The translations under genes were made by a program, and so were the position numbers. Positions 1-64,000 of a DNA stretch of 64,000 bases are shown piece by piece (position 1 is the first letter of the stretch; every line of letters begins with the position of its first letter). The notes beneath the pieces are model-generated. The model was not told where the DNA came from. It ran no database searches and saw nothing but the letters and a program-made list of their open reading frames with translations. This stretch comes from Myxococcota bacterium (lineage in GTDB: Bacteria; Myxococcota_A; UBA9160; UBA6930), in assembly GCA_965223415.1 (NCBI GenBank), contig OZ245002.1, positions 3,648,001-3,712,000 of the forward strand. Direction: 5' to 3'.

Positions 1-2
1 CG

Positions 3-272
3 GTCGACGCCACCTCACGCAGCAACCCCAACCTGCTCGACACGCTGGCGGAGATCGCCTTCATCCGGGGCCGGCCGGAGGACGCCGTCGCCCTGATCGA
101 CGAGGCCATCGCCCTGGCCCCGGAAGAGCCCTACTACCGGGAGCAGCGGCGCCGCTTCACCGGTGAGCGTGCCGCCGACGATCGCCCGGCGGACCCGTCG
201 CTCCCGCCGCCGCGGCAGCGGCACCCCCCTCCGTCTCGCGAGCCGCTTCCGGAAGACGGCTTGCGGGTGTAG
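3..272 (+). CDS. C-terminal fragment of a TPR-containing protein (truncated by the window edge)
   Basis: Open frame from 3 to TAG at 270-272 reads ...NPNLLDTLAEIAFIRGRPEDAVALIDEAIALAPEEPYYREQ..., a typical TPR helix pair, with GC3-rich codons. Confidence 0.7.
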   Translation, partial: VDATSRSNPNLLDTLAEIAFIRGRPEDAVALIDEAIALAPEEPYYREQRRRFTGERAADDRPADPSLPPPRQRHPPPSREPLPEDGLRV

Positions 273-298
273 GTCGGGCCCGATCGCCCGGCGACCCG

Positions 299-1260
299 TC
301 ACTCGACGAGCTCGCCGTCCTCCGGGATGACAACGGCGCCGCGGAAGCTCTCGCTCACCAGGTTCCGATACTGGGATTGGAATACCGGAGGAGGGCGCAG
401 CCGCGTCAGGACGAGGCCGCGCACGCCAGCGCGCGTGGCCAGGGCGCCGGCGTCCTCGAGGCGCAGGTGGCGGGCGCCTTCCGCCTGGAGCTCCTCGAGC
501 TGGTCCACCTCCGCTTCACTCGCGGCGTCGAGGGAGGCGCCGTAGAGGGCCTCGGTCCAAAGCCAGTCCGCGTCCTTGGCGAGGGCCGCCACCGCCGCCG
601 TGGGGAGCCCATGGCTGGCGATCGCGATGGACCGGCCGCCGGATTCGATCCGCACGCCCAGGGTGGCCGGCTCGCTTCCGGCGAGCGGCACGACCCGGAC
701 GGTCATGGCGCCGACCTCGAGCTGGGTCTCCGCCGAGATCTCGCGGACCGTGGTGAGCCCGCCCTCCGGCGGCAGGCCCCACCACTCGGCCAGGCGAAGG
801 GCCTCGGCCTCGTGGGCGCTGCGCAGTCGCTCCACCAGGGCCGCCGTGCCCGGTGGCCCGAGCACGGTGAGCGGTGCCTCCCGCCGGCCGAGCCAGCCCG
901 TGAGCCACAGGTCGTCCAGGCCCAGGGTGTTCTCCGGGAGCAGCGAGGTGAGGACGAGATGGGAGGGCTGCCAGACCGGGATCTCGGCGGCTCGCAGCGC
1001 TTGCGTGACGCCGCGGCCCGCGTCCACCAGCACCATGGCGTCGCTGGTCCCGACCGCCACCGCCGGACCGAGGCGGTTGTGGTTCTCGAAGGTCCCCCCG
1101 GTACCGACGGCCACGGCCGACAGGGTCTCGAACTTCCGGGCCTCGAGGGCGGCGATGCCTCCCGCCACCGCCTCGAAGCGCTTCGACGCCCAGGCCATCA
1201 CCCACATCACGACGACCAGGACGAAGAGCACCGCCAGCACACCCAGGCGCAGACCGCCGC

Positions 1261-1264
<4 letters not shown>
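299..1264 (-). CDS. Membrane-anchored RNase Z/BN-like metallo-beta-lactamase-fold protein with degenerate metal motifs
   Basis: ATG at 1264 overlaps the purU stop (ATGA). N-terminal TM helix, then GTGG, LVDAG.G and LTVLGPPGT motifs of the RNase Z family. The HxHxDH position reads TSLLPEN. Confidence 0.75.
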
Positions 1265-2127
<863 letters not shown>

Positions 2128-2233
2128 GGGCGGCGATGCTAGCCACGCCCCGGGCCGTCTGATAGGGTGCCGGACAGGGGAAATCACTCATTCCCGAGTC
2201 TCGGCGGGCGGTTCGTCCGCGCCGGCGAGGCGA

Positions 2234-2441
2234 CCCGGGGCGGTGGGATCGGCGCCCTCAAGGCACCCGGGACCGAAGCGAGAACTGGGTCTCGTGGGGT
2301 ACGACCAACGCCGAGAAGGAGGTGCACAAACTTGGACCAATCTCAACCTACGGCGAGTGAGGTGGCGGCGTTCTAGCCACCCGAGCCGAAGATTGATTCT
2401 TCTCGGTCGTTGGGACGTCGTCCCAGGCCACCGCCCCCGGG
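2234..2441. ncRNA. Candidate structured non-coding RNA (unassigned family), possibly carrying a 14-codon sORF
   Basis: Closing inverted repeat GGGGCGGTGG (2237-2246)/CCACCGCCCC (2428-2437). Long inner stem CCAACG-CCGAGAAGGA (2305-2320)/TTCTTCTCGG-T-CGTTGG (2397-2413), then CAATCT/AGATTG and an apical GGTGGC/GCCACC hairpin. Lower GC than the flanks, no convincing long ORF. Confidence 0.45.
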
Positions 2442-2753
2442 AGCGCGGACGCCGTAGCCGCATCCGGGTCCACGAGGACCTGCTCCCGGGGGTCGCTCAT
2501 TCCGCGACCGGCTGCGCGTCGGCGACCTGAGGGCGTCGGAGCTCCGGGACGGCTCGAAGCCCGCGCAGCGCCCCGCTTCCTGCCCGGACGGGGAAGGAGC
2601 TCGGAACCTCCGGGCTCCGGCGAGGAGAGGGCGCCGCGCGGGCGGAACCTCGAACCGCATCCAAGCTGGCATGCCCGCCCGACGCAGGCTGTGCGCGCGG
2701 TCACAGGGGTGCCATCATCCCACTCCATGCAATCACTTCCGGATCGACACAGG

Positions 2754-4142
2754 ATGCGCCGCCTGCTCGCAGGGGTCGTGCTGGGGGCGGCCCTGGCCGC
2801 GAGCGCCAGCGCGGTCTCGCCGGAGGAGCGCCTCGCGGCGGCGCTCCGCTTCCCGACGGTTTCCCACCAGGATCCGGGACGTTTCGACCCGGAGCCCTTC
2901 CAGGCGCTCCACGCCTTCCTGGAGGAGAGCTTTCCCCGCGTCCACTCCGCACTCCGGCGGGAGGTCGTGGCCGACTACAGCCTCCTCTACACCTGGCAGG
3001 GAAGCGACCCCTCGCTCCAGCCCCTGCTCCTCACCGCCCACCTCGACGTGGTTCCCGTGCCCGAGGGCACCGAGGACAGCTGGGAGCAGCCCCCTTGGAG
3101 CGGCGTCATCGTCGACGATCACGTCTGGGGCCGCGGTGCCCTCGATGACAAGGTCGGTGTGCTCGCCGCCCTCGAGGCGGTGGAGAACCTGCTCACCGGG
3201 GGCTTCGCGCCGCGACGCACGGTGCTGCTGGCCTTCGGCCACGACGAGGAGCTGGGCGGAGAGGCCGGGGCCGGTGCGATCACCGCGCTCCTCGAGGAGC
3301 GCGGCGTTCGCCTCTGGTTCAGCCTGGACGAGGGGATGGTCATCGCCCAGGACGGGGTGTTCGGCCTCGGGGCCCCCGTCGCGCTCATCGGGATCGCCGA
3401 GAAGGGGTACCTGTCCCTTCGCTTGACGGCGCGCGCGCCCGGCGGTCACTCGAGCATGCCGCCGAGAAGCGGTGCGATCGGCGCCCTCGCCCGGGCCGTC
3501 ACGGCCCTGGAGGAGAAACCGATGCCCGCGCGCACGGGCGGCGTCTTCGGCGAGACGATCCGCGCGATCGTTCCCCACCTCTCCCTCGGCCGTCGGCTCG
3601 TGCTCGGGACACCGCTCCTCTCGCGGCTGGCCCTGGCCGGCGTCGCCCGCGACCCGGCAGCCAACGCCTTCGTCCGCACGACCACCGCCGTGACCATGGC
3701 CGGCGCCGGCACGAAGGAGAACATCCTTCCGCGAGAGGCGTGGGCGCTGGCGAACTTCCGGATCGTGCCCGGCGACACGAGCGGCGAGGTGGTGGAACGG
3801 GTGCGGGCGATCGTCGGCCCGGAGATCGAGATCGAGGTCGTCCGGGCCCGGGAGCCTTCGACCACCTCCGATCCGGGGTCGGCGCCCTACCTCCTGCTCC
3901 GGGACACCCTCGCAGCCGTTGCTCCGGAGACGCGGGTGGTGCCGGGGCTCGTGGTCGGCGGCACGGACACCAAGCACTACGGTCGCATCGCCGACCAGAG
4001 CTTCCGCTTCACGCCGATCCGCATCCAGCTCTCGGACCGGACCCGCATCCACGGGGTGAGCGAACGCCTGGCGGTGGACTCCTACCTCGAGGCCATTCGC
4101 TGGTACGAGGCCCTTCTCGAGCGGGGGGCCGGCGGCGGCTGA
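2754..4142 (+). CDS. M20 family metallopeptidase/amidohydrolase (carboxypeptidase S/PM20D1-like), secreted
   Basis: Signal peptide MRRLLAGVVLGAALAASASA; motifs AHLDVVP, GRGALDDK, HDEE, DEG, GGHSS, GGTD, RIHGVSE. Confidence 0.9.
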   Translation: MRRLLAGVVLGAALAASASAVSPEERLAAALRFPTVSHQDPGRFDPEPFQALHAFLEESFPRVHSALRREVVADYSLLYTWQGSDPSLQPLLLTAHLDVVPVPEGTEDSWEQPPWSGVIVDDHVWGRGALDDKVGVLAALEAVENLLTGGFAPRRTVLLAFGHDEELGGEAGAGAITALLEERGVRLWFSLDEGMVIAQDGVFGLGAPVALIGIAEKGYLSLRLTARAPGGHSSMPPRSGAIGALARAVTALEEKPMPARTGGVFGETIRAIVPHLSLGRRLVLGTPLLSRLALAGVARDPAANAFVRTTTAVTMAGAGTKENILPREAWALANFRIVPGDTSGEVVERVRAIVGPEIEIEVVRAREPSTTSDPGSAPYLLLRDTLAAVAPETRVVPGLVVGGTDTKHYGRIADQSFRFTPIRIQLSDRTRIHGVSERLAVDSYLEAIRWYEALLERGAGGG

Positions 4143-4211
4143 GCCCGGGCCCCGACCGGCGGCGGCCCCGGGGCCGGTCCAGGTTTTCGCCCCATCTGCC
4201 GATGGAGGGAG

Positions 4212-4703
4212 ATGCGTCTCCCGCTCCTGGCCCTCGTCCTGCCGCTGCTCGCTGCGATCCCGGCGCTTGGCGAGGGGTCGTTCAACCGGTTGCCGTCGCC
4301 ACCGAAGCCAGCTCCCGCCGCGGAGACCGCTCCGGAGGTGTCGCCGGCCCCGGCGGCTCCGCAGGTCGCCGCGCCCGCCGCCGAGCCGTCGCCGGCCGTC
4401 GCGCCCGCACCGGCCGCGCCCGAGGAGGCCTCAGAGGAGGAGGCGCCCCTGGGCGAGCCCACCCACGGCGAGGTCTGCGTCTACGGACCCGAGGGCGTCG
4501 TCTACGGGCCCCGCGGACGGGACTGCGGAGACGAGGTTCCGGCTCCGTCGGCTGCCGCCGAGGGACGCCAGGGCCGCTGCATCTTCGGCGCCGGTGGCCG
4601 GGTGGTCTATGCGCCTCCCGGGGTCGATTGTGCCGGTACGCTCCAGGACTCGACGCCCGAAGCCTCGCGCCGGCGGCCTCGGGCGCGGCGCCTGCGCTAC
4701 TAG
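4212..4703 (+). CDS. Hypothetical secreted protein with Pro/Ala linker and two Cys-bounded repeats
   Basis: SD-like GGAGGG before ATG; signal peptide; repeats CVYGPEGVVYGPRGRDC and CIFGAGGRVVYAPPGVDC; GC3-rich codons. Confidence 0.7.
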   Translation: MRLPLLALVLPLLAAIPALGEGSFNRLPSPPKPAPAAETAPEVSPAPAAPQVAAPAAEPSPAVAPAPAAPEEASEEEAPLGEPTHGEVCVYGPEGVVYGPRGRDCGDEVPAPSAAAEGRQGRCIFGAGGRVVYAPPGVDCAGTLQDSTPEASRRRPRARRLRY

Positions 4704-5311
4704 GCCCGTTCCGGCGTCTCGGGGCGACCCGCCCCCTCGAGCCCGGTGTCGAGGGCTGCCAGGGCCTCGCCCAGCCAGCGCCGCGTTCCGGCCGGGTCCG
4801 CCATGCCGACCTGCTCGTGCAGGGCCCGGGTGAGCAGCGTCGCCATCAGTACGCCGATCCAGGGGCCCGGGTCGGCGAGCTCGAGGCCCCGACCTCCCAG
4901 GAAGCTACGGAACGCCTCGCGGAGCCCCAGGGCCTCCTCGAGCAGGGCCGGGGCCTGGCCGGAGCCGGCTCGGAGCCGGTCCTCCCGGGCCGGGTGGGAC
5001 ACCACCAGGAGGGTGATCGGCATGGCCTCCCGCAGGGAGTCGAGGGCGGCCAGGGCCAGCACGCCGAGCCCCTGGCGGAGGGTTTTCGCGCGGTCCGCCC
5101 GGCGCAGGGCGTCGGTCAGGTCCGGCCGCGGCACGCGCATGGCGCGGAAGAAGAGCTCGTCCTTCGTCCCGAAGCGCTGGAAGAGCACCCCCTCCGAGAC
5201 GCCGGCGTCGGCGGCGATGGCCCGGGTCGAGGCCCCGACGCCGTCGGCCAGGAAGCGGTCGCACGCAACCTCGAGCAGGCGTTCGTCGCTGATGGAGCGG
5301 CGTCGGGCCAT
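4700..5311 (-). CDS. TetR/AcrR family transcriptional regulator
   Basis: HTH STRAIAADAGVSEGVLFQRFGTKDELF near the N-terminus. Confidence 0.9.
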   Translation of the reverse strand: MARRRSISDERLLEVACDRFLADGVGASTRAIAADAGVSEGVLFQRFGTKDELFFRAMRVPRPDLTDALRRADRAKTLRQGLGVLALAALDSLREAMPITLLVVSHPAREDRLRAGSGQAPALLEEALGLREAFRSFLGGRGLELADPGPWIGVLMATLLTRALHEQVGMADPAGTRRWLGEALAALDTGLEGAGRPETPERA

Positions 5312-5338
5312 GACCGAGGATAGGGCGGGATCGGTTGA

Positions 5339-5355
5339 TGAGCATGTGCTTACAT
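5339..5355. promoter_or_regulatory. Putative TetR operator (imperfect palindrome)
   Basis: TGAGCA-TG-TGCTTA (5339-5352) in an AT-rich patch ~30 nt upstream of the TetR start, at the expected -35 region of its promoter. Confidence 0.45.
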
Positions 5356-5789
5356 ATAAACCAGGGTGACCCTCTCTTCCGAGCCGACCCTGGGTGCCGC
5401 CTCCCTCCCCGCGCGGGCGGTGCGGGTCGGGCCTTCTCCGCTGAGTCGGGCGGGATGGTGGCGGTGCTCCTGGTCGTCGAGTGGTGCTTCCCCGTACCAG
5501 CGGCGATGGCGCATGACCTGGCGCCACCTGTGGCGGCGCGACAGAGCTGCACTGCGATCACCACAGCGCGTCCACCCCGAGGCCGCCAACGAGGGCGCCG
5601 CCCGGTCGCTCTTGGACCTGCTCGGCGGGACCCTCCTGTATCGGCCCGGCGTGTCGCCCGCGGAGCTCGGGCTCCGGGCGGAGGACGGCGATCCCGGGGC
5701 AGCACCCGCCCTGGCGGGCCTTCCGGCTGCCCTTCAGCACTCGCCCCGTCGAGCCCCGCCGCGCTGAGCCGGCGCTATCCTGCGCGGCC

Positions 5790-6461
5790 ATGCTGAACGA
5801 TCTCCGCCCCTTCGAGCGACGCGTCCACTCCCAGTGCGGGGAGGACGGGGTGCTCGAGCACCTCTTCGCCACGATCGGCCCCGGCCGCCGCTACTTCGTC
5901 GAGTTCGGCGCCAAGGACGGGCTCTCGGTCTCGAACACCGCCAACCTGCGGCTTCACCACGGCTGGACCGGGCTCCTGCTGGACGCGGCCGCAGCCGACG
6001 GCGACGGCCTGGTGCGCCGCGCCTTCGTGACCGCCGAGAACGTGGACGACCTCTTCGAGGCCCACGGCGTCCCCAGGCGCTTCGACCTGCTCTCGATCGA
6101 CATCGACGGCAACGACTACTGGGTGTGGAAGGCCCTGGATCGCTTCACGCCCCGGGTCGTCGTGGTCGAGTACAACATCTTCTTCCAGCCCGGCGACGCG
6201 CGGACGATGCCCTACGACCCGGACCACGTCTGGATGGACGACAGCTGCTACCACGGCGCGAGCCTCGCGGCCCTCCGCAAGCTCGGCGACGCCAAGGGCT
6301 ACGCCCTCGTCCACACCGACAGCTGGTCCCCGAACGCCTTCTTCGTCCTGCGCTCCGAGCTGCCCGCCGACTTCGTCGAGCGCCCGACCGAAGCGCTCAC
6401 CGACTGGCGCCACTTCCACGAGCCCCCGGGAACCGCGGGCCTCGAATGGACGCGCGTCTGA
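5790..6461 (+). CDS. FkbM-like SAM-dependent methyltransferase
   Basis: HSQCGEDG, FVEFGAKDG..SNT, LLSIDIDGNDYWVW and VVVEYN motifs typical of this family. Confidence 0.8.
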   Translation: MLNDLRPFERRVHSQCGEDGVLEHLFATIGPGRRYFVEFGAKDGLSVSNTANLRLHHGWTGLLLDAAAADGDGLVRRAFVTAENVDDLFEAHGVPRRFDLLSIDIDGNDYWVWKALDRFTPRVVVVEYNIFFQPGDARTMPYDPDHVWMDDSCYHGASLAALRKLGDAKGYALVHTDSWSPNAFFVLRSELPADFVERPTEALTDWRHFHEPPGTAGLEWTRV

Positions 6462-6481
6462 ACACAGTACCGGTGTTGCGC

Positions 6482-8998
6482 TCACCTCGGCTCGGGCCAG
6501 ACCTCGGAGACGCTCGGGTCGGCGGGGGCGTTGGCGAAGACTTCCGGGGGCAGCAGGGCGGCCGCGGCGGCCATGGCCTGGCCCGCGGGCTCGCGGAGTC
6601 CGACCGAGTACAGCGCGCCCGCGGTCTGCAGCGCGTGGCCTCCGTCGCCGGCTCGGCGCTCCGCTTCGCCGAGGCCCGGGAAGGCTGGCGCCGCGGCGAG
6701 GCTCGCCTCGCGCAAGGCCTTGCCGATCTGCACCCAGGCGGGTCCGACGACCGGATCGAGCTTTCCTCGCCTCCCGCCGGCGTGGCCGCGGGCCGCCAGG
6801 TATTCCAGGTGGGGGCGATCATCGGTGTTGCGTGGCGCGCCCGCGCCGTAGGGGCCGAGGCGGCCTACGTAGAGGGACCAGAAGGCCTCCGGGTACGTCA
6901 CCCACCGGTCCGCCTCCCCGGCCTTCGACAGCGCGGCCACGCGCGCGGCGATCGTCTCCGCGTTCGGTACCTCGCCGCGCCATCCCACCAACGCCACGAT
7001 CGGGAAGCGCCCGTAGAAATCGCCGCGGAACACCACCGCTTCGGGAAAGACGCGGTCGAAGGTCGCGGCGATGCTCGAGAGCTCCGGCTCCGAGAGCTGG
7101 TAGAGCGGTAGCCACTGGCAGAAGAGCCCGCCTTCGTCGAGATGGGCGCGGGCCGCGGCGAAGTGCGCCTCGCTGTAAAGCGATCCGGTGCCCGCGCGCC
7201 AGGGAACGAACAGGTCGGCGACGATCACGTCGAAGCGCTGCCCGGTGCTGCGCAGGAAGCTCCGCGCGTCGTCCAGCACCACCCGCGTCCGCGGATCCAG
7301 GTAGACGCCGCGGTTCACGTCGGAGAAGAAGCCGGCGGCGCGCGCGACGCCCGGCACCAGCTCGACCAGGGTGAGCTCCTCCACAGGATGGGCCAGGGCG
7401 GCGCCGGCGCTGCTGGCGGTCGCCGAGCCCACGAAGAGGGCGCGCTTCGGGGCCGGGTGGAGCAGGAGGGGCAGGTGGCCCTGGCGTTCCTGATGCACCC
7501 GGTCCGCGCTGCCGCCGAGGGCGTAGTGGTTGTCGGTCTGCAGGAAGCGCCCGCCGTCGCGCTCGATCACCGCGACCAACCCCGCCGGCGTCTCCTCGCC
7601 GAACAACAGGCGGTCGTCGCCCTCGAGACGCAAGGCGGGCAGGTCCATCGGGCTGCCGCGAGAGAGGATCGCGAGCCAGGCCAGACCGAGGGCTGCGTCC
7701 CGGAGGAGGCGCGACTGGCCCGGCGCCGTCGGGACGACGACGGCGACGATGCCGTACAGCACAGCGACCGCAACGAAGCCCAGCCACAGCCCCAGGCCCG
7801 GAAGCAAGACGTAGGGCGCGAGCAGGGCGCCGGCCACTGCGCCGGCCGTATTGGCGGCCAGGAGGCGGCCTGTGGTGGCGGCCGCGCCGGGTGCACCGCC
7901 TTCCCGCTTGCCGGCCGCGTGCAGCACGGCCGGGAACACCAGGCCCGACGCGAAGAGCGGCAGGCCCGCCACGCCGAAGGCCAGGCCGAAGGCGCTCCAG
8001 AGGTAGCCGGGCCAGGGTCGCTCGCTCCCCCAGTAGGCGAGCCCGTCGGTCGCCCCGACGAACAACGCCGGGAACCCGGCCCAGCCGATCGTTGCCGCCA
8101 CCGCCGCCCATCCGAGCAGGGTGCGCGCGCCGAGCCGGCCGGCGAGGAGCGCCACCGTGGCCGCCGCTGCGGCCAGGGCGATCAGCACGGTGACCAGCAC
8201 CACGCCGAATGCGTAGGTCGACTGGTTGAGCACCCGCGCGAAGGCCTGGACCAGGAGCGGCTGGCACGCGAACACGGCCACGCCCGACGCGGCGGCCAGG
8301 CCGAGGAGCATCCCGTCGGAGAGGGCCGGCTCGCCGGGCGCCTCGGGCACCGGCTCCCGCGGCGGAGCCGCGCGGCCCTCGCGTCCCCAGGACCAGGCGA
8401 GCCCGCCGGCGAGGGCCAGGGTGGCGACGCCCGCGCCATAGCCTCCGCGCACGCCCAGCCACTCGGGCAGCAGGAAGCTCGCGAGGGCGGCGCCGCCGGC
8501 GGCGCCCAGGGTGTTGGCGCCGAGGAGCGCCGCGCCCGCGCGGCCGAGGGACGTGCCAGGCCCGACGCAGCTCGCGACCAGGGCGGGCAGGGTGGCGCCG
8601 AAGAAGACGCCGGCCGGGGCCGCCGCCAGGAGCGCCGCGGCCAGGCGCAGTGCCGCCAGGGCGGCCGGCGTCTCGCGCAGCCCGTCGGAGGCCGCGTCGA
8701 CGATGCCGCGCAGCGCCCACAGGAGAAGGGGCACGGCCGCCGCTGCCGCCGCCGCACCCAGCTCGAGCCGGCCGTAGGTCGCGAGGGGTCGTTCGGCCCG
8801 CGCCGCGAGCCGTCCACCCCAGGCGGCGCCCAGCGCCTGTCCGGCGAAGAAGGCGACCAGGGTGGCCGAGACCGCCGGCGCCGTGGCGCCGAGCAGCAGC
8901 CGGAACCAGCGCAGCCAGAGCGTCTCCACCACCAGCGCACCGGCGCCGGAGAGCAGGAAGAGGGTGCAGCCCCGGGCGAGCGCCCGGCTCGCCGTCAC
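6482..8998 (-). CDS. Fused multi-TM (MFS-like)/spermidine synthase-like protein
   Basis: About 13 hydrophobic segments, then a spermidine-synthase-like domain (QGHLPLLLH, VELVPGV, DDARSFL, FDVIVADLF, GGLFCQWLP). GTG start inferred. Confidence 0.85.
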   Translation of the reverse strand: MTASRALARGCTLFLLSGAGALVVETLWLRWFRLLLGATAPAVSATLVAFFAGQALGAAWGGRLAARAERPLATYGRLELGAAAAAAAVPLLLWALRGIVDAASDGLRETPAALAALRLAAALLAAAPAGVFFGATLPALVASCVGPGTSLGRAGAALLGANTLGAAGGAALASFLLPEWLGVRGGYGAGVATLALAGGLAWSWGREGRAAPPREPVPEAPGEPALSDGMLLGLAAASGVAVFACQPLLVQAFARVLNQSTYAFGVVLVTVLIALAAAAATVALLAGRLGARTLLGWAAVAATIGWAGFPALFVGATDGLAYWGSERPWPGYLWSAFGLAFGVAGLPLFASGLVFPAVLHAAGKREGGAPGAAATTGRLLAANTAGAVAGALLAPYVLLPGLGLWLGFVAVAVLYGIVAVVVPTAPGQSRLLRDAALGLAWLAILSRGSPMDLPALRLEGDDRLLFGEETPAGLVAVIERDGGRFLQTDNHYALGGSADRVHQERQGHLPLLLHPAPKRALFVGSATASSAGAALAHPVEELTLVELVPGVARAAGFFSDVNRGVYLDPRTRVVLDDARSFLRSTGQRFDVIVADLFVPWRAGTGSLYSEAHFAAARAHLDEGGLFCQWLPLYQLSEPELSSIAATFDRVFPEAVVFRGDFYGRFPIVALVGWRGEVPNAETIAARVAALSKAGEADRWVTYPEAFWSLYVGRLGPYGAGAPRNTDDRPHLEYLAARGHAGGRRGKLDPVVGPAWVQIGKALREASLAAAPAFPGLGEAERRAGDGGHALQTAGALYSVGLREPAGQAMAAAAALLPPEVFANAPADPSVSEVWPEPR

Positions 8999-9026
8999 GA
9001 CGGAGCGCCGGCAGCCACGCCCGCCG

Positions 9027-9782
9027 TCACGACGAGGCGCCGGCGTTCCGGGCGGCCAGGGCTCGCTCCACGCGCTCCAGGTCTTCCGGCGTGTCCACCG
9101 GCACGCTCTCCCAACCCTCGATGACCGCGCAGCGGATGCGGTGGCCGTGCTCGAGGGCGCGCAGCTGCTCGAGGGCCTCGCTGCGCTCCAGCGGCGTCGG
9201 TGCCAGCCCGACGTACTCGAGGAGGAAGGGCCGACGATAGGCGTAGAGGCCGACGTGCTGCCAGATCGGGGCGGCCGCTTCACCCTTCCGCTGATGGGGG
9301 ATCGGGCTGCGCGAGAAGTAGAGGGCGTCGCCGTGGCGGGAGCGCACGACCTTGACCCGATTCGGGTCAGCGAGGGCCGCGGGCGGGGCGGCGTGGACCA
9401 GCGTCGCCATCGGCACGTCCGGGTCCTCGAGCAACGCCTCGACGACCGCGTCCACGACGAAGCCCTCGATCAGCGGTTCGTCGCCCTGGATGTTGACGAC
9501 CACCTCCGCGTCCAGGCCCGCGGCGACCTCGGCGAGGCGATCCGACCCGGTCGGATGGTCCGCTGCGGTCATCACCGCCTCTGCGCCGAAGGCCTGGCAC
9601 GCGCCGGCGATGCGCTCGTCGTCCGTGGCCACCAGCACCCGGGAGAGGCGCTTCGCCTGGCGCGCGCCCTCGACGACGTGCTGGATCATGGGCCGGCCGG
9701 CGATCTCCGCGAGGGGTTTGCCCGGAAACCGGCTCGAGGCCCAGCGCGCGGGAACCACGCCCACCGCCCGGAGGCTCGACAT
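9027..9782 (-). CDS. kdsB: 3-deoxy-manno-octulosonate cytidylyltransferase
   Basis: PARWASSRFPGKPLA, TGSDR, NIQGDEP, YFSRSPIP, HVGLYAY, LEQLRAL motifs. Confidence 0.95.
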   Translation of the reverse strand: MSSLRAVGVVPARWASSRFPGKPLAEIAGRPMIQHVVEGARQAKRLSRVLVATDDERIAGACQAFGAEAVMTAADHPTGSDRLAEVAAGLDAEVVVNIQGDEPLIEGFVVDAVVEALLEDPDVPMATLVHAAPPAALADPNRVKVVRSRHGDALYFSRSPIPHQRKGEAAAPIWQHVGLYAYRRPFLLEYVGLAPTPLERSEALEQLRALEHGHRIRCAVIEGWESVPVDTPEDLERVERALAARNAGASS

Positions 9783-9814
9783 GACGGCATGCTAGCGGAC
9801 GGGTACCCTGAGCG

Positions 9815-10714
9815 GTGATGATGGACGCGTCCCCCACGCGTCGGCCGGTGCTGGCCGTCTCGTCCAACAAGGGCGGGGTCGGCAAGACCACGGTGGCGAC
9901 GAACCTGGCGGTCTACCTGCGTGCGCTGCACGAGGAGCTGGGCGTGCTGCTGATCGGCCTCGACGACCAGTCGATCATCGACCGCATGTTCCGGCTGCGG
10001 CCGTCGACCTCCGGCGAGCTCAACCTGAAGCACGGCTGGGCCCAGCGCAACCTGTCGGGCGTTCTGCAGCTCGGCCAGTACGGCATCCACTTCGTGCCGA
10101 CGCCGCCGGACACGGGCCCCCTGAAGGCCCGCGCCGGGGATCCGCTCATCCTGCGGAGCATCCTCCAGAAGACGGGCTTCGAGGGTCTCACGATCCTCGA
10201 CACGAAGAGCGATCTCGAAGCCTTGACCTGCAACGCCCTGGCGGCGGCGGACCTCGTCCTTTTGCCGGTCTCGGACTGGGCTTCCTTCGAGGAGGCGGAG
10301 AAGGCCTTCGACCTGCTGCGCCGTCAGCCTTCCGGCGAACGCCGCGGCCGCGTGCTCTTCACGCTGGTCGATCGCCGGACGCGGGTCGACGCATCCGGGC
10401 GGGACCTCTACGAGCGCCTGGCCCGGGCGAGCGACGAGCGCGGCTGGCCGCGTTTCCAGACCTTCCTGTCCCGCAGCCCCCGGGTCGAGGCCCTGAACTC
10501 CGGCTCGGGGATTCCCGGCTCGGTGTTGCACCACGCCCGCGGCACCGCCGTCCACCGGCAGTTCCGGGAGCTGGCCGAGGAGGTGAGCAAGCTCCTCGGC
10601 CTCGGCGATACCGGTCCCGTTCGCCGCCCTCCCGAGGCCCGCCGCGCGGAGCCGGCTCCGAGCCTCGGCGGCGGCCTCAAACGCGCCCTCCTGAAGGGCC
10701 TCCGCGCCCGCTAG
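9815..10714 (+). CDS. ParA/Soj family ATPase (orphan, no adjacent parB)
   Basis: Deviant Walker A KGGVGKTT, ILDT, NALAAADLVLLPV. Confidence 0.85.
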   Translation: MMMDASPTRRPVLAVSSNKGGVGKTTVATNLAVYLRALHEELGVLLIGLDDQSIIDRMFRLRPSTSGELNLKHGWAQRNLSGVLQLGQYGIHFVPTPPDTGPLKARAGDPLILRSILQKTGFEGLTILDTKSDLEALTCNALAAADLVLLPVSDWASFEEAEKAFDLLRRQPSGERRGRVLFTLVDRRTRVDASGRDLYERLARASDERGWPRFQTFLSRSPRVEALNSGSGIPGSVLHHARGTAVHRQFRELAEEVSKLLGLGDTGPVRRPPEARRAEPAPSLGGGLKRALLKGLRAR

Positions 10715-11445
10715 CGAGCCGCTTCGGCGCTGCGTTTCGCGTCGCGGACGGCGCGGCGGAGCTTGGTGTGGAGGGCGCGGACGACGACGAGGCGTTCCTC
10801 GGCGGCTTCGCGCTCGTCTCCGAAGACGCTCTCGGCGTAGTCGGCGAGCTCCCCGACGTTGCGCTTCGCCTGACGGAGCAGGCGCTCGGCGTCTTCGAGG
10901 CGATCGACCTCGAGCAGGGCGAGGCCGCCGCGCAGGCGTTCCTCCAGGGAGGGGCGCGCCGCGGGATAGCGCTGGGCGGCGTAGCGCAGGAGCCCCCGCT
11001 CCAGGTCCAGGTGCTCGGGCCGGGCGGGCCGGTAGCTGCGGCCGGTCTCGCAGCCGCTGTCGAAGGTGCCGTGGTCCCAGGCGAGCAGGCGATCGTCCTC
11101 GAAGATCATCCAGCTCGAGCGCTCCGTGCGTGTGAAGGTGAGCCCTTCGCGGTGGCGACACACCCGGTGGGCGGTCACACCGACCCGGCCACGGGAGGCG
11201 TCGCCGCGTCCGGCCTCGAGCGCCGTCCAGGGCAGCTCGTGGGCCGCGAGCACCCGCAGCTCCACGACTTCGAGCCGGTGCCCCTTTCCGGGCGCCTCGA
11301 AGAGCGAGGCGAGGGTGGCGTGCAGCGCGCCGCCGGAGGCCGGCGGCGCGGCGGTTCCATCGCCGGCCGCACGGTGCCAGGCCTCGGGGCTCCCGGCGCA
11401 GGCGGCCAGGAAGACCAGCAGGAGGGGGACGGGCGCGCACCGCAT
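10711..11445 (-). CDS. Hypothetical lipoprotein
   Basis: Lipobox LAAC after a hydrophobic stretch; helical TPR/coiled-coil-like C-terminus; GC3 bias. Confidence 0.7.
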   Translation of the reverse strand: MRCAPVPLLLVFLAACAGSPEAWHRAAGDGTAAPPASGGALHATLASLFEAPGKGHRLEVVELRVLAAHELPWTALEAGRGDASRGRVGVTAHRVCRHREGLTFTRTERSSWMIFEDDRLLAWDHGTFDSGCETGRSYRPARPEHLDLERGLLRYAAQRYPAARPSLEERLRGGLALLEVDRLEDAERLLRQAKRNVGELADYAESVFGDEREAAEERLVVVRALHTKLRRAVRDAKRSAEAAR

Positions 11446-11509
11446 GGGGCCGAAGCGTAGCGCGCACCCCTGTTTGCAGGGCGGTTCGCGCGTAGGCTAG
11501 AACCCCTTC

Positions 11510-12331
11510 GTGCCCGAGTCTCCCGCCCTCCACGAAAGGAACGTCGACTTCCGCTGGGAGACCCCCGAAGGTCCCTATCGCTGCATCTCTGCCGAGCAGG
11601 GGTGCGCGTGGGACGAGCAGGGCTGGTTCGTGCTCGAAGATGCCTTCGACCCGGACACCATCGGGCGGGTGACCTCCGCCATCGATCCCCTCGAGGAGGA
11701 GGTGACCGCCTTCCTGAAGACGCGCCCGGACGGGAAGCTGCTGATCGCCGAGGACGGCAACATCACCTTCACCACCCACGTGGTCACGCGGGATCCGGTG
11801 CTCCGGGCGTTCTGTGCCCACCGCGTGTTCCAGGACCTGCTGCACGACCTGATCGGTCCCGACGTGCGGCTCTACTGGGACCAGGCCGTCTACAAGAAGC
11901 CGGAGCGTCCCGGCCGCTTCCCGTGGCACCAGGACAACGGCTATACCTACGTGGAGCCTCAGCAGTACGTCACCTGCTGGGTGGCGCTCACCGACGCCAC
12001 CGTCGACAACGGCTGCCCCTGGGTCGTGCCCGGGCTCCACCATCGCGGCACCCTGGCCCACTGGACCACCGACGCCGGCTACCAGTGCCTGCCGGACGAT
12101 CCGGAGGGCGCCGTGCCCGCGCCGGTCCGCGCGGGAAGCATCGTCGTCTTCTCCTCGCTCACGCCCCACGCCACCGGGCCCAACACCACGGACGGCGTGC
12201 GCAAGGCCTACATCGTGCAGTTCGCTCCTGACGGGGCCCGCTTCTTCCTCCCCGGCCAGGAGCCCGCGCCCTGCGACGATCCGGCGCGGCAGTTCCTCAT
12301 CCTGAAGGACGGCGAGCCCGTCCAACCCTAG
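11510..12331 (+). CDS. Phytanoyl-CoA dioxygenase (PhyH) family Fe(II)/2OG oxygenase
   Basis: WHQD motif, WVALTDATVDNGC, distal His (TPHATGPN) and 2OG-binding Arg (VRKAY). Confidence 0.9.
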   Translation: MPESPALHERNVDFRWETPEGPYRCISAEQGCAWDEQGWFVLEDAFDPDTIGRVTSAIDPLEEEVTAFLKTRPDGKLLIAEDGNITFTTHVVTRDPVLRAFCAHRVFQDLLHDLIGPDVRLYWDQAVYKKPERPGRFPWHQDNGYTYVEPQQYVTCWVALTDATVDNGCPWVVPGLHHRGTLAHWTTDAGYQCLPDDPEGAVPAPVRAGSIVVFSSLTPHATGPNTTDGVRKAYIVQFAPDGARFFLPGQEPAPCDDPARQFLILKDGEPVQP

Positions 12332-12340
12332 GAGTCGCGC

Positions 12341-13465
12341 ATGCCCATCAGCCCCATGGACGACTACCTGGCCCACCAGACGTCGGAGACCTTCGACCAC
12401 GTCGCTACCTCCGACCGGAACTTCTACGACCGCTACTACTTCAATGCCCACCCGTCCTCCGACGAGCTCTTCCTCGTGACGGGTCTCGGCCAGTACCCGA
12501 ATCTCGGAGTGACCGACGCCTTCGTCGCCGTCTCCCATGGCACGAGCCAGTACGTCGTGCGCGCCTCCCGGGAGCTCGGCGCTGACCGCCACGACACCTC
12601 CGTCGGACCGTTCCGCGTCGACGTGATCGAGGGTCTGCAGAAGCTGCGCGTCGTGTGCGAGCCCAACGAGTGGGGCCTCGCCTTCGACATGACCTTCACG
12701 GGCCAGGTCCCCGCCCTCGAGGAGCCCAAGACCTTCCGCCGCAACCACGGCCGCGTGACCACCGACACCTCGCGCTACGCCCAGGTCGGGCGCTGGGAGG
12801 GCCGCCTCGAGGTCGCCGGCCAGACCTACGACGTCTCGCCCGACACCTGGAAGGGCGCCCGCGACCGCTCCTGGGGCGTGCGTCCCGTGGGCGAGGCCGA
12901 GGCCCCGGGCATCCGCTTGAAGGACCTGCAGGCCGGCACCGCCGGCTTCTATCACAACTGGTGCCCGATGCAGTTCGACGACTTCATGCTGAAGGTGCAG
13001 CTCGACCGGCACCACGACGGCGCCGTCGTGCTGGAGGAGGGCGTCAAGGTCTGGAACCACGGGATCGACAAGGAGCCCGAGCACCTGGGCTCGCCCTCCA
13101 TCGACATCACCTACCTGTCCGGGACCCGGGAGATCGACCACGCCGACATCACCCTGGCCCATCCGAGCGGCCGTGCCCTGAAGATCCGCAGCCACCCGGT
13201 GCGCACCGTCTACCTCCGGGCGGGCACCGGCTACATGGCCCACGACGGCTGGGGCCACGGCTACTACCAGGGTCCCCAGAAGGTCGAAGGCCTCACCTTC
13301 GACATGAGCAGCCAGGCGAAGCGCAGCGAGTGGGCCGGCCTGAACGAGACCCTCTCCCGCTTCGAGCTCGAGACCGGCGAGGTCTGCTACGCCATGCACG
13401 AGAACATGATCATGGGCACCTACCTGCCCGACGGCTTCGATTCACCAGGGGCGCTAGCGCCGTAG
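12341..13465 (+). CDS. Conserved hypothetical protein (possible AttH/CrtC/tocopherol-cyclase-like beta fold)
   Basis: Strong codon bias; SD GGAG; FYDRYYF and GARDRSWGVR (RDxSWG-type) motifs; likely operonic with phyH. Confidence 0.75.
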   Translation: MPISPMDDYLAHQTSETFDHVATSDRNFYDRYYFNAHPSSDELFLVTGLGQYPNLGVTDAFVAVSHGTSQYVVRASRELGADRHDTSVGPFRVDVIEGLQKLRVVCEPNEWGLAFDMTFTGQVPALEEPKTFRRNHGRVTTDTSRYAQVGRWEGRLEVAGQTYDVSPDTWKGARDRSWGVRPVGEAEAPGIRLKDLQAGTAGFYHNWCPMQFDDFMLKVQLDRHHDGAVVLEEGVKVWNHGIDKEPEHLGSPSIDITYLSGTREIDHADITLAHPSGRALKIRSHPVRTVYLRAGTGYMAHDGWGHGYYQGPQKVEGLTFDMSSQAKRSEWAGLNETLSRFELETGEVCYAMHENMIMGTYLPDGFDSPGALAP

Positions 13466-13467
13466 GC

Positions 13468-13540
13468 GTGAGACAAAGGGACGTTCCTTTCTGTCTCACG
13501 GCTCCGCCGTGAGACAGAAAGGAACGTCCCTTTGTCTCAC
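13468..13540. repeat. 73-bp palindromic REP/REPIN-like element, copy 1
   Basis: Perfect 35-bp inverted repeat GTGAGACAAAGGGACGTTCCTTTCTGTCTCACGGC with a TCC loop, filling the gap between two convergent stop codons. Confidence 0.9.
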
Positions 13541-15504
13541 TAGGCCGCTCCGCGGGTCTGGAGGTCGACGAAGCGGCGGTAGGCGCCGCCGCTCCGGCCC
13601 ATGAGCTCGGCGTGGCTGCCCTCCTCGACAATGCGCCCGGCTTCCACGAAGGCGATGCGGTCCGCATGGCGGATGGTCGAGAGGCGGTGCGCGATCACCA
13701 GCACGCCGTGATCGCTGCGCGCCTCCTCCATCATCTCCACCAGGGCGCGCTCGGTCTCCGGGTCGAGAGCAGAGGTCGGCTCGTCGAGGATCAGGATCGG
13801 GGAGGGGCGCACGAGCGCCCGGGCGATGCCGATGCGCTGCTTCTGCCCCACCGAGAGCTTGCCTCCGCCCCGTCCGAGCCGCGTGCGGTAGCCCTGGGGC
13901 AGGTCGCGCACGAAGCTGTCGGCGCCGGCGCGTACGGCGGCGCGCCTCACCTCCGCCTCGCTCGCCCGCGGGCGGCCGAGGCGGATGTTCTCTTCCACCG
14001 TGGCGTCGAAGAGCACGGTCTCCTGGAACACGAAGGCGACCTGCTCGCGGATGGAGGCCCGCGAGAAGCCCCGCGCGTCGGCTCCGTCGAAGAGAACCTG
14101 GCCCCGGTCCGGCTCGTGGAAGCGCGGGATCAGCGAGGCCAGGGTGGTCTTGCCGGCACCGGCGGGGCCGACGAGCGCCACGATCTCGCCTTTGCGGAGG
14201 TCGAGGCTCACGCCATCCAGTGCCGGCGTGCCGTCCGGGTAGGCGTAGGCGGCGTCCTCGACCCGCACGTGCCGGACCGGCCGCGGCAGGGCCGGCGTTC
14301 CCGGAGGCTCCTCCTCCGTCGGCAGGTCCATGAGGAAGAAGACGCGGTGCAGCCCCACCGCGGCCTCCTGCAGGCGGATCCACAGGGCGCCCAGATCGAT
14401 GCAGGCGAACATCAGGTAGAGGAAGTAGGTGAACAGCAGCAGGAAGTCGCCGCGGGTGATGGCGCCGGCGATCACCATGTTGGCGCCGTAGAGGAAGACC
14501 CGCCCCGCGAAGAACATCCCGGGCAGGAAGGCGAACAGGAAGATGCCCATGCCGACCACCATCACCGACCGATGCCGGCTGAAGGCGCTCCAGCTGTCCG
14601 CGTCGAAGCGATCCTGCTCCCGGTCCTCGGCACCGAGGCTCTGGACGGCGAGGATGTTCGAGAGCCCCTCTTCGAGGCTGCTGGCGGTGGCGGCGCCGGC
14701 CTGGCGGCTGGCGCTGCTGCGGCGGCGGAGCACTCCGGTGAAGGGCAGGCTCACCACCAGGGCGATGCCGAACATCCACAGCGCGCTCTGCCAGAAGATC
14801 GGGTGGTCGCCGAAGAGGAGCGACATCACGACCACCGTCGCCAGGGCGAAGGCCGCGGCGGCGAAGGGCGTGAGGATGATGCGATAGACGCCGTGGGTGA
14901 TCGACGGCGTGTCGTACATGACGCGGAAGACCGCGTCGCCGATGCGCTCGTCGTCGAAGACGGTCATCGGCAGGGCCTGGATGCGTTCGAAGAGCCGCGA
15001 TCGGTAGTGGTGGTTCAGCGCCTGGGTCAACTGGATGGTGAAGCGGAAGTCGAGCAGGCCCAGCAGTCCGCTCGCCATCGACCAGCCCTCGTTGGCCTCG
15101 TTCTCGGTGCGGCTGGCCTGGTCGTGGCCCGAGGAGAGATGGGACTCGGCCCGGTCCCGCTCGGCACCGCCGGTGCCGACGGCGCCGACCAGCACGAGAA
15201 GCAGGAGCTGGACGACGATCATCCAGCCCAGGATCTCGCCGCCGGGCAGGCCGACCAGCGGCTCCATCAGCGGGCGCAAGAGCGCCGGATAGTCCGCGGG
15301 CACGACCGGGCGCGCCTCGACCACGTGGTCGACGATGATCTTCACCGGCCACGGTGTCAGGAAGAGGGGAACCAGGGAGGCCAGGAGCAGTGCGTACTTC
15401 CATGCGAAGCGCCGACGGAAGGGCAGGGCGTAACGGAACGCCCGCCCCAGCACGCGCACGGTCTCGCCGTGGCCGATCGAGCCTCGCTCCTGGAGCCGGC
15501 TCAC
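13540..15504 (-). CDS. ABC exporter, fused permease/ATP-binding subunit (heterodimer partner B)
   Basis: TM domain plus [36 protein letters not shown] overlaps the upstream stop (GTGA). Confidence 0.9.
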   Translation of the reverse strand: MSRLQERGSIGHGETVRVLGRAFRYALPFRRRFAWKYALLLASLVPLFLTPWPVKIIVDHVVEARPVVPADYPALLRPLMEPLVGLPGGEILGWMIVVQLLLLVLVGAVGTGGAERDRAESHLSSGHDQASRTENEANEGWSMASGLLGLLDFRFTIQLTQALNHHYRSRLFERIQALPMTVFDDERIGDAVFRVMYDTPSITHGVYRIILTPFAAAAFALATVVVMSLLFGDHPIFWQSALWMFGIALVVSLPFTGVLRRRSSASRQAGAATASSLEEGLSNILAVQSLGAEDREQDRFDADSWSAFSRHRSVMVVGMGIFLFAFLPGMFFAGRVFLYGANMVIAGAITRGDFLLLFTYFLYLMFACIDLGALWIRLQEAAVGLHRVFFLMDLPTEEEPPGTPALPRPVRHVRVEDAAYAYPDGTPALDGVSLDLRKGEIVALVGPAGAGKTTLASLIPRFHEPDRGQVLFDGADARGFSRASIREQVAFVFQETVLFDATVEENIRLGRPRASEAEVRRAAVRAGADSFVRDLPQGYRTRLGRGGGKLSVGQKQRIGIARALVRPSPILILDEPTSALDPETERALVEMMEEARSDHGVLVIAHRLSTIRHADRIAFVEAGRIVEEGSHAELMGRSGGAYRRFVDLQTRGAA

Positions 15505-17462
15505 GGCGAAGCCCCGGCGGCCCGGGCGGGCTCGGCCTCCTGCCGGAAGAGCGTTCCGTAGACGCCCTCCTGGCGACCCAGGAGCTCCTCGTGGGTGCCG
15601 CGTTCGACGATGCGCCCGTCCCGGAGCACCAGGATCTGGTCGGCCCGGCGGATCGACGAGAGCCGGTGGGTGATCAGGAAGATGAGCCGGCCCCGGCCCC
15701 ACTCGGCGAGGTTCCCGAGCACGCGGATCTCGGTCTCCGCGTCGAGGGAGGCCGTGGGCTCGTCGAGGATCAGGATGGGCGTGTCCTTCAGCACCGCCCG
15801 GGCGATCGAGAGGCGCTGGCGCTGGCCGGTCGAGAGCTTGGTTCCACGCTCTCCCAGGAGCGTGTCGTAGCCCCCGGGCAGCTTGGCGATGAACTCGTCG
15901 GCGCCGGCGATGCGGGCGGCCTCGCGCACCTTGGCGTCGGTCGCGCCGGGCACCGCGTAGCGAATGTTCTCGCGCACGGTCGTCCCGAACAGCAGGTTCT
16001 CCTGCAGCGCAACCGCCACGGCGCTGCGCAGGCTCGCCGTCTGGAACCTCCGCAGGTCGCGCCCGTCGATTTCGACCGCGCCTCGTTCCGGCTCGAAGAG
16101 ACGCAGCAGCAGGGCCATCAGCGTGGTCTTGCCCGAGCCGGTCGGGCCGACGATCGCCGTCATGCTGCCCACCTCGGCCTCGAAGTCGACGCCCTCCAGG
16201 GCGGGGCGGTCCGGCTGGTAGCGGAAGTGCACGTCGCGGTAGGCGATGCCGCGGCCGATGCTCTCCAGGGGCACCGCGTCCGGCACATCCTGCACCTCGG
16301 GCTCGAGGTCGAGCAGCTCGAAGACCCGGTCGAGGCCGATCGCCACGTCCTGGGTGCGGCCCCAGGTCTTGAAGAGGAGCCGCAGCTGGCCCGCGCCATC
16401 GCCGAAGCGCATCTTGAAGAAGTTGTAGAGGCCGAGGGTCCAGATGCTGAAGCCCAGGACTTCGAGCATCAGAGGCGCGCTGGTCGCCGTGCGCGCCGCG
16501 GCGAAGGCGCCGCCGCCCACGAGCGCCAGGCCACAGACCCAGAAGAGCGAGACGGTGAAGACCGCCAGCCGGTCCCGGGCGCGGAAGGCCGCGTCGAAGG
16601 CGCTTCGGCTGGCCCCCTCGAAGACGTCCTGCCAGCGCCGCTCGGCCCCGTAGGCCTTGATCACCTTGATGCCGACCAGCGTCTCCTGGATGCGCGCCGT
16701 GAGCGACGCGTTCGTCTCCCGCGCCTCGCGGAACCCGACCCGCAGGCGCCGGGAGAACCACAGGCCCAGCAGGAGGAGCGGCGGCCACAGGAGCCCCAGC
16801 GCTAGCGCCATCCAGGGATCGAAGGCGGCGACGACGAGGACGCCGAAGGCATAGCGGCCGAGGGTGGCGATCGGCGCGAAGAAGAGCAGCTCGATCAGCT
16901 GCGTCACCATCGCCGAGTCCTGCATCATGCGGTAGAGCGCGTCGCCGATCGCGTGGTCGCTGTGGAAGCGCAGGGAGAGCCGCTGGAGCTGCTCGAGGAG
17001 CTGCACCCGCAAGAGCTGGTTCACCCGCTGCAGGATCCAGACCTGGTAGTAGTAGAGGGCTAGGATCAGGGGCGTCACCAGCACGGCGACGGCGCCGCAC
17101 GCGACGAGCGCGCCTTCCAGGAGATCCCGCCGCACCGGCGCCGCGAGCTCCTCCACGTGCGTCACCAGGGCCGGGTCGAGGCCGAGGAGCCGGGCCTGCT
17201 CCAGGGGCAGCGGCTGGCCTTGCAGGACGCGCGTCCAGATCAGGTCGAGCACCAGGAGGCCGAGGGGGAAGAGCGCCACGGCCACCAGGCCGAATCCGCC
17301 GAACAGCGCGAACATGTGCCGCCGCAGCGGGTGCAGCCACTGGAGACACCGGGCGAGCAGGCGAAGGACGAGCCGGAAGGGAAGCCGGTCCGCGCGGCCG
17401 CCCTGGCCCAGGTGGCCGAGGCCTCCCCATGCGGGACCGCCGTTCTGGGTGGGGTGCGCCAA
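15501..17462 (-). CDS. ABC exporter, fused permease/ATP-binding subunit (heterodimer partner A)
   Basis: TM domain plus [36 protein letters not shown] start with GAGGG upstream (start uncertain). Confidence 0.9.
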
Positions 17463-17574
17463 GTTCTTCCCTCTCGGGCGCCCGACCCACCCGACACCCG
17501 ACGGTAATTCCTCCTGGGTCCGCCGCCAACGTCGCCGGCCTTGCCCCCCGCGGGGCGGCCTCTACCCTCCGGCC

Positions 17575-18924
17575 GTGCACATCGTCATCGTCGGCGGAGG
17601 CCAGGTGGGGACCACCCTCGCCTCCAAGCTCTCCGGCGAGGGTCACGACGTGGCGGTGGTGGAGCGCGATCCCGCCCGGCTGGCCGACCTCGCCGACACT
17701 CTCGACGTGCGGGTGGTGGCGGGCAACGGCGCCACCGCCGGCGCGCTGCGCCAGGCCGGGGCCGCCGACGCGAGCCTGGTGGTCGCGGCCACCGAGAGCG
17801 ACGAGGCGAACTTCGTCTGCGGTCGCATCGCGGCGTCGATGTTCGAGGTGCCCCACGTGGTGGTGCGTCTCCGCGAGCCGGACCACGAGGAGGCCTTCCG
17901 CGCGCTATCGCGCGGCGACGACGTCGACATCGCCTGCGTGAACCCGGAGGCCGCCGCCGTCGGGGAGATCGGGGCGCTCCTCGAGGTGCCCGGTGCTCTC
18001 GACGTCTGGCACTTCATGGGCGGCGACCTGCTGGTCGCGGGTTTCCCCATCCACGAGGGCTCCGAGTTCGCCGAACGTCCGGTGCTCGACATGCGGCTCT
18101 TCTTCGCCGAGACGCCGTCCCTCGTCGTCGCGATCCACCGCGACGACCACGTGCTGGTGCCCGGCGGCAAGGAGACGATCCGCACCGGCGACATCGTCTA
18201 CTTCGCCCTCGCCCGCTCCGACCTCGACGCCATGCTCGAGCTGATGGAGGTGTCCCGGGAGGCGAGTCGCAAGTTGATGATCGCCGGCGCCAGTCGCATG
18301 GGGTTGGACCTGGCCCGGCGCCTCGAGTCGAGCACCGCATCCCTCGTGGTCCTCGAGCCGGACGAGGGGCGCGCCCGCGCCGCCGCCGAGCAGCTCTCTC
18401 GCGCCGTCGTCGTCCACGGCTCCCTGACCAGCGAGCGCCTCCTGGACGAGGAGCAGATCGAGCGCGTCGGCACCTTCGTCGCCGTCGGCGACGACCACGA
18501 GACGAACCTGGTGGCGGGGCTGCTGGCCAAGCGCATGGGCGCCGGCCGCGCCTTCGCGCTGGTCGACAACCCGGCCCTCGCCAACCTGATCGGCGAGACC
18601 GCCATCGACGCCATCATCAGCCCCCGGCTCCTGGCCATCGGGCTCACCCTCCAGCACATCCCTGGAGCGGTCGTCCACGAGATGGCGGCCCTGCTCGGCG
18701 ACCGGGTCGAAGTCCTGGAGGCCGAAGTGGGGAGGGGCGCACCGGTGTGCAATCACGTCATCGCCAGCCTCGACCTGCCGCCGGGCCTGCTGTTCGTGGC
18801 GATCGGTCGCGGCGGCGGCCTCCGGGTGCCGCGCGGCGACGACCGGGTGGAGCCGGGAGACCGGCTGCTGGTCGTGGCGAAGAGTGGCCTTCGGAGCCGG
18901 CTGTCGGCGTTGCTGCTGCCCTAG
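17575..18924 (+). CDS. trkA: Trk system potassium uptake regulatory protein
   Basis: Starts (M)HIVIVGGGQVG; two RCK_N/RCK_C pairs; ~449 aa; TESDEANFVC and DDHETNL motifs. Confidence 0.88.
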   Translation: MHIVIVGGGQVGTTLASKLSGEGHDVAVVERDPARLADLADTLDVRVVAGNGATAGALRQAGAADASLVVAATESDEANFVCGRIAASMFEVPHVVVRLREPDHEEAFRALSRGDDVDIACVNPEAAAVGEIGALLEVPGALDVWHFMGGDLLVAGFPIHEGSEFAERPVLDMRLFFAETPSLVVAIHRDDHVLVPGGKETIRTGDIVYFALARSDLDAMLELMEVSREASRKLMIAGASRMGLDLARRLESSTASLVVLEPDEGRARAAAEQLSRAVVVHGSLTSERLLDEEQIERVGTFVAVGDDHETNLVAGLLAKRMGAGRAFALVDNPALANLIGETAIDAIISPRLLAIGLTLQHIPGAVVHEMAALLGDRVEVLEAEVGRGAPVCNHVIASLDLPPGLLFVAIGRGGGLRVPRGDDRVEPGDRLLVVAKSGLRSRLSALLLP

Positions 18925-18950
18925 CTCCCGGGATCCGACGGGAGGCGGCC

Positions 18951-19499
18951 CTAGAGCCTGAGCCGGCTCGCTCGCCGGCGGCCCGAGATGCCGTGCAGGA
19001 TCGCTCCCAGGGCCATGCCGGTACAGAAGATCAGCGCACCCATCAGCCACTCGGCGGAGCGGGTGCCTGCCCGAAGCTTGTAGTTCTCCTGGGTGAGCCG
19101 CTCGATCTCTTCCTTCTGGCCGCCGTCCGCCGAGCTCAGCGTGTCGTTGGACTGGCGCAGGCGCTGGGCCTCCGCGGAGGTCGATTCCAGCGTGCTGCGG
19201 AGCTGCTCGGTCTCCGCCTCGAGCTGGGCGAGCCGCACGGTCGGCGGCGCGTCCGGCTCGAGATAGCCCTCGGCGATCCAGCCGGTCTTGCCCTCGCCGT
19301 CGCGGACCTTCGTCCAGCCGTCGCCCCGTTCGAGCACGCTCAGCCGATCGCCGGGCGTCGCCGACGCCAGGATCCGGAACTGGGTGCCCGGGCCGCTCCG
19401 CAAGTTGAGCGGCGCGCCGCGCACCCAGGCTTCCTCGGCCCCGGCGGCGCCGGCCAGTAGCAGGAGCCCCAGGACGGACGCCACGATCCCCCGCCTCAT
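18951..19499 (-). CDS. SH3b domain protein with coiled coil and C-terminal TM (YgiM/TIGR04211-like)
   Basis: Signal peptide; LNLRSGPGTQFRIL...GWTKVR...GWIA; coiled coil; C-terminal TM with basic tail. SD GGAGG, and TACAAT -10 on the minus strand at 19524-19529. Confidence 0.85.
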   Translation of the reverse strand: MRRGIVASVLGLLLLAGAAGAEEAWVRGAPLNLRSGPGTQFRILASATPGDRLSVLERGDGWTKVRDGEGKTGWIAEGYLEPDAPPTVRLAQLEAETEQLRSTLESTSAEAQRLRQSNDTLSSADGGQKEEIERLTQENYKLRAGTRSAEWLMGALIFCTGMALGAILHGISGRRRASRLRL

Positions 19500-19613
19500 C
19501 CGATCCACCTCCACAGGACCGGGATTGTATCGACCCGGCCTGAAGTTGGGAGCCGGAGGCGGTTTCCCCTCACCCCACGACGCCGGCCCCGTCTTCCGAT
19601 ACGATCTCGCCCG

Positions 19614-20267
19614 ATGGGACGCCTTCGCCTCCTGCCGGGCCTCTTGTTCCCCTGGCTCGCTGTGGCCGCCGCCGCCCAGCCGCCCACCGTGCTTCCGACG
19701 CTCAGCGTGGAGCAGGTCGAGGTGCTCGAGCGGGGCGAGGTCGTGGTGACCGAGCTGCCGCCCACCGACGGCGAGGGCTTCGCCTACAAAACCTACGGGC
19801 TGGTTGATGCGGCGCCGCCCGAGGTGTGGGCGGTGCTCCGGGATTGCGAGCGCCTGGACGAGTTCATGCCGCGCATGGCGCGGGCCGTGGAGACGGAGCA
19901 GACCGACGACTCCTACGTCTGCGAGACGGAGATCGCGCTGCCGTTCCCGCTCTCGAACCGGACGAACGCGGCGCGCTCCTTCCTCGAAGAGCTGCCCGGC
20001 GGGATCTTCAAGCGGCAGTGGTCGCTGGTCGACGGGGACTGGGACTACCACCGGCACGACGGCTCCTGGACCATCCATCCCTGGGGCGAAGGCGGTGAGC
20101 GCTCGCTGCTCGAGAACTGGATGGACAGCTGGCCCAAGACCGGTGTCCCGGAGTTCGTGGTGCAGGCGGCCCAGACGGTGCAAGCGCCCGCCGCCTTCGA
20201 CGCGATTCGCGAGCGGGTGCGGGTGGTGCGGCGGCCCGACGTGGCGGCGGGGCCGCCGGCGAACTAG
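19614..20267 (+). CDS. Secreted START/SRPBCC (polyketide cyclase-like) domain protein
   Basis: Signal peptide; VDAAPPEVWAVLRDCERLDEFMP and GSWTIHP motifs; C-terminal helix. Confidence 0.75.
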   Translation: MGRLRLLPGLLFPWLAVAAAAQPPTVLPTLSVEQVEVLERGEVVVTELPPTDGEGFAYKTYGLVDAAPPEVWAVLRDCERLDEFMPRMARAVETEQTDDSYVCETEIALPFPLSNRTNAARSFLEELPGGIFKRQWSLVDGDWDYHRHDGSWTIHPWGEGGERSLLENWMDSWPKTGVPEFVVQAAQTVQAPAAFDAIRERVRVVRRPDVAAGPPAN

Positions 20268-21478
20268 CCCGGCCCGTCGTCGCTCTCCAACGCCGAGGCG
20301 ATCTCCGCCTCGCTCAGGCCCGCCGCGCGCAGGACGTCCGCGCCGTCGGCGCCGAGCTCCGGGGCAGGGCGCTCGCCCTCCATGGCGTGGGCCGACAGGC
20401 GGAGGGGCGGGGCGACGGTCTCGAAGGGCCCGGTGCGCGGGTGGTCGACCCGCGCGAACACGCCGTTCGCCCGGGCCTGGGGATCGTGCACCGCTTCCGC
20501 GAGCGTGCGCACCGGCGCCCAGATGACCGGCTCGCCGCCGAGGGTGCGCTCCCACTCGGCCAGGCTCCGGCTCGAGAAGACGTCGGCCAGGATCGCCGAC
20601 AGCGCTTCGCTGTTGCGGTAGCGGCCGACGGCGCCGTCGAAGCGCTCGTCCGCCTCCAGGTCCGGCTTCCCGATGGCCCGACACAGGGCGGGCCAGTAGC
20701 GATCCGATTCGATCATCACGAGGAAGAGCCAGCGGCCGTCGGCCGTGGGGTAGTGGTTCCAGAGCGGATTGCGCGGCCTGCGACGATCGTGGGGCGGGGG
20801 ATTGTCGCCGGTCGTGAGGGTGGGCGCCGCGTCGTTGCCCTGCACGTAGAAGCCGATGTGCATCAGGTTGACGTCGACGACCTGGCCCCCGCCCTCCCGA
20901 TCGCGCATGCGGAGGGCCGAGAGGATGCCGGTGGTCAGCGCGAGGGAGGCGGCGTGGTCGCCGACCCCGGGGCGCTGCCACGCCGGCGCGGCGTCGGGCT
21001 CGCGCATCAGGTCCATCAGGCCGGTGCGGGCCCAGTAAGCGGCGTAGTCGAAGGACGGTGTGTCGGCCTCCTCCCCCTCGCGGCCGTAGCCCGTGAGCGT
21101 GGCCACGACGAGTTCGGGCCGTCGGGCTCGCAGCTGCTCCGGATCGAGACCGTACTTCTCGAGGCGTCCGGGCAGCATGTTCGTGAGCACGACGTCGGCG
21201 CCGTCGATCACCCGCAGGAGCGCCTCCCGCGCCTCGGCCCGCCGCAGGTCGAGCGCGAGGGAGCGCTTGCCCCGGTTGTCCATGTGGAACTGGGGCGCGT
21301 CAGGGAAGTCGCTCTTCCAGCCCAGGAGCTTCGGCCGCGAGTGGCGCAGTGTCTCGCCTCCCGGCACCTCGACCTTGATCACCTCGGCACCGAGATCGGC
21401 CAGCAACGCTCCGGCCGCCGGCGCCGCCACGAAGCTCGCGATCTCCACCACCCGCACACCCGAGAGAGGCGCCTGCAT
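20264..21478 (-). CDS. CaiB/BaiF family III CoA transferase
   Basis: PLSGVRVVE, LADLGAEVIKVE, NRGKRSLALDL, GYG...SFD, PGVGDH motifs. Confidence 0.92.
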   Translation of the reverse strand: MQAPLSGVRVVEIASFVAAPAAGALLADLGAEVIKVEVPGGETLRHSRPKLLGWKSDFPDAPQFHMDNRGKRSLALDLRRAEAREALLRVIDGADVVLTNMLPGRLEKYGLDPEQLRARRPELVVATLTGYGREGEEADTPSFDYAAYWARTGLMDLMREPDAAPAWQRPGVGDHAASLALTTGILSALRMRDREGGGQVVDVNLMHIGFYVQGNDAAPTLTTGDNPPPHDRRRPRNPLWNHYPTADGRWLFLVMIESDRYWPALCRAIGKPDLEADERFDGAVGRYRNSEALSAILADVFSSRSLAEWERTLGGEPVIWAPVRTLAEAVHDPQARANGVFARVDHPRTGPFETVAPPLRLSAHAMEGERPAPELGADGADVLRAAGLSEAEIASALESDDGPG

Positions 21479-21513
21479 GGCCCGGAGCATAGGACGGAAA
21501 CCGCGAGGACGAT

Positions 21514-23100
21514 TCAGGGGAGGGGGAAGACGTCGGCGGCGGTGCGGGTTCGGCCCAGGGCGTCGCGGTGGACGGCGTGATCGCGGGTGAACTCGGTGGG
21601 GGAGCGCAGGCCGGCGGCGGCCGTGAGCGAGGCGAGGCCGGCACGCAGCGTGGTGACGTAGTTGAGCACGCGGTACTGCTTCTCGTTCACGACGAGGGCC
21701 TTCATCAGGCGTTCGTCGGTCGTCGCGACGCCGACCGGGCAGGTGTTGTTGTGGCAACGCTGGGCCTGGATGCAGCCCACGGAGATCATCAGCCCCCGGG
21801 CGATCTGGACGGCGTCGGCGCCGAAGCACAGGGCCAGGGCGATGCGATCCGCGGAGAAGAGCTTGCCGGAGGCGATGATCTTCACCCGGTCGCGCACGCC
21901 GGCGCGCCGCAGGGCGTCGTCGGCTTCGACCAGGCCCGAACGGATGGGCAGCCCCATCGTGTCGGCCATCTCGCGGTAGGTGGCACCGGAGCCGCCCTCG
22001 CCGCCGTCGACGGAGATCCAGTCGGGGCCGTCGCCGCGCTGGGCCATCGCGAGTGCGAGCTCGTCGAGGCTCCCGGGTCCGCCGACCACGACCTTCACGC
22101 CCACGGGCTTGCCGCCCTCCTGGCGCATGCGGCCGATCCACTCGAACAGATCGTCGAGGTCGGCGATCATCGGGAAGCGGGCGGGGGAGTCGATCGTCTG
22201 CCAGGCCGGCACGCCGCGGATCTCCGCGATCTCCTGCGACACCTTCTCCCCCTCGACGTGGCCCCCGCGGATCTTCGCGCCCTGGTGGAGCTTCAGCTCG
22301 AAGCCGATCACCTCGGGAACCGCAGCCTGCTTGCGGAAGCGATCCCAGTCGAAGCGGCCCTCCTCGTCCCGCACGCCGAACAGCCCGGGACCGATCTGGA
22401 ACACGACCGGGCCGCCGCCGACGAGGTGATGGGGCGAGAGCCCACCTTCGCCGGTGTTCATCCACGCCCCGTGCGCCTTGCCGAGTCCGAGCGAGAGCGC
22501 CCGGATCGCGTGCTGGCCCAGGGCCCCGTAGGACATGCCGCTCATGCCCATGAGCCCGTGCAGCCGCCAGGGATGCGCCAGGTCGGCACCGATCATCGGC
22601 GCGAACGCGTCGTCGAGGGTCCAGGGCGCGACCCGGCAAGTCACCACGTGCTCGGCCCGGCTCAGGAGCCCGTCGTGGTCAGTGACATAGCGTTGGGTCT
22701 CGATCGACGGTTGGCGATCGAGGGCCAGGTCGTCCATCAGGGTGGGAAGCAGCCCGTTGCGCAGGAACCACCCGGGACGCTCGAAGTCGCGCTTCGATCC
22801 GAACGAGATCAGCGACTTCATGTACTTCCCGGAGAGCACGATGCTCTGGTAGTCGTCCCGGGAGAAGGGCCGGCCCTCGCGGTCGCCGTCGAAGAGGTAC
22901 TGGCGCATCTCCGGACCGAGGTGCTCGAACAGGTATCGAAGGCGACCGAGCAGCGGGAAGTTGCGCAGGACCGCGTGCTGGGTCTGGAAGCGGTCGTGGA
23001 GGTAGAGGCCGATCAGGAAGAGCGGCGGCCCGGCCATCATGAGGACGAGCAGTGCCAGGGTCGCGACCGACACCCACTCTCGAATCCAGGCCAGCTCCAT
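21514..23100 (-). CDS. FMN-binding glutamate synthase family protein (YerD-like) with N-terminal TM
   Basis: MSYGALG, NTGEGG, ELKLHQGAK, DGGEGGSGA, and the 3Fe-4S motif CIQAQRCHNNTCP. Confidence 0.9.
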   Translation of the reverse strand: MELAWIREWVSVATLALLVLMMAGPPLFLIGLYLHDRFQTQHAVLRNFPLLGRLRYLFEHLGPEMRQYLFDGDREGRPFSRDDYQSIVLSGKYMKSLISFGSKRDFERPGWFLRNGLLPTLMDDLALDRQPSIETQRYVTDHDGLLSRAEHVVTCRVAPWTLDDAFAPMIGADLAHPWRLHGLMGMSGMSYGALGQHAIRALSLGLGKAHGAWMNTGEGGLSPHHLVGGGPVVFQIGPGLFGVRDEEGRFDWDRFRKQAAVPEVIGFELKLHQGAKIRGGHVEGEKVSQEIAEIRGVPAWQTIDSPARFPMIADLDDLFEWIGRMRQEGGKPVGVKVVVGGPGSLDELALAMAQRGDGPDWISVDGGEGGSGATYREMADTMGLPIRSGLVEADDALRRAGVRDRVKIIASGKLFSADRIALALCFGADAVQIARGLMISVGCIQAQRCHNNTCPVGVATTDERLMKALVVNEKQYRVLNYVTTLRAGLASLTAAAGLRSPTEFTRDHAVHRDALGRTRTAADVFPLP

Positions 23101-23280
23101 GGTGTCCGCGTCCCCCTCCGGGTCTTCGGCCGGCGGCGGCTCCGAGGTGAGGCTCCAGCCACGTCGAAGGGGCGCGAGGCCTCTGGTGACGACTCGAAAT
23201 GGTGGGAAGCCCCCACCTATGGGTGCCTGGAACGAGGGAACTCCTTCTCCTCGCCCCGCGTCCCACCGATGAGGTGCTGC

Positions 23281-24384
23281 ATGCGTTACGTCCACCTGGA
23301 GGGGACCCCGGCCGAAATGGGGGAGGCCTTCGGAGAGGGCTTCCGGGCCGAGATCCAGGAGCTCTCCCGCCTGCGCACGGCGAACGCCCTGGCCCAGGCG
23401 CGGCTCTACGGAGGGCGCCAGGTCGACGAAGGGGCGCTGCTGGCCCTGGCCGCCGCGAGCCTCGAGGCCTGCGCCGCCTACCATCCGGACGGCCACGAGG
23501 AGCTTCTCGGGATCGCCCGCGGCGCGGCCCTGGCCCCCGAGGCGGCCCTGGCGATGGGCGGCCTCACGGACCTGCGCGACGCCCTGGCCTGGGGCGGGCC
23601 CCTCGAGGCCCTGGGCGGCTGCACCGCGTTCCTCGTTCCCGAGGCCCGCGCGGCGGACGGCCGGCTGCGGCTCGGCCAGACCTGGGATCTCGGCACGGAC
23701 AACCAGCCCTTCGTCGTGGCCGTGCACCGTCGGCCGCGGCGCGGCCCCGCGACCTGGTGCGTGACCACGGTGGGATGCCTCTCCCTGATGGGCATCAACG
23801 AGCACGGCCTGGCCGTCGGCACGACGAATCTGCGCACCGTCGATGCGAGACCGGGCGTGCCCTACCTGCAGCTCATCCACAAGGCGCTCGGTGCCCGGGA
23901 GCTGGGCGAGGCGCTTCGCTGCCTCGAGACGGCGCCGCGGGCGGGCGCGCACAGCTACCTGCTGGCGGACGCCCACGGGAAGGCCGCCGTCCTCGAGAGC
24001 ACGGCGACACGTTCCCACCTGCGGGTCCTCACTCGGGACTGCGAGGTCCAGACGAACCACTGCCAGGCCCGGGAACTCGCCGCCCTGGAAGGGGCGACGC
24101 CGCGGGCCTCCTCCGAGGCGCGCCTCGGCCGCATGCGCGGGCTCCTCGCCGGCCGCGGCCTGCTCGACGACGGCGCCCTGCGCGCCTGCCTCTCGGATCG
24201 GCAGGGGGGCGCCCTCGCGATCAACCGGGACGATGTGGACGGCATCAGCACGAACGCGGCCGTCCTCGCGACGCCGGTGGCCCGGTGCCTCCAGGCCTGT
24301 CAGGGCGCGCCGGATCGGGGCCGCTGGCTCCGCTTCGGTCCTGCGCCCGCCGCCGATCAGCCGGCGCCGATGGCGCCGGCGTAG
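23281..24384 (+). CDS. C45 family Ntn-hydrolase (acyl-CoA:6-APA acyltransferase-like) peptidase
   Basis: Autoproteolytic GGCT motif, GQTWD, GINEHGL, TNH; SD GAGG. Confidence 0.85.
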   Translation: MRYVHLEGTPAEMGEAFGEGFRAEIQELSRLRTANALAQARLYGGRQVDEGALLALAAASLEACAAYHPDGHEELLGIARGAALAPEAALAMGGLTDLRDALAWGGPLEALGGCTAFLVPEARAADGRLRLGQTWDLGTDNQPFVVAVHRRPRRGPATWCVTTVGCLSLMGINEHGLAVGTTNLRTVDARPGVPYLQLIHKALGARELGEALRCLETAPRAGAHSYLLADAHGKAAVLESTATRSHLRVLTRDCEVQTNHCQARELAALEGATPRASSEARLGRMRGLLAGRGLLDDGALRACLSDRQGGALAINRDDVDGISTNAAVLATPVARCLQACQGAPDRGRWLRFGPAPAADQPAPMAPA

Positions 24385-24851
24385 CTCGCGCTCTGGCCGG
24401 CGGTCTCCTCCACCTCCACGACCAGCCGATCGACAGCGCCTCCGGCCAGGGAAGGCGCCAGCTCGTTCCACAGATGCATCGCCAGGAGCTCCATGGTCAC
24501 GTTGGGCAGGGGGAGGAGGCGGGTGTCCGCCGCGGGAAGGCGGTAGCGCCGAGCGCCGAAGCGCACCTCGACCTCGTCGCCGTCCCGGCTCACCTCGAGC
24601 CGGGGGCTCTTCTCCGGGATCAGGGTGCGCTCGTCGAGAGAGGCGCACAGGGCCCGCAGGGCGGCCTTCACCTCCGCCACCGGCACGAGCAGGCCGTCCG
24701 GGCCGGGCTCCCTGCCCTCGAGCTCGGCCCGCACCCGGTAGTTGTGGCCGTGGAGGCGCTCGGCCTCGTCGTTCGGGAACAGGGTGAAGTGGGCGGCCGA
24801 GAACTTGAAGTCCTGCTTGGCCAGCTTCACGACGAGGCGGGGTGAGCTCAC
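24357..24851 (-). CDS. 6-pyruvoyl-tetrahydropterin synthase/QueD family protein (PTPS-III-type ExxHGH motif)
   Basis: FSAAHF, ERLHGHNY, NVTMELLA, VEETAGQSA motifs. Confidence 0.85.
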   Translation of the reverse strand: MSSPRLVVKLAKQDFKFSAAHFTLFPNDEAERLHGHNYRVRAELEGREPGPDGLLVPVAEVKAALRALCASLDERTLIPEKSPRLEVSRDGDEVEVRFGARRYRLPAADTRLLPLPNVTMELLAMHLWNELAPSLAGGAVDRLVVEVEETAGQSASYAGAIGAG

Positions 24852-24912
24852 CGGGCGAGCTTGGCGCGAGCGGCCGGCCCACGCCAGTCCCCGTCGGTTA
24901 CCCTGCCGGTGC

Positions 24913-25569
24913 ATGTCGCACCGAGGCACGATCGCCCTGCTCTTGGTGGCCTCGCTCCTGGCGGTTCCCGCCTGTGAACGGGGCGACGTCGCCGGGGCCG
25001 CGGAGCCGCCCGCGAGCCGCCGCGTCGCCTGGCGGGGCCGGCCGCTCTCCGCGCCCCTCCCGCGTCCGGACTTCGAGCTTCGCGACACCGACGGAGCGCC
25101 CTACGCCTTCGCCGAGAAGACCGCCGGTCGCCTTACGCTCCTCTTCTTCGGCTACACGAGCTGCCCGGACGTGTGCCCGAACCACATGGGCCAGCTCGCC
25201 GCCGCGAAGCGCGCCCTCGCCGAGGAGGACCCGGCCCTGGCGGCGGCGGTCCAGGTGGTGTTCGTCGGCGTCGACCCGGCCCGCGATACGCCGGAGCAGG
25301 TCGCGCGCTGGCTCGCCCACTTCGACCCGTCCTTCGTCGGCCTGATCGGCGACGAGGAATCGCTGCGCAAGGCCCAGCTCGCCGCGGCGGTGCCCGCCGC
25401 CGAGCGCGACGCGGGGGAGGGCCTCGACTACACGGTCAGCCACGCGTCCTTCGTGCTCGCCTACACGCCCGACGACCAGGCGCACCTCCGCTACGGGATC
25501 AGCACACGCAGCGAGGACTGGCTGCACGATCTCCGCGTGCTGGCCCGCGAGGGTTGGCCGGCCTCCTGA
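24913..25569 (+). CDS. SCO1/SenC family copper chaperone lipoprotein
   Basis: Probable lipobox VPAC; FFGYTSCPDVCP, VDPARDT and the conserved His in YTVSH. Confidence 0.9.
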   Translation: MSHRGTIALLLVASLLAVPACERGDVAGAAEPPASRRVAWRGRPLSAPLPRPDFELRDTDGAPYAFAEKTAGRLTLLFFGYTSCPDVCPNHMGQLAAAKRALAEEDPALAAAVQVVFVGVDPARDTPEQVARWLAHFDPSFVGLIGDEESLRKAQLAAAVPAAERDAGEGLDYTVSHASFVLAYTPDDQAHLRYGISTRSEDWLHDLRVLAREGWPAS

Positions 25570-25596
25570 GGCGGCCCCGGCGCAGGGTGCGCGGCG

Positions 25597-25672
25597 TGGC
25601 TCCCCGGGCAGGACTCGAACCTGCGACCCAGCGGTTAACAGCCGCTTGCTCTACCAACTGAGCTACCGGGGA
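25597..25672 (-). tRNA. tRNA-Asn (GTT)
   Basis: TCCCCGGTAGCTCAGTTGGTAGAGCAAGCGGCTGTTAACCGCTGGGTCGCAGGTTCGAGTCCTGCCCGGGGAGCCA; cloverleaf with encoded CCA; TAGAAT -10 just upstream. Confidence 0.97.
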
Positions 25673-25716
25673 AGAGCGCGGAATTCTAGGCCCGCGGGCC
25701 CGAAACGCAACGTGGC

Positions 25717-27048
25717 TCAAGGGCCCGAGGAGTCCGCCTCGGGCACCTCGACGGCCACTTCCCGGGACGAGGGAGCCTCGCTGCCGTCCTCCCGAATGCC
25801 CACCACCCGGAAGCGGTAGCTGCGGCCGGGCTGAACCTCCGACACCGCGAAGCCGGGCTCCTTGGTCCGGCCCAGCTCACGGGTTCCGAAAGTGCCGATC
25901 TGGAGCACGCGGGCTTCGGCGAAGCCCGCCTGCACCTCCGGGCTCCAGGCGAGCTCGACGGCGCCGTCGCGCACCCGGGCGGTCGCTTCGTAGCCGACGC
26001 TCTCCACCTCGATCTCCGCCGAGGCGCCGCTCTCCAGTCCGTCGCGATCCACGGCGACCAGGCGATAGGCCACCGGCTCACCGGCGCCTACCTGGTCGTC
26101 GCGGGCCTGGTTCGCATCCGCCGGGATCATGGCGACCTCCTCCGGCTCCCCCTCTGCGCGGCGGCGCAGCAGGCGGTAGGCGCGGAGGTCCGGCTCGACG
26201 TTGGCGGTCCAGCTGAGCTGGTTCGAGCCGAGGGCCTGGCCGGTGACGGCCAACCCGATCGGAGGCAACGGCTCGGGCTTGGTCACCGCCCGTCGCGCGC
26301 GGGTCGGCTCGCCCTGTCCGCCGGCCGCGTTCACGGCGGCGATCCGGTAGTAGAAGACGCGCAGGTCGCCGAGACCCTCGTCGAGGTAGGTGGTCGCGAA
26401 GCGTCCGGTCAGGCGGGCGAGGGGCAGGAACTCGCCGCGGGCCGTCGGGCTGCGCAGCACCACGTAGCCGGCCGCCCGGGGATCCTCTGACGGCGTCCAG
26501 CGAAGCGCCACCTCCCGCGGCAGCTGGCTGAAGGCCTGGAACCGCTCCGGCGGCGAAGGCGCCTCGGCGGTGCGCGCCGCCACCGCCTCCTCGCCCGCCG
26601 CGGCCAGGTGCCCATCCACGTCGAAGGCCCGCACCCGATAGTAGTAGGTGTGACCGTCGCCCAGGTCGGCGCTGCCCTCCTGCTTGGGAGAGTGGTCGGT
26701 TCCGCGATCGACCCAGGTGGTGCGGTAGCGGCCGGGTACCGAGCCCACACGCTCGAAGCTTCCCTCCTCGACGAGAGCCCTCTCGATGGCGTAGCCGCCC
26801 ACGTCGCCGCTGAGCACCGGATCCCAGCGCAGCGGCACGGCGCGCAGCTCCTCGCCGACGGCGACCAGGCCTTCCACCCGCGGAAGCTCCGCCGCCGGTT
26901 TCTCCACCAGGACCGGCACCTCCGGCACCGCCCCGTTGGTTCGGACCAGGCCCCGCGCGCGCTCGAGATCGAGGAGAGTCTGGCAGCCGGCCGTGCCCGC
27001 CCCGACGACGAGCAGGGCCGCGATCCAAAGCAGACGGCCGGCGGTCAT
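25717..27048 (-). CDS. Fibronectin type III repeat lipoprotein
   Basis: Lipobox TAGC; four FN3-like repeats (LRW...GY.I.R...YYYRVRA pattern); ATGA-coupled to the upstream gene. Confidence 0.85.
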   Translation of the reverse strand: MTAGRLLWIAALLVVGAGTAGCQTLLDLERARGLVRTNGAVPEVPVLVEKPAAELPRVEGLVAVGEELRAVPLRWDPVLSGDVGGYAIERALVEEGSFERVGSVPGRYRTTWVDRGTDHSPKQEGSADLGDGHTYYYRVRAFDVDGHLAAAGEEAVAARTAEAPSPPERFQAFSQLPREVALRWTPSEDPRAAGYVVLRSPTARGEFLPLARLTGRFATTYLDEGLGDLRVFYYRIAAVNAAGGQGEPTRARRAVTKPEPLPPIGLAVTGQALGSNQLSWTANVEPDLRAYRLLRRRAEGEPEEVAMIPADANQARDDQVGAGEPVAYRLVAVDRDGLESGASAEIEVESVGYEATARVRDGAVELAWSPEVQAGFAEARVLQIGTFGTRELGRTKEPGFAVSEVQPGRSYRFRVVGIREDGSEAPSSREVAVEVPEADSSGP

Positions 27049-28136
27049 CGCGAGCTGCTACCGCCGCCCGGCTCACCGCGCAGGCGCTCGAGGTTCTCGA
27101 GCAGGCGCTCGGCCCGGGCCGTGTAGTCGCGGGCCTGCTCGTTCTCCGGATCGATCAGCAAGACCTTGCGCCACTGGTCGAGGGCGGCCTGGAGGTCTTC
27201 CTGCTGGTAGTGCTCGCGGCCGGCGCGGAGCAGGTCCGGCAGGCGCGGCTCCAGGCGACGCCGCGTGCGCGCCAGGTGGTTCCTCACGCGGGGGTGGGTC
27301 GGATGGGCGCGCAGGGCGGCCAGGTCGTAGCGGATCGCTGCGTAGAGGTCCGAGGCCTTCTCGGCCGCGAGGGCGTTCTGGAAGAAGCCCTCGGCCCGGA
27401 TCTCCGCGTCCGAGGCATCGATCTCCCTCGGGTCGATGCCGGCGGAGAGGGCCTGCTCCGTGTCCTCCCCGACACTGCGGATCTTGTCGATGTACGAGAG
27501 GTAGCCCTGGGCGCTCTCGTTGTCCTCGTCCAGGGTCAGCACTTCGCGGAAGGCCCGGCTGGCCCGGCGCAGGTTGCCAGAGGTGAAGCCCCGGCGCCCC
27601 CGGGCCAGGAGCTTGCGGATCCGCCCGTCGAGGGCGGCCTCGAGCTCACGTTCGTCCGCCGCGGCCCGGGCGGAGAAGGGATCCAGGGCCCGGGTCTGCT
27701 CGAGGGCGTCGCGGGCGCCGGCCAGGTCGCCGGCCTCGAAGCGCTCCCGGAAGCGCGCCCGCGCCTCGGCGCGCTTCGCCTCCAGCTCGCGGACCAGCTC
27801 CTGCACGTGGGCCAGGGTCTCTTCGTCGTCCGGCTGCAGCTTGAGGGCCAGCCGGTAGTTCAGCACCGATTCGCCCAGCCGATCGCGATCCTGGTAGTAG
27901 GCGCCGCGCTTGCGGTAGCGCACCACCAGCTGCTGGAACTCCTCCTCCACCTCGCCGATGCGACGCTGGGCGGCCTCGTAGGAGAAGGAGTCGCCGCGGA
28001 TCCCGCGCCAGATCTCCAAGGCGGCCAGCCGATCGCCCTCCCGGTAGCGCCGCTCGCCGAGCTCGAGTGGCGTGGTGCAGCCCGCGACGGTGAGCGCGAG
28101 GGCGAGGACGAGGCATTGGCAGCGAGGCCCGATCAA
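27045..28136 (-). CDS. TPR repeat lipoprotein
   Basis: Lipobox VAGC; several TPR motifs (ALKLQPDD, VLTLDEDNESA, VLLIDPENEQA). Confidence 0.85.
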   Translation of the reverse strand: MIGPRCQCLVLALALTVAGCTTPLELGERRYREGDRLAALEIWRGIRGDSFSYEAAQRRIGEVEEEFQQLVVRYRKRGAYYQDRDRLGESVLNYRLALKLQPDDEETLAHVQELVRELEAKRAEARARFRERFEAGDLAGARDALEQTRALDPFSARAAADERELEAALDGRIRKLLARGRRGFTSGNLRRASRAFREVLTLDEDNESAQGYLSYIDKIRSVGEDTEQALSAGIDPREIDASDAEIRAEGFFQNALAAEKASDLYAAIRYDLAALRAHPTHPRVRNHLARTRRRLEPRLPDLLRAGREHYQQEDLQAALDQWRKVLLIDPENEQARDYTARAERLLENLERLRGEPGGGSSSR

Positions 28137-28179
28137 GCTCTCCCCCGAGACCGTTCGCCGCAGCTTCCCGCAGGGCTTG

Positions 28180-29526
28180 CTAGGCGCCGGCCTGGACGTC
28201 GACCGAGTATACGTGAACCGGCTCCACCCGCCCCGAGAGCTGCCGCTCGCCTTCGAATCGCAGGCGGACGACGTCCCGGACCCGGCGCTGGACGGCCTCG
28301 GACACCAGGATCTCGCCGGGTTGGGAGAGCTTCTCCAGACGGTGGGCGACGTTCACCGCGTCGCCGATGGCAGTGAAGTCCGATCGCCGGTCGGAGCCGA
28401 TCGTGCCCACCACGACCGGCCCGGTGTGGATCCCGACGCCCACCTCGACGCCGTGGGCCGGCGGGGGCTCGGCGGCGTTGCGCCTCGCCACGGCCCGCTG
28501 GATGTCGATGGCCGCCTGCACGGCCTGGGAGGCGTGGTCCTCGCAGGGGACCGGCGCACCGAAGTAGGCCATCACCGAGTCGCCGATGAACTTGTCGATC
28601 GTGCCGCTGCGGGCCAGGATGCAATCCGAGGCCAGCTGGAACACGTCGTTCAGCAGGCCCACCACGTCGCTGGCCTTGAGCCCCTCGGACAGCCGGGTGA
28701 AGCTGCGGATGTCGGCGAACAGGATCGTCACCTCGCGCTCGGCTCCGGCCAGCTGCGCCCCCTCCGGGCCCTCGAGGAGCGTGGTGAGCACGTAGTCGTT
28801 GACGTAGCGACCGAAGGCGCTCTGGATCCGCTCCTTCTGTTGGAGGGACTCGCCCATCTTGTTGAACGCCTGGGTCAGCTCGCCCACCTCGTCGTGGGAG
28901 GTGGGCGGGACCCGGGTGGCCAGGTCGCCGTCCGTGAGCTGCTCGACGCCGGCCCGGAGGCGCCGGATCGGACCCACCAGCAGCGCCACGAAGCCGATCC
29001 CGGCGACGACGCCCAGGACCAGGATCCCCGCCGCCACCGCCGAGAGCTGGTTCTGGCTGTCCGTGACCACGGGCGTGACCAGGCGGTCCAGGTCGAGGGC
29101 GATCTGGGCCTCGCCGATGCGGACGTCGCTGTACATCACCGGGGCGGCGATCCACAGCACGTCCTGGATGCGCCGCACTGCGGGGGCGTCGTCCTCGGCT
29201 CCGGTCTGGGGCTCGAGCACGAGGCCGGTCTCGTCCCGCGAGAGGGAGGCCACCACACTGCCGGCCTGGTTCAGCAGGCGCGACGCCACCAGGCCCTCCT
29301 CGGCACCGGCGTGGCCCACGAGGTTCTCGAGGGCGAGCTGGTCCTCGGCGAGGAGCGGTACCTTGGCGTCCTCCGCCAGGTTGGAGGCGAGAGCCAGGCC
29401 GCGCTTGCTCACCTCGGCCTCCAGGGCCGAGCGCTCGTGGCGGGTGGCCAGCCAGGTCAGGGCCAGGCTGGCGAGCACCAGCAGCGCCACCACGAGGGCG
29501 CTGAACTTGAACTGAAGGGAACGAAC
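28180..29526 (-). CDS. Class III adenylate cyclase with 2 TM helices, periplasmic sensor and HAMP domain
   Basis: TILFADIRSFT, DKFIGD, GIHTG, FTAIGDAVNVAHRLE (K/T residues for ATP specificity). Start inferred at GTT 29526 behind GGAGGAGG; the nearest canonical start is GTG 29493. Confidence 0.9.
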   Translation of the reverse strand, partial: VRSLQFKFSALVVALLVLASLALTWLATRHERSALEAEVSKRGLALASNLAEDAKVPLLAEDQLALENLVGHAGAEEGLVASRLLNQAGSVVASLSRDETGLVLEPQTGAEDDAPAVRRIQDVLWIAAPVMYSDVRIGEAQIALDLDRLVTPVVTDSQNQLSAVAAGILVLGVVAGIGFVALLVGPIRRLRAGVEQLTDGDLATRVPPTSHDEVGELTQAFNKMGESLQQKERIQSAFGRYVNDYVLTTLLEGPEGAQLAGAEREVTILFADIRSFTRLSEGLKASDVVGLLNDVFQLASDCILARSGTIDKFIGDSVMAYFGAPVPCEDHASQAVQAAIDIQRAVARRNAAEPPPAHGVEVGVGIHTGPVVVGTIGSDRRSDFTAIGDAVNVAHRLEKLSQPGEILVSEAVQRRVRDVVRLRFEGERQLSGRVEPVHVYSVDVQAGA

Positions 29527-29583
29527 GGCGGGCCCCTCCTCCGGTCAGGCCTTCGGCTCACGCCCCTCGGCGAGGCGCTCCAT

Positions 29584-30066
29584 TCATGCGGGATCGAAGC
29601 GGATCTCGAGGATCTCCAGCTCCCGGGTGCCCTTGGGGACGCGGACCTGGACGCTGGCGTCCTGCTCCTTGCCCATCAGGGCCCGGGCGATGGGCGACGT
29701 GACCGAGAGCATGCCCTGGCCCACGTCGGCTTCGTCCTCACCGACGATGCGGTAGGTCACCTCGTCGCCGGAATCCGCGTCGGAGAGCACCACCGTGGCT
29801 CCGAAGCTCACCCGCTCGGTGCCCTGGCCGGTGCCGTCGATCACCTGGGCCCGGGCCAGCTTGTCCTCGAGCTGGGCGATTCGGCCCTCAATGTGGCCCT
29901 GGCGCTCCTTGGCGGCGTGATACTCCGCATTCTCGGAGAGATCGCCGTGGGCGCGGGCTTCCTCGATCTCACGCACGATCTTGGGGCGCTCCTCGCTCTT
30001 GAGCTGCTTCAGCTCGGTCTCGAGGAGGGCATGGCCCCTGGGCGTCATGGGGACGCGGTCGCTCAT
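29584..30066 (-). CDS. greA: Transcription elongation factor GreA
   Basis: ARAHGDLSENAEYHAAKE, YRIVGEDEAD, SPIARALMGK. Confidence 0.96.
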   Translation of the reverse strand: MSDRVPMTPRGHALLETELKQLKSEERPKIVREIEEARAHGDLSENAEYHAAKERQGHIEGRIAQLEDKLARAQVIDGTGQGTERVSFGATVVLSDADSGDEVTYRIVGEDEADVGQGMLSVTSPIARALMGKEQDASVQVRVPKGTRELEILEIRFDPA

Positions 30067-30188
30067 GAGTCGGTCCACCCCACGGGAAGGGCAGGCACCA
30101 GCCGTGGGCCGGGCGCCAAAGGGAAGGGCGCCCCCTCGCCCTCCAGGGCCGAGGTGGCGCCGCTTCCCGGGAAGGCTAACCCTCGCCC

Positions 30189-30758
30189 ATGGCCGCTGCC
30201 ACGAAGCCGACCCCCCCGGGGCTGCCGCTCGTCCCGTCCCTCCTCTTCTACGGAGCGCTGGGGGGCATCGCCTGGATCTGGCGCTGGGCGGTCGACGGAG
30301 TGGGGCCTTGGGCCCCCGGCAGCCCCTCTTCTGGAGCTGGGATCGGGCTCTTCGCCGGTCTCCTGATCGGTCTCGGGGTGGGGCTGCTGCTGGTCGTGCT
30401 CTCGCGGTGGTGGACGCGCCGCACGGCCGCCGGCGCCACCCTGGCCGAGGCCCTGGCCGCGCTGGTACGCGGCCTCCCGCTCGGGGCCGTCGCCCTGCTC
30501 GCCCTGGCGAGCGGCGTCGGCGAGGAGATGCTCTTCCGCGGAGCGCTCCAGCCCCAGGTGGGCGTCGTCGCCGCCACCCTGCTGTTCGGCGCTGCCCACT
30601 ACCTGCCCCGCCCGGGCCTGCGCATCTGGGCCGTCTTCGCCCTCCTTGCCGGCGCGCTTTTCGGCCTCCTGTTCGAGTGGACCGGCAGCCTCGCCGCCCC
30701 CGCCGCCGCCCACGTCACCGTGAACGCCCTCAACCTCCATCACCTCGCCCGCGCCTGA
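30189..30758 (+). CDS. CPBP/Abi (CAAX protease-like) intramembrane metalloprotease
   Basis: GEEMLFRG, LFGAAH and AHVTVN motifs; multiple TM helices. Confidence 0.88.
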   Translation: MAAATKPTPPGLPLVPSLLFYGALGGIAWIWRWAVDGVGPWAPGSPSSGAGIGLFAGLLIGLGVGLLLVVLSRWWTRRTAAGATLAEALAALVRGLPLGAVALLALASGVGEEMLFRGALQPQVGVVAATLLFGAAHYLPRPGLRIWAVFALLAGALFGLLFEWTGSLAAPAAAHVTVNALNLHHLARA

Positions 30759-30788
30759 GCGCAGCCGGCGGGGACGCACCGGTTGCGT

Positions 30789-31172
30789 CTAGCGGCGGGC
30801 GATGGCGTCGATCTCGATGAGGGCGCCCAACGGGAGGGCGGCGACGCCGATCGTGCTGCGGGCGGGCTTGGGGCCGTCGCCGAACTGGCGGGCGTAGATC
30901 TCGTTGACGGTGGGGAAGAGGGAGAGATCGGTGAGGTAGATGCCGGCGCGCAGCACCTGGTCCATGGAGGCGCCGGCCGCCTCGAGCACGGCGCGCAGGT
31001 TGGCGAAGGCCTGCTCCGCCTGGGCCTCGATGCCGCCGGGGACGAGCTCGCCGGTGGCGGGATCGAGGGGCACCTGGCCCGAGGCGTAGACCACGTCGCC
31101 GTCGATGACGGCCTGGGAGTAGGGACCGACCGGAGCCGGCGCCGCGTCCGTGCGCACCTCGCGCTTGCCCAC
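30789..31172 (-). CDS. RidA/YjgF family reactive intermediate deaminase
   Basis: APAPVGPYSQA, SGQVPLDP, PARS, LPLGALIEIDAIA. Start could alternatively be TTG at 31187. Confidence 0.92.
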   Translation of the reverse strand: MGKREVRTDAAPAPVGPYSQAVIDGDVVYASGQVPLDPATGELVPGGIEAQAEQAFANLRAVLEAAGASMDQVLRAGIYLTDLSLFPTVNEIYARQFGDGPKPARSTIGVAALPLGALIEIDAIARR

Positions 31173-31198
31173 CTCGCGCGTTCCCAACGGCGCGCTCG

Positions 31199-31459
31199 CT
31201 AGGAGGGCGAGCCTTCGCCCGGGTCGTCGAGCAGCCGGTCTTCCAGCACCCGCAGCAGGTAGCCGACCAACATCAGGTTCGGCAGCCGCCCCCGCGTCAC
31301 GTCCGCCAGCTCCTCCGACTGCGCGAAGCTCTCGCAGTAGCTCGTGAAGAACTCCAGCGTCTCGAGCGGGACGTTCTTGGCGAGCATTTCGTTGATCTGC
31401 TCGGTGGGCAGCTCGCCGAAGACCTCGGCGAATTCCCAAGCGAGCTCGGCATGGTTCAT
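31199..31459 (-). CDS. Small acidic hypothetical protein (86 aa)
   Basis: GGGAG SD before ATG; strong GC3 bias; helical-looking sequence MNHAELAWEFAEVFGELP... Confidence 0.75.
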   Translation of the reverse strand: MNHAELAWEFAEVFGELPTEQINEMLAKNVPLETLEFFTSYCESFAQSEELADVTRGRLPNLMLVGYLLRVLEDRLLDDPGEGSPS

Positions 31460-31508
31460 GGGGGGCTCCCGCCCGCGAGCTGCATCCGGGCGCGCTCGGG
31501 CACGGCCG

Positions 31509-31537
31509 ATCCTGCCACCGGGGGTATTCCTTGTCAA
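31509..31537 (-). promoter_or_regulatory. Sigma70-type promoter for the hypothetical-ridA pair
   Basis: Minus strand: TTGACA (31537-31532), 17-nt spacer ending TGG, then CAGGAT (31514-31509). Confidence 0.6.
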
Positions 31538-31619
31538 CGCACGGGGCCGATTCGGCGGCGTTTCCGTCACCTCGCGCGACCGATCCACCGTCGGTGGGAA
31601 CGCGCCGAGCCCAATGGAA

Positions 31620-32141
31620 TCAGAGGCGAAGCTCCGGAACTTGCCGGTCCGCTGCGTCGTCGGGACGGAGCTCGATCCGAGGGCCCAGGAGTCCCTCGTG
31701 GACGAAGATCGGAGCACCGAAGCGCAGCGCCAGCGCGATCGCGTCGCTCGGCCGCGCATCCACCTCGAAACGCTCGCCCTCCCCGCCGGTCAGATGGATG
31801 CGTGCGAAATAGACGCCCTCGCTGAGATCCGTCACCACGACCCGCCGGATCTTCCCGGCCATGCGATCGACGAGTCGCTTGGTGAGATCGTGGGTGTTGG
31901 GCCTGGGCGGCGTCTCGCCGCCCAGGCGCGCGGCGATCGAACGCGCCTCGTTCACGCCGATCCAGATCGGCAGCTCGCGGCTGCCGTCCTCTTCGTGCAG
32001 CACGACGACCGGGCTTCCCACCTCCGGGTCGAAGGCCACGTGGCGCACGTAGGCTGCCGTCTCCCGGGAGGAAGGGGCGTCTCCGCAGCCGGCCAGCGCG
32101 ACGGCCGCGGCGAGAGACGACAGGACCGAGGAAAGGCGCAT
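31620..32141 (-). CDS. DUF151/bifunctional nuclease domain protein with lipoprotein signal
   Basis: LPIWIG..EA, RPNTHDL and DARPSDAIALALR motifs; N-terminus MRLSSVLSSLAAAVALAGC; SD GGAGG. Confidence 0.88.
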   Translation of the reverse strand: MRLSSVLSSLAAAVALAGCGDAPSSRETAAYVRHVAFDPEVGSPVVVLHEEDGSRELPIWIGVNEARSIAARLGGETPPRPNTHDLTKRLVDRMAGKIRRVVVTDLSEGVYFARIHLTGGEGERFEVDARPSDAIALALRFGAPIFVHEGLLGPRIELRPDDAADRQVPELRL

Positions 32142-32176
32142 GGTTCCTCCGATCTCCGGAGAGGATAGCGCCGGCC

Positions 32177-33418
32177 CTACACGCCAGTCGCCACCCGGCT
32201 CTCGAGCACCTGCAGCCAAGCCCGGGCCGCCTTGGCCTGCCCCTGGGCCGCGGCCTGCCGGAACGCGCTCCTCGCGGCATCGAGGTCGCCGCCCTCGAAG
32301 AAGGCGATGCCGAGCAGGAGACGCGCTTCGCCGGCGTCCTCGAGCCCGCCTCGGGAGAGCGCCTTGCGCAGGGCGGACTGGGCCGGCTCCCACCGCTCCG
32401 CGTCCGCGTGCAGCTGGCCGAGTCGCAGCCACAGCTTTCCCTCGCCCCGGAGCTCCGCCGCGCGACGCAGGGGCTCGATCGCCCGGTCGTCCTCCCGGGC
32501 GAGGGACCAGGCGTTGGCGAGGAGCTCCCAGGTGTCGCCCGTCTTCTCGATCGCACCCGCGTCGAGCCCCTGCTCCAGCAGGACGCCGGCCTTGTAGGGA
32601 ATCCCGTTGAAGAGATAGAGCTGGGCCAGTCGCACGCGCTCGTCGCTGGAGGCGACGAAGCCCTGGAGCTCCGCCGCCTGAAGCGCCGCGAGCGCCTTGC
32701 GGGCCTGCTCCTGCTGCCCGTAGACCGCTACGAGCTGCATCCAGTCGCTCTTCTTCTTCGGATCGATGGCCACGACGTGTTCGAGCCAGTGGGCGGCCCG
32801 TGCGTAGCGCTCGGCGGAGAGGTTCAAGGAGGCGGCCAGGCGCATCCAGGCGATCTGGGGCTTCGGCTCCTTGGCGAGGCCCCTCTCCGCCCACTCGAGG
32901 GCCTTCGCGAAGTCCTCCTTCTGGGCGTAGGCGTTCGCGAGCAGCATGTAGGCGGAGGCGCCCGGATTCTGGGCGCGCTCGAACCAGACCAGCAGGGTCG
33001 CGATGCCTTCGTCGGTGCGCTCGTTCAGCAGGTAGAGCTGACCGAGGTTGAACTGGGTGTGGAGGCCCGAGGTGTCGGGAAGCGCGTCCAGGGCCACCGC
33101 CTTCTCGAAGTCCTGGATCGCCCGGCTGTACTGCTCCTTGCCCGAGTAGACGTAGCCGCGGGTCTGGTGGATCAGCGCCAGCTCGTGGTCGTTCAGCTTC
33201 TTGCGCTTCAGCAGTGCCTGGAGCTTGGTGAGCGCCGGCTCGAAGCGCTCCTCCTGGAGGTCCGCCATGGCGGAGTTGAGCTTCTCGTAGACCGCCTTCG
33301 AGACGGTCTGTACCCGCTTCGTCTCCGGCGGCTTGCGGCGCTCGGCACCCAGGCCCGGAGCCGCCGGGAGGAGCAGCGCCAGCCCCAGCGCCGCCGCGAC
33401 GACGAGAAGGCGCCTCAC
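32177..33418 (-). CDS. Periplasmic TPR protein (TtpD-like) of the TonB2-type operon
   Basis: Signal peptide, many TPRs, position at the end of the exbB-exbD-tonB operon; GTGA coupling. Confidence 0.8.
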   Translation of the reverse strand: MRRLLVVAAALGLALLLPAAPGLGAERRKPPETKRVQTVSKAVYEKLNSAMADLQEERFEPALTKLQALLKRKKLNDHELALIHQTRGYVYSGKEQYSRAIQDFEKAVALDALPDTSGLHTQFNLGQLYLLNERTDEGIATLLVWFERAQNPGASAYMLLANAYAQKEDFAKALEWAERGLAKEPKPQIAWMRLAASLNLSAERYARAAHWLEHVVAIDPKKKSDWMQLVAVYGQQEQARKALAALQAAELQGFVASSDERVRLAQLYLFNGIPYKAGVLLEQGLDAGAIEKTGDTWELLANAWSLAREDDRAIEPLRRAAELRGEGKLWLRLGQLHADAERWEPAQSALRKALSRGGLEDAGEARLLLGIAFFEGGDLDAARSAFRQAAAQGQAKAARAWLQVLESRVATGV

Positions 33419-33951
33419 AGGAGCCTCCCCCGCGCCCGCCGGCGCCTCCGCATGCGCTGGTGCAGCTCGCGCCGGCGCGCCTTGGCGTACTCGGGCCAGG
33501 TGACGCCGGCGCCGCGGCGGCCGGCCTCCTTCTCCCGGTAGTGCCGGAAGTCCCGCCAGGCCTCCAGCTCGTGCTGAAGCTCGCGCGCCGCCAGCTCGAT
33601 CATGATGGCGTCGTCCAGGTAGCCGAGGCCCGGGATCGCGTCCGGCACCAGGTCCTGGGGCTCCGCGAAGTAGGCGAGGGTGTCGACGACGCGCTTGCGG
33701 TCCGCGCCGCCGAGGGCGAACTCGTCGTCGGCCAGCATGCCGAGCACCTCCGCCATCTGGGCGACGCGCTCCGTCACGAAGGAGGGGAGCTCGAGGCCCT
33801 CGGTGTGCCGCAGTGCGTCCCGGGAGCTGGCCACGATCTCCGATTCCGGGCGCCCGCTGGCCTTGGCTTCCGAGAGGCGCCGGCGGAAGTAGCGCAGGTC
33901 CTTCTCGGAGAGAGTGAAGGTCACCCGGAGCTCCCCGCTCCGCGCCGCCAT
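33415..33951 (-). CDS. YkvA/DUF1232 family protein
   Basis: LAYFAEPQDLVPDAIPGLGYLDDA signature. Confidence 0.85.
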   Translation of the reverse strand: MAARSGELRVTFTLSEKDLRYFRRRLSEAKASGRPESEIVASSRDALRHTEGLELPSFVTERVAQMAEVLGMLADDEFALGGADRKRVVDTLAYFAEPQDLVPDAIPGLGYLDDAIMIELAARELQHELEAWRDFRHYREKEAGRRGAGVTWPEYAKARRRELHQRMRRRRRARGRLL

Positions 33952-34568
33952 CAGCCGGCCTCCTTGGGGTCGAAGGTGATCACGATCTGCACGCCCTGGC
34001 GCGGCACGGGCTTGCCGTTCTCGATCTTCGGCCGGTACTTGAACTTTTCGACGGCGCGCCTGGCGGCCCGGTCGAAGGTCCGGGGCGGGTCCGAGTCCAC
34101 GACCTGGACGTCCTCGACGGTTCCCGCGGACGTCACGTTGAACTCCAGCAGCACCCAGCCGCTGAGGCCGAGCTGGGCGGCCCGGCGCGGATACTCCGGT
34201 GGGATACGCACGAGGGGCACGACGTCCATGTCCGAGATGGCCGCGCCGGCCCGGGGGCCGGCGGCCAGATCGCCGGTGGGAAGGGCCACGACCGTGCCGT
34301 CGACCTCGCCGAGCTTCGGCTTCGAGGCCCTGGCCACCCGCACGTCCGGCGGCGGCGGCGGCTTCGCCTGGTTGAGCTTCTGGGGCAGGCGCCGCTCCTT
34401 GGTGCGCGCGTCGGATTCCTCCTTCAAGCGCACGAAGTCGATCACGCTGCCGTGGATCTCGTCCTGTTCCCGATCCTCGTTCACCGCGATCAGCGCGTTC
34501 ATCCCGTAGAAGAGCGCGAACGTCACGACCACGGCGAGGGCCAGGGAGCCGGCGAGGCGGGCGGTCAC
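33951..34568 (-). CDS. tonB: Energy transducer TonB
   Basis: N-terminal TM, Pro-rich linker, C-terminal domain PEYPRRA...G.V.LEFNV...FDRAA...KFKYRP. Confidence 0.92.
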   Translation of the reverse strand: MTARLAGSLALAVVVTFALFYGMNALIAVNEDREQDEIHGSVIDFVRLKEESDARTKERRLPQKLNQAKPPPPPDVRVARASKPKLGEVDGTVVALPTGDLAAGPRAGAAISDMDVVPLVRIPPEYPRRAAQLGLSGWVLLEFNVTSAGTVEDVQVVDSDPPRTFDRAARRAVEKFKYRPKIENGKPVPRQGVQIVITFDPKEAG

Positions 34569-34578
34569 CGGGGGCGCC

Positions 34579-34989
34579 TCACTCGTCCGCCGGCCGGGCG
34601 GCGATGGCGATGGAGGGCGCGCCGGCGAGCTTCGCCTGGTCCATCACCTTCACGAAGGTGCCGTTCGTGCTCTTCTCGTCGGCCTGGATCACCACCGTAC
34701 CCTGGGGGTTCTCGGCCAGGAGGCGTTCCACGTTGGCGCGCACCGCCCGCACGTCGACCCGGCGGCGCTGGACCCAGATGCCGTCGTTCGCGTCGATGGC
34801 GATCAGGATCGCTGCCCGCTGCTTCGGCGTGGCGGTGGCCGCCGGCGGCCGGTTCACGTCGATACCCGCCTCTTTCACGAAGGAGGCGGTCACGATGAAG
34901 AAGATCAGCAGGATGAACACCACGTCGAGCATCGGCGTCAGGTTGACGTCGCTGTCTTCGGACTCGCTGGTGTGCCGTCGCCGCGCCAC
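34579..34989 (-). CDS. exbD: Biopolymer transport protein ExbD
   Basis: VNLTPMLDVVFILLIFFIVT, IQADE, VKVMDQAK. Confidence 0.93.
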   Translation of the reverse strand: MARRRHTSESEDSDVNLTPMLDVVFILLIFFIVTASFVKEAGIDVNRPPAATATPKQRAAILIAIDANDGIWVQRRRVDVRAVRANVERLLAENPQGTVVIQADEKSTNGTFVKVMDQAKLAGAPSIAIAARPADE

Positions 34990-34990
34990 G

Positions 34991-35506
34991 TCAGGTCTCC
35001 CGTCGCAGGAGATCGCCGAGCTCCTCGGCCTCCCGCTTCGCCTTGTTGTTCAGCCAGACGCTGGCGTAGAGGCCCGAGAGGGCCGCCACCATGCCCGCCA
35101 TGGTCGGGATCGTCGCTCGGGAAACGCCGCTGGCCATGAGCCGCGCGCTCGAGCTGCCGGTCATGGCCATCACGTCGAATACCTGGATCATGCCGGTCAC
35201 CGTGCCGAGCAGGCCCAGCAGCGTGCACAGCCCGACCAGGCTCTGGAGCATGCCGAGGCCTCGCTCCAGGGCGAGGGACACCTCCGAGATCATCGCCTCG
35301 CGGATGCGGTGGGCGTGCCAGGAGGTGCGCTCCGCGCGGCTTTCCCACTCCTCGAGGGCGCGATGGACCGCCGCCGGATGCACCGTGCGCAGGTGCCAGA
35401 GCCGCTCGAGGATGAGCGTCCACATCACCACGAGCACGCCCCCGATCGCGTAGAGGACCGGGCCTCCCCGCTCGATGAACGCCTCGACGGCGAGCCAGGG
35501 CCCCAT
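34991..35506 (-). CDS. exbB: MotA/TolQ/ExbB proton channel protein
   Basis: LLGLLGTVTGMIQVF and MASGVSRATIPTMAG motifs. Confidence 0.9.
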   Translation of the reverse strand: MGPWLAVEAFIERGGPVLYAIGGVLVVMWTLILERLWHLRTVHPAAVHRALEEWESRAERTSWHAHRIREAMISEVSLALERGLGMLQSLVGLCTLLGLLGTVTGMIQVFDVMAMTGSSSARLMASGVSRATIPTMAGMVAALSGLYASVWLNNKAKREAEELGDLLRRET

Positions 35507-36864
35507 CAGCTGGCGGCCCCGCCCTGCTCCTCGGCGCGGCGCGCCACCATGCCCGCCGCCTGCTCCTCGAGCACGCCGATCAGGCCCTTGCTGCGGTCCT
35601 TGAGCACGCTCGCCAGGAAGGTCAGGGGAATCGCCACGATCAGGCCGAGCATGGTCGTGACCAGGGCGACCGAGATGCCGCCGGCCATCATCTTGGGATC
35701 GCCGGTGCCGTAGAGGGTGATCATCTGGAACGTCTGGATCATCCCGGTGACCGTGCCGAGCAGGCCGAGCAGCGGAGCGATCACCGACAGCACGCGCACC
35801 GTGGTGATGCCGCGCTCGATCGGCGGTACCTCCCGCAGCACCGCCTCGTCGAGCTTCAAGTCGAGGGTCTCGGTGTCCGCGCCCGGGTTCGCCTCGTAGA
35901 CAGCGAGGATGCGGCCGAGCGGGTTGTCGTCGCCCGCGCCGCCCCGGCCCTGCTGGGCCTTGATCCTTCGCCCGAGTCCGAACAGGACGAAGAAGCGCCA
36001 GGCGGCGAGCAACGCGCCGGCAGCGCCGAGGCCGAGGATGATGTAGCCGATCACGCCGCCCTGCTGGACCTGCTCGCCGGCGCTCGGCCGCTGCACCTCG
36101 AGGGCCAGGATCGAGCCCTTGGAGGGATCGAGGGGCGCCACGGCGCGCGCACCCGAGGCGCCCTCGAAGGAGGCCGCCGCGCGCCGCGCCGGCCCACTCG
36201 GCTGACGCCCCAGCTCCTGCAGCGACTGGGTCTCCGAGTTCCAGGTGAGGAACTCGCCGTCGGCGATCGCCGTGAAGGGCCCGACCCGCGTGACGGTCCG
36301 CTCCACCGGGTTGCCGTCGGTCCCGACGACCGGGGCCTGGAAGCGCGACACCTTGCCGGCCTCGGTCGCCTCCTGCTGCAGGGCGAACCACAGGTTCACG
36401 AGCTCGTCCATGTCGGGGAGCGACTTGCTCTCGGCGAGCTTGGCGAGAGCCGGCGCGCGGCCCTCGTGCTCCGCGCTGGTCATCGAGCTCTCGACCAGGG
36501 CGCGAGTGTCCCCCGCCACCTGGCGCACCACGCCGAAGAGCTCGCCCAGGCTCCCCAGGCGCTCGGTCAGCTGGTCCTCCAGGGCCGCGAGCTCGCGCTC
36601 GTTGGCCTGGAACTCCTTCTCGAGGGCGGCGCTCTCCTGCTCCAGGCGCTGGCGCTCGGCCCGGGTGCGGGCGAGGAGCCCCGCCTGCTGGTCCTTCTTC
36701 TGCTGGAACTCGGCCTCGCGTTGGCGGTTCGTCGCGGCGTCGGCCTGCCGGCCCGCGCGGACCTCCTGGAGCAGCTGGTCGAGGGACTTGGCGCCGCCCG
36801 CGTCCTGGGCGAACGCGGGAAGGGCGACGAGCGAGAGGGCGGCGGCGAAGAGCAGCGGGCGCAT
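35506..36864 (-). CDS. TtpC-like long MotA/TolQ/ExbB protein with periplasmic coiled coil
   Basis: Signal peptide, coiled coil, LGELFGVVRQ, then PLLGLLGTVTGMI and MAGGISVALVTT. Confidence 0.88.
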   Translation of the reverse strand: MRPLLFAAALSLVALPAFAQDAGGAKSLDQLLQEVRAGRQADAATNRQREAEFQQKKDQQAGLLARTRAERQRLEQESAALEKEFQANERELAALEDQLTERLGSLGELFGVVRQVAGDTRALVESSMTSAEHEGRAPALAKLAESKSLPDMDELVNLWFALQQEATEAGKVSRFQAPVVGTDGNPVERTVTRVGPFTAIADGEFLTWNSETQSLQELGRQPSGPARRAAASFEGASGARAVAPLDPSKGSILALEVQRPSAGEQVQQGGVIGYIILGLGAAGALLAAWRFFVLFGLGRRIKAQQGRGGAGDDNPLGRILAVYEANPGADTETLDLKLDEAVLREVPPIERGITTVRVLSVIAPLLGLLGTVTGMIQTFQMITLYGTGDPKMMAGGISVALVTTMLGLIVAIPLTFLASVLKDRSKGLIGVLEEQAAGMVARRAEEQGGAAS

Positions 36865-37637
36865 CACTCGCTCCCTCCGCCGGCGGCGGTCGCGACGGGT
36901 ACGAGCAGGAGCCCCGGTGACGCCTGCTTCCGGGCGATCTTGAGCCCGCGCTTCACGTCCCCGTTGAGCCCGCTGTCGAGGGGCGCGTACTGGCTGCCGT
37001 CCCAGATCCCGCTCTCGTCCCCGTCGAGGGTCTGGTAGAGGAGCGCCACCCGCCCGATGCGCAGGAAGTCCACCTGGCGCTGGTTCTCGCCCTCGCCGAA
37101 GGTGCCGCGGTAGGCCTCGATGGTGTGACCGAACTCGTTCTCGATCTGGAACGCCTCCATCAGCCGGCGGTACTTCTCCGCCACCGTCACGTCCGAGCGC
37201 AGCAGGAGGTCCCGCAGCTTCGCGACACGCTCGGTGCGCTCCTCCAGCAGGAAGGGCAGGTCCGCTGCCACGAACTCGTCCAGGGTGTCGATCATGCGGC
37301 TCATGAGCGGCATGATCTCGCGCTCGACGGTGGTGACGCCGTCGATCTCGCCTCGGATCTGCTCCATCTCGTCCCGCTGGGCCTGCACGAGCTTGCCGAG
37401 CTGCTCGGTGTAGACCCGCAGCGAGTCGACCTGGCGGCTCTCGGCCCGGAAATCGGCGAGCAGGCTGCGGGTCTGGTCCGCCAGCTTGTCGATCTTCTTC
37501 TGGGACTGGATGGCGTCGCCCTGGGCGGCCTGGGCCACCTGCTGGAGCTGGGTGTAGCTCTGGGCCAGGCCCGGCGGGGCGGCGAGCCAGACGAGAGCGG
37601 CGGCAGCGAGGGCCAGGCGGGGGGGCGTGCGCGTCAC
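36864..37637 (-). CDS. DUF3450 family protein (TtpB-like)
   Basis: Signal peptide, coiled coil, DLPFLLEER, AEKYRRLMEAFQIE and FLRIGRVALLYQT motifs. Confidence 0.85.
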   Translation of the reverse strand: MTRTPPRLALAAAALVWLAAPPGLAQSYTQLQQVAQAAQGDAIQSQKKIDKLADQTRSLLADFRAESRQVDSLRVYTEQLGKLVQAQRDEMEQIRGEIDGVTTVEREIMPLMSRMIDTLDEFVAADLPFLLEERTERVAKLRDLLLRSDVTVAEKYRRLMEAFQIENEFGHTIEAYRGTFGEGENQRQVDFLRIGRVALLYQTLDGDESGIWDGSQYAPLDSGLNGDVKRGLKIARKQASPGLLLVPVATAAGGGSE

Positions 37638-37726
37638 GAGGGGCTCCTGTTCGCCGCCCGGCGGACCGCGCGGCTCGCGTGAGGGGTGCGAGAGTAGGAC
37701 GGCTCGGGGCGGGCCGGCTACTCCGA

Positions 37727-39850
37727 TCAGAGCTCGAGAGCGGCATGGAAGCCCCGGCTCATCGCGCCCTCGATGTAGCCCACCTCTTCTCCGTCGCCGA
37801 TGGACACCACCGGCACACCGGCGGCGCGAAGCGGCGCCAGCGACTCTGGATTGGAGCGCAGGCCCGTGGCGAGGACGACCGTATCCGCAGCAGCCTCCCG
37901 CTCCTCGTCCCCGACGGCGTAGCGCACGGTGTCGTCGCCGATCTCGAGGGCCCGGGCACCGGTGACGAGCTCGGCGCCGGCCTCGCGAAGGTCGTGCAGC
38001 ACCCGCCAGCGGCGCGGGTGGGCCATCTCGGTAGCGAGCACCGGCCCCTCTTCGAGCACCACGACCTCGCGCCCGCGCTCCACCAGGAACTCGGCCAGCT
38101 CGGCTCCGACGAGCCCACCGCCGACGATCACCACGCGCCGGCCCACCGGCATCCAGGCTCGGGACGCCCGGCGCAGCCGGGCCGGATCCTTCGTCAGGCC
38201 GAGCAGGCGGCCGGCGGCGACGGCTGCGCGCGCCGCGAGAGGGAGCCGCGGGCCGCCGCCTCGGCCGCTCGGTCCGATCAGCAGATCCCGCAGGTCGTCG
38301 CCGTCGAAGACGTGGGCGTGCTCGGCACCGGGCAGCGCGGGTCGATCCCGAGCGGCGCCGACCGCGGCGATCACCGCGTCCGGGGCGACGCTCCGCACCA
38401 GGGCCTCGTCGGCCGTCTCGCCGAGGCGGAGCTCGATCGGCAGCTTGCGCACCTGGGTCTCGAGCCAGTGCAGGAGGCGCTCGTTGGGCTCGTAGGACAG
38501 GGCCGCGAAGCGCAGCGTACCCCCGAGCTGCGGGCTCTTCTCGCACAGCACCACCCGGTGGCCGCGCAGCGCCGCCACCCGCGCGGCTTCCATGCCCGCG
38601 GGCCCGCCGCCGACCACCAGGACCCGCTTCGGCCGCGCCGCCGGGGTGCGCAGGGTCTCTGCCAGCTCCACCTCACGGGCCACCATCGGGTTTACGCTGC
38701 AGCGCACCCGCCGGTCGAAGAAGGGCTGGGCCACGCACACGTAGCAGTAGATGCAGGGGCGAACGTCCTCGGCGCGGTCCTCCGTGAGCTTCTTCGCCAG
38801 CTCCGGATCCGCCAGGAGCTTCCGTCCCATGGCGATGATGTCGGTCTTGCCCTCGCCGACCAGCCGATCGGCGGCGGCGGGCTCGATGCGTCCCGCGGCG
38901 ATGACCGGCACCGGGACGCGGGCCTTGATGGCCGCCGCGAAGTCGACGAAGCCGGATTCCCTGTGGACGATCGGCGCGTCGGTGAAGCCGGGCCCCAACG
39001 GGTTGGCGTAGGCCGAGACGGAGATCGCGTCGGCACCCGCCTCGGCGAGCAGCTCGGCGGTGCGGCAGGCATGGGCGAGCTCGATGCCTCCGGGCGTGCC
39101 GAACTCCACCGCGTCGATGCGACACCAGATCGGGAAGTCGTCGCCCGCGCGGGCCTTGCACGCCCGCAGCACCTCGCAGAGCAGGCGCGCCCGGTTCAGG
39201 GCGGACCCGCCGTACTCGTCCTCGCGGAAGTTCCAGGCCGGCGACAGGAACTCGGAGAAGATGTAGCCGTGGGCGCCATGGATCTCGACGGCGTCGAAGC
39301 CGGCGCGGCGGGCGCGTTCCGCGGCGCTCGCGAAGGCGTCGGCCAGCCAGGCAAGATCCTCCGGTGTGGCCTCGCGGATCTTCGCGGGGCCGCCACCCCC
39401 GGCGGCCTTGGCCATCAGTCCGATCTCTTCGCGACTGAGATCCAGGGGGCCCGAGAGTCCCATCGAGCTCTGCGGCATCGACGGCATCAGGAGGTCGCGG
39501 CCCTGCACCGTGTCGAGGCGGCCGACCTTGCCGTGGTGGGCGAGCTGGATGGCGATCTTCGTGCCGTGGGCGTGCACCGCGTCCGTGAGCGAGCGGAGGC
39601 CCGGCAGGAACGCGTCGTCCGAGACGCCGAGCTCGTGGGGCGAGTTGGCGCCGTTCGGGTAGGCCGCCGACGTGTTCTCGGTGATGATCAGGCCGACGCC
39701 GCCCCGCGCCCGCTCTTCGTAGAAGCGGACCACCGGCTCCCGGACCTTCCCGTCCGCCTCGGCGATCTCGACGCCCATGGGCGCCATCGCGATGCGGTTC
39801 GGGAGCTCGAGGCCTCCGATGCGGGTCGGAGAGAGGAGGTGTCGCAGCAT
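37727..39850 (-). CDS. NADH:flavin oxidoreductase / 2,4-dienoyl-CoA reductase-like (OYE + Fe-S + FAD domains)
   Basis: LPNRIAMAPM, EIHGAHGY, NFREDEYGG, CIYCYVC...C, VVGGGPAG. Confidence 0.9.
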   Translation of the reverse strand: MLRHLLSPTRIGGLELPNRIAMAPMGVEIAEADGKVREPVVRFYEERARGGVGLIITENTSAAYPNGANSPHELGVSDDAFLPGLRSLTDAVHAHGTKIAIQLAHHGKVGRLDTVQGRDLLMPSMPQSSMGLSGPLDLSREEIGLMAKAAGGGGPAKIREATPEDLAWLADAFASAAERARRAGFDAVEIHGAHGYIFSEFLSPAWNFREDEYGGSALNRARLLCEVLRACKARAGDDFPIWCRIDAVEFGTPGGIELAHACRTAELLAEAGADAISVSAYANPLGPGFTDAPIVHRESGFVDFAAAIKARVPVPVIAAGRIEPAAADRLVGEGKTDIIAMGRKLLADPELAKKLTEDRAEDVRPCIYCYVCVAQPFFDRRVRCSVNPMVAREVELAETLRTPAARPKRVLVVGGGPAGMEAARVAALRGHRVVLCEKSPQLGGTLRFAALSYEPNERLLHWLETQVRKLPIELRLGETADEALVRSVAPDAVIAAVGAARDRPALPGAEHAHVFDGDDLRDLLIGPSGRGGGPRLPLAARAAVAAGRLLGLTKDPARLRRASRAWMPVGRRVVIVGGGLVGAELAEFLVERGREVVVLEEGPVLATEMAHPRRWRVLHDLREAGAELVTGARALEIGDDTVRYAVGDEEREAAADTVVLATGLRSNPESLAPLRAAGVPVVSIGDGEEVGYIEGAMSRGFHAALEL

Positions 39851-39866
39851 GCGCCCTTCCTCGCGG

Positions 39867-42557
39867 CTACTCCGCGCCGCCCCAGTTGAAGCCGACCCGC
39901 ACCCCGTAGACTCGCGGCGGGAGCAGGCCGAAGCCGGTCACGGAAGGGCCGGTGAACTCGGGCCCGACGATGCGCCGGGCGTAGATGGTGTTGTCCTCGA
40001 GGTTCTCGACGAAGGCCTCCACCGACCAACGACGCTCCGGGCTGCGCCAGATGATCCGCAGGTCGGTCTTCGTGTAGGCCCCGACCCGGTCGATCGAACG
40101 GTTGTTCGGCCGCAGGAAGTACTGGTCCGTGTAGGTGAACTCGACGACCGGGGTGATCGTGCCGTTCTGGCCGAGGTCGATCTCGTAGCGGGAGAGCAGG
40201 GAGATCGTCCAGCGCGGCGAGTCCTCCAGCTGGTTTCCCTTCAGGTTCTTCTGGCCGTTGAAGAGTGAGCCCGGCCGCGGATCCGGACAGCCGGGCTCGG
40301 AGTTGCGGGTGAAGTCGAAGGCGTCGTCGTTGCAGAACTCGTCGAAGGTGGCGTCGAGGTAGCCGACCGAGACCGTGCTGGTCCACTCCGGCGTCGGCTG
40401 CCACACGCCCTCGAACTCGATGCCCCAGACGGTGGCCTCGGCGGCGTTCCGGGTCACGACTTGAATGCCGAGGATCTGCGGGACCTGGAGATCCGTGTAC
40501 TCGTAGTAGAAGCCGGTCAGGTTGAGCTGGAGCTTGCCGTCGAAGAAGGTGTTCTTCGTGCCGAGCTCCCAGGCTTCGATCTCCTCCGGATCGACGCCCA
40601 GCGCCTCGCCGCTCGACTGCAGAAGCTGGAGCTGGCCTGCCTTGTAGCCGCGCGCCCAGGTGAAGTAGACCTGGTTGTCCGGAGTGAGGAACCACTTGGC
40701 GCCGACCTCGCCGGTGCGTGCGCGGAACTTCTCGCGGCCGTTCAGCATGCTGGCGGGCCGGATGGCGACCTCCTCGTTGATCTCGAGGCGCTCGATCTTG
40801 TCGATGTTCCAGCGAACGCCGCCGAAGATCGTTACGTCGAGCGGATCTTCCCACCCCATGTGCTCGGCGAAGAGGTCACAGATGCGGAGCTCGCCGCTGA
40901 TGAAGGGGGCGTAGCCCGACGACTCCTCGTGAATCGAGGTCGGGAAGGGGCCGAAGGGAGTCAAGGTGAGGTCGTTTCGGTTCTCTTCGCGGTTGAAGAA
41001 GAAGAAGCCGAGCAGCCAGGCGTAGTGCTCGTCCGGGTTGTTCGAGGAGAGGTTCACCTCGGCGGTGAAGCTGTCGAGCTTTCCCAGCTGGTAGTTGTCG
41101 AGGATGAAGAGCTCGGTGCCATCTGCGTCCGACACCTGGTCGAATTTACGCCGCTGCCAGCCGCCCAGGACCTTGAAATCCATGTCGCCGAGGAAGCCCA
41201 CGTCGTGCAGGTTCCACGTCAAGTCGCCGTCGAGGCCGTAGGCCTCGAGGTTCGGTTCCTCGATGTCGTAGGCGCGGCTGACGACGTCCCTGGGATTGGA
41301 CGGGATCCGCCTCGCGGGCGGTGTGTCGAGGTCGATGTTGAATCCTGCGACGGTCTGGTCGATGGCGATGTCGATCGAGTTGGGGATCGCCGGGAAGAGG
41401 CCGAAGGCCGGGACCCCGTTGCGGACAGCGTATTCGATCGCGCCGTCCGGATCCCCGAAGAAGTTGTTCCCCGTGGTGGCCAGGATCTGGCCCGGCAACA
41501 GCGTGTTGAAGAAGAAGGTCGGCGTCAGCGGCGGCGTCAGGCTCGCCACGACGCCGTCGACGAAGCCCTGGCGCGTGATCGGGAACAGGATGTCCGGCAA
41601 CCTCGCCTCGGTGAGCTCGTAGCCGTCGTAGAGGTCGAGGGGCACGGCGCCGATCGGGCCCGCGTCCTGCAGGCCGATCGGGAAATCGTCGGTGAAGAAG
41701 GGCTTGCTGACCGCGTCGCCGCCCTTCGAGCGGGTCCAGTGGCCACGAACCTGCACCTCCACGTCGCCGTCCATCAGGATGGAGCGCAGGGTGCCGCGGC
41801 CGGACCACCGATCCGCGTTCCCCGGATCCCGGTTGCGGGGCTCGAGCAGGTTGTCGAGGTAGCCGTCGCGCTTCTCGCGCTGCACGACGAAGCGGCCCAT
41901 CAGGCGCTGGTCGCCCTCGCCGAGGAAGGGCAGGTTCACGCCGCCGCGGAACTGGTTCGAATCGAAGTTGGCGCGGGTGTAGTCGCCGAAGACCTCGTAG
42001 GCGCTGTGGGGCCGGCGCCACTTCACGTTGATGGCGCCGGCGGTGGCATTGCGGCCGTAGAGGGTGCCCGAGGGACCGCGCTTCACCTCGATGCCCTCGA
42101 GGTCGTAGAACTGGCCGCCCAGGTAGTTGGGGTCGGCCAGGAACACGCCGTTCATGTGCTGGGACACGGGAGACTGGCTGGTGAAGGACCGGGAGATGCC
42201 ACGGATCGTGATCGCCGCGTTGCCCTCGCCCTTGATCTGGACGTTCGGCAGCAGGCTCACGTAGTCCGAGAGGCTCTCGATATTGGCCTCCTGGATCTGC
42301 TCGCCGGTGATCGCGGAGACCGAGCCCGCGATGTCCTGGATGTTCTCTTCGCGCTTGGTGATGGTGACCCGCATCTCCTCGATGGCGCCGTCCGGCTCCG
42401 AGGAGGTGGCCTCGGCCTGGGCCTCGGCATCCGCGTCGAGCAGCACCTCCCGCTCGGGCTCCCCGGCGGGGGCGTCCTCCTGCGCAACCGCGCCCGTGAC
42501 GAACGTCACCAGAAGCAGCGCGACCGCCGCCCCGCGCAGCACCCACCACGGCTTCAT
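39867..42557 (-). CDS. TonB-dependent receptor
   Basis: Signal peptide; TonB box IEEMRVT; plug motif IEVKRGPSGTLYGRNATAGAIN; barrel ending PRVYGVRVGFNW. Confidence 0.93.
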   Translation of the reverse strand: MKPWWVLRGAAVALLLVTFVTGAVAQEDAPAGEPEREVLLDADAEAQAEATSSEPDGAIEEMRVTITKREENIQDIAGSVSAITGEQIQEANIESLSDYVSLLPNVQIKGEGNAAITIRGISRSFTSQSPVSQHMNGVFLADPNYLGGQFYDLEGIEVKRGPSGTLYGRNATAGAINVKWRRPHSAYEVFGDYTRANFDSNQFRGGVNLPFLGEGDQRLMGRFVVQREKRDGYLDNLLEPRNRDPGNADRWSGRGTLRSILMDGDVEVQVRGHWTRSKGGDAVSKPFFTDDFPIGLQDAGPIGAVPLDLYDGYELTEARLPDILFPITRQGFVDGVVASLTPPLTPTFFFNTLLPGQILATTGNNFFGDPDGAIEYAVRNGVPAFGLFPAIPNSIDIAIDQTVAGFNIDLDTPPARRIPSNPRDVVSRAYDIEEPNLEAYGLDGDLTWNLHDVGFLGDMDFKVLGGWQRRKFDQVSDADGTELFILDNYQLGKLDSFTAEVNLSSNNPDEHYAWLLGFFFFNREENRNDLTLTPFGPFPTSIHEESSGYAPFISGELRICDLFAEHMGWEDPLDVTIFGGVRWNIDKIERLEINEEVAIRPASMLNGREKFRARTGEVGAKWFLTPDNQVYFTWARGYKAGQLQLLQSSGEALGVDPEEIEAWELGTKNTFFDGKLQLNLTGFYYEYTDLQVPQILGIQVVTRNAAEATVWGIEFEGVWQPTPEWTSTVSVGYLDATFDEFCNDDAFDFTRNSEPGCPDPRPGSLFNGQKNLKGNQLEDSPRWTISLLSRYEIDLGQNGTITPVVEFTYTDQYFLRPNNRSIDRVGAYTKTDLRIIWRSPERRWSVEAFVENLEDNTIYARRIVGPEFTGPSVTGFGLLPPRVYGVRVGFNWGGAE

Positions 42558-42658
42558 GCTTGCCCCTCCGCGGGAACTCCCCGGCTGTTCCCACTCGCCC
42601 CATCATGGACGAGCCTCCCTTGCTCTCGCAACCGTTCAGGGAAATACCTGTGGCCCAT

Positions 42659-43357
42659 TCACCATGATTCACGATCCGGGCGGATCTGGACGTCGAAGGT
42701 CCAGGCGCTGCGCGGCTGGTGGGCCAGGTGCCAGCACTCGGCGGCGATGTCCTCGGGCAAGCAGAAGAACTCGTCGGGCTGATCCGGCTGCATCCTGCGG
42801 GTCCAGGGCACGTCGATGACGGCGTCGATCGCCAGGTAGGCCACGTGCACGCCCCGGGGGCCGAGGCTCCGGGCCATCGACTCCGCCAGGATGCGCTGGG
42901 CCGCCTTGGTGGGCGCGAAGCCGGCGAAGTGCGCCTTCCCCCGGTAGGTCGAGGTGTTGCCGGTGACGAGGATGGCCCCCTCGCCGGCCTCGATCATCGG
43001 CGCCGCCGCCCAGCGGGCCAGCTGGAGGAGCGCCATGGTGTTGATCTCGAAGTTCCGCCGCAGCACCCCGGGCTCGATCGCCTGGAAGTCGCCGAACGCG
43101 CCGCCGACCGCGTTGTGGATCAGCACCGAGGGCGCGCCCATCTCGCGGCGGATCGACTCGCAGGCCTCCGCCAGGGCCGCCTCGTCGGCCACGTCACAGG
43201 GGAACGCGCGGGCGCCCGGCACCTCGGCCTCGAGCTTCGCCAGGCGCTCGGCCTTGCGGGCGATCATCGCGAGCCGGTAGCCCTCGGCGAAACGGCGCAC
43301 GAGCGCGCTGCCGGTGCCCGGCCCGACGCCGGTGACGAGGCAGACCTTCTCCGTCAC
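42659..43357 (-). CDS. Short-chain dehydrogenase/reductase (atypical, FxxxK)
   Basis: VTGVGPGTG, HNA, FAPTKAA (Phe at the catalytic Tyr position). Confidence 0.88.
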   Translation of the reverse strand: MTEKVCLVTGVGPGTGSALVRRFAEGYRLAMIARKAERLAKLEAEVPGARAFPCDVADEAALAEACESIRREMGAPSVLIHNAVGGAFGDFQAIEPGVLRRNFEINTMALLQLARWAAAPMIEAGEGAILVTGNTSTYRGKAHFAGFAPTKAAQRILAESMARSLGPRGVHVAYLAIDAVIDVPWTRRMQPDQPDEFFCLPEDIAAECWHLAHQPRSAWTFDVQIRPDRESW

Positions 43358-44895
43358 AGGGTCAGGAGCTCGTGGGCGGCGCGGGTGCGCTCGGCGATCG
43401 GGATTCCGACGGGGCAGGCGCCAGCGCAGGGCGCGCTGCAGCCGGCGCAGGCCTCCCCGTTCACCGACAGCCCGGCGTAGAGCCGCATCGCCTCCTTCTC
43501 GTCGCCGTAGTCCTCGAAGTACATCCGGTGGCGCAGGACGTCGTGGATCGGGACGCCTTCCGGGCAGTGCGAGAGACAGACCCCGCAGTGGGGGGCGCAG
43601 TAGCTGCCGACGATCTGGCGGTCGTACTCGTCCAGCAGGGCCAGGTCCTCCGACGTGAGCTCGCCGCCGCTGGCCCGCAGGTACTCGTCTACGTGCTGGA
43701 ACTCGAAGAAGGAGATGACCGCGGCCGACACCTCCGGGTTCGAGAGCACCCAGCGCAAGGCGGCCTGGCTGTAGCTCGCCGCCTGCTCCTGGAAGCCCGC
43801 CAGGCCGTGGTGTTTGGCGCCCTTCAGGGTCTTCATCGCGACGACGCCCATGTCCTGCTCGCTCCGCGCTCGCGAGATGAGCGCCGGGAGCTGGGGCCAG
43901 ATGCCGTGGTGGTAGGCGACCATCATCACGTCGAAGCGGCCCGAATCGATGCCCGCCGCCACCACGTTCTGCAGGTTCGGGGTGTGGGTGGAGAAGCCGA
44001 GGAAGCGCAGCTTGCCCTCCTCGCGCAGCCGGTCCACCGCCTCGTGCAGGTCCTCGTCCAGCAGCCGATCGGTGGTGTCGCAGGCGTGGACGTGGGCGAG
44101 GTCCACGTAGTCCGTGCGCAGGCGCCCGAGGCTCTCCTCGATGATGCGCTTGTACTCCGCGACCGGCGTTCCGGCCCCAAGGTGGCCGTGGGGGGTGCAG
44201 AACTTGGTCGCGAGGAACACCTGGTCCCGCACCCCCTCCAGGGCGTCCGCCACGGCGCTCTCACTGCCGGTCGCCGAGTAGTCCGGCGAGGTGTCGACGT
44301 AGCTGACGCCGCGATCGATCGCCCGGCGGACGATCTCCGTGCCCTTCGTCTCGTCTACCAGCCGGCCGATCCGACCGGCGCCGACGACCACGTCGGACAC
44401 CTTCCAGTTGGTGCGTCCGAGGCGCCGGTAGCCCTGGACCCGCGCCCCCTTCCATTCCTCCAGGTACTCCGGGTGGGTGATGGTCGTATCGCCCACCGAG
44501 GAGAAGGCGTTCCAGCCCACGTCGTCCCGGCCGAGGCCGAAGAGCGCCCGGGCCGCGCCGGCGCCGCCGGCCAGCGCCCCGGCACCGAGCGCACCCAGGG
44601 TGGCGACGGCGCGGCGGCGCCCGCCGCTCACCCCGGCCTCGCGCTGGCTGCGACCCAGCGCGCCGGCCACGACCCAGAGCAGCGCGAGGACCGACACCCC
44701 GAGCCAGAGGACGCCCATCAGGGCGCCATGGCCGCGGTAGCCCAGGGCGCGGGCCACGGGCTCTACCAGGGATCCCGCGGTCCATGCGGACCAGCCCAGA
44801 CCCACCGGGATGCGGTAGGCCAGGCCGCCGACCACGAAGTAGCCGAAGGCCAGGATGCCGAGCAGCCAGGCGGCGACACGGAGCGGACCGCGCAT
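43354..44895 (-). CDS. Membrane-anchored aldo/keto reductase with C-terminal 4Fe-4S dicluster
   Basis: Two N-terminal TM helices, an RRR plus hydrophobic segment, YRRLGRT, DTSPDY, LATKF, LRTDYVD, and C-terminal CAPHCGVCLSHCP / CAGCSAPCAGACP. Confidence 0.85.
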   Translation of the reverse strand: MRGPLRVAAWLLGILAFGYFVVGGLAYRIPVGLGWSAWTAGSLVEPVARALGYRGHGALMGVLWLGVSVLALLWVVAGALGRSQREAGVSGGRRRAVATLGALGAGALAGGAGAARALFGLGRDDVGWNAFSSVGDTTITHPEYLEEWKGARVQGYRRLGRTNWKVSDVVVGAGRIGRLVDETKGTEIVRRAIDRGVSYVDTSPDYSATGSESAVADALEGVRDQVFLATKFCTPHGHLGAGTPVAEYKRIIEESLGRLRTDYVDLAHVHACDTTDRLLDEDLHEAVDRLREEGKLRFLGFSTHTPNLQNVVAAGIDSGRFDVMMVAYHHGIWPQLPALISRARSEQDMGVVAMKTLKGAKHHGLAGFQEQAASYSQAALRWVLSNPEVSAAVISFFEFQHVDEYLRASGGELTSEDLALLDEYDRQIVGSYCAPHCGVCLSHCPEGVPIHDVLRHRMYFEDYGDEKEAMRLYAGLSVNGEACAGCSAPCAGACPVGIPIAERTRAAHELLTL

Positions 44896-44975
44896 GAGGT
44901 TGCCTCCCGTGCCCCAGTCTATCGCTCCTGCCGGGCCGGGCGGGAGGTGGCATGCTCCCAGCCGAAGGAGACCCG

Positions 44976-45767
44976 ATGACCGAAGACGCTCCGCTCTTGG
45001 TGGTGCGCGACGGGCCCGTCGCGACGCTGGTCAACAACGATGCTCCGCGCAACCGGATGAGCCTGGCGTTCATGGACGCCCTGGAGGAGCAGGTTGCCGC
45101 GCTCGCGGGGGACGACGGGGTGCGGGCCGTCGTGATCACGGCCGCCGGCGACGAGCACTTCTCCGTCGGTATGGACCTGAAGCAGCTTCCCGAGGGCGCG
45201 AAGCGGATGGGCGGCGTCGAGGCGGTGTTCGACCAGCGGCTGCGGGTGCTGGCCGCGATCGAGGCGCTCCCGAAGCCGGTCGTCGCGACGCTGTTCGGCT
45301 ACTGCCTGGGTGGCGGCCTGGAGCTGCCCCTCGCGTGTCACTTTCGACTCGCGGCGGAGGAGGGCGCGAAGATCGGCCTGCCCGAGATGGACCTGGGCAG
45401 CGTGCCCGCCTGGGGGGGCACGGCGCGGCTCACCCGCTGCGTCGGCCGCGATCACGCCCTCGACCTGATCCTGCGCGCGAAGAAGATCTCCGGCCCGGAG
45501 GCTCTGCGCGTCGGCCTCGTCCACGAGGTGTGGCCCCTGGCCGAGCTGAAGGAGCGCGCTCACGCCCTGGCTCACGAGCTGGCGGCGATGCCTGCAGGCG
45601 CCGTGGCCGGCGTGCTCCGCTGCGTGGTCGGCGGCGCCGAGAAGTCGCTGGACGAGGCGCTCAGGCTGGAGCGCGAAGCGGTGCTCGCCACGATGGGGAC
45701 GCCGGATCAGCAGGAGGGGATGCGGGCGTTCCTCGAGAAGCGCGAGCCGCGCTTCAACCAGGGCTGA
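44976..45767 (+). CDS. Enoyl-CoA hydratase/isomerase family protein
   Basis: FSVGMDL, GGGLELPLAC, IGLPE, WGGTARL; SD AAGGAG. Confidence 0.92.
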   Translation: MTEDAPLLVVRDGPVATLVNNDAPRNRMSLAFMDALEEQVAALAGDDGVRAVVITAAGDEHFSVGMDLKQLPEGAKRMGGVEAVFDQRLRVLAAIEALPKPVVATLFGYCLGGGLELPLACHFRLAAEEGAKIGLPEMDLGSVPAWGGTARLTRCVGRDHALDLILRAKKISGPEALRVGLVHEVWPLAELKERAHALAHELAAMPAGAVAGVLRCVVGGAEKSLDEALRLEREAVLATMGTPDQQEGMRAFLEKREPRFNQG

Positions 45768-45773
45768 GCCCGC

Positions 45774-47321
45774 CTAACGTTCCTCCTCGTCGTCCACGTA
45801 GCCCAGCTGGCGGAGGCGCTCCACCATCTCGTCGCTGAGCGGGCGGTGGGTCGCCTCCGGCGCCTCGAAGGGGACGACGCTGCGCTCGAGCCCGCGCAGC
45901 AGGGCGGCCAGGGGCTCGGCGTAGTCCTCTGCGCTCTCGGGCGTCGCGAGCTGGTTCGTCTCCTCGTCCGGGTCGCGAGCCCGGTCGTAGAGGGCGTAGT
46001 CCCGCCACGTCCCCGGCGGGCCGTCCTGGCCGGGCCGATGAACCAGCTTCAGGCGGCGGTTCTGCACGGCCACCGCCTCCGGCTCCCCCATCACGCCCTG
46101 GGTGACCAGGTAGTGCCCGCCGCCGGGCAACGGACCTGCCTCCCGGTCCGAGAGGAAGCTCCGCCCGGCGACCGGGGTGGGGCAGTCGAGGCCCAGGTAG
46201 TGGCAGAGGGTCGGCATCACATCGACCAGCCCCACCAGGCACTCGACGCGCGCCTGCGCCGCGGTTGTCCCGGGTAGCCGCGCGGCGAAGGGGATGGCGA
46301 GCTCGTCGTCGAAGAGCCCCTTGCCGTGATCGCCGTAGCCGCGGGTGAAGAGCGCCTCGCCGTGGTCGGAGGTGACGATCACCGCGGTCTCGTCCCACCT
46401 GTCGCGGGCGGCGAGGCCCTCCAGCAGGACGCCGAGTGTCCGGTCGAAGTCCTCGACGCCGGGTCGGTAGGCCGTCTCGATCAGGTCGATGCTGTCGGGC
46501 AGGCCGGCGTGGGGCGGCGGGCGTCCGTCCTCCAGCCGGATCAGGTGCCGGATCACGTTGTGGGCCTCGTCGGGCACGGGAGCTCCGGCGAGCCTGTGCT
46601 CGAGCCGCGCGAGCAGGCCGCCGAGACGGGCCTCGTCCGTCGCATCGAGCCTGCCGTAGGGGCGATGGCTGTCGATGTAGTGGAGGTAGAGGAAGAAAGG
46701 CCGGTCCGGTGAGGCGGACGTGAGCCAGTCGAGGCCCGCGCGGGTCACGCGCTCGCCGGCGGCGCCCCAGCGGGAGAAGGAGTCGTCGTAGGTCTCGAAG
46801 CCCTGGCCGAAGCCGAACTCCTGACGCATCCACGGGTTCGAGACGAACGCCGCCGTGGCGTGGCCCGCATCGCGAACGACCTCCGCCAGGGTGACGAACT
46901 GGTCGTGCAGGACGTCGGCCCGGATCGGCCGGATGCCGTGGGCGGCCCGCTTCTCGCTTCGCAGCTCCGGGTGGGAAGCGAGCCGGTGCTGGGAGGGGAG
47001 CAGGCCGGTGAACAGGGTGGCGACGGCGGGCTTGGTCCAGGGCGCCTGGGTGGCGGCCCGATCGAACCACAGGTGGGCGCGGCCGAACGCGTCGAAGTGC
47101 GGCGTTTCCGCACGCCCATCGTAGAGGCCCGCGGCGTCGCGGCGCATGGTGTCGTTGACCACCAGCACGACGTTTCGCCGGGCGGAAGGCGCCTCGAGAC
47201 GCACGTCCTCGCAGGCCGCCTGGCCGTCGCCGCTCGGTACCGCGGCATCGCCTCCACAGCCCGCGAGCAACACGCAGCCGAGGGCGAAGGCCGCCCGGCG
47301 AGCCGTCTCAGCCACCGCCAT
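45774..47321 (-). CDS. Sulfatase/alkaline-phosphatase superfamily lipoprotein (Thr at the nucleophile position)
   Basis: Lipobox LAGC; NDTMRRD, APWTKPAVATLFTG, YIDSHRPY, TSDHGE, C-terminal LRQLGY. Confidence 0.85.
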   Translation of the reverse strand: MAVAETARRAAFALGCVLLAGCGGDAAVPSGDGQAACEDVRLEAPSARRNVVLVVNDTMRRDAAGLYDGRAETPHFDAFGRAHLWFDRAATQAPWTKPAVATLFTGLLPSQHRLASHPELRSEKRAAHGIRPIRADVLHDQFVTLAEVVRDAGHATAAFVSNPWMRQEFGFGQGFETYDDSFSRWGAAGERVTRAGLDWLTSASPDRPFFLYLHYIDSHRPYGRLDATDEARLGGLLARLEHRLAGAPVPDEAHNVIRHLIRLEDGRPPPHAGLPDSIDLIETAYRPGVEDFDRTLGVLLEGLAARDRWDETAVIVTSDHGEALFTRGYGDHGKGLFDDELAIPFAARLPGTTAAQARVECLVGLVDVMPTLCHYLGLDCPTPVAGRSFLSDREAGPLPGGGHYLVTQGVMGEPEAVAVQNRRLKLVHRPGQDGPPGTWRDYALYDRARDPDEETNQLATPESAEDYAEPLAALLRGLERSVVPFEAPEATHRPLSDEMVERLRQLGYVDDEEER

Positions 47322-48993
47322 CCGGCGTCACGAGGGCGGGTCCGCGGTCGTGGCCGGCGGCTCGGCGGGCCCGCGCCAGCAGCTCCTGCACCTCGCCGGT
47401 CTGGGCCGGGCCAGCGTGGCGGCGCGCCTCCTCCAGGGATTCCACGGCCCGGCCGGGCTCGCCCAGCTCGATCCACACCTGCCCCAGCTGCAGAAGGGCC
47501 GTTACCTGGGCCGGGTCGAGGGCGATGGCCTCCTGGAGCGACTCGGCCGCCGTCTGCCAGGCGCCGCGCCGGGCCTGGACCTGCCCGAGCGCCGTCCAGC
47601 TCACGGCGGTCGGGAACTGGGCGACGCTCTCCTCGAGCCGGGCCTCGGCGGCGATGAGATCGCCCCGTTCGGCGAGCATCAATCCCAACCCGAGGGGCAC
47701 GTCCGGGTTTTCGAGACCGATCCAGCGCAGCCGGCGTTCGGCGGTCTCGAGGCGGTCGAAGTCCTTCCGGGCGAGCGGCCGCCGCACGCCGACCTCGGTC
47801 TCGATGTTCTGGGCCACGACCTGCAGTGCGCAGAGTCCTCCCAGGCCCCAGACCAGGGCGCGTCGCCAGCGGAAGCCCGGCCCTCCGAGCGGCTCGGCCT
47901 TCGGTGGCTCCGGTGCGCGCAGGAGCACCTGGGCGACGGCGCCGTCGCGCAGCTTCCAGATCGCCCCGTCGAGCACGAAGTGGTGCAGGTTGACGGCCGT
48001 GTTCACCAGGATGAACAGTCCGTGGTCGTAGGGCACCCGCGCGAGTCCGAAGGTGGCGAAGAGCAGGGTCGGCACGCCGTACAGCGCCGCGCCGGCCACG
48101 AGCGTGCGGGGCAGGTAGCTCCAGCTGGAGCCCGTCTCGCTCTTCGCGTAGTAGCTGCAGATCCACAGGTACTGGGCGGAGTGGGCGAAGATCACCCACC
48201 AGAACGCGTATACGGCGTCGCTGTGGGCAAAGGCCACGCTGGTGTCGAAGAGTCCGGTGCCGCGCGCCACGACGGGGGCGGTGAACCAGAGCGCCTGGCT
48301 CGCGACCAGCACTGCGCTGGGGAGCAGGTCCCTCGGAGAGGCCACACGCAGCAGGGACGCGAATGCCACCACGAGACACCCCAGGTAGGCGACGAACACG
48401 AGGGACGCGATCTGGCCGGCCGGCCCCGGCGGAAGGCCGAGGGACAGGAAGTCGACCTGGGTACCGCCGGCGGCCACCGGGGCCGGCGCGTAGCCGGCGC
48501 TCCCGCCCGAGCCCACGTGCATGGCCAGGAAGGCCAGCACGAAGGAGAGCAGGAAGGAGCCGTACAGGGCGCGGCGCGCGAGGGGCGAAGCCTCGACGCC
48601 CCGTCGACGCAGGAACATGGAGGCCAGGCCGTAGTTCTGCCCCGCGTAGTGCCAGGGGCTCCAGGTGAGGAAGATCGTGTACAGCCAGGAGCCCACCGTC
48701 GACTGGTAGAGCCCGACGACGAAGAGCCCCCAGATCGCCACCGTGACCCACACGGCGAAGAAGGCGTAGCGGTGGCGGTCCTCGCGGCGGTCGTAGACGC
48801 GAAGCAGCGTGGCCCCGTAGTGCGGCACCGCCAACAGCAGGCTGCCGAGCGGAAGGAAGCCGAGCGGAACCGCAGCCTTGAGCTGGTCGCCTGCGAGGAA
48901 GAGCAGGGCGAAGACGCCGAAGTAGAGGACGCCACAGCCGAGCAGCAGGTCCGACCACGGTCCGTACAGCCAGCGACGATCAGCCTGCGCCAT
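47308..48993 (-). CDS. Polytopic membrane protein with His motifs and C-terminal TPRs
   Basis: About 10 TM segments; PHYGAT, WHYAGQ, HSAQY and HHFVLDG motifs; TPRs at the C-terminus. Confidence 0.8.
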   Translation of the reverse strand: MAQADRRWLYGPWSDLLLGCGVLYFGVFALLFLAGDQLKAAVPLGFLPLGSLLLAVPHYGATLLRVYDRREDRHRYAFFAVWVTVAIWGLFVVGLYQSTVGSWLYTIFLTWSPWHYAGQNYGLASMFLRRRGVEASPLARRALYGSFLLSFVLAFLAMHVGSGGSAGYAPAPVAAGGTQVDFLSLGLPPGPAGQIASLVFVAYLGCLVVAFASLLRVASPRDLLPSAVLVASQALWFTAPVVARGTGLFDTSVAFAHSDAVYAFWWVIFAHSAQYLWICSYYAKSETGSSWSYLPRTLVAGAALYGVPTLLFATFGLARVPYDHGLFILVNTAVNLHHFVLDGAIWKLRDGAVAQVLLRAPEPPKAEPLGGPGFRWRRALVWGLGGLCALQVVAQNIETEVGVRRPLARKDFDRLETAERRLRWIGLENPDVPLGLGLMLAERGDLIAAEARLEESVAQFPTAVSWTALGQVQARRGAWQTAAESLQEAIALDPAQVTALLQLGQVWIELGEPGRAVESLEEARRHAGPAQTGEVQELLARARRAAGHDRGPALVTPDGGG

Positions 48994-49051
48994 CGGACGA
49001 GTCTACGCGCCGCAAAGGTCGCTCTCAAGCGACGGCCCGGCCGCCCATCGG

Positions 49052-49303
49052 TCAGGCCGGGCGTTCGAGCCCATCGGTCAGCACCATGCTCATCGCCACC
49101 GCCGTCGACGAGGTGAGGCCGCCGAGGGCCGCAGGCCCGCGCGCGAGCCGAGCCGATGGTGCGCGGGTCGAGCGCCTGCCACGGACCGAGCTGACGGTCC
49201 GGAAAGAACGGCAGCGACTCGCGGCCCTCCCACCCGCGCTCGAAGCCGATGATTCCGCCGAGGGCCAGGGCCAGGCCCAAATCGATCGCGACGGACAGTC
49301 CAT
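49052..49303 (-). pseudogene. MgtC/SapB-DUF4010 gene remnant
   Basis: After ATG GAC a frameshifted segment reads LSVAIDLGLALALGGIIGFERGW (MgtC N-terminus). The ATG frame later reads LGGLTSSTAVAMSM (DUF4010-like motif). Total length only ~250 nt. Confidence 0.65.
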
Positions 49304-49314
49304 GGGTGGACCCG

Positions 49315-51495
49315 TCAGGGTGCCACGGGCTCCGCGCCGGCCCGGGGCAGGGCGAAGGCGAGGTAGTGGCTGCCGGACGGACGGTCGAGCTTGCCGCCTC
49401 CCGCCGCGATGACGACGAACTGGCGGCCGTCCGCTTCATAGGTGGCGGGAGTGGCGAAGCCGGAGGCCGGCAGCTCCGCCTCCCAGAGCAGCTCACCCGT
49501 CGTCTTCTCGAAGGCGCGGATGCGCTCGTCCGGCGTGGCCGCGATGAAGAGCAGGCCGCCCGCGGTGACGACGGGCCCGCCGTAGCTCTCGGCGCCGAGC
49601 CCGGAAAGCCCGAGCTCCCGGGCCTTCGCGTAGTCGCCGAGGGGGATCTGCCAGCGGATCTCCCCGGTGGCGAGATCGATGGCCGAGAGCGTGCCCCAGG
49701 GCGGCTTCACGCCGGGCAGCCCGTCCGGGTCGACGAGCTTCTGGTAGCCGGCGTTGCCGAAGCGCAGCGAGTCCCCCGCGCGGCGCGCCCAGTTCGAGGG
49801 CACGTCCTCCTCCTCCGCCGTGTACACCCACCAGGCGATGGCGGCGTTCTGCCACCACTCGAAGCGGCCACCCAGCCCGGGCATGCGGCCGCGCCCGTCG
49901 CGGACCAACCGGTAGAGATCGAGGAAGCCCATGCGCTCGTCGATCCCGAGGAGCGACGGCACCGACGTGCCGTCGCCCCGCATGTCGATGCCGTGGCACG
50001 AGGCGCAGCCGAACAGGTAGCCCTGGGCCATCTGGTCGCGGACGCCGTCGCTCTCCTCGGGGAGCCGTAGCATGCGCATCAGCCATGGGATGTCGTTGGC
50101 GTTGACGAAGAGGAGGCCCGTCTCCGCGTCCCAGGCACCGCCACCCCACTCGGCGCCGCCGTCGAGGCCGGGAAACGCGATCGCGCCCTCGATACCGAGG
50201 GGGGTATAGAGCGGGCCGTAGCGCACGCCCTCGAGCTTGGCCTCCACCCAGGCCCTCGCCTCGGGGCTGCGATCCGTGATGCTTTCCAGGGAGAAGTGCT
50301 GGCGCACGACGGGGGGAGGGCGGGTCGGCAGGGGTTGGCTCGCTGCCGCCAGGTCGCCGGGCAGCACCGGGCCCTGGACGGGCTCCTCGCGCAGGGGGAA
50401 GAGGGGCTCGCCGGTCTCGCGGTGGAAGAGGAAGGTGTCGCCGGTCTTCGTCAGCTGGGCCACCGCGGGGACGCGCTCGCCGTCCCGGCTGATCTCCACC
50501 AGGTTCGGGGGCGAGGGCAGGTCCCGGTCCCACAGGTCGTGGCGCACGACCTGGAAGTGCCAGCGCCGCTCCCCGGTGCGCGCGTCGAGAGCGAGCAGGG
50601 TGTTGGCGTAGAGGTTGTCGCCGAGCCGGGCGCTGCCGTGGAAGTCCGGCGTGGCGGAGCCGGTGGGGACGAAGGCCAGGCCGCGCTCTACGTCGATGCT
50701 GACCCCCGCCCAGGCGTTGGCGCCGCCAGCGGTCTGCCAGGCGTCGTCGGGCCACGTCTCGTGGCCGGGCTCGCCGGGCCGGGGGATCGTGTGGAAGATC
50801 CAGCGCATCTCGCCCGTGCGCACGTCGTAGGCCCGCACGTGACCCGGCGCGGCGCCTTCACCCTCGTTCACGCGCCCGCCCAGGAGGATCAGGTTCTCGA
50901 ACACGGTGCCCGGGGTATTGGCGAGTACGCCCATCATGTCGTCGGAGACGTCCCGGCCCAGCCCCTCGCGCAGGTCGATGCGTCCACCGTCGCCGAAGCC
51001 GGGGATCGGCCGGCCCGTTCGGGCGTCCACCGCGTAGACGTACGGGCCCGCGCCGAGGAGCAGGCGCTCGTCCCCACCGTCCTCCCAGTAGACGGCGCCG
51101 CGGCTCACGGTGAAGAGCGGGTTCACGTCCTCCGGCTGGAAGCTCCATAGCTCTTCGCCCGTGGCGGCGTCGAGGGCGAAGTGCCGCAGCGTCGGCGAGG
51201 CGCCGTAGAGCACCCCCTTCACCACGAGCGGGTTGAACTGCATCTGGGTTCCGCCGCCCTCGGAGGCGTCGCCGGCGTCGTAGCTCCACGCCACCTCCAG
51301 GGAGGCGACGTTCGAGGGGTCGATCTGGTCGAGGGGCGAGTGGTGGGAGACGCCCCGGTCTCCCAGGTAGGTGCGCCACTCGCGCTCCGCGGCCGCACCG
51401 CGGGCGCGCGCCCGCTCGAAGGCGGCGCCCGGGTCCGGGGCGTCCGGCCCGCAGGCCAGCAGGCCGGCGACGACGAGGGCGAGGCGCCGGCTCAC
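49315..51495 (-). CDS. PQQ-dependent (glucose/quinate-type) dehydrogenase lipoprotein with inserted cytochrome c
   Basis: Lipobox LLAC; SPLDQI, GHVRAYD..TG..RW.F, VRHDLWDRD, GGAEWGG, PPWGTL; heme motif CASCH with distal GRMP. Confidence 0.9.
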   Translation of the reverse strand: MSRRLALVVAGLLACGPDAPDPGAAFERARARGAAAEREWRTYLGDRGVSHHSPLDQIDPSNVASLEVAWSYDAGDASEGGGTQMQFNPLVVKGVLYGASPTLRHFALDAATGEELWSFQPEDVNPLFTVSRGAVYWEDGGDERLLLGAGPYVYAVDARTGRPIPGFGDGGRIDLREGLGRDVSDDMMGVLANTPGTVFENLILLGGRVNEGEGAAPGHVRAYDVRTGEMRWIFHTIPRPGEPGHETWPDDAWQTAGGANAWAGVSIDVERGLAFVPTGSATPDFHGSARLGDNLYANTLLALDARTGERRWHFQVVRHDLWDRDLPSPPNLVEISRDGERVPAVAQLTKTGDTFLFHRETGEPLFPLREEPVQGPVLPGDLAAASQPLPTRPPPVVRQHFSLESITDRSPEARAWVEAKLEGVRYGPLYTPLGIEGAIAFPGLDGGAEWGGGAWDAETGLLFVNANDIPWLMRMLRLPEESDGVRDQMAQGYLFGCASCHGIDMRGDGTSVPSLLGIDERMGFLDLYRLVRDGRGRMPGLGGRFEWWQNAAIAWWVYTAEEEDVPSNWARRAGDSLRFGNAGYQKLVDPDGLPGVKPPWGTLSAIDLATGEIRWQIPLGDYAKARELGLSGLGAESYGGPVVTAGGLLFIAATPDERIRAFEKTTGELLWEAELPASGFATPATYEADGRQFVVIAAGGGKLDRPSGSHYLAFALPRAGAEPVAP

Positions 51496-53468
51496 GAGCC
51501 AGCGGGCTCGACCCAGATCGGCGAGGTCCAGGCGCGCTCCTGAAGGGTCGGCGTGTAGAAGGGCTCCGCCGCCGGATCCAGGCAGCACTTGCCGTAGACG
51601 TCGCCCTGGGCGCCCCGTGCCTGGGCGGCCGCCGTGGCCTCCGCCGCCTGGGCGGCGCAGTCCTCGGAGAACGGGTTCACGGCGGCGGCCTTGCACTGGA
51701 GCGTGCTCCAGCGGCAGGTGGGGTTCTCCAGCACCCGCAGGTAGTAGAAGGCGCTCTGGGTCGGATCGTGATCCGGGTCCTCCCAGACGGCGCACAGGCT
51801 CGCGGCGCCGGCCCCGACCGGAGCGCAGGTGTCGGGATCGACGCCGGCGCCGTTGTCGCCGCCGGCCACGTCGACGACGCGCTCGTGGGTGCGTCCCTTG
51901 CCGTCGATCCAACCCTTGACGACCTGCACGCGCTGGAGATCGGCGCCGATCGGGTCCTTGAGCGCGCTCACCAGGAAGCGCGGCGGTGTGTCGGAGGCGA
52001 AGCGTCCCCCCATCGGCACGCCCTGTCGGTAGGCGCGGGCGATGGTGTCCGGCGCGTCGCAGAGGTCGGCCTCGAGCGCGCTCCCCCCGAAGAAGCGCAC
52101 GACCGGGCGGGTGCCGCTGGTGGCGTAGGTCTCCTTGCGCCGCATGCCCTCGAAGATCGCGTCCCGGGAGTTCTCCTCCGCCCATACCACTGCGTGTCCT
52201 CCCGGGTTCGAGAAGAAGTGGTCTTGGACGTTGCGGTAGCCCGCGTCCCGCCGGCCCAGGTGTCCCGTGTAGTTGTCCTCCTCGGCGGCGCCGGGGGTGG
52301 CACTGTGGGTGTCGGTGCTGCCGATGAAGCCCATCACGAAGGGGTTGTTCCCGGTCGCGCGCTCGAGGGCGAGGCCGTCCTTCAGCACGTTGCGCACCAT
52401 GTTGCGCCGGTGAAACGCCTCGACGGGCACCGGCGCCGCCTGCTCGGTCCGCACCTCGCCGTGGACGGAGCCCAGCATGCTCAGGTTGTCCGCCACCACC
52501 TGCTCGAAATCGCAGAGCTCGTCCTCGGTGTCGACGCCCTGGCCGGCGAGTCGGTCGAAGCGGCACTCGGAGCTGGCCTTGTGCTGGGTCAGCTCGATCA
52601 CCGGCTCGAAGAAGATCCGGTTCGTCGCCTCCTCCGGCGTCTCGGGATCGCGGAACATCAGGCCCCCGGCCAGGTTCGGGTTGTGGGGGATGGCGAGCAC
52701 GTCGCAGCCCGTGCCCGCGTCGATGCACTCTTGCCGCAGCATCGTCCAGAGCTTCGGGAACTCGTAGGTGCCGGTGTCGTAGGCGGAGATCGGCCGGGCC
52801 GGCACCCGGTCGTTCCGGAAGATCACGTTGCGGTGCATGTTGAAGGCGTTGGGCGTGTCCGTGTACTCGTAGCCGACGAAGGAGGTAAAGCTGCACCGCG
52901 ACGTGCGGTCGTAGGCCGCCTCGGCCGCCTCCCGCAGCACGCCCCAGGCCTCCTCCGCCGCCGCGTCGCAATCCGAGAGGGTGCAGGCGAAGGACAGGCT
53001 CTTCTCCTCGGCCAGGGCGCCCAGCGACGTCCACCAGCTCGCCGCCAGGAGCTGGGTCCAGTAGTGGCCGGAGCGGGTCATGATGCAGTGGGGCCACCAG
53101 TAGCCGAGCTTGCCCGGGTCGATGGTGCAGACGTTGATCGGGCCCAGGAACTCGGCGTGGTCCGTCACCGAGGCGAAATCCAGGGGCCGCCCGATGCGCG
53201 CCTCGACCGTCGGCTCGCCGTCCGCGTCGGGCAGCAGGATGGCGTCGCCCTTCGCATAGCGGTAGGCGGCCGCCGGCTCGTTGCGCTGGCTCGAGATGTA
53301 GGAGTCGAAGGACAGGCTCGTGTGGACGTGGAGATCGCCGAACATCGGCCTGCGCAGCGGGTCGTGATCGGCGCAGGGCTCGCGCTCCTCGGTGCGCTCG
53401 AAGGCGGGCGATCCCACGGGCAGGAGGAGGAGAAGGGCGACGAGGAGAGCGCGGGTTCGTGCCGGCAT
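51492..53468 (-). CDS. DUF3604 family secreted protein (PHP-like)
   Basis: Signal peptide; FGDLHVHT, VTDHAE, GYEYT, HRNVIFR, IPHNPN, GSTDTH, ETYATSG, ERAWTSPIW. Confidence 0.88.
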   Translation of the reverse strand: MPARTRALLVALLLLLPVGSPAFERTEEREPCADHDPLRRPMFGDLHVHTSLSFDSYISSQRNEPAAAYRYAKGDAILLPDADGEPTVEARIGRPLDFASVTDHAEFLGPINVCTIDPGKLGYWWPHCIMTRSGHYWTQLLAASWWTSLGALAEEKSLSFACTLSDCDAAAEEAWGVLREAAEAAYDRTSRCSFTSFVGYEYTDTPNAFNMHRNVIFRNDRVPARPISAYDTGTYEFPKLWTMLRQECIDAGTGCDVLAIPHNPNLAGGLMFRDPETPEEATNRIFFEPVIELTQHKASSECRFDRLAGQGVDTEDELCDFEQVVADNLSMLGSVHGEVRTEQAAPVPVEAFHRRNMVRNVLKDGLALERATGNNPFVMGFIGSTDTHSATPGAAEEDNYTGHLGRRDAGYRNVQDHFFSNPGGHAVVWAEENSRDAIFEGMRRKETYATSGTRPVVRFFGGSALEADLCDAPDTIARAYRQGVPMGGRFASDTPPRFLVSALKDPIGADLQRVQVVKGWIDGKGRTHERVVDVAGGDNGAGVDPDTCAPVGAGAASLCAVWEDPDHDPTQSAFYYLRVLENPTCRWSTLQCKAAAVNPFSEDCAAQAAEATAAAQARGAQGDVYGKCCLDPAAEPFYTPTLQERAWTSPIWVEPAGS

Positions 53469-53532
53469 GGGGCCATCCTGCCATCGGTGGCGCGGGGATG
53501 CACGGCTCCCCGGAAGGCCCCATGCTCCTGCC

Positions 53533-54375
53533 ATGACGCGAGAGCACGACGGGGAGGGCTTCCCGGAGCGCTACGGCCGTTGGGCCGTGATCGCCGGGGG
53601 CTCGGACGGGATCGGCGCGGCCTTCGCCGCCGAGGCGGCGCGCCGCGGCCTGGACGTGGCCGTGGTCGGGCGCCGCGAGGACGTGCTCGAGGCCAAGGCC
53701 GCGGAGCTGGCGGACACCCACGGCGTGGACACCCGTGCCATCCGGGCGGATCTCACCTCGGCCGAGGGGCTCGAACGGGTCGCCCGCGGCACCGCCGAGC
53801 TCGACGTGGGCCTCTTCGTCTACAACGCCGGCTCCAGCACGGTGTCCTCGAAGCTCCTCGACCTGCCCGTCGAGGAGCACCTCGCCATGCTGCACCGGAA
53901 CTGCGGTGGCCCCCTCGTGCTGGGCCACCACTTCGGCGCGCGCTTGCGGGCCCGGGGCCGCGGCGGCCTCGTGCTGATGTCCTCCGTGGCCGCCCTCGGC
54001 GGCAGCTCCTACCAGGCCCTGTACTGCGCCACCAAGGCCTTCGACACCATCCTCGCGGAGGGCCTCTGGCACGAGCTGGCGCCGGAGGGGGTGGACGTGG
54101 TGGGCGTGCTGGCGGGCCCCACCCGCACCGAGACGATGCTCCGCACCGGGGAACGCTTTGAGGATGCGATGGATCCGGCCGAGGTGGCGACCGGGGCCCT
54201 CGACCATCTCGGCAGGGGGCCGACCTTCGTGCCCGGCGAGGCAAACCAGGCCGCCGTGCGCGGCATGTGGCCGGTGCCGCGGGTGCCGCTCGTCAACGGC
54301 ATGAGCCAGGCCTGCGCGGATCTCTTCGACCTGCCGTTCACGCCGGTGGAGGGCCGCGAGTTCCATGGCGGATGA
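53533..54375 (+). CDS. Short-chain dehydrogenase/reductase
   Basis: IAGGSDGIG, YNAG, YCATK. Confidence 0.9.
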   Translation: MTREHDGEGFPERYGRWAVIAGGSDGIGAAFAAEAARRGLDVAVVGRREDVLEAKAAELADTHGVDTRAIRADLTSAEGLERVARGTAELDVGLFVYNAGSSTVSSKLLDLPVEEHLAMLHRNCGGPLVLGHHFGARLRARGRGGLVLMSSVAALGGSSYQALYCATKAFDTILAEGLWHELAPEGVDVVGVLAGPTRTETMLRTGERFEDAMDPAEVATGALDHLGRGPTFVPGEANQAAVRGMWPVPRVPLVNGMSQACADLFDLPFTPVEGREFHGG

Positions 54376-55186
54376 TCGCATCGACGGCGACCGCTACGCG
54401 GTCGGTGAAGCCGAGCGGAAGCACTTCCGGGAGCGCGGCTACGTGCACCTGCGCCGCCTCCTCAGCGAGGTCGAAGTCGCGGAGCTCGAGATCACCTACG
54501 ACCGCTTCCTGCGGCGGGAGATCGAGGTGCCCGGCAAGGACTACTGCGACATGGCCGGCGACTACGGTCGCGCACCGGAGGACTTCTCGATCGTCAACGT
54601 CATGCTGCCGCGGCGCTACCACCCGCCCTGGCGGGGCAACGTGTTCGAGCGTCGGGCCGCCTCGGTGGCGGCGCAGCTGTGCGGAGAGGGAATGGCGATC
54701 GACTACGATCAGCTCCTCGCCAAGCAGCCGTTCAAGGAGGACGCGGTCTTCGCCTGGCACCAGGACCAGGCCTACTGGCCCGAGACCCCCGACACCCGCA
54801 CCGCCACCTTGTGGCTGGCCATCGACGACTCGACCCTCGCCAACGGCTGCATGCGCTTCGTGCCCTCGACGGCGAAGGAGCCCGAGCTGCGTCCCCATCG
54901 TCCGCTCCATGGGGACCGGGGCACGTCCCACGCCTTGGGCACCGAGCTGCGCCCGGACGACGAGGTGGTGGCGGTGCCCATCGTCCGCGGCGACGTGACC
55001 GTCCACGGCGAGCGCGTGCTGCACGGCTCCGGCGGCAACACCACAGCGGGCTTCCGCCGCGCCTACGTGCTGGCCTTCCGGGCCGCGGAGACCGTGGCGA
55101 CCGAGCGCCGGCTCGGCTTCACGCACAGCCACAACGACGCCGGGGAGGTGCTCGACGCCGTGGGCGTGGAGGGCGAGAGCCGCTAG
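54365..55186 (+). CDS. Phytanoyl-CoA dioxygenase (PhyH) family oxygenase
   Basis: WHQDQAYW, WLAIDD..LANGC, VLHGSGGN, RRAY. Confidence 0.9.
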   Translation: MADDRIDGDRYAVGEAERKHFRERGYVHLRRLLSEVEVAELEITYDRFLRREIEVPGKDYCDMAGDYGRAPEDFSIVNVMLPRRYHPPWRGNVFERRAASVAAQLCGEGMAIDYDQLLAKQPFKEDAVFAWHQDQAYWPETPDTRTATLWLAIDDSTLANGCMRFVPSTAKEPELRPHRPLHGDRGTSHALGTELRPDDEVVAVPIVRGDVTVHGERVLHGSGGNTTAGFRRAYVLAFRAAETVATERRLGFTHSHNDAGEVLDAVGVEGESR

Positions 55187-55194
55187 CCACCCGG

Positions 55195-55222
55195 GGAGAT
55201 CGGGGGCCGCGCCCCGATCTCC
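55195..55222. terminator. GC-rich hairpin between the convergent phyH and tRNA-Pro (putative terminator)
   Basis: GGAGATCGGGG/CCCCGATCTCC perfect 11-bp stem with a 6-nt loop; no clear U-tract. Confidence 0.5.
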
Positions 55223-55279
55223 TACAACCCATCGGAATCGCAACGGATTCCCGGGCCTTGGCGGGGAGGGGAGCCCAGC

Positions 55280-55356
<77 letters not shown>

Positions 55357-55457
55357 ACCGACGGGCTCTGCCGCCGGCGAAATATGACGCCTGAGGGGGC
55401 GCTCCACAAGCGGGCCCCAAGGCGGGCGGGCCGCCCTATCATGGGCCGCCGCCCGCC

Positions 55458-57812
55458 ATGGATCCGACGCCCTTCGCCGCCGTTCTGGCCGCCGCGACCG
55501 CGGTGGGTCTCGCCGTTCCCGTGCTTCGTCCCGCCTGGGTGACGGGCCGTCCGAGGCTGATCCTCGCCGCGGTGGCTGTGCTCTCGGTGCTGGCGGCGGT
55601 GCCCCTGGTGCGCCTCGAGCCCCTCGGGCTGAACCTGCGGGTCGATCCCTCGACCGAGCCGCTGCTCCCGGCCGGCGACCCGGCCCAGGAGGTCTACCGG
55701 GCGGCGATCCGCAACTTCGGCGACGACGAGGTCTTCGTGATCGCCATGGAGGCGGACGACCTCTTCACCACCCCGGGCCTGGGCCGGCTGCGGCGCGTCA
55801 CCGATGCGATCGCTCGCCTGCCGGAGGTGAGGACGGTGCAGAGCCTCACCGACGTCGTCTCCTTCCGGTACGACAAGGAGGCGGACTGGCTCGAGGTGGC
55901 GGACTTCATCGAGGAGATCCCCGCCGATCCCCAGGCCCTGGTCCGGATCCGGGCCGACGCCCTCGCCGATCCCATCTACCACCGCACCATCGTCTCCGAG
56001 GACGGCCGCACCGCGGCGATCAACGTCACCTTTCGCAAGCTCACGGACGAGGAGTTCATCCGCTCCCGCCTCGACGCGCGCATCCTCGAGATCGTCGAGG
56101 CGGAGGTGCGCGACGGGACCCACCTCTACGTGGCCGGCCGCCCCCACGTGAAGAACCGGGTCTACGAGCTGATGATGCAGGACATGGCGGTGCTGATCCC
56201 GCTCGCCCTCGCGGTGGTCGCGGCGGGGCTCTACGTCGTGTTCGGGACGCGCCGTGGCGTCGTACTGCCCATGGGCACGATCCTGCTGGCGACCCTCTGG
56301 ACCTTCGGCGCCATCGCCTTCCTCGAGCGTCCGCTCACGGTGCTGACCACCTTGTTGGCGCCGATGCTGACGGCGATCGGCAGCGTCTACGGGATCCACG
56401 CGGTGACGCGCTACGAGGAGGAGGTGGAGCAGGCGGCCACGCCCGAGGAGGCGGCGCGCCGTAGCCTCGAGCATATGCGCCTGCCAGTAACGGTGGCCGG
56501 CCTCACGACGATGATCGGCTTTGCCGCGCTCCTCATCACCGACGTGCCCGCGGTCTTCGAGGTGGGTGCCTTCGCGGTCCTGGGGGTCGCTTCCATCACG
56601 GTGCTGACGCTCACGATGGTGCAGGCGGCCCTGGCGCTCATGCCGTTGCGGCACGCCGGCTCCGGCACGGTGCTGGCGGCGGCGGTCGCCCGCATCCTCG
56701 ACGCCCAGCTCGGACGTCTCGCGAGCCTGGCGGGCCGGCGCGCCGGCACCTGGCTGCTCGTCTTCGGCGTCGTGCTCGCCGCGTGCCTGGCGGCGATCCC
56801 GCGCATCGTGATCGATACGGACTACCTCTCTTTCTTCGACGAGGAAGCCCCGGTGCGGCGGGACTTCGAGGCGGTGAACCGGCTCCTCGCCGGTGCCGTG
56901 CCCCTCTACGTCTCCTTCGACGGCGGGGAGCCGGGCGCCTTCCGCGAGCCCGCGCTGCTGCGAGAGATCGAGCGCCTGCAGCGCGACGCGGAGACGATCC
57001 CCGACGTGGGGCGCACACTCTCGATGGTCGACACGGTCCGGCTCATGAACAAAGCCATGGCCAAGGACGACCCGGAGGAGGAGCGCATCCCCGACACGCG
57101 CGGCGCCGCCGCCGAGCTGCTCTTCATGGCGCCGAAGGGGCACCTGGATCGTTATGCCAACGTGAACCACAGCCGCGCGAACGTGATGGTGCGGACCGGC
57201 GCGGTCGGCACCGCGCGGGTGCGGGCGGTGACCGAGCGCCTCGAGGCGCGGGTGGCGGAGCTCTCGCTGCCCGAGGGCATCACCGCGGCGGTGACCGGCA
57301 ACGCGCTGCTGCTCTCCCACAGCGCCGACGGCATCGCGCGGGGCCAGCCCCAGACGGTCGGGCTGGCGGCGATCGCCATCTTCGTGCTGATCGCGCTCTC
57401 CTTCCGCTCGTTGCGGCTGGGCACGGTCGCCATGCTGCCCAACCTGGTCCCCGTCGCGATCTACTTCGGCATCCTGGGCTTCGGCGCGGCGCCCCTCTCC
57501 CTACCCACCAGCCTGATCGGCAGCGTCGCCCTGGGCATCGCCATCGACGACACGGTGCACTTCCTGGTGCGCTACGGGAGCGAGCGTAGGCGGGGGCTCT
57601 CGCCGGAGGAAGCGGCCGCCACCTGCGGACGTCGCATCGGCCGCCCGATCGCCATCACCTCCGTGATGCTGATGGCCGGCTTCCTCGTCGTCGCCCTCTC
57701 CGGCTTCGCCACGCTCAGGCAGTTCGGCATCCTCTCCGCCGCAACGATGGGCGTCTGCCTCGTGAACGACCTCGTCCTGCTCCCCGCGCTCCTGGTGCGC
57801 ACACGAGCGTAG
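55458..57812 (+). CDS. MMPL/RND family transporter
   Basis: Duplicated 1+5 TM architecture with two periplasmic loops; LGIAIDDTVH in the second repeat. Confidence 0.9.
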   Translation: MDPTPFAAVLAAATAVGLAVPVLRPAWVTGRPRLILAAVAVLSVLAAVPLVRLEPLGLNLRVDPSTEPLLPAGDPAQEVYRAAIRNFGDDEVFVIAMEADDLFTTPGLGRLRRVTDAIARLPEVRTVQSLTDVVSFRYDKEADWLEVADFIEEIPADPQALVRIRADALADPIYHRTIVSEDGRTAAINVTFRKLTDEEFIRSRLDARILEIVEAEVRDGTHLYVAGRPHVKNRVYELMMQDMAVLIPLALAVVAAGLYVVFGTRRGVVLPMGTILLATLWTFGAIAFLERPLTVLTTLLAPMLTAIGSVYGIHAVTRYEEEVEQAATPEEAARRSLEHMRLPVTVAGLTTMIGFAALLITDVPAVFEVGAFAVLGVASITVLTLTMVQAALALMPLRHAGSGTVLAAAVARILDAQLGRLASLAGRRAGTWLLVFGVVLAACLAAIPRIVIDTDYLSFFDEEAPVRRDFEAVNRLLAGAVPLYVSFDGGEPGAFREPALLREIERLQRDAETIPDVGRTLSMVDTVRLMNKAMAKDDPEEERIPDTRGAAAELLFMAPKGHLDRYANVNHSRANVMVRTGAVGTARVRAVTERLEARVAELSLPEGITAAVTGNALLLSHSADGIARGQPQTVGLAAIAIFVLIALSFRSLRLGTVAMLPNLVPVAIYFGILGFGAAPLSLPTSLIGSVALGIAIDDTVHFLVRYGSERRRGLSPEEAAATCGRRIGRPIAITSVMLMAGFLVVALSGFATLRQFGILSAATMGVCLVNDLVLLPALLVRTRA

Positions 57813-57884
57813 CGAGACAGAGGGACGTTCCTTTCTGTCTCACGGCAAAGCCGTGAGACAGAAAGGAACGTCCCTCTGTCTCAC
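57812..57884. repeat. 73-bp palindromic REP/REPIN-like element, copy 2
   Basis: Perfect 33-bp inverted repeat (57814-57846/57850-57882) with an AAA loop; near-identical to 13468-13540; lies between convergent stops. Confidence 0.9.
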
Positions 57885-58748
57885 TCAGTGGGATTCGAGG
57901 CGGGAGAGGTCGAAGGTCTTGCGGGGGAGCTTCGGGTTGGGCTCGAGCTCGGTGATCGTGAGGGTGGTGAAGGTCTCGAGCTGGACGTTGCGCATCGTCA
58001 GCTCCATCGGGATCCAAACGCCTTCCATCTCCTCGACCTTGTCCGCCGGCGCGCTCAGGTTCTTTACCTCGATGCCCTTCTCGTCCCAGTAGAGGGTGAG
58101 GAGCGGCACGCAGTGCTCCTTCTCCACGTGGGCGACGAACTTCGAGTAGTCCGAGTCGGCGTGGTCCTTCGGAATCACCTCTACCACGTAGGTGGGCACG
58201 CCTTCGATCACCTTGTCGGACAGGCGCTCGTAGTCGCCGTCCTCGATCTCCCGGGGCACCACGTCCTCGAAGGTGAAGTCGGTGCCGAAGACCGCCTCCC
58301 GGCGCAGGTTCACGCGCCGCACCCGGCGGGTGGCGGCGAGGTAGACGAACTGGTCGTTGGGACGCGCGTTGTTGTTTTGGATCAGGTAGCCGGAGAAGCG
58401 CAGGTCGAAGGGGTCGAGGTACTTCACCAGGGTGCGCGAGAGCACCCGCTTCTCCTTCTCGCGGAAGCTCCGCCAGGTCATGCGCAGCTTCGACTCCTGG
58501 GTGGAGCCGCCGCGATCGCCGGAGAGCAGGGTCGAGTGCTGGATGTAGGACTGGAAGCGGTTGTCGAGCACGCACTGGTAGATCTCGCGCCCCGTCAGCT
58601 CCGACTGGAGCGTGCCGGCATCTTCGACCGCCGGCGGTTCCGGCGCGGTCTCCGAGGCTTCGGCCGCGGGCAGTGGCGGCGCCGCGAGACACAGGACGAG
58701 CAGGACCAGGGAGCCGGCGGCCGGGGCCAGCCGGTGGGGGGCGCGCAT
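57885..58748 (-). CDS. Outer membrane lipoprotein-sorting (LolA-like) protein
   Basis: Signal peptide; P.DL..SGYL, DQFVYLAATRRVRRV and FGTDFTFED motifs; SD GGAGG. Confidence 0.85.
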   Translation of the reverse strand: MRAPHRLAPAAGSLVLLVLCLAAPPLPAAEASETAPEPPAVEDAGTLQSELTGREIYQCVLDNRFQSYIQHSTLLSGDRGGSTQESKLRMTWRSFREKEKRVLSRTLVKYLDPFDLRFSGYLIQNNNARPNDQFVYLAATRRVRRVNLRREAVFGTDFTFEDVVPREIEDGDYERLSDKVIEGVPTYVVEVIPKDHADSDYSKFVAHVEKEHCVPLLTLYWDEKGIEVKNLSAPADKVEEMEGVWIPMELTMRNVQLETFTTLTITELEPNPKLPRKTFDLSRLESH

Positions 58749-58820
58749 GTGGAGTTCCTCCGACCCGACCCGGCAGCGTAGCCGATCCGCTTCTTCGCGC
58801 CGAACCGGCGGCGCGGCCGT

Positions 58821-59507
58821 TCAGCTTCCGCGCGCCGACTCCGCCTCCTCGCGCAGGGCCGCGATGGTCGCCGGGTAGTCCTCTTCGTTGGCCTTGAAGA
58901 TGGCCGTGCCCGCCACGAAGGCGTTCACGCCGGCGGCGGCGGCCCGCCCGATCGTCCCCTTGGCGATCCCGCCGTCGATCTCGAGCTCGAGCTCCGGGTT
59001 CCGCTCGTCCGCCCAGGCCCGGATCTGGCGGGCCTTGTCGAGGGTGCTCTCGATGAACGACTGGCCGCCGAAGCCCGGGTTCACGCTCATCACCAGCACC
59101 TGGTCTGCGTCCGGGATCACCGGCTCGATCAGGGAGGCGGGGGTGGCCGGGTTCAGCACGACGCAGGCCTTGGCGCCCAGGTCGCGGATCTGCCCGATCG
59201 TGCGGTGCAGGTGTGGGCAGGTTTCCACGTGCACGCCCACCCGATCCGCGCCGGCGCGCACGTAGTCCCCGATCGAGCGCTCCGGCGCTTCGATCATGAG
59301 GTGCACGTCCAGGGGCGTCTCCGTCGCCCGGCGCACCGCCTCGACCACCGGCGGGCCGATCGTCAGGTTGGGTACGAAGTGGCCGTCCATCACGTCGACG
59401 TGGATCCAGTCGGCGCCCGCCGCGGCAACGGCCTGCACCTCGCGGGCGAGCTGGCCGAAGTCGCAGGCCAGGATGGACGGAGCGATGCGAAGGGGAAGCC
59501 GGCTCAC
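58821..59507 (-). CDS. rpe: Ribulose-phosphate 3-epimerase
   Basis: IAPSIL, HVDVMDGHFVPNLTIG, DVHLMI, MSVNPGFGGQ, IDGG. Confidence 0.96.
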   Translation of the reverse strand: MSRLPLRIAPSILACDFGQLAREVQAVAAAGADWIHVDVMDGHFVPNLTIGPPVVEAVRRATETPLDVHLMIEAPERSIGDYVRAGADRVGVHVETCPHLHRTIGQIRDLGAKACVVLNPATPASLIEPVIPDADQVLVMSVNPGFGGQSFIESTLDKARQIRAWADERNPELELEIDGGIAKGTIGRAAAAGVNAFVAGTAIFKANEEDYPATIAALREEAESARGS

Positions 59508-60919
59508 GCGGTGCGCTCCAGGCGGGCGGCGAAGAAGCCGTCCGTGTCGTGGCGATGGGGCCAGGTGGAGAGCCAGCCGCTGTCGCCGAGTAACGGCCGC
59601 ACCGCTTCGGGCAGTGCCTCCGGCCCGCAGGGGGCGAAGTCCCGGGCCTCGGAGAGGAAGCCCTCGACCAGCGCCTCGTTCTCCTCGGCGAGCAGGGTGC
59701 AGGTACTGTACACGAGGCAGCCGCCGGGCCGGACCGCCGCGGCGGCCCGGCGCAGGACCTGTTGCTGCACCTGGACGAGCCGCTCGACCACCGCGGCGTC
59801 GAAGCGCCAGCGGGCATCCGGGTTGCGACGCAGGGTGCCGAGGCCGGAGCACGGCGCGTCCACCAGCACCCGGTCGAAGAGCGCGCCCTCGTCCGGGAGC
59901 GGCTGGGTCGCGTCCACCTCGCGGGGGTGCAGGTTCGTGAGGCCCAGACGGCGCGCGCCCCGGGCCACCAGCGCGAGGCGTCGCGGGTTGCGGTCGTAGG
60001 CGTCGACCCGTCCCGTATCGCCGACCCGCTCGGCGATGGCGCCCGCCTTGCCCCCGGGCGCGGCGCACACGTCGAGCACGCGCTCGCCGGGCTGCGGGTC
60101 GAGCAGCTCCACCACGAGCTGGGAGCCCTCGTCCTGGATGGTGAAGCGGCCGTCGAGGAAGGCCGGGTCGTGGCCCGGGAAGCCGTGATGACCCAGATCG
60201 ATGCCGAGGGGTGCATGGCGGCACGGCTTCGCATCCGGCAGGCGCGTGCGGAGCTCCTCCAGCAGTGCGTCGCGGGTGGTGCGTCGCGGGTTGGCCCGGG
60301 CGACCAGCGGCGGCACCTTGTTGGACGCCTCGGCGAGGCGAGCCGCCTCTTCGGCTCCGAAGCGCGCGAGCCAACGCTCGGCGATCGGCGCCGGCAGCGA
60401 AAGCACGTCCACGAGGTGGGCGAGGGGATCCTCCTCGAGGCGCGGCAGGGGGATCGTCTCGTGGCCCCGGGCCAGCCGGCGGAGCACGGCGTTCACCAGG
60501 CCCGCCGCCCGGGAGACGCCGAGCGCCCGGGCGCAGCGCACGGTCTGGTCGACGGCCGCCGCCGACGGGACCGAGTGCTCGAACACGATCTGGTAGGCGC
60601 CGACCCGCAACAGGGTGGTGACCAGGGCCTCGAGTCGCTCCCCGGGCCGGTCGAGCACCGCGCGCAGCAGAGCGTCCAGGTGCCCGCGCCAGCGGAGCGT
60701 TCCGTAGACGAGCTCTGTGGCGAAGGCGCGGTCGCGGGGCGAGAGATCGCTGCGTCGCAGCGCGGCGGCGAGAGCGAGATCCGCGTAGGCGCCGGCCCGC
60801 TCCACCCGCTCGAGGACGCGCACGGCGACGATGCGCGCCTGGGTGGGCGTGGTGCCGCGCCGGGGGCCGGCGCTCGCCTGGGGGCGCCCGCGGCGCCGGC
60901 GGGAGAGGCCACGGCTCAT
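59504..60919 (-). CDS. rsmB: 16S rRNA m5C967 methyltransferase
   Basis: NusB-like N-terminal domain; QDEGSQ, DVCAAPGGK, DAPCSGLG, YSTC. Confidence 0.94.
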   Translation of the reverse strand: MSRGLSRRRRGRPQASAGPRRGTTPTQARIVAVRVLERVERAGAYADLALAAALRRSDLSPRDRAFATELVYGTLRWRGHLDALLRAVLDRPGERLEALVTTLLRVGAYQIVFEHSVPSAAAVDQTVRCARALGVSRAAGLVNAVLRRLARGHETIPLPRLEEDPLAHLVDVLSLPAPIAERWLARFGAEEAARLAEASNKVPPLVARANPRRTTRDALLEELRTRLPDAKPCRHAPLGIDLGHHGFPGHDPAFLDGRFTIQDEGSQLVVELLDPQPGERVLDVCAAPGGKAGAIAERVGDTGRVDAYDRNPRRLALVARGARRLGLTNLHPREVDATQPLPDEGALFDRVLVDAPCSGLGTLRRNPDARWRFDAAVVERLVQVQQQVLRRAAAAVRPGGCLVYSTCTLLAEENEALVEGFLSEARDFAPCGPEALPEAVRPLLGDSGWLSTWPHRHDTDGFFAARLERTA

Positions 60920-61872
60920 GCCTGGGCCCCGCCGAGCACCGTGCCGTCGGCCAGGCCGCGCCCGCGCTGGAACGCCGCCGCCTCGAGGGGCTTGCCGCCG
61001 GGCCGCTGCAGCCGCAGCGCGCGCAGCCAGCCCTCGCCGGTGGCGATGCGCAGCCCGCCGTCGTCCGTGCGCACCGTGCCCGGTGCAGCCTCCGCCGGCC
61101 CCGGCTCGGCCCGCGCCGCAAGGATGCGCAGGGTCTCGTCGCCCGCCGTCGTGAAGGCGCCCGGGCGCGGGGCCATGGCCCGCACCCGCCGGGCGAGCGA
61201 CTCCGCCGCGTCCCGCCAATCGAGCCGGGCGTCCTCGCGCTCGATCTTCGGCGCGAGGGTGGCGCGGGCGTGGTCCTGCTCGGCCCACTGGACCTCGCCC
61301 CGGGCGATGGCGTCCACGGCCTCGGCGACGGCCTCGGCGGTGAGCTCGGCGATGCGCTCGGTGAGTCGGCCGCAGTCCCCGTCGGCGTCGATCGGCGTGC
61401 GTTTCTCGAGCGCGACCGGCCCGGCGTCCATTTCCTTCTCGACCCGCATCACCGAGACGCCGGTCTCCGCATCGCCCGCCAGCAGCGCGTGGGCGATGGG
61501 CGCGGCGCCCCGGTGGCGGGGGAGCAGGCTCGCGTGGCCGTTGATCAGGTAGCCCAGCGACGGCAGCTCGCGAATGCGTCTGGGCAGGAACTGGCCGAAG
61601 GCGACCACGACGCCCAGGTCCGGCCGGGTGGCCCGGAGCTCCTCGGCCACGTCCGAGGCGCCCACCTTCTCGGGCCGGAAGAGCGGGAGGTCCGCGGCGA
61701 GGGCGCGGGCCGCGACCGGCGAGGGCGACGCCTTGCGCCCGCGTCCGCGCCGCCGGTCCGGCTGGCTCACCACGCCTACCAAGGGATGGGGCCCGGCCGC
61801 CAGGCGATCGAGGGTCGGCACGGCGAACTCCGGCGTTCCGAAGAAGAGCAGGCGGAGACGCGGCGCACTCAG
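60916..61872 (-). CDS. fmt: Methionyl-tRNA formyltransferase
   Basis: LRLLFFGTPEFA, SQPDRRRGRG, VVAFGQ, NGHASLLPRHRGAAPI, MDAGP. The conserved N-terminus lies upstream of the first canonical start, so CTG 61872 is inferred. Confidence 0.93.
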   Translation of the reverse strand: MSAPRLRLLFFGTPEFAVPTLDRLAAGPHPLVGVVSQPDRRRGRGRKASPSPVAARALAADLPLFRPEKVGASDVAEELRATRPDLGVVVAFGQFLPRRIRELPSLGYLINGHASLLPRHRGAAPIAHALLAGDAETGVSVMRVEKEMDAGPVALEKRTPIDADGDCGRLTERIAELTAEAVAEAVDAIARGEVQWAEQDHARATLAPKIEREDARLDWRDAAESLARRVRAMAPRPGAFTTAGDETLRILAARAEPGPAEAAPGTVRTDDGGLRIATGEGWLRALRLQRPGGKPLEAAAFQRGRGLADGTVLGGAQA

Positions 61873-62414
61873 AGGGCGCCGCCCTGCACCGTCTCTTCCT
61901 CCTCCTCGAGCCGCTGCGCCTTCCTGCGCTTCTTGACGTAGAGGCTGCGCTTCAGCCGGCTGATGCGGTCGATGAACAGCACGCCGTCGAGGTGGTCGAT
62001 CTCATGCTGGAAGCAAACGGCGCGCAGCTCCTCGCACTCCTCGACGAACTCCTGGCCGTCGAGGTCCGTGTAACGGACCGTGACCCGCGACGCGCGCTCG
62101 ACCTCGGCCTGGAAGTCCGGCACCGAGAGGCAGCCCTCCGTCCAGGTGACCGTGCCCTCTCGCTCCAGGATCTCCGGGTTCACGATCACGCGCGGATCGC
62201 GGTCGTTCCCCTCCTCGGTCCACTCCGTGTCCATCACCACCAGGCGGATCGCCTCGCCCACCTGGGGCGCGGCCAGGCCGATGCCCGGCTCGTCGTACAT
62301 GACGTCGATCATCTCCGCGGCGAGCTCGCGGAGCGCGTCGGTCACCTGGCCCACGGGCTCGCAGACGCGCTTCAGGCGAGGATCGGGGAACTGGAGCACC
62401 GGTCGGAGCGCCAT
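61869..62414 (-). CDS. def: Peptide deformylase
   Basis: GIGLAAPQ, EGCLS, QHEIDHLDG. Confidence 0.97.
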   Translation of the reverse strand: MALRPVLQFPDPRLKRVCEPVGQVTDALRELAAEMIDVMYDEPGIGLAAPQVGEAIRLVVMDTEWTEEGNDRDPRVIVNPEILEREGTVTWTEGCLSVPDFQAEVERASRVTVRYTDLDGQEFVEECEELRAVCFQHEIDHLDGVLFIDRISRLKRSLYVKKRRKAQRLEEEEETVQGGAL

Positions 62415-62462
62415 GCCGCGCAACGTAGCAATCGGCCCGAAAACGTGTCGAGGAACGCCGGC

Positions 62463-64000
62463 TCAGAGCATGTCGAAGGGGTGCAGGTCGACGCTGGCGC
62501 GCACGCCCGACGGAAGTCCCTCCAGCGCCGCGGCCACCTGCTCGGCGGCCCGGCGTACCACCGACCGGTTCCGATGCTTGAGCAGCACCTGGAAGCGGTG
62601 ACGGCCCCGCAGCCGCGCGATCGGCGAGGGTGCTGGCCCGAGCACCTCGCAAGGCTCGGCTCCGCCGCCCGCCCGCGCGAGGGCGGCGAGGCGCTCGGCG
62701 AAGCTCGCGGCCCGCGCTTCGTCCTCGGCGCTCACCCGCACCTGGGCCAGGCTCGCCAGCGGCGGGTAGCCGAGGCTCGCGCGATGCGTGAGCTCCTCCT
62801 GGTAGAAGCCCTCGTAGTCGTGGCGCACGACCGGTGCGATCGCGTAGTGCTCCGGGCTCGAGGTCTGCACGATCACGCGTCCGGGCAGCCCGCCGCGGCC
62901 GGCACGGCCCGCCACCTGGGTGAGGAGCTGGAAGGTCCGCTCGGCCGCGCGGAAGTCCGGGAAGTGCAGGCCCAGGTCGGCGTTGACCACGCCCACCAGG
63001 CGCACGCCCGGGAAGTCGTGCCCCTTGGCCACCATCTGGGTTCCGATCAGCACGTCGATGGTGCCTTCCCGCAGGCCGCGCAGGATCTCCTCGGTGGCGC
63101 CGCGACGCGTCGTGGTGTCCCGGTCGAGGCGCGCGCTGCGCGCCTCGGGCAGGTGCACCCGCACCTCCTCCTCGAGCCGCTCCGTGCCGAGGCCGAGGAG
63201 CGCCGTCGCATCCGCACCGCACTGGGGACAGAGCTCTGGCGGCGCCTCCTGGTGGTCGCAGTAGTGACAGCGCAGGAGGTTCTGGCCCGCGTGATAGGTG
63301 AGGGAGATGTCGCAGTGCTTGCAGCGGCAGACGTGCTGGCACTCGAAGCAGGCGATCTGGGTGGAGAAGCCGCGGCGGTTGAGCAGCAGGATCGCCTGGC
63401 CGCCGTCGCGGGTGGTCTCACGCAGGCCGCGCAGGAGGCTCGCGCCGAGGATCAGCTTGCGGCCCCGGGGGAGCGCGGCGCGCTCGCGCCGCAGGTCGAT
63501 GAGCTCCACCGCCGGAAGCGGCTGGCCGCCGGGCCGGTGCTCGAGGCGGACGCGGCGCACGTGGCCGCGCTCGGCCGCATGGCGCACCTCCAGGGACGGC
63601 GTGGCCGAGCCCAGGACGAGGGGGCAGCCCTCGGCCCGCGCCCGCCGCGCCGCGAAGCGGCGCGCGTGGTAGCGGAAACCTTCTTCGTTCTTGTACGCGC
63701 CGTCGTGCTCCTCGTCGATCACGACCACGCCGAGGTCCCGCAGCGGCGCGAACAGCGCCGAGCGTGCGCCGACGGCGATCGGCACCTCGCCGCGTCGCAG
63801 CCGCTCCCACTGGGCGAGGCGCTCGCCGGGCTTGAGGCCGCTGTGGAGAACCGCCAGCCGGTCCCCGAAGCGTGCGCGCAGGCGGCCCAGGATCTGGTGG
63901 GTGAGCGTGATCTCCGGGACGAGCACGAGGGCCTGACGCTCGCACCGCAGCGCCGCCGCGATCGCGCGCATGTAGACCTCGGTCTTGCCGCTGCCGGTGA
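62463..64000 (-). CDS. priA: Primosomal protein N' (partial, 5' end outside the window)
   Basis: TGSGKTEVY at the window edge, DEEH, SATPS, four CxxC pairs, TQMVAKGHDFP, QVAGRAGR. Confidence 0.96.
   Translation of the reverse strand, partial: TGSGKTEVYMRAIAAALRCERQALVLVPEITLTHQILGRLRARFGDRLAVLHSGLKPGERLAQWERLRRGEVPIAVGARSALFAPLRDLGVVVIDEEHDGAYKNEEGFRYHARRFAARRARAEGCPLVLGSATPSLEVRHAAERGHVRRVRLEHRPGGQPLPAVELIDLRRERAALPRGRKLILGASLLRGLRETTRDGGQAILLLNRRGFSTQIACFECQHVCRCKHCDISLTYHAGQNLLRCHYCDHQEAPPELCPQCGADATALLGLGTERLEEEVRVHLPEARSARLDRDTTTRRGATEEILRGLREGTIDVLIGTQMVAKGHDFPGVRLVGVVNADLGLHFPDFRAAERTFQLLTQVAGRAGRGGLPGRVIVQTSSPEHYAIAPVVRHDYEGFYQEELTHRASLGYPPLASLAQVRVSAEDEARAASFAERLAALARAGGGAEPCEVLGPAPSPIARLRGRHRFQVLLKHRNRSVVRRAAEQVAAALEGLPSGVRASVDLHPFDML

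Follow-up and report, generated by a model that had tools for sequence, protein, structure and literature searches.

At about 2175-2500 on the + strand of the window (the whole 64,000-nt stretch of DNA that was analysed) lies a stand-alone gene that encodes a structured RNA of about 325 nt; its features are collected in Table 1. The initial annotation had drawn attention to a structured element of about 200 nt at 2234-2441, and this segment did fold better than shuffled sequence: its + strand reached -105.9 kcal/mol, none of 200 shuffles doing as well (mean -86.7, sd 5.4; z = -3.53), and z for the - strand was -3.94. The element is longer than first described, given that the conserved unit extends over about 2175-2500 and that the 5' hairpin (2178-2195), the variable hairpin (2202-2225) and the terminator (2434-2492) fall outside the flagged segment. 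The + strand, for which a G-U pair had initially been cited while one small hairpin was taken to favour the - strand, was assigned on the basis of the ORF, the U-rich tails that follow the terminator in relatives and the frequent G-U pairs, the G-U at column pair 97-230 being found in 52 of 65 relatives. Coding on the - strand was rejected, since neither of the ORFs there, 2188-2463(-) and 2348-2728(-), matches Pfam and the conservation pattern is RNA-like. In its own genome the locus matches only itself; it is therefore single-copy, and a mobile (MITE-like) repeat was likewise discarded.

Table 1. Features of the RNA gene and its upstream region (positions in the window)
Feature	Position	Strand	Description
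Candidate promoter	2140..2168	+	-35-like TAGCCA 2140-2145, 17-nt spacer, extended -10 TGATAGGGT 2160-2168
5' hairpin	2178..2199	+	GGGAA 2178-2182 / TTCCC 2191-2195; loop TCACTC 2184-2189; then conserved GAGT 2196-2199
Variable hairpin	2202..2225	+	Length and sequence differ among relatives; a GC-rich hairpin is usually there
5' domain	2229..2271	+	Conserved GGCGAC, then local helix CCCGGG 2234-2239 / CCCGGG 2266-2271 around an inner hairpin
P3 hairpin	2278..2295	+	GCGAG/CUCGU; conserved loop CUGGG 2285-2289
P4	2310..2407	+	GCCGAGAAGGA 2310-2320 / UUCUUCUCGGU 2397-2407
Shine-Dalgarno (SD)	2316..2324	+	AAGGAGGTG; 9-nt perfect complement of own 16S 3' tail GGATCACCTCCTTTCT
Mini-ORF	2332..2376	+	MDQSQPTASEVAAF; TTG...TAG, 14 codons, peptide end ...SEVAAF
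PK1 pseudoknot (predicted)	2348..2355 with 2450-2457	+	ORF segment CUACGGCG / P6 loop CGCCGUAG
PK2 (predicted)	2361..2366 with 2427..2432	+	ORF GGUGGC / GCCACC box just 5' of terminator; equivalent box in actinobacterial members GCAGUCACC
P5 hairpin	2412..2424	+	GGGAC/GUCCC
Terminator	2434..2503	+	CCCCCGGGAGC 2434-2444 / GCUCCCGGGGG 2482-2492, then tail
P6 hairpin	2445..2461	+	Inside terminator; GCGG/CCGC; near-invariant loop ACGCCGUAG = PK1 partner

Transcription would start near 2175, downstream of a candidate promoter. In an alignment of the upstream regions of 30 relatives, a GATAnnnT motif is accompanied at a fixed distance by an upstream TAGCC-like motif; a simple consensus scan of 2080-2780 returned no promoter-like site. 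The stem of the 5' hairpin covaries in the same alignment (e.g. GCGGA/TTCGC and GAGGAT/ATCCTC). Further downstream, the local outer helix of the 5' domain is formed in 60 of 65 single-sequence folds of relatives and carries compensatory variants (CCUGAGG/CCUCAGG, CCCGCGG/CCGCGGG, CCCAGGG/CUCUGGG and GUCCGC/GCGGAC); its 3' strand is misaligned in the MAFFT columns, so that the column count gives only 45% paired. Two small hairpins had been proposed for this part, and both are present in the minimum-energy fold of 2234-2441; P3, which covaries, is the counterpart of the one drawn at about 2266-2294, with 80% of its cells paired and two-sided changes in each of its five pairs. The P3 loop can in turn pair with CCCAG at 2422-2426 (92.6% paired, with CUGAG/CUCAG compensation in two rows). 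P5 (87% of cells paired, two pairs changing on both sides) shares its CCC with this CCCAG, and the two pairings, both somewhat supported, are mutually exclusive.

The central part of the RNA contains an extended SD and a mini-ORF. Among 65 relatives GGAGG is nearly invariant and the SD-to-start spacing is 5-9 nt within the order, while in other lineages the complement to the 16S tail reaches up to 15 nt. Start codons in the same 65 sequences, which were gathered without reference to the ORF, are TTG (30), GTG (21) and ATG (14), the start column never being C, and stop codons are TAG (34), TGA (26) and TAA (5); the ORF has 14 codons in 60 relatives, 15 in four, which carry in-frame 3-nt insertions, and 20 in one. 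Because alternative start and stop codons are used and the reading frame is retained across the 65 relatives, this pattern constitutes a translation signature.

The SD, the ORF and a post-stop hairpin are enclosed by P4, in which the 5' half of the SD itself lies; P4 is paired in 79% of cells and has two-sided changes at four of its 11 pairs, one of them with 26 such cells. Two predicted long-range pairings onto the 3' half of the ORF are well supported by the alignment. In PK1, which joins the ORF to the loop of P6 (a hairpin with 98.8% of cells paired), 99% of cells are paired, and one pair is G-C in 51, A-U in eight and G-U in six sequences and unpaired in none of the 65. RNAalifold, run on 30 sequences, paired GCCG 2310-2313 with an ORF CGGC instead; this pairing was dropped because the rows with A at 2353 fit the P6 loop in the full set of 65. 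PK2 has 98.7% of cells paired, with two of six pairs changing on both sides, and its helix is independently predicted by RNAalifold. The ORF segment engaged in PK2 also forms an SD-like GAGGUGG about 9 nt ahead of the stop codon. The terminator stem is paired in 97% of cells, and nine of its 11 pairs change on both sides; a U-rich tail follows it in most relatives and the tail here is U-poor (GTCGCTCATTCC), and a simple scan found no terminator-like site at the locus. For the structure as a whole, the observed covariation was reached by none of 500 shuffles on four of five measures.

In addition to PK1 and PK2, conserved sequence is suggestive of a third long-range pairing, between the loop of the 5' hairpin (2184-2189) and ORF bases GAGTGA at 2355-2360, to which TCACTC is exactly complementary. 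TCACTC is found upstream in 53 of 65 relatives, and two rows (L017 and L019) are partly compensating; the control for this pairing, a reversed hexamer, overlaps the same loop and is not independent, hence invalid.

Codon use in the ORF core provides further indication of the constraint that acts on it. In principle, the 14-residue peptide (...TASEVAAx) could itself be the effector, with the RNA structure merely setting its dose, and the conserved start, frame and stop, the recurrence of the C-terminal E-V-A/V-A-x in four phyla and the high ribosome density on a family member (see below) would all be accounted for in that case. However, Glu is always GAG and Val always GUG in the members read, two AAG rows excepted, and in high-GC hosts a synonymous GUC would be expected were only the residue important. 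The conserved codons fall in paired RNA segments with compensatory changes, the two E-to-K rows have altered partner loops as well, neither the N-terminal half nor the last residue is conserved, and the peptide strings tried were not found in the published main texts searched. Given this lack of synonymous variation at the GAG and GUG codons, and the pairing of the ORF core with other parts of the RNA, we read this core as probably constrained at the RNA level rather than as a peptide, and we consider a micropeptide gene unlikely, if still a serious alternative.

The minimum-energy fold of 2234-2441 consists of a closing stem, small 5' hairpins and a long interrupted rod, in agreement with the initial description, which comparative analysis upheld only in part. 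The base of the proposed rod of about 130 nt is real (P4), as is P3, and the thermodynamic stability is genuine; it had been overlooked that the apical part of the rod holds the SD and the 14-codon ORF, and the 10-13 bp closing stem (2234-2246 / 2428-2441) shows no clear covariation, though 84% of its cells can pair. On two pair- and type-count measures its observed value was reached by 162 and 482 of 500 shuffles, and on three other measures by four, six and 24 of 500. Its 3' strand overlaps the 5' arm of the terminator, and its 5' strand lies instead in the local helix of the 5' domain (60 of 65 folds).

Of 47 genomes sampled from the order, 45 gave a match in the proposed BLASTn comparison with related genomes; a sequence match is present in 38 of 41 relatives, a count that includes the locus genome itself (G000). 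Beyond the order, HMM matches reached E values of 3.8e-30 and 4.4e-19, while two stretches picked by weak BLAST matches (G104 and G176) gave no HMM match at E up to 10. The downstream gene encodes an M20 peptidase, with a gap of about 260 nt to its start codon. In the survey of the flanking genes of 30 relatives, the next gene was a co-oriented AMP-binding gene at ten loci and an M20 peptidase at four, and it lay on the opposite strand in at least five (CTP_transf_3, Cyclase and ABC_tran); in other phyla the flanking genes are entirely different. Since the neighbours vary within the order and between phyla, the RNA is regarded as a stand-alone gene.

These neighbourhoods, together with the closing stem, bear on the possibility that the RNA is a ribosome-dependent transcription attenuator for the downstream gene (the M20 peptidase here, an AMP-binding enzyme in many relatives), in which GCCACCGCCCCCGGG, once released by a ribosome on the mini-ORF, would pair with the 5' CCCGGGGCGGUGG and form the closing stem instead of the terminator. 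The sharing of 2434-2441 by the two structures, the pairing potential of the closing stem, the co-oriented genes mentioned above and the U-poor tail, which might permit read-through here, could be taken as pointing in this direction. On the other hand, the closing stem does not clearly covary, the local pairing of its 5' strand is the better supported one, the distance to the M20 start codon is long, the downstream gene is often on the opposite strand and is wholly different in other phyla, and the 5' domain is missing altogether in the actinobacterial and acidobacterial members described below. The suggestion that the element is a regulatory leader is thus poorly supported, and attenuation seems to us distinctly unlikely.

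No Rfam family reached its gathering score at the locus. The sole meaningful match was RF02471 (Ms_IGR-5), listed as an actinobacterial sRNA, which aligned to the whole model (1-184), in the expected position and on the expected strand, with 27.7 bits (E 2.2e-4 in a 661-nt search), as compared to a gathering cut-off of 45 bits. In a larger search of loci of the order, four of 20 matched RF02471 at 23-27 bits and the remaining 16 gave no match at E up to 1; acidobacterial and Thermodesulfobacteriota loci matched over the full length at 28-35 bits, and positive controls sharing the motif scored 185 bits (Mycolicibacterium) and 93.9 bits (Streptomyces). A genome-wide search with the same model missed the locus and returned only an 18-bit partial match elsewhere, so this route was uninformative.

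The architecture supports the same relationship. Four phyla, Actinomycetota, Acidobacteriota, Myxococcota and Thermodesulfobacteriota, have members with an SD, a mini-ORF ending in ...EVAAx and a terminator, and the core common to them consists of a very strong ribosome-binding site, a mini-ORF of 11-15 codons, the invariant GUGAGGUGG, an ORF-complementary box and the terminator, in single copy in each genome examined. A scan retrieved 119 loci, of which 100 have a 12-codon ORF, a statistic that is partly built in given that the scan pattern demanded an SD and a stop-like triplet; in 97 of the 119 the CACC box is complementary to the ORF over a 9-nt run, whereas the reversed control reached 9 nt in 21 and 8 nt in 65. 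Like Ms_IGR-5, the locus has an extended SD, a short ORF with the core GUGAGGUGG, a peptide end E-V-A/V-A-x-stop (a feature derived here from the members, outside Rfam's description) and single-copy occurrence. It also has, immediately ahead of its intrinsic terminator, a CACC-containing box that is complementary to the ORF (PK2), and the equivalent box of the actinobacterial members may be complementary to their ORF as well. Unlike Ms_IGR-5 members, which measure about 165-185 nt, have a 12-codon ORF and reside in actinobacterial hosts, the enlarged form is about 325 nt long with a 14-codon ORF, is found in Myxococcota or 'Deltaproteobacteria' MAGs, and adds a 5' domain of about 140 nt (5' hairpin, variable hairpin, P2 and P3), entirely absent from actinobacterial and acidobacterial members, as well as an extra terminator-internal hairpin whose loop clamps the ORF (PK1). 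The locus is therefore best read as a distant, enlarged member of the Ms_IGR-5 lineage. The initial proposal of an sRNA of an unrecognised family was right as to a stand-alone, single-copy, conserved RNA gene, but in view of the sub-threshold RF02471 match and the shared architecture the RNA is not wholly unassigned. The published main texts, to which the literature search was confined, hold no description of a mini-ORF or extended SD in Ms_IGR-5 or of its presence outside Actinobacteria, and no function is given in the papers found to name the family.

Published ribosome profiling provides evidence on a family member. In one data set, the ribosome density of M. abscessus Ms_IGR-5 is far above that of ordinary mRNAs, with a Ribo-seq RPKM of 3737 for an RNA-seq RPKM of 70, as compared to 490/1794 for SRP RNA, 865/10836 for 6C and 73/31841 for RNase P (PMC4974804, supplementary file 2, sheet 'ncRNAs'); according to the same article, the M. 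smegmatis homologue carries ribosome reads too (PMC4974804). For the enlarged form, contigs from two metatranscriptome studies cover about 2184-2491, with none on 2112-2165 or 2517-2750, a weak hint of a discrete transcript given that the contigs come from relatives, that the libraries possibly contain DNA and that the uncovered part alone proves nothing.

The footprint density also bears on whether the RNA could be an ordinary untranslated sRNA, acting via base-pairing or protein binding, in which the ORF-like features would be by-products of SD-like GGAGG-rich sequence. Ms_IGR-5 was first catalogued as an sRNA, and its transcript was detected as an sRNA in Streptomyces (PMC8079986, PMC8780764), and the nucleotide conservation of the ORF core is of the RNA-level kind that such a gene would display. 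Nevertheless, three start codons without C, three stop codons and in-frame length changes among 65 relatives, the narrow SD-to-start spacing in the order and the very high footprint density on a family member are difficult to reconcile with an untranslated RNA, and this explanation appears improbable. Taken together, the data make it very probable that the locus is a real RNA gene of the Ms_IGR-5 lineage with a ribosome-engaged mini-ORF.

Resemblances to other known RNAs were also considered. The overall shape of the fold had initially evoked a retron msr-msd or a large SRP RNA. No RVT_1 reverse transcriptase was found in the whole 5.83-Mb single-contig genome (97% complete), a search that also speaks against a retron enzyme acting in trans, nor among 118 flanking ORFs of 30 relatives. 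SRP covariance models had no match in 2100-2760 even at E up to 10, and the SRP RNA of the genome lies at another place (61.4 bits), as does its tmRNA (135 bits), in accordance with the earlier statement that the locus lacks tmRNA signatures. A local substitute for 6S RNA, or an Ms1-like RNA polymerase binder, might be suspected given that canonical 6S (RF00013) has no match anywhere in the genome and was found in only two of 23 sampled genomes of the order versus 95 of 127 elsewhere in the phylum, a count in which the order represents one evolutionary event; however, six sampled genomes carry both RNAs (G038, G097, G100, G126, G140 and G157), and the conserved structure is a pseudoknotted fold around an ORF and not a rod with a central bubble. 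All these identities, whether 6S substitute, retron or SRP RNA, are highly improbable.

Comparison with RNAs in which a short frame is read is more instructive. Like tmRNA (SsrA), the RNA is conserved, pseudoknotted and contains an embedded short frame predicted to be read by ribosomes, but the tRNA-like domain of tmRNA has no counterpart at the locus, and the SD and start codon of the locus have none in tmRNA. The dual-function sRNAs SgrS/SgrT, RNAIII/hld and SR1/SR1P also hold a translated small ORF; their distribution is narrow and their peptides have functions of their own, in contrast to the ORF core described here, which seems to be constrained as RNA and recurs in four phyla. Short ORFs of the leader type, such as the whiB7 upstream ORF, offer a further comparison. 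Leader-peptide attenuators and the small RNAs that they release (e.g. trpL/rnTrpL, PMC6614838) share with the locus a short ORF, alternative pairings, an intrinsic terminator and the release of a small terminated transcript. They differ in that the locus has neither a conserved downstream gene nor a run of regulatory codons, and in that its terminator meets no clear competition from a covarying antiterminator. The likeness to 6S RNA is one of analogy only: 6S poses as a substrate for a core machine, RNA polymerase, which transcribes pRNA from it and thereby releases it, whereas the RNA at the locus would be translated; there is no sequence or structure match, the machine is a different one and sequestration at the locus is hypothetical.

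The explanation that we favour as a whole, to which we assign a probability of roughly 45%, is that of an RNA gene of the Ms_IGR-5 lineage acting as a translation-driven RNA switch. The strong SD would recruit ribosomes, which would break into P4 and read the mini-ORF; in doing so they would unzip the clamps on the ORF and turn a closed RNA into an open one. Translation as such would then outweigh the 14-residue peptide in importance, and the RNA could serve as a switch or as an mRNA mimic, reporting on ribosomes or tying them up. Its output would presumably be at the RNA level, through the exposure of released segments, altered RNA stability or ribosome occupancy itself. That the RNA works as a translation-coupled switch is, taken as a claim of its own, a tentative proposal drawn from sequence comparison. 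It is conceivable, though unlikely, that the lineage represents a multi-phylum class of ribosome-directed regulatory RNA, an mRNA mimic that would capture ribosomes through extended complementarity to the 16S tail (9 nt at this locus and as many as 15 nt in other lineages), hold the terminating ribosome at a second SD-like site and be opened or released by translation of its own mini-ORF, as a translational counterpart of 6S RNA.

To our knowledge, very few bacterial small RNAs are conserved past one phylum, and the occurrence of the same RNA core in four phyla places this one among the few of such breadth. With its 5' domain and added ORF-clamping pairings, the enlarged form lends itself to direct tests of a translation-driven switch. 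Should the family act on ribosomes, it would add a new level of global control to the biology of soil and sediment bacteria, antibiotic producers included.

The initial annotation had placed a candidate novel structured RNA at 2234-2441. A conserved RNA gene is indeed found there, on the + strand, although the block conserved in alignments of relatives is wider, running from about 2175 to about 2500. The RNA sequence is single-copy in its own 5.83-Mb genome, and BLASTn, proposed earlier as a check, confirmed its conservation, with DNA matches in 38 of the 41 genomes of a sample of relatives (its own included) and, in an evenly drawn sample of the phylum, in 45 of the 47 same-order genomes. With an HMM made from 30 relatives, the RNA was also recognised in two large genomes from beyond the order (E 3.8e-30 and 4.4e-19), and no match was obtained in two further stretches chosen by weak BLAST hits. 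The originally delimited segment, 2234-2441, has a much more stable fold than shuffled versions of it (-105.9 kcal/mol on the + strand vs -86.7 +/- 5.4 for shuffles, z -3.53, 0 of 200 shuffles folding as well; z -3.94 on the - strand), and the closing stem, small hairpins and long rod described for it are all present in its minimum-energy fold.

The element sits in a 625-nt divergent intergenic region between the genes of an M20 peptidase and of a 630-residue protein, the latter weakly matched by Lactamase_B_2 in its C-terminal third, at a score below threshold (23.2 bits vs a cut-off of 27). Homologues of this protein also adjoin the RNA copies of two loci fetched from relatives, L017 and L019. 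A simple consensus scan detected no promoter-like site; judging from sequence, a GATAnnnT motif and a TAGCC-like motif, whose mutual distance is constant across relatives, probably form the promoter. The long stem that closes the 3' end of the conserved block is followed by a U-rich tail in most relatives; the window's own tail is U-poor, and a simple scan of the window returned no terminator-like site. An attenuator for the downstream gene is a rival explanation. The neighbour genes are not alike from phylum to phylum, and of 30 loci of the order 13 have a divergent PurU-like gene on the upstream side; on the downstream side, 10 have a co-oriented AMP-binding gene, 4 an M20 peptidase and at least 5 opposite-strand genes.

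Features of the RNA gene and its surroundings (window positions; pairing values from 65 relatives)
Feature	Position	Strand	Remarks
630-residue protein gene	299-2191, start near 2128	-	one side of element
TAGCC-like motif	2140-2145	+	17 nt upstream of GATAnnnT motif
Promoter-like motif GATAnnnT, here TGATAGGGT	2160-2168	+	kept in relatives
P3	2278-2295	+	80% of cells paired; both-side changes in 5/5 pairs
P4	2310-2320 / 2397-2407	+	79% of cells paired; both-side changes in 4/11 pairs
SD AAGGAGGTG	2316-2324	+	within P4
Mini-ORF TTG...TAG, MDQSQPTASEVAAF	2332-2376	+	within P4, 9 nt past GGAGG
PK1, CUACGGCG with P6 loop CGCCGUAG	2348-2355 / 2450-2457	+	99% paired
PK2, GGUGGC with GCCACC	2361-2366 / 2427-2432	+	98.7% paired; 2 pairs with both-side changes
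P5	2412-2424	+	87% of cells paired; both-side changes in 2/5 pairs
Terminator	2434-2444 / 2482-2492	+	97% of cells paired; both-side changes in 9/11 pairs
P6	2445-2461	+	98.8% of cells paired; both-side changes in 1/4 pairs
M20 peptidase gene	ATG at 2754	+	other side of element

Inside the rod lie a strong Shine-Dalgarno (SD) sequence and a 14-codon ORF, both absent from the initial annotation. The 3' tail of this genome's 16S rRNA is GGATCACCTCCTTTCT, to which the SD is perfectly complementary over 9 nt. Among 65 relatives, gathered by similarity without regard to the ORF, the start column holds TTG in 30, GTG in 21 and ATG in 14, and never C; the stop column holds TAG in 34, TGA in 26 and TAA in 5, and the ORF has 14 codons in 60, 15 in 4 (by in-frame 3-nt insertions) and 20 in one. 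Residues in the N-terminal half of the peptide differ freely among relatives; the codons of the second half, T-A-S-E-V-A-A, have a fixed nucleotide sequence, third positions included, over the same stretch as the paired RNA segments. From these patterns we infer that translation of the mini-ORF is under selection, and that RNA pairing rather than the peptide lies behind its sequence conservation. Two rival explanations bear on this point: a functional micropeptide has to contend with the free N-terminal half and the fixed third positions, and an untranslated sRNA with the conserved ORF frame.

Pairs were counted, for a structure that we specified, on an alignment of 65 distinct relatives from which identical duplicates and one locus cut by a contig end (L065) had been left out. 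For the whole structure, the pairing, double-change and covariation values were each reached by 0 of 500 shuffles, and the count of further pair types by 15 of 500; a shift of the partners by 1-3 columns left 32-49% paired instead of 86.5%. The 3' half of the mini-ORF takes part in two long-range pairings, PK1 and PK2, which are formed nearly always, one PK1 pair being G-C in 51 relatives, A-U in 8 and G-U in 6, and the SD is half-sequestered. The 5' hairpin loop TCACTC (2184-2189), present in 53 of the 65 relatives, is exactly complementary to GAGTGA in the ORF (2355-2360), and in two rows with an altered ORF hexamer the loops are altered too, which is only suggestive of a further pairing. 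In addition, CCCAG at 2422-2426 is a possible partner of the P3 loop CUGGG (2285-2289): pairing reaches 92.6%, and two rows show CUGAG/CUCAG compensation. Because this loop and the P5 5' strand GGGAC pair with overlapping parts of GUCCCAG, using the same CCC, and relatives show a separate compensatory change for each pairing, two alternative conformations are suggested.

The closing stem fared less clearly: it can pair in 84% of cells, but on the two pair- and type-count measures its values were reached by 162 and 482 of 500 shuffles (4, 6 and 24 of 500 on the three remaining measures). Its 3' strand is shared with the 5' arm of the terminator, and its 5' strand has a local partner, the helix 2234-2239/2266-2271 appearing in 60 of 65 single-sequence folds with several compensatory variants.

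At Rfam gathering thresholds the whole window yields two tRNAs only, which agrees with the proposed novelty, but the best permissive match in 2100-2760 covers the full model of the actinobacterial sRNA family Ms_IGR-5 (RF02471; 2308-2501, + strand, 27.7 bits vs a cut-off of 45, E 2.2e-4). With this model a Mycolicibacterium locus reaches 185 bits and a Streptomyces locus 93.9, and full-length matches of 34.7, 31.9 and 28.2 bits were obtained on Thermodesulfobacteriota, Terriglobia and Pyrinomonadaceae loci, respectively; within the order, a larger search placed it correctly in 4 of 20 loci (23-27 bits). Several sub-threshold matches to eukaryotic microRNA families in GC-rich hairpins by one relative's copy (L031:60-320) were dismissed as noise of GC-rich stem-loops.

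With one genome per species, a pattern made of an SD, then a gap, then GTGAGGTGG with a stop-like triplet matched at least 120 stretches. The 80 titled loci among the matches listed comprise 68 from Actinomycetota (Streptomyces, Mycobacterium, Nocardioides, Rhodococcus and others), 7 from Acidobacteriota, 3 from Myxococcota or 'Deltaproteobacteria' MAGs, 1 from Thermodesulfobacteriota and 1 from a MAG titled Heliobacteriaceae. All 120 matches listed share the arrangement except L181, which falls within a coding region, and their peptides end in ...[R/C/S]EVAA[R/S/G/A/T]. The SD and the stop-like triplet were prescribed by this pattern, which leaves the start codon and the length of the ORF as the only free observations here; 100 of 119 analysable loci among the matches listed have a 12-codon ORF. 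Five named genomes each contain the motif once. In a sample of 301 genomes of the phylum, a strict pattern matched 40, with 0 control matches; 36 of the 40 belong to the order (37 with the window's own). The strict pattern also matched 2 of 101 sampled Acidobacteriota and 7 of 81 sampled Actinomycetota genomes; the distribution is thus wide but patchy, and these counts are lower bounds because, of the known members in the order, only about three quarters are recovered. Three genomes of the Actinomycetota sample (G450, G465, G509) share an identical variant in which the codon at the usual SD distance is CTG and none of ATG, GTG and TTG stands there in frame. In the acidobacterial form, as found in a Pyrinomonadaceae MAG (L207:1381-1800), an internal CUCCUCCUUUCC mimics the 16S 3' tail and is able to pair along the full length of the extended SD GGAAAGGAGG, a much fuller sequestration than in the window's RNA.

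Ms_IGR-5 is reported to be expressed as an sRNA in Streptomyces lividans and S. avermitilis (PMC8079986, PMC8780764), and the M. abscessus and M. smegmatis homologues are reported to bear ribosome footprints (PMC4974804). The 'ncRNAs' sheet of supplementary file 2 of the latter study gives the M. abscessus RNA an RNA-seq RPKM of 70.3 and a ribosome-profiling RPKM of 3736.6, next to 1794/490 for SRP RNA, 10836/865 for 6C and 31841/73 for RNase P; for the mRNAs examined in that file, footprints lie mostly below RNA-seq reads. Metatranscriptome contigs from four runs of two studies cover about 2184-2491, and none was found on 2112-2165 or 2517-2750; at 85-99% likeness they derive from relatives, a weak hint that the window's RNA is a transcript.

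A 6S-like, retron or SRP RNA is a further rival. Canonical 6S RNA (RF00013) was not detected in the window's own genome, and was detected in 2 of 23 sampled genomes of the order vs 95 of 127 elsewhere in the phylum. Six genomes carry both a 6S match and the RNA under study, so the two are not mutually exclusive, and the 6S RNA of the order may simply be divergent.

The Rfam entry describes an actinobacterial sRNA of unknown function and nothing further, and the main texts searched contain no description of the features that are new here, namely the occurrence of the Ms_IGR-5 lineage outside Actinobacteria, an enlarged form bearing a 5' domain, and the PK1 clamp from a hairpin within the terminator. 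We postulate that ribosomes would bind the SD, displace P4 and translate the 14 codons, and that translation would open the clamps, switching the RNA between closed and open states. An SD-like GAGGUGG about 9 nt ahead of the stop codon could hold the terminating ribosome, and the output could be exposure of the released segments, changed RNA stability, or ribosome occupancy itself.
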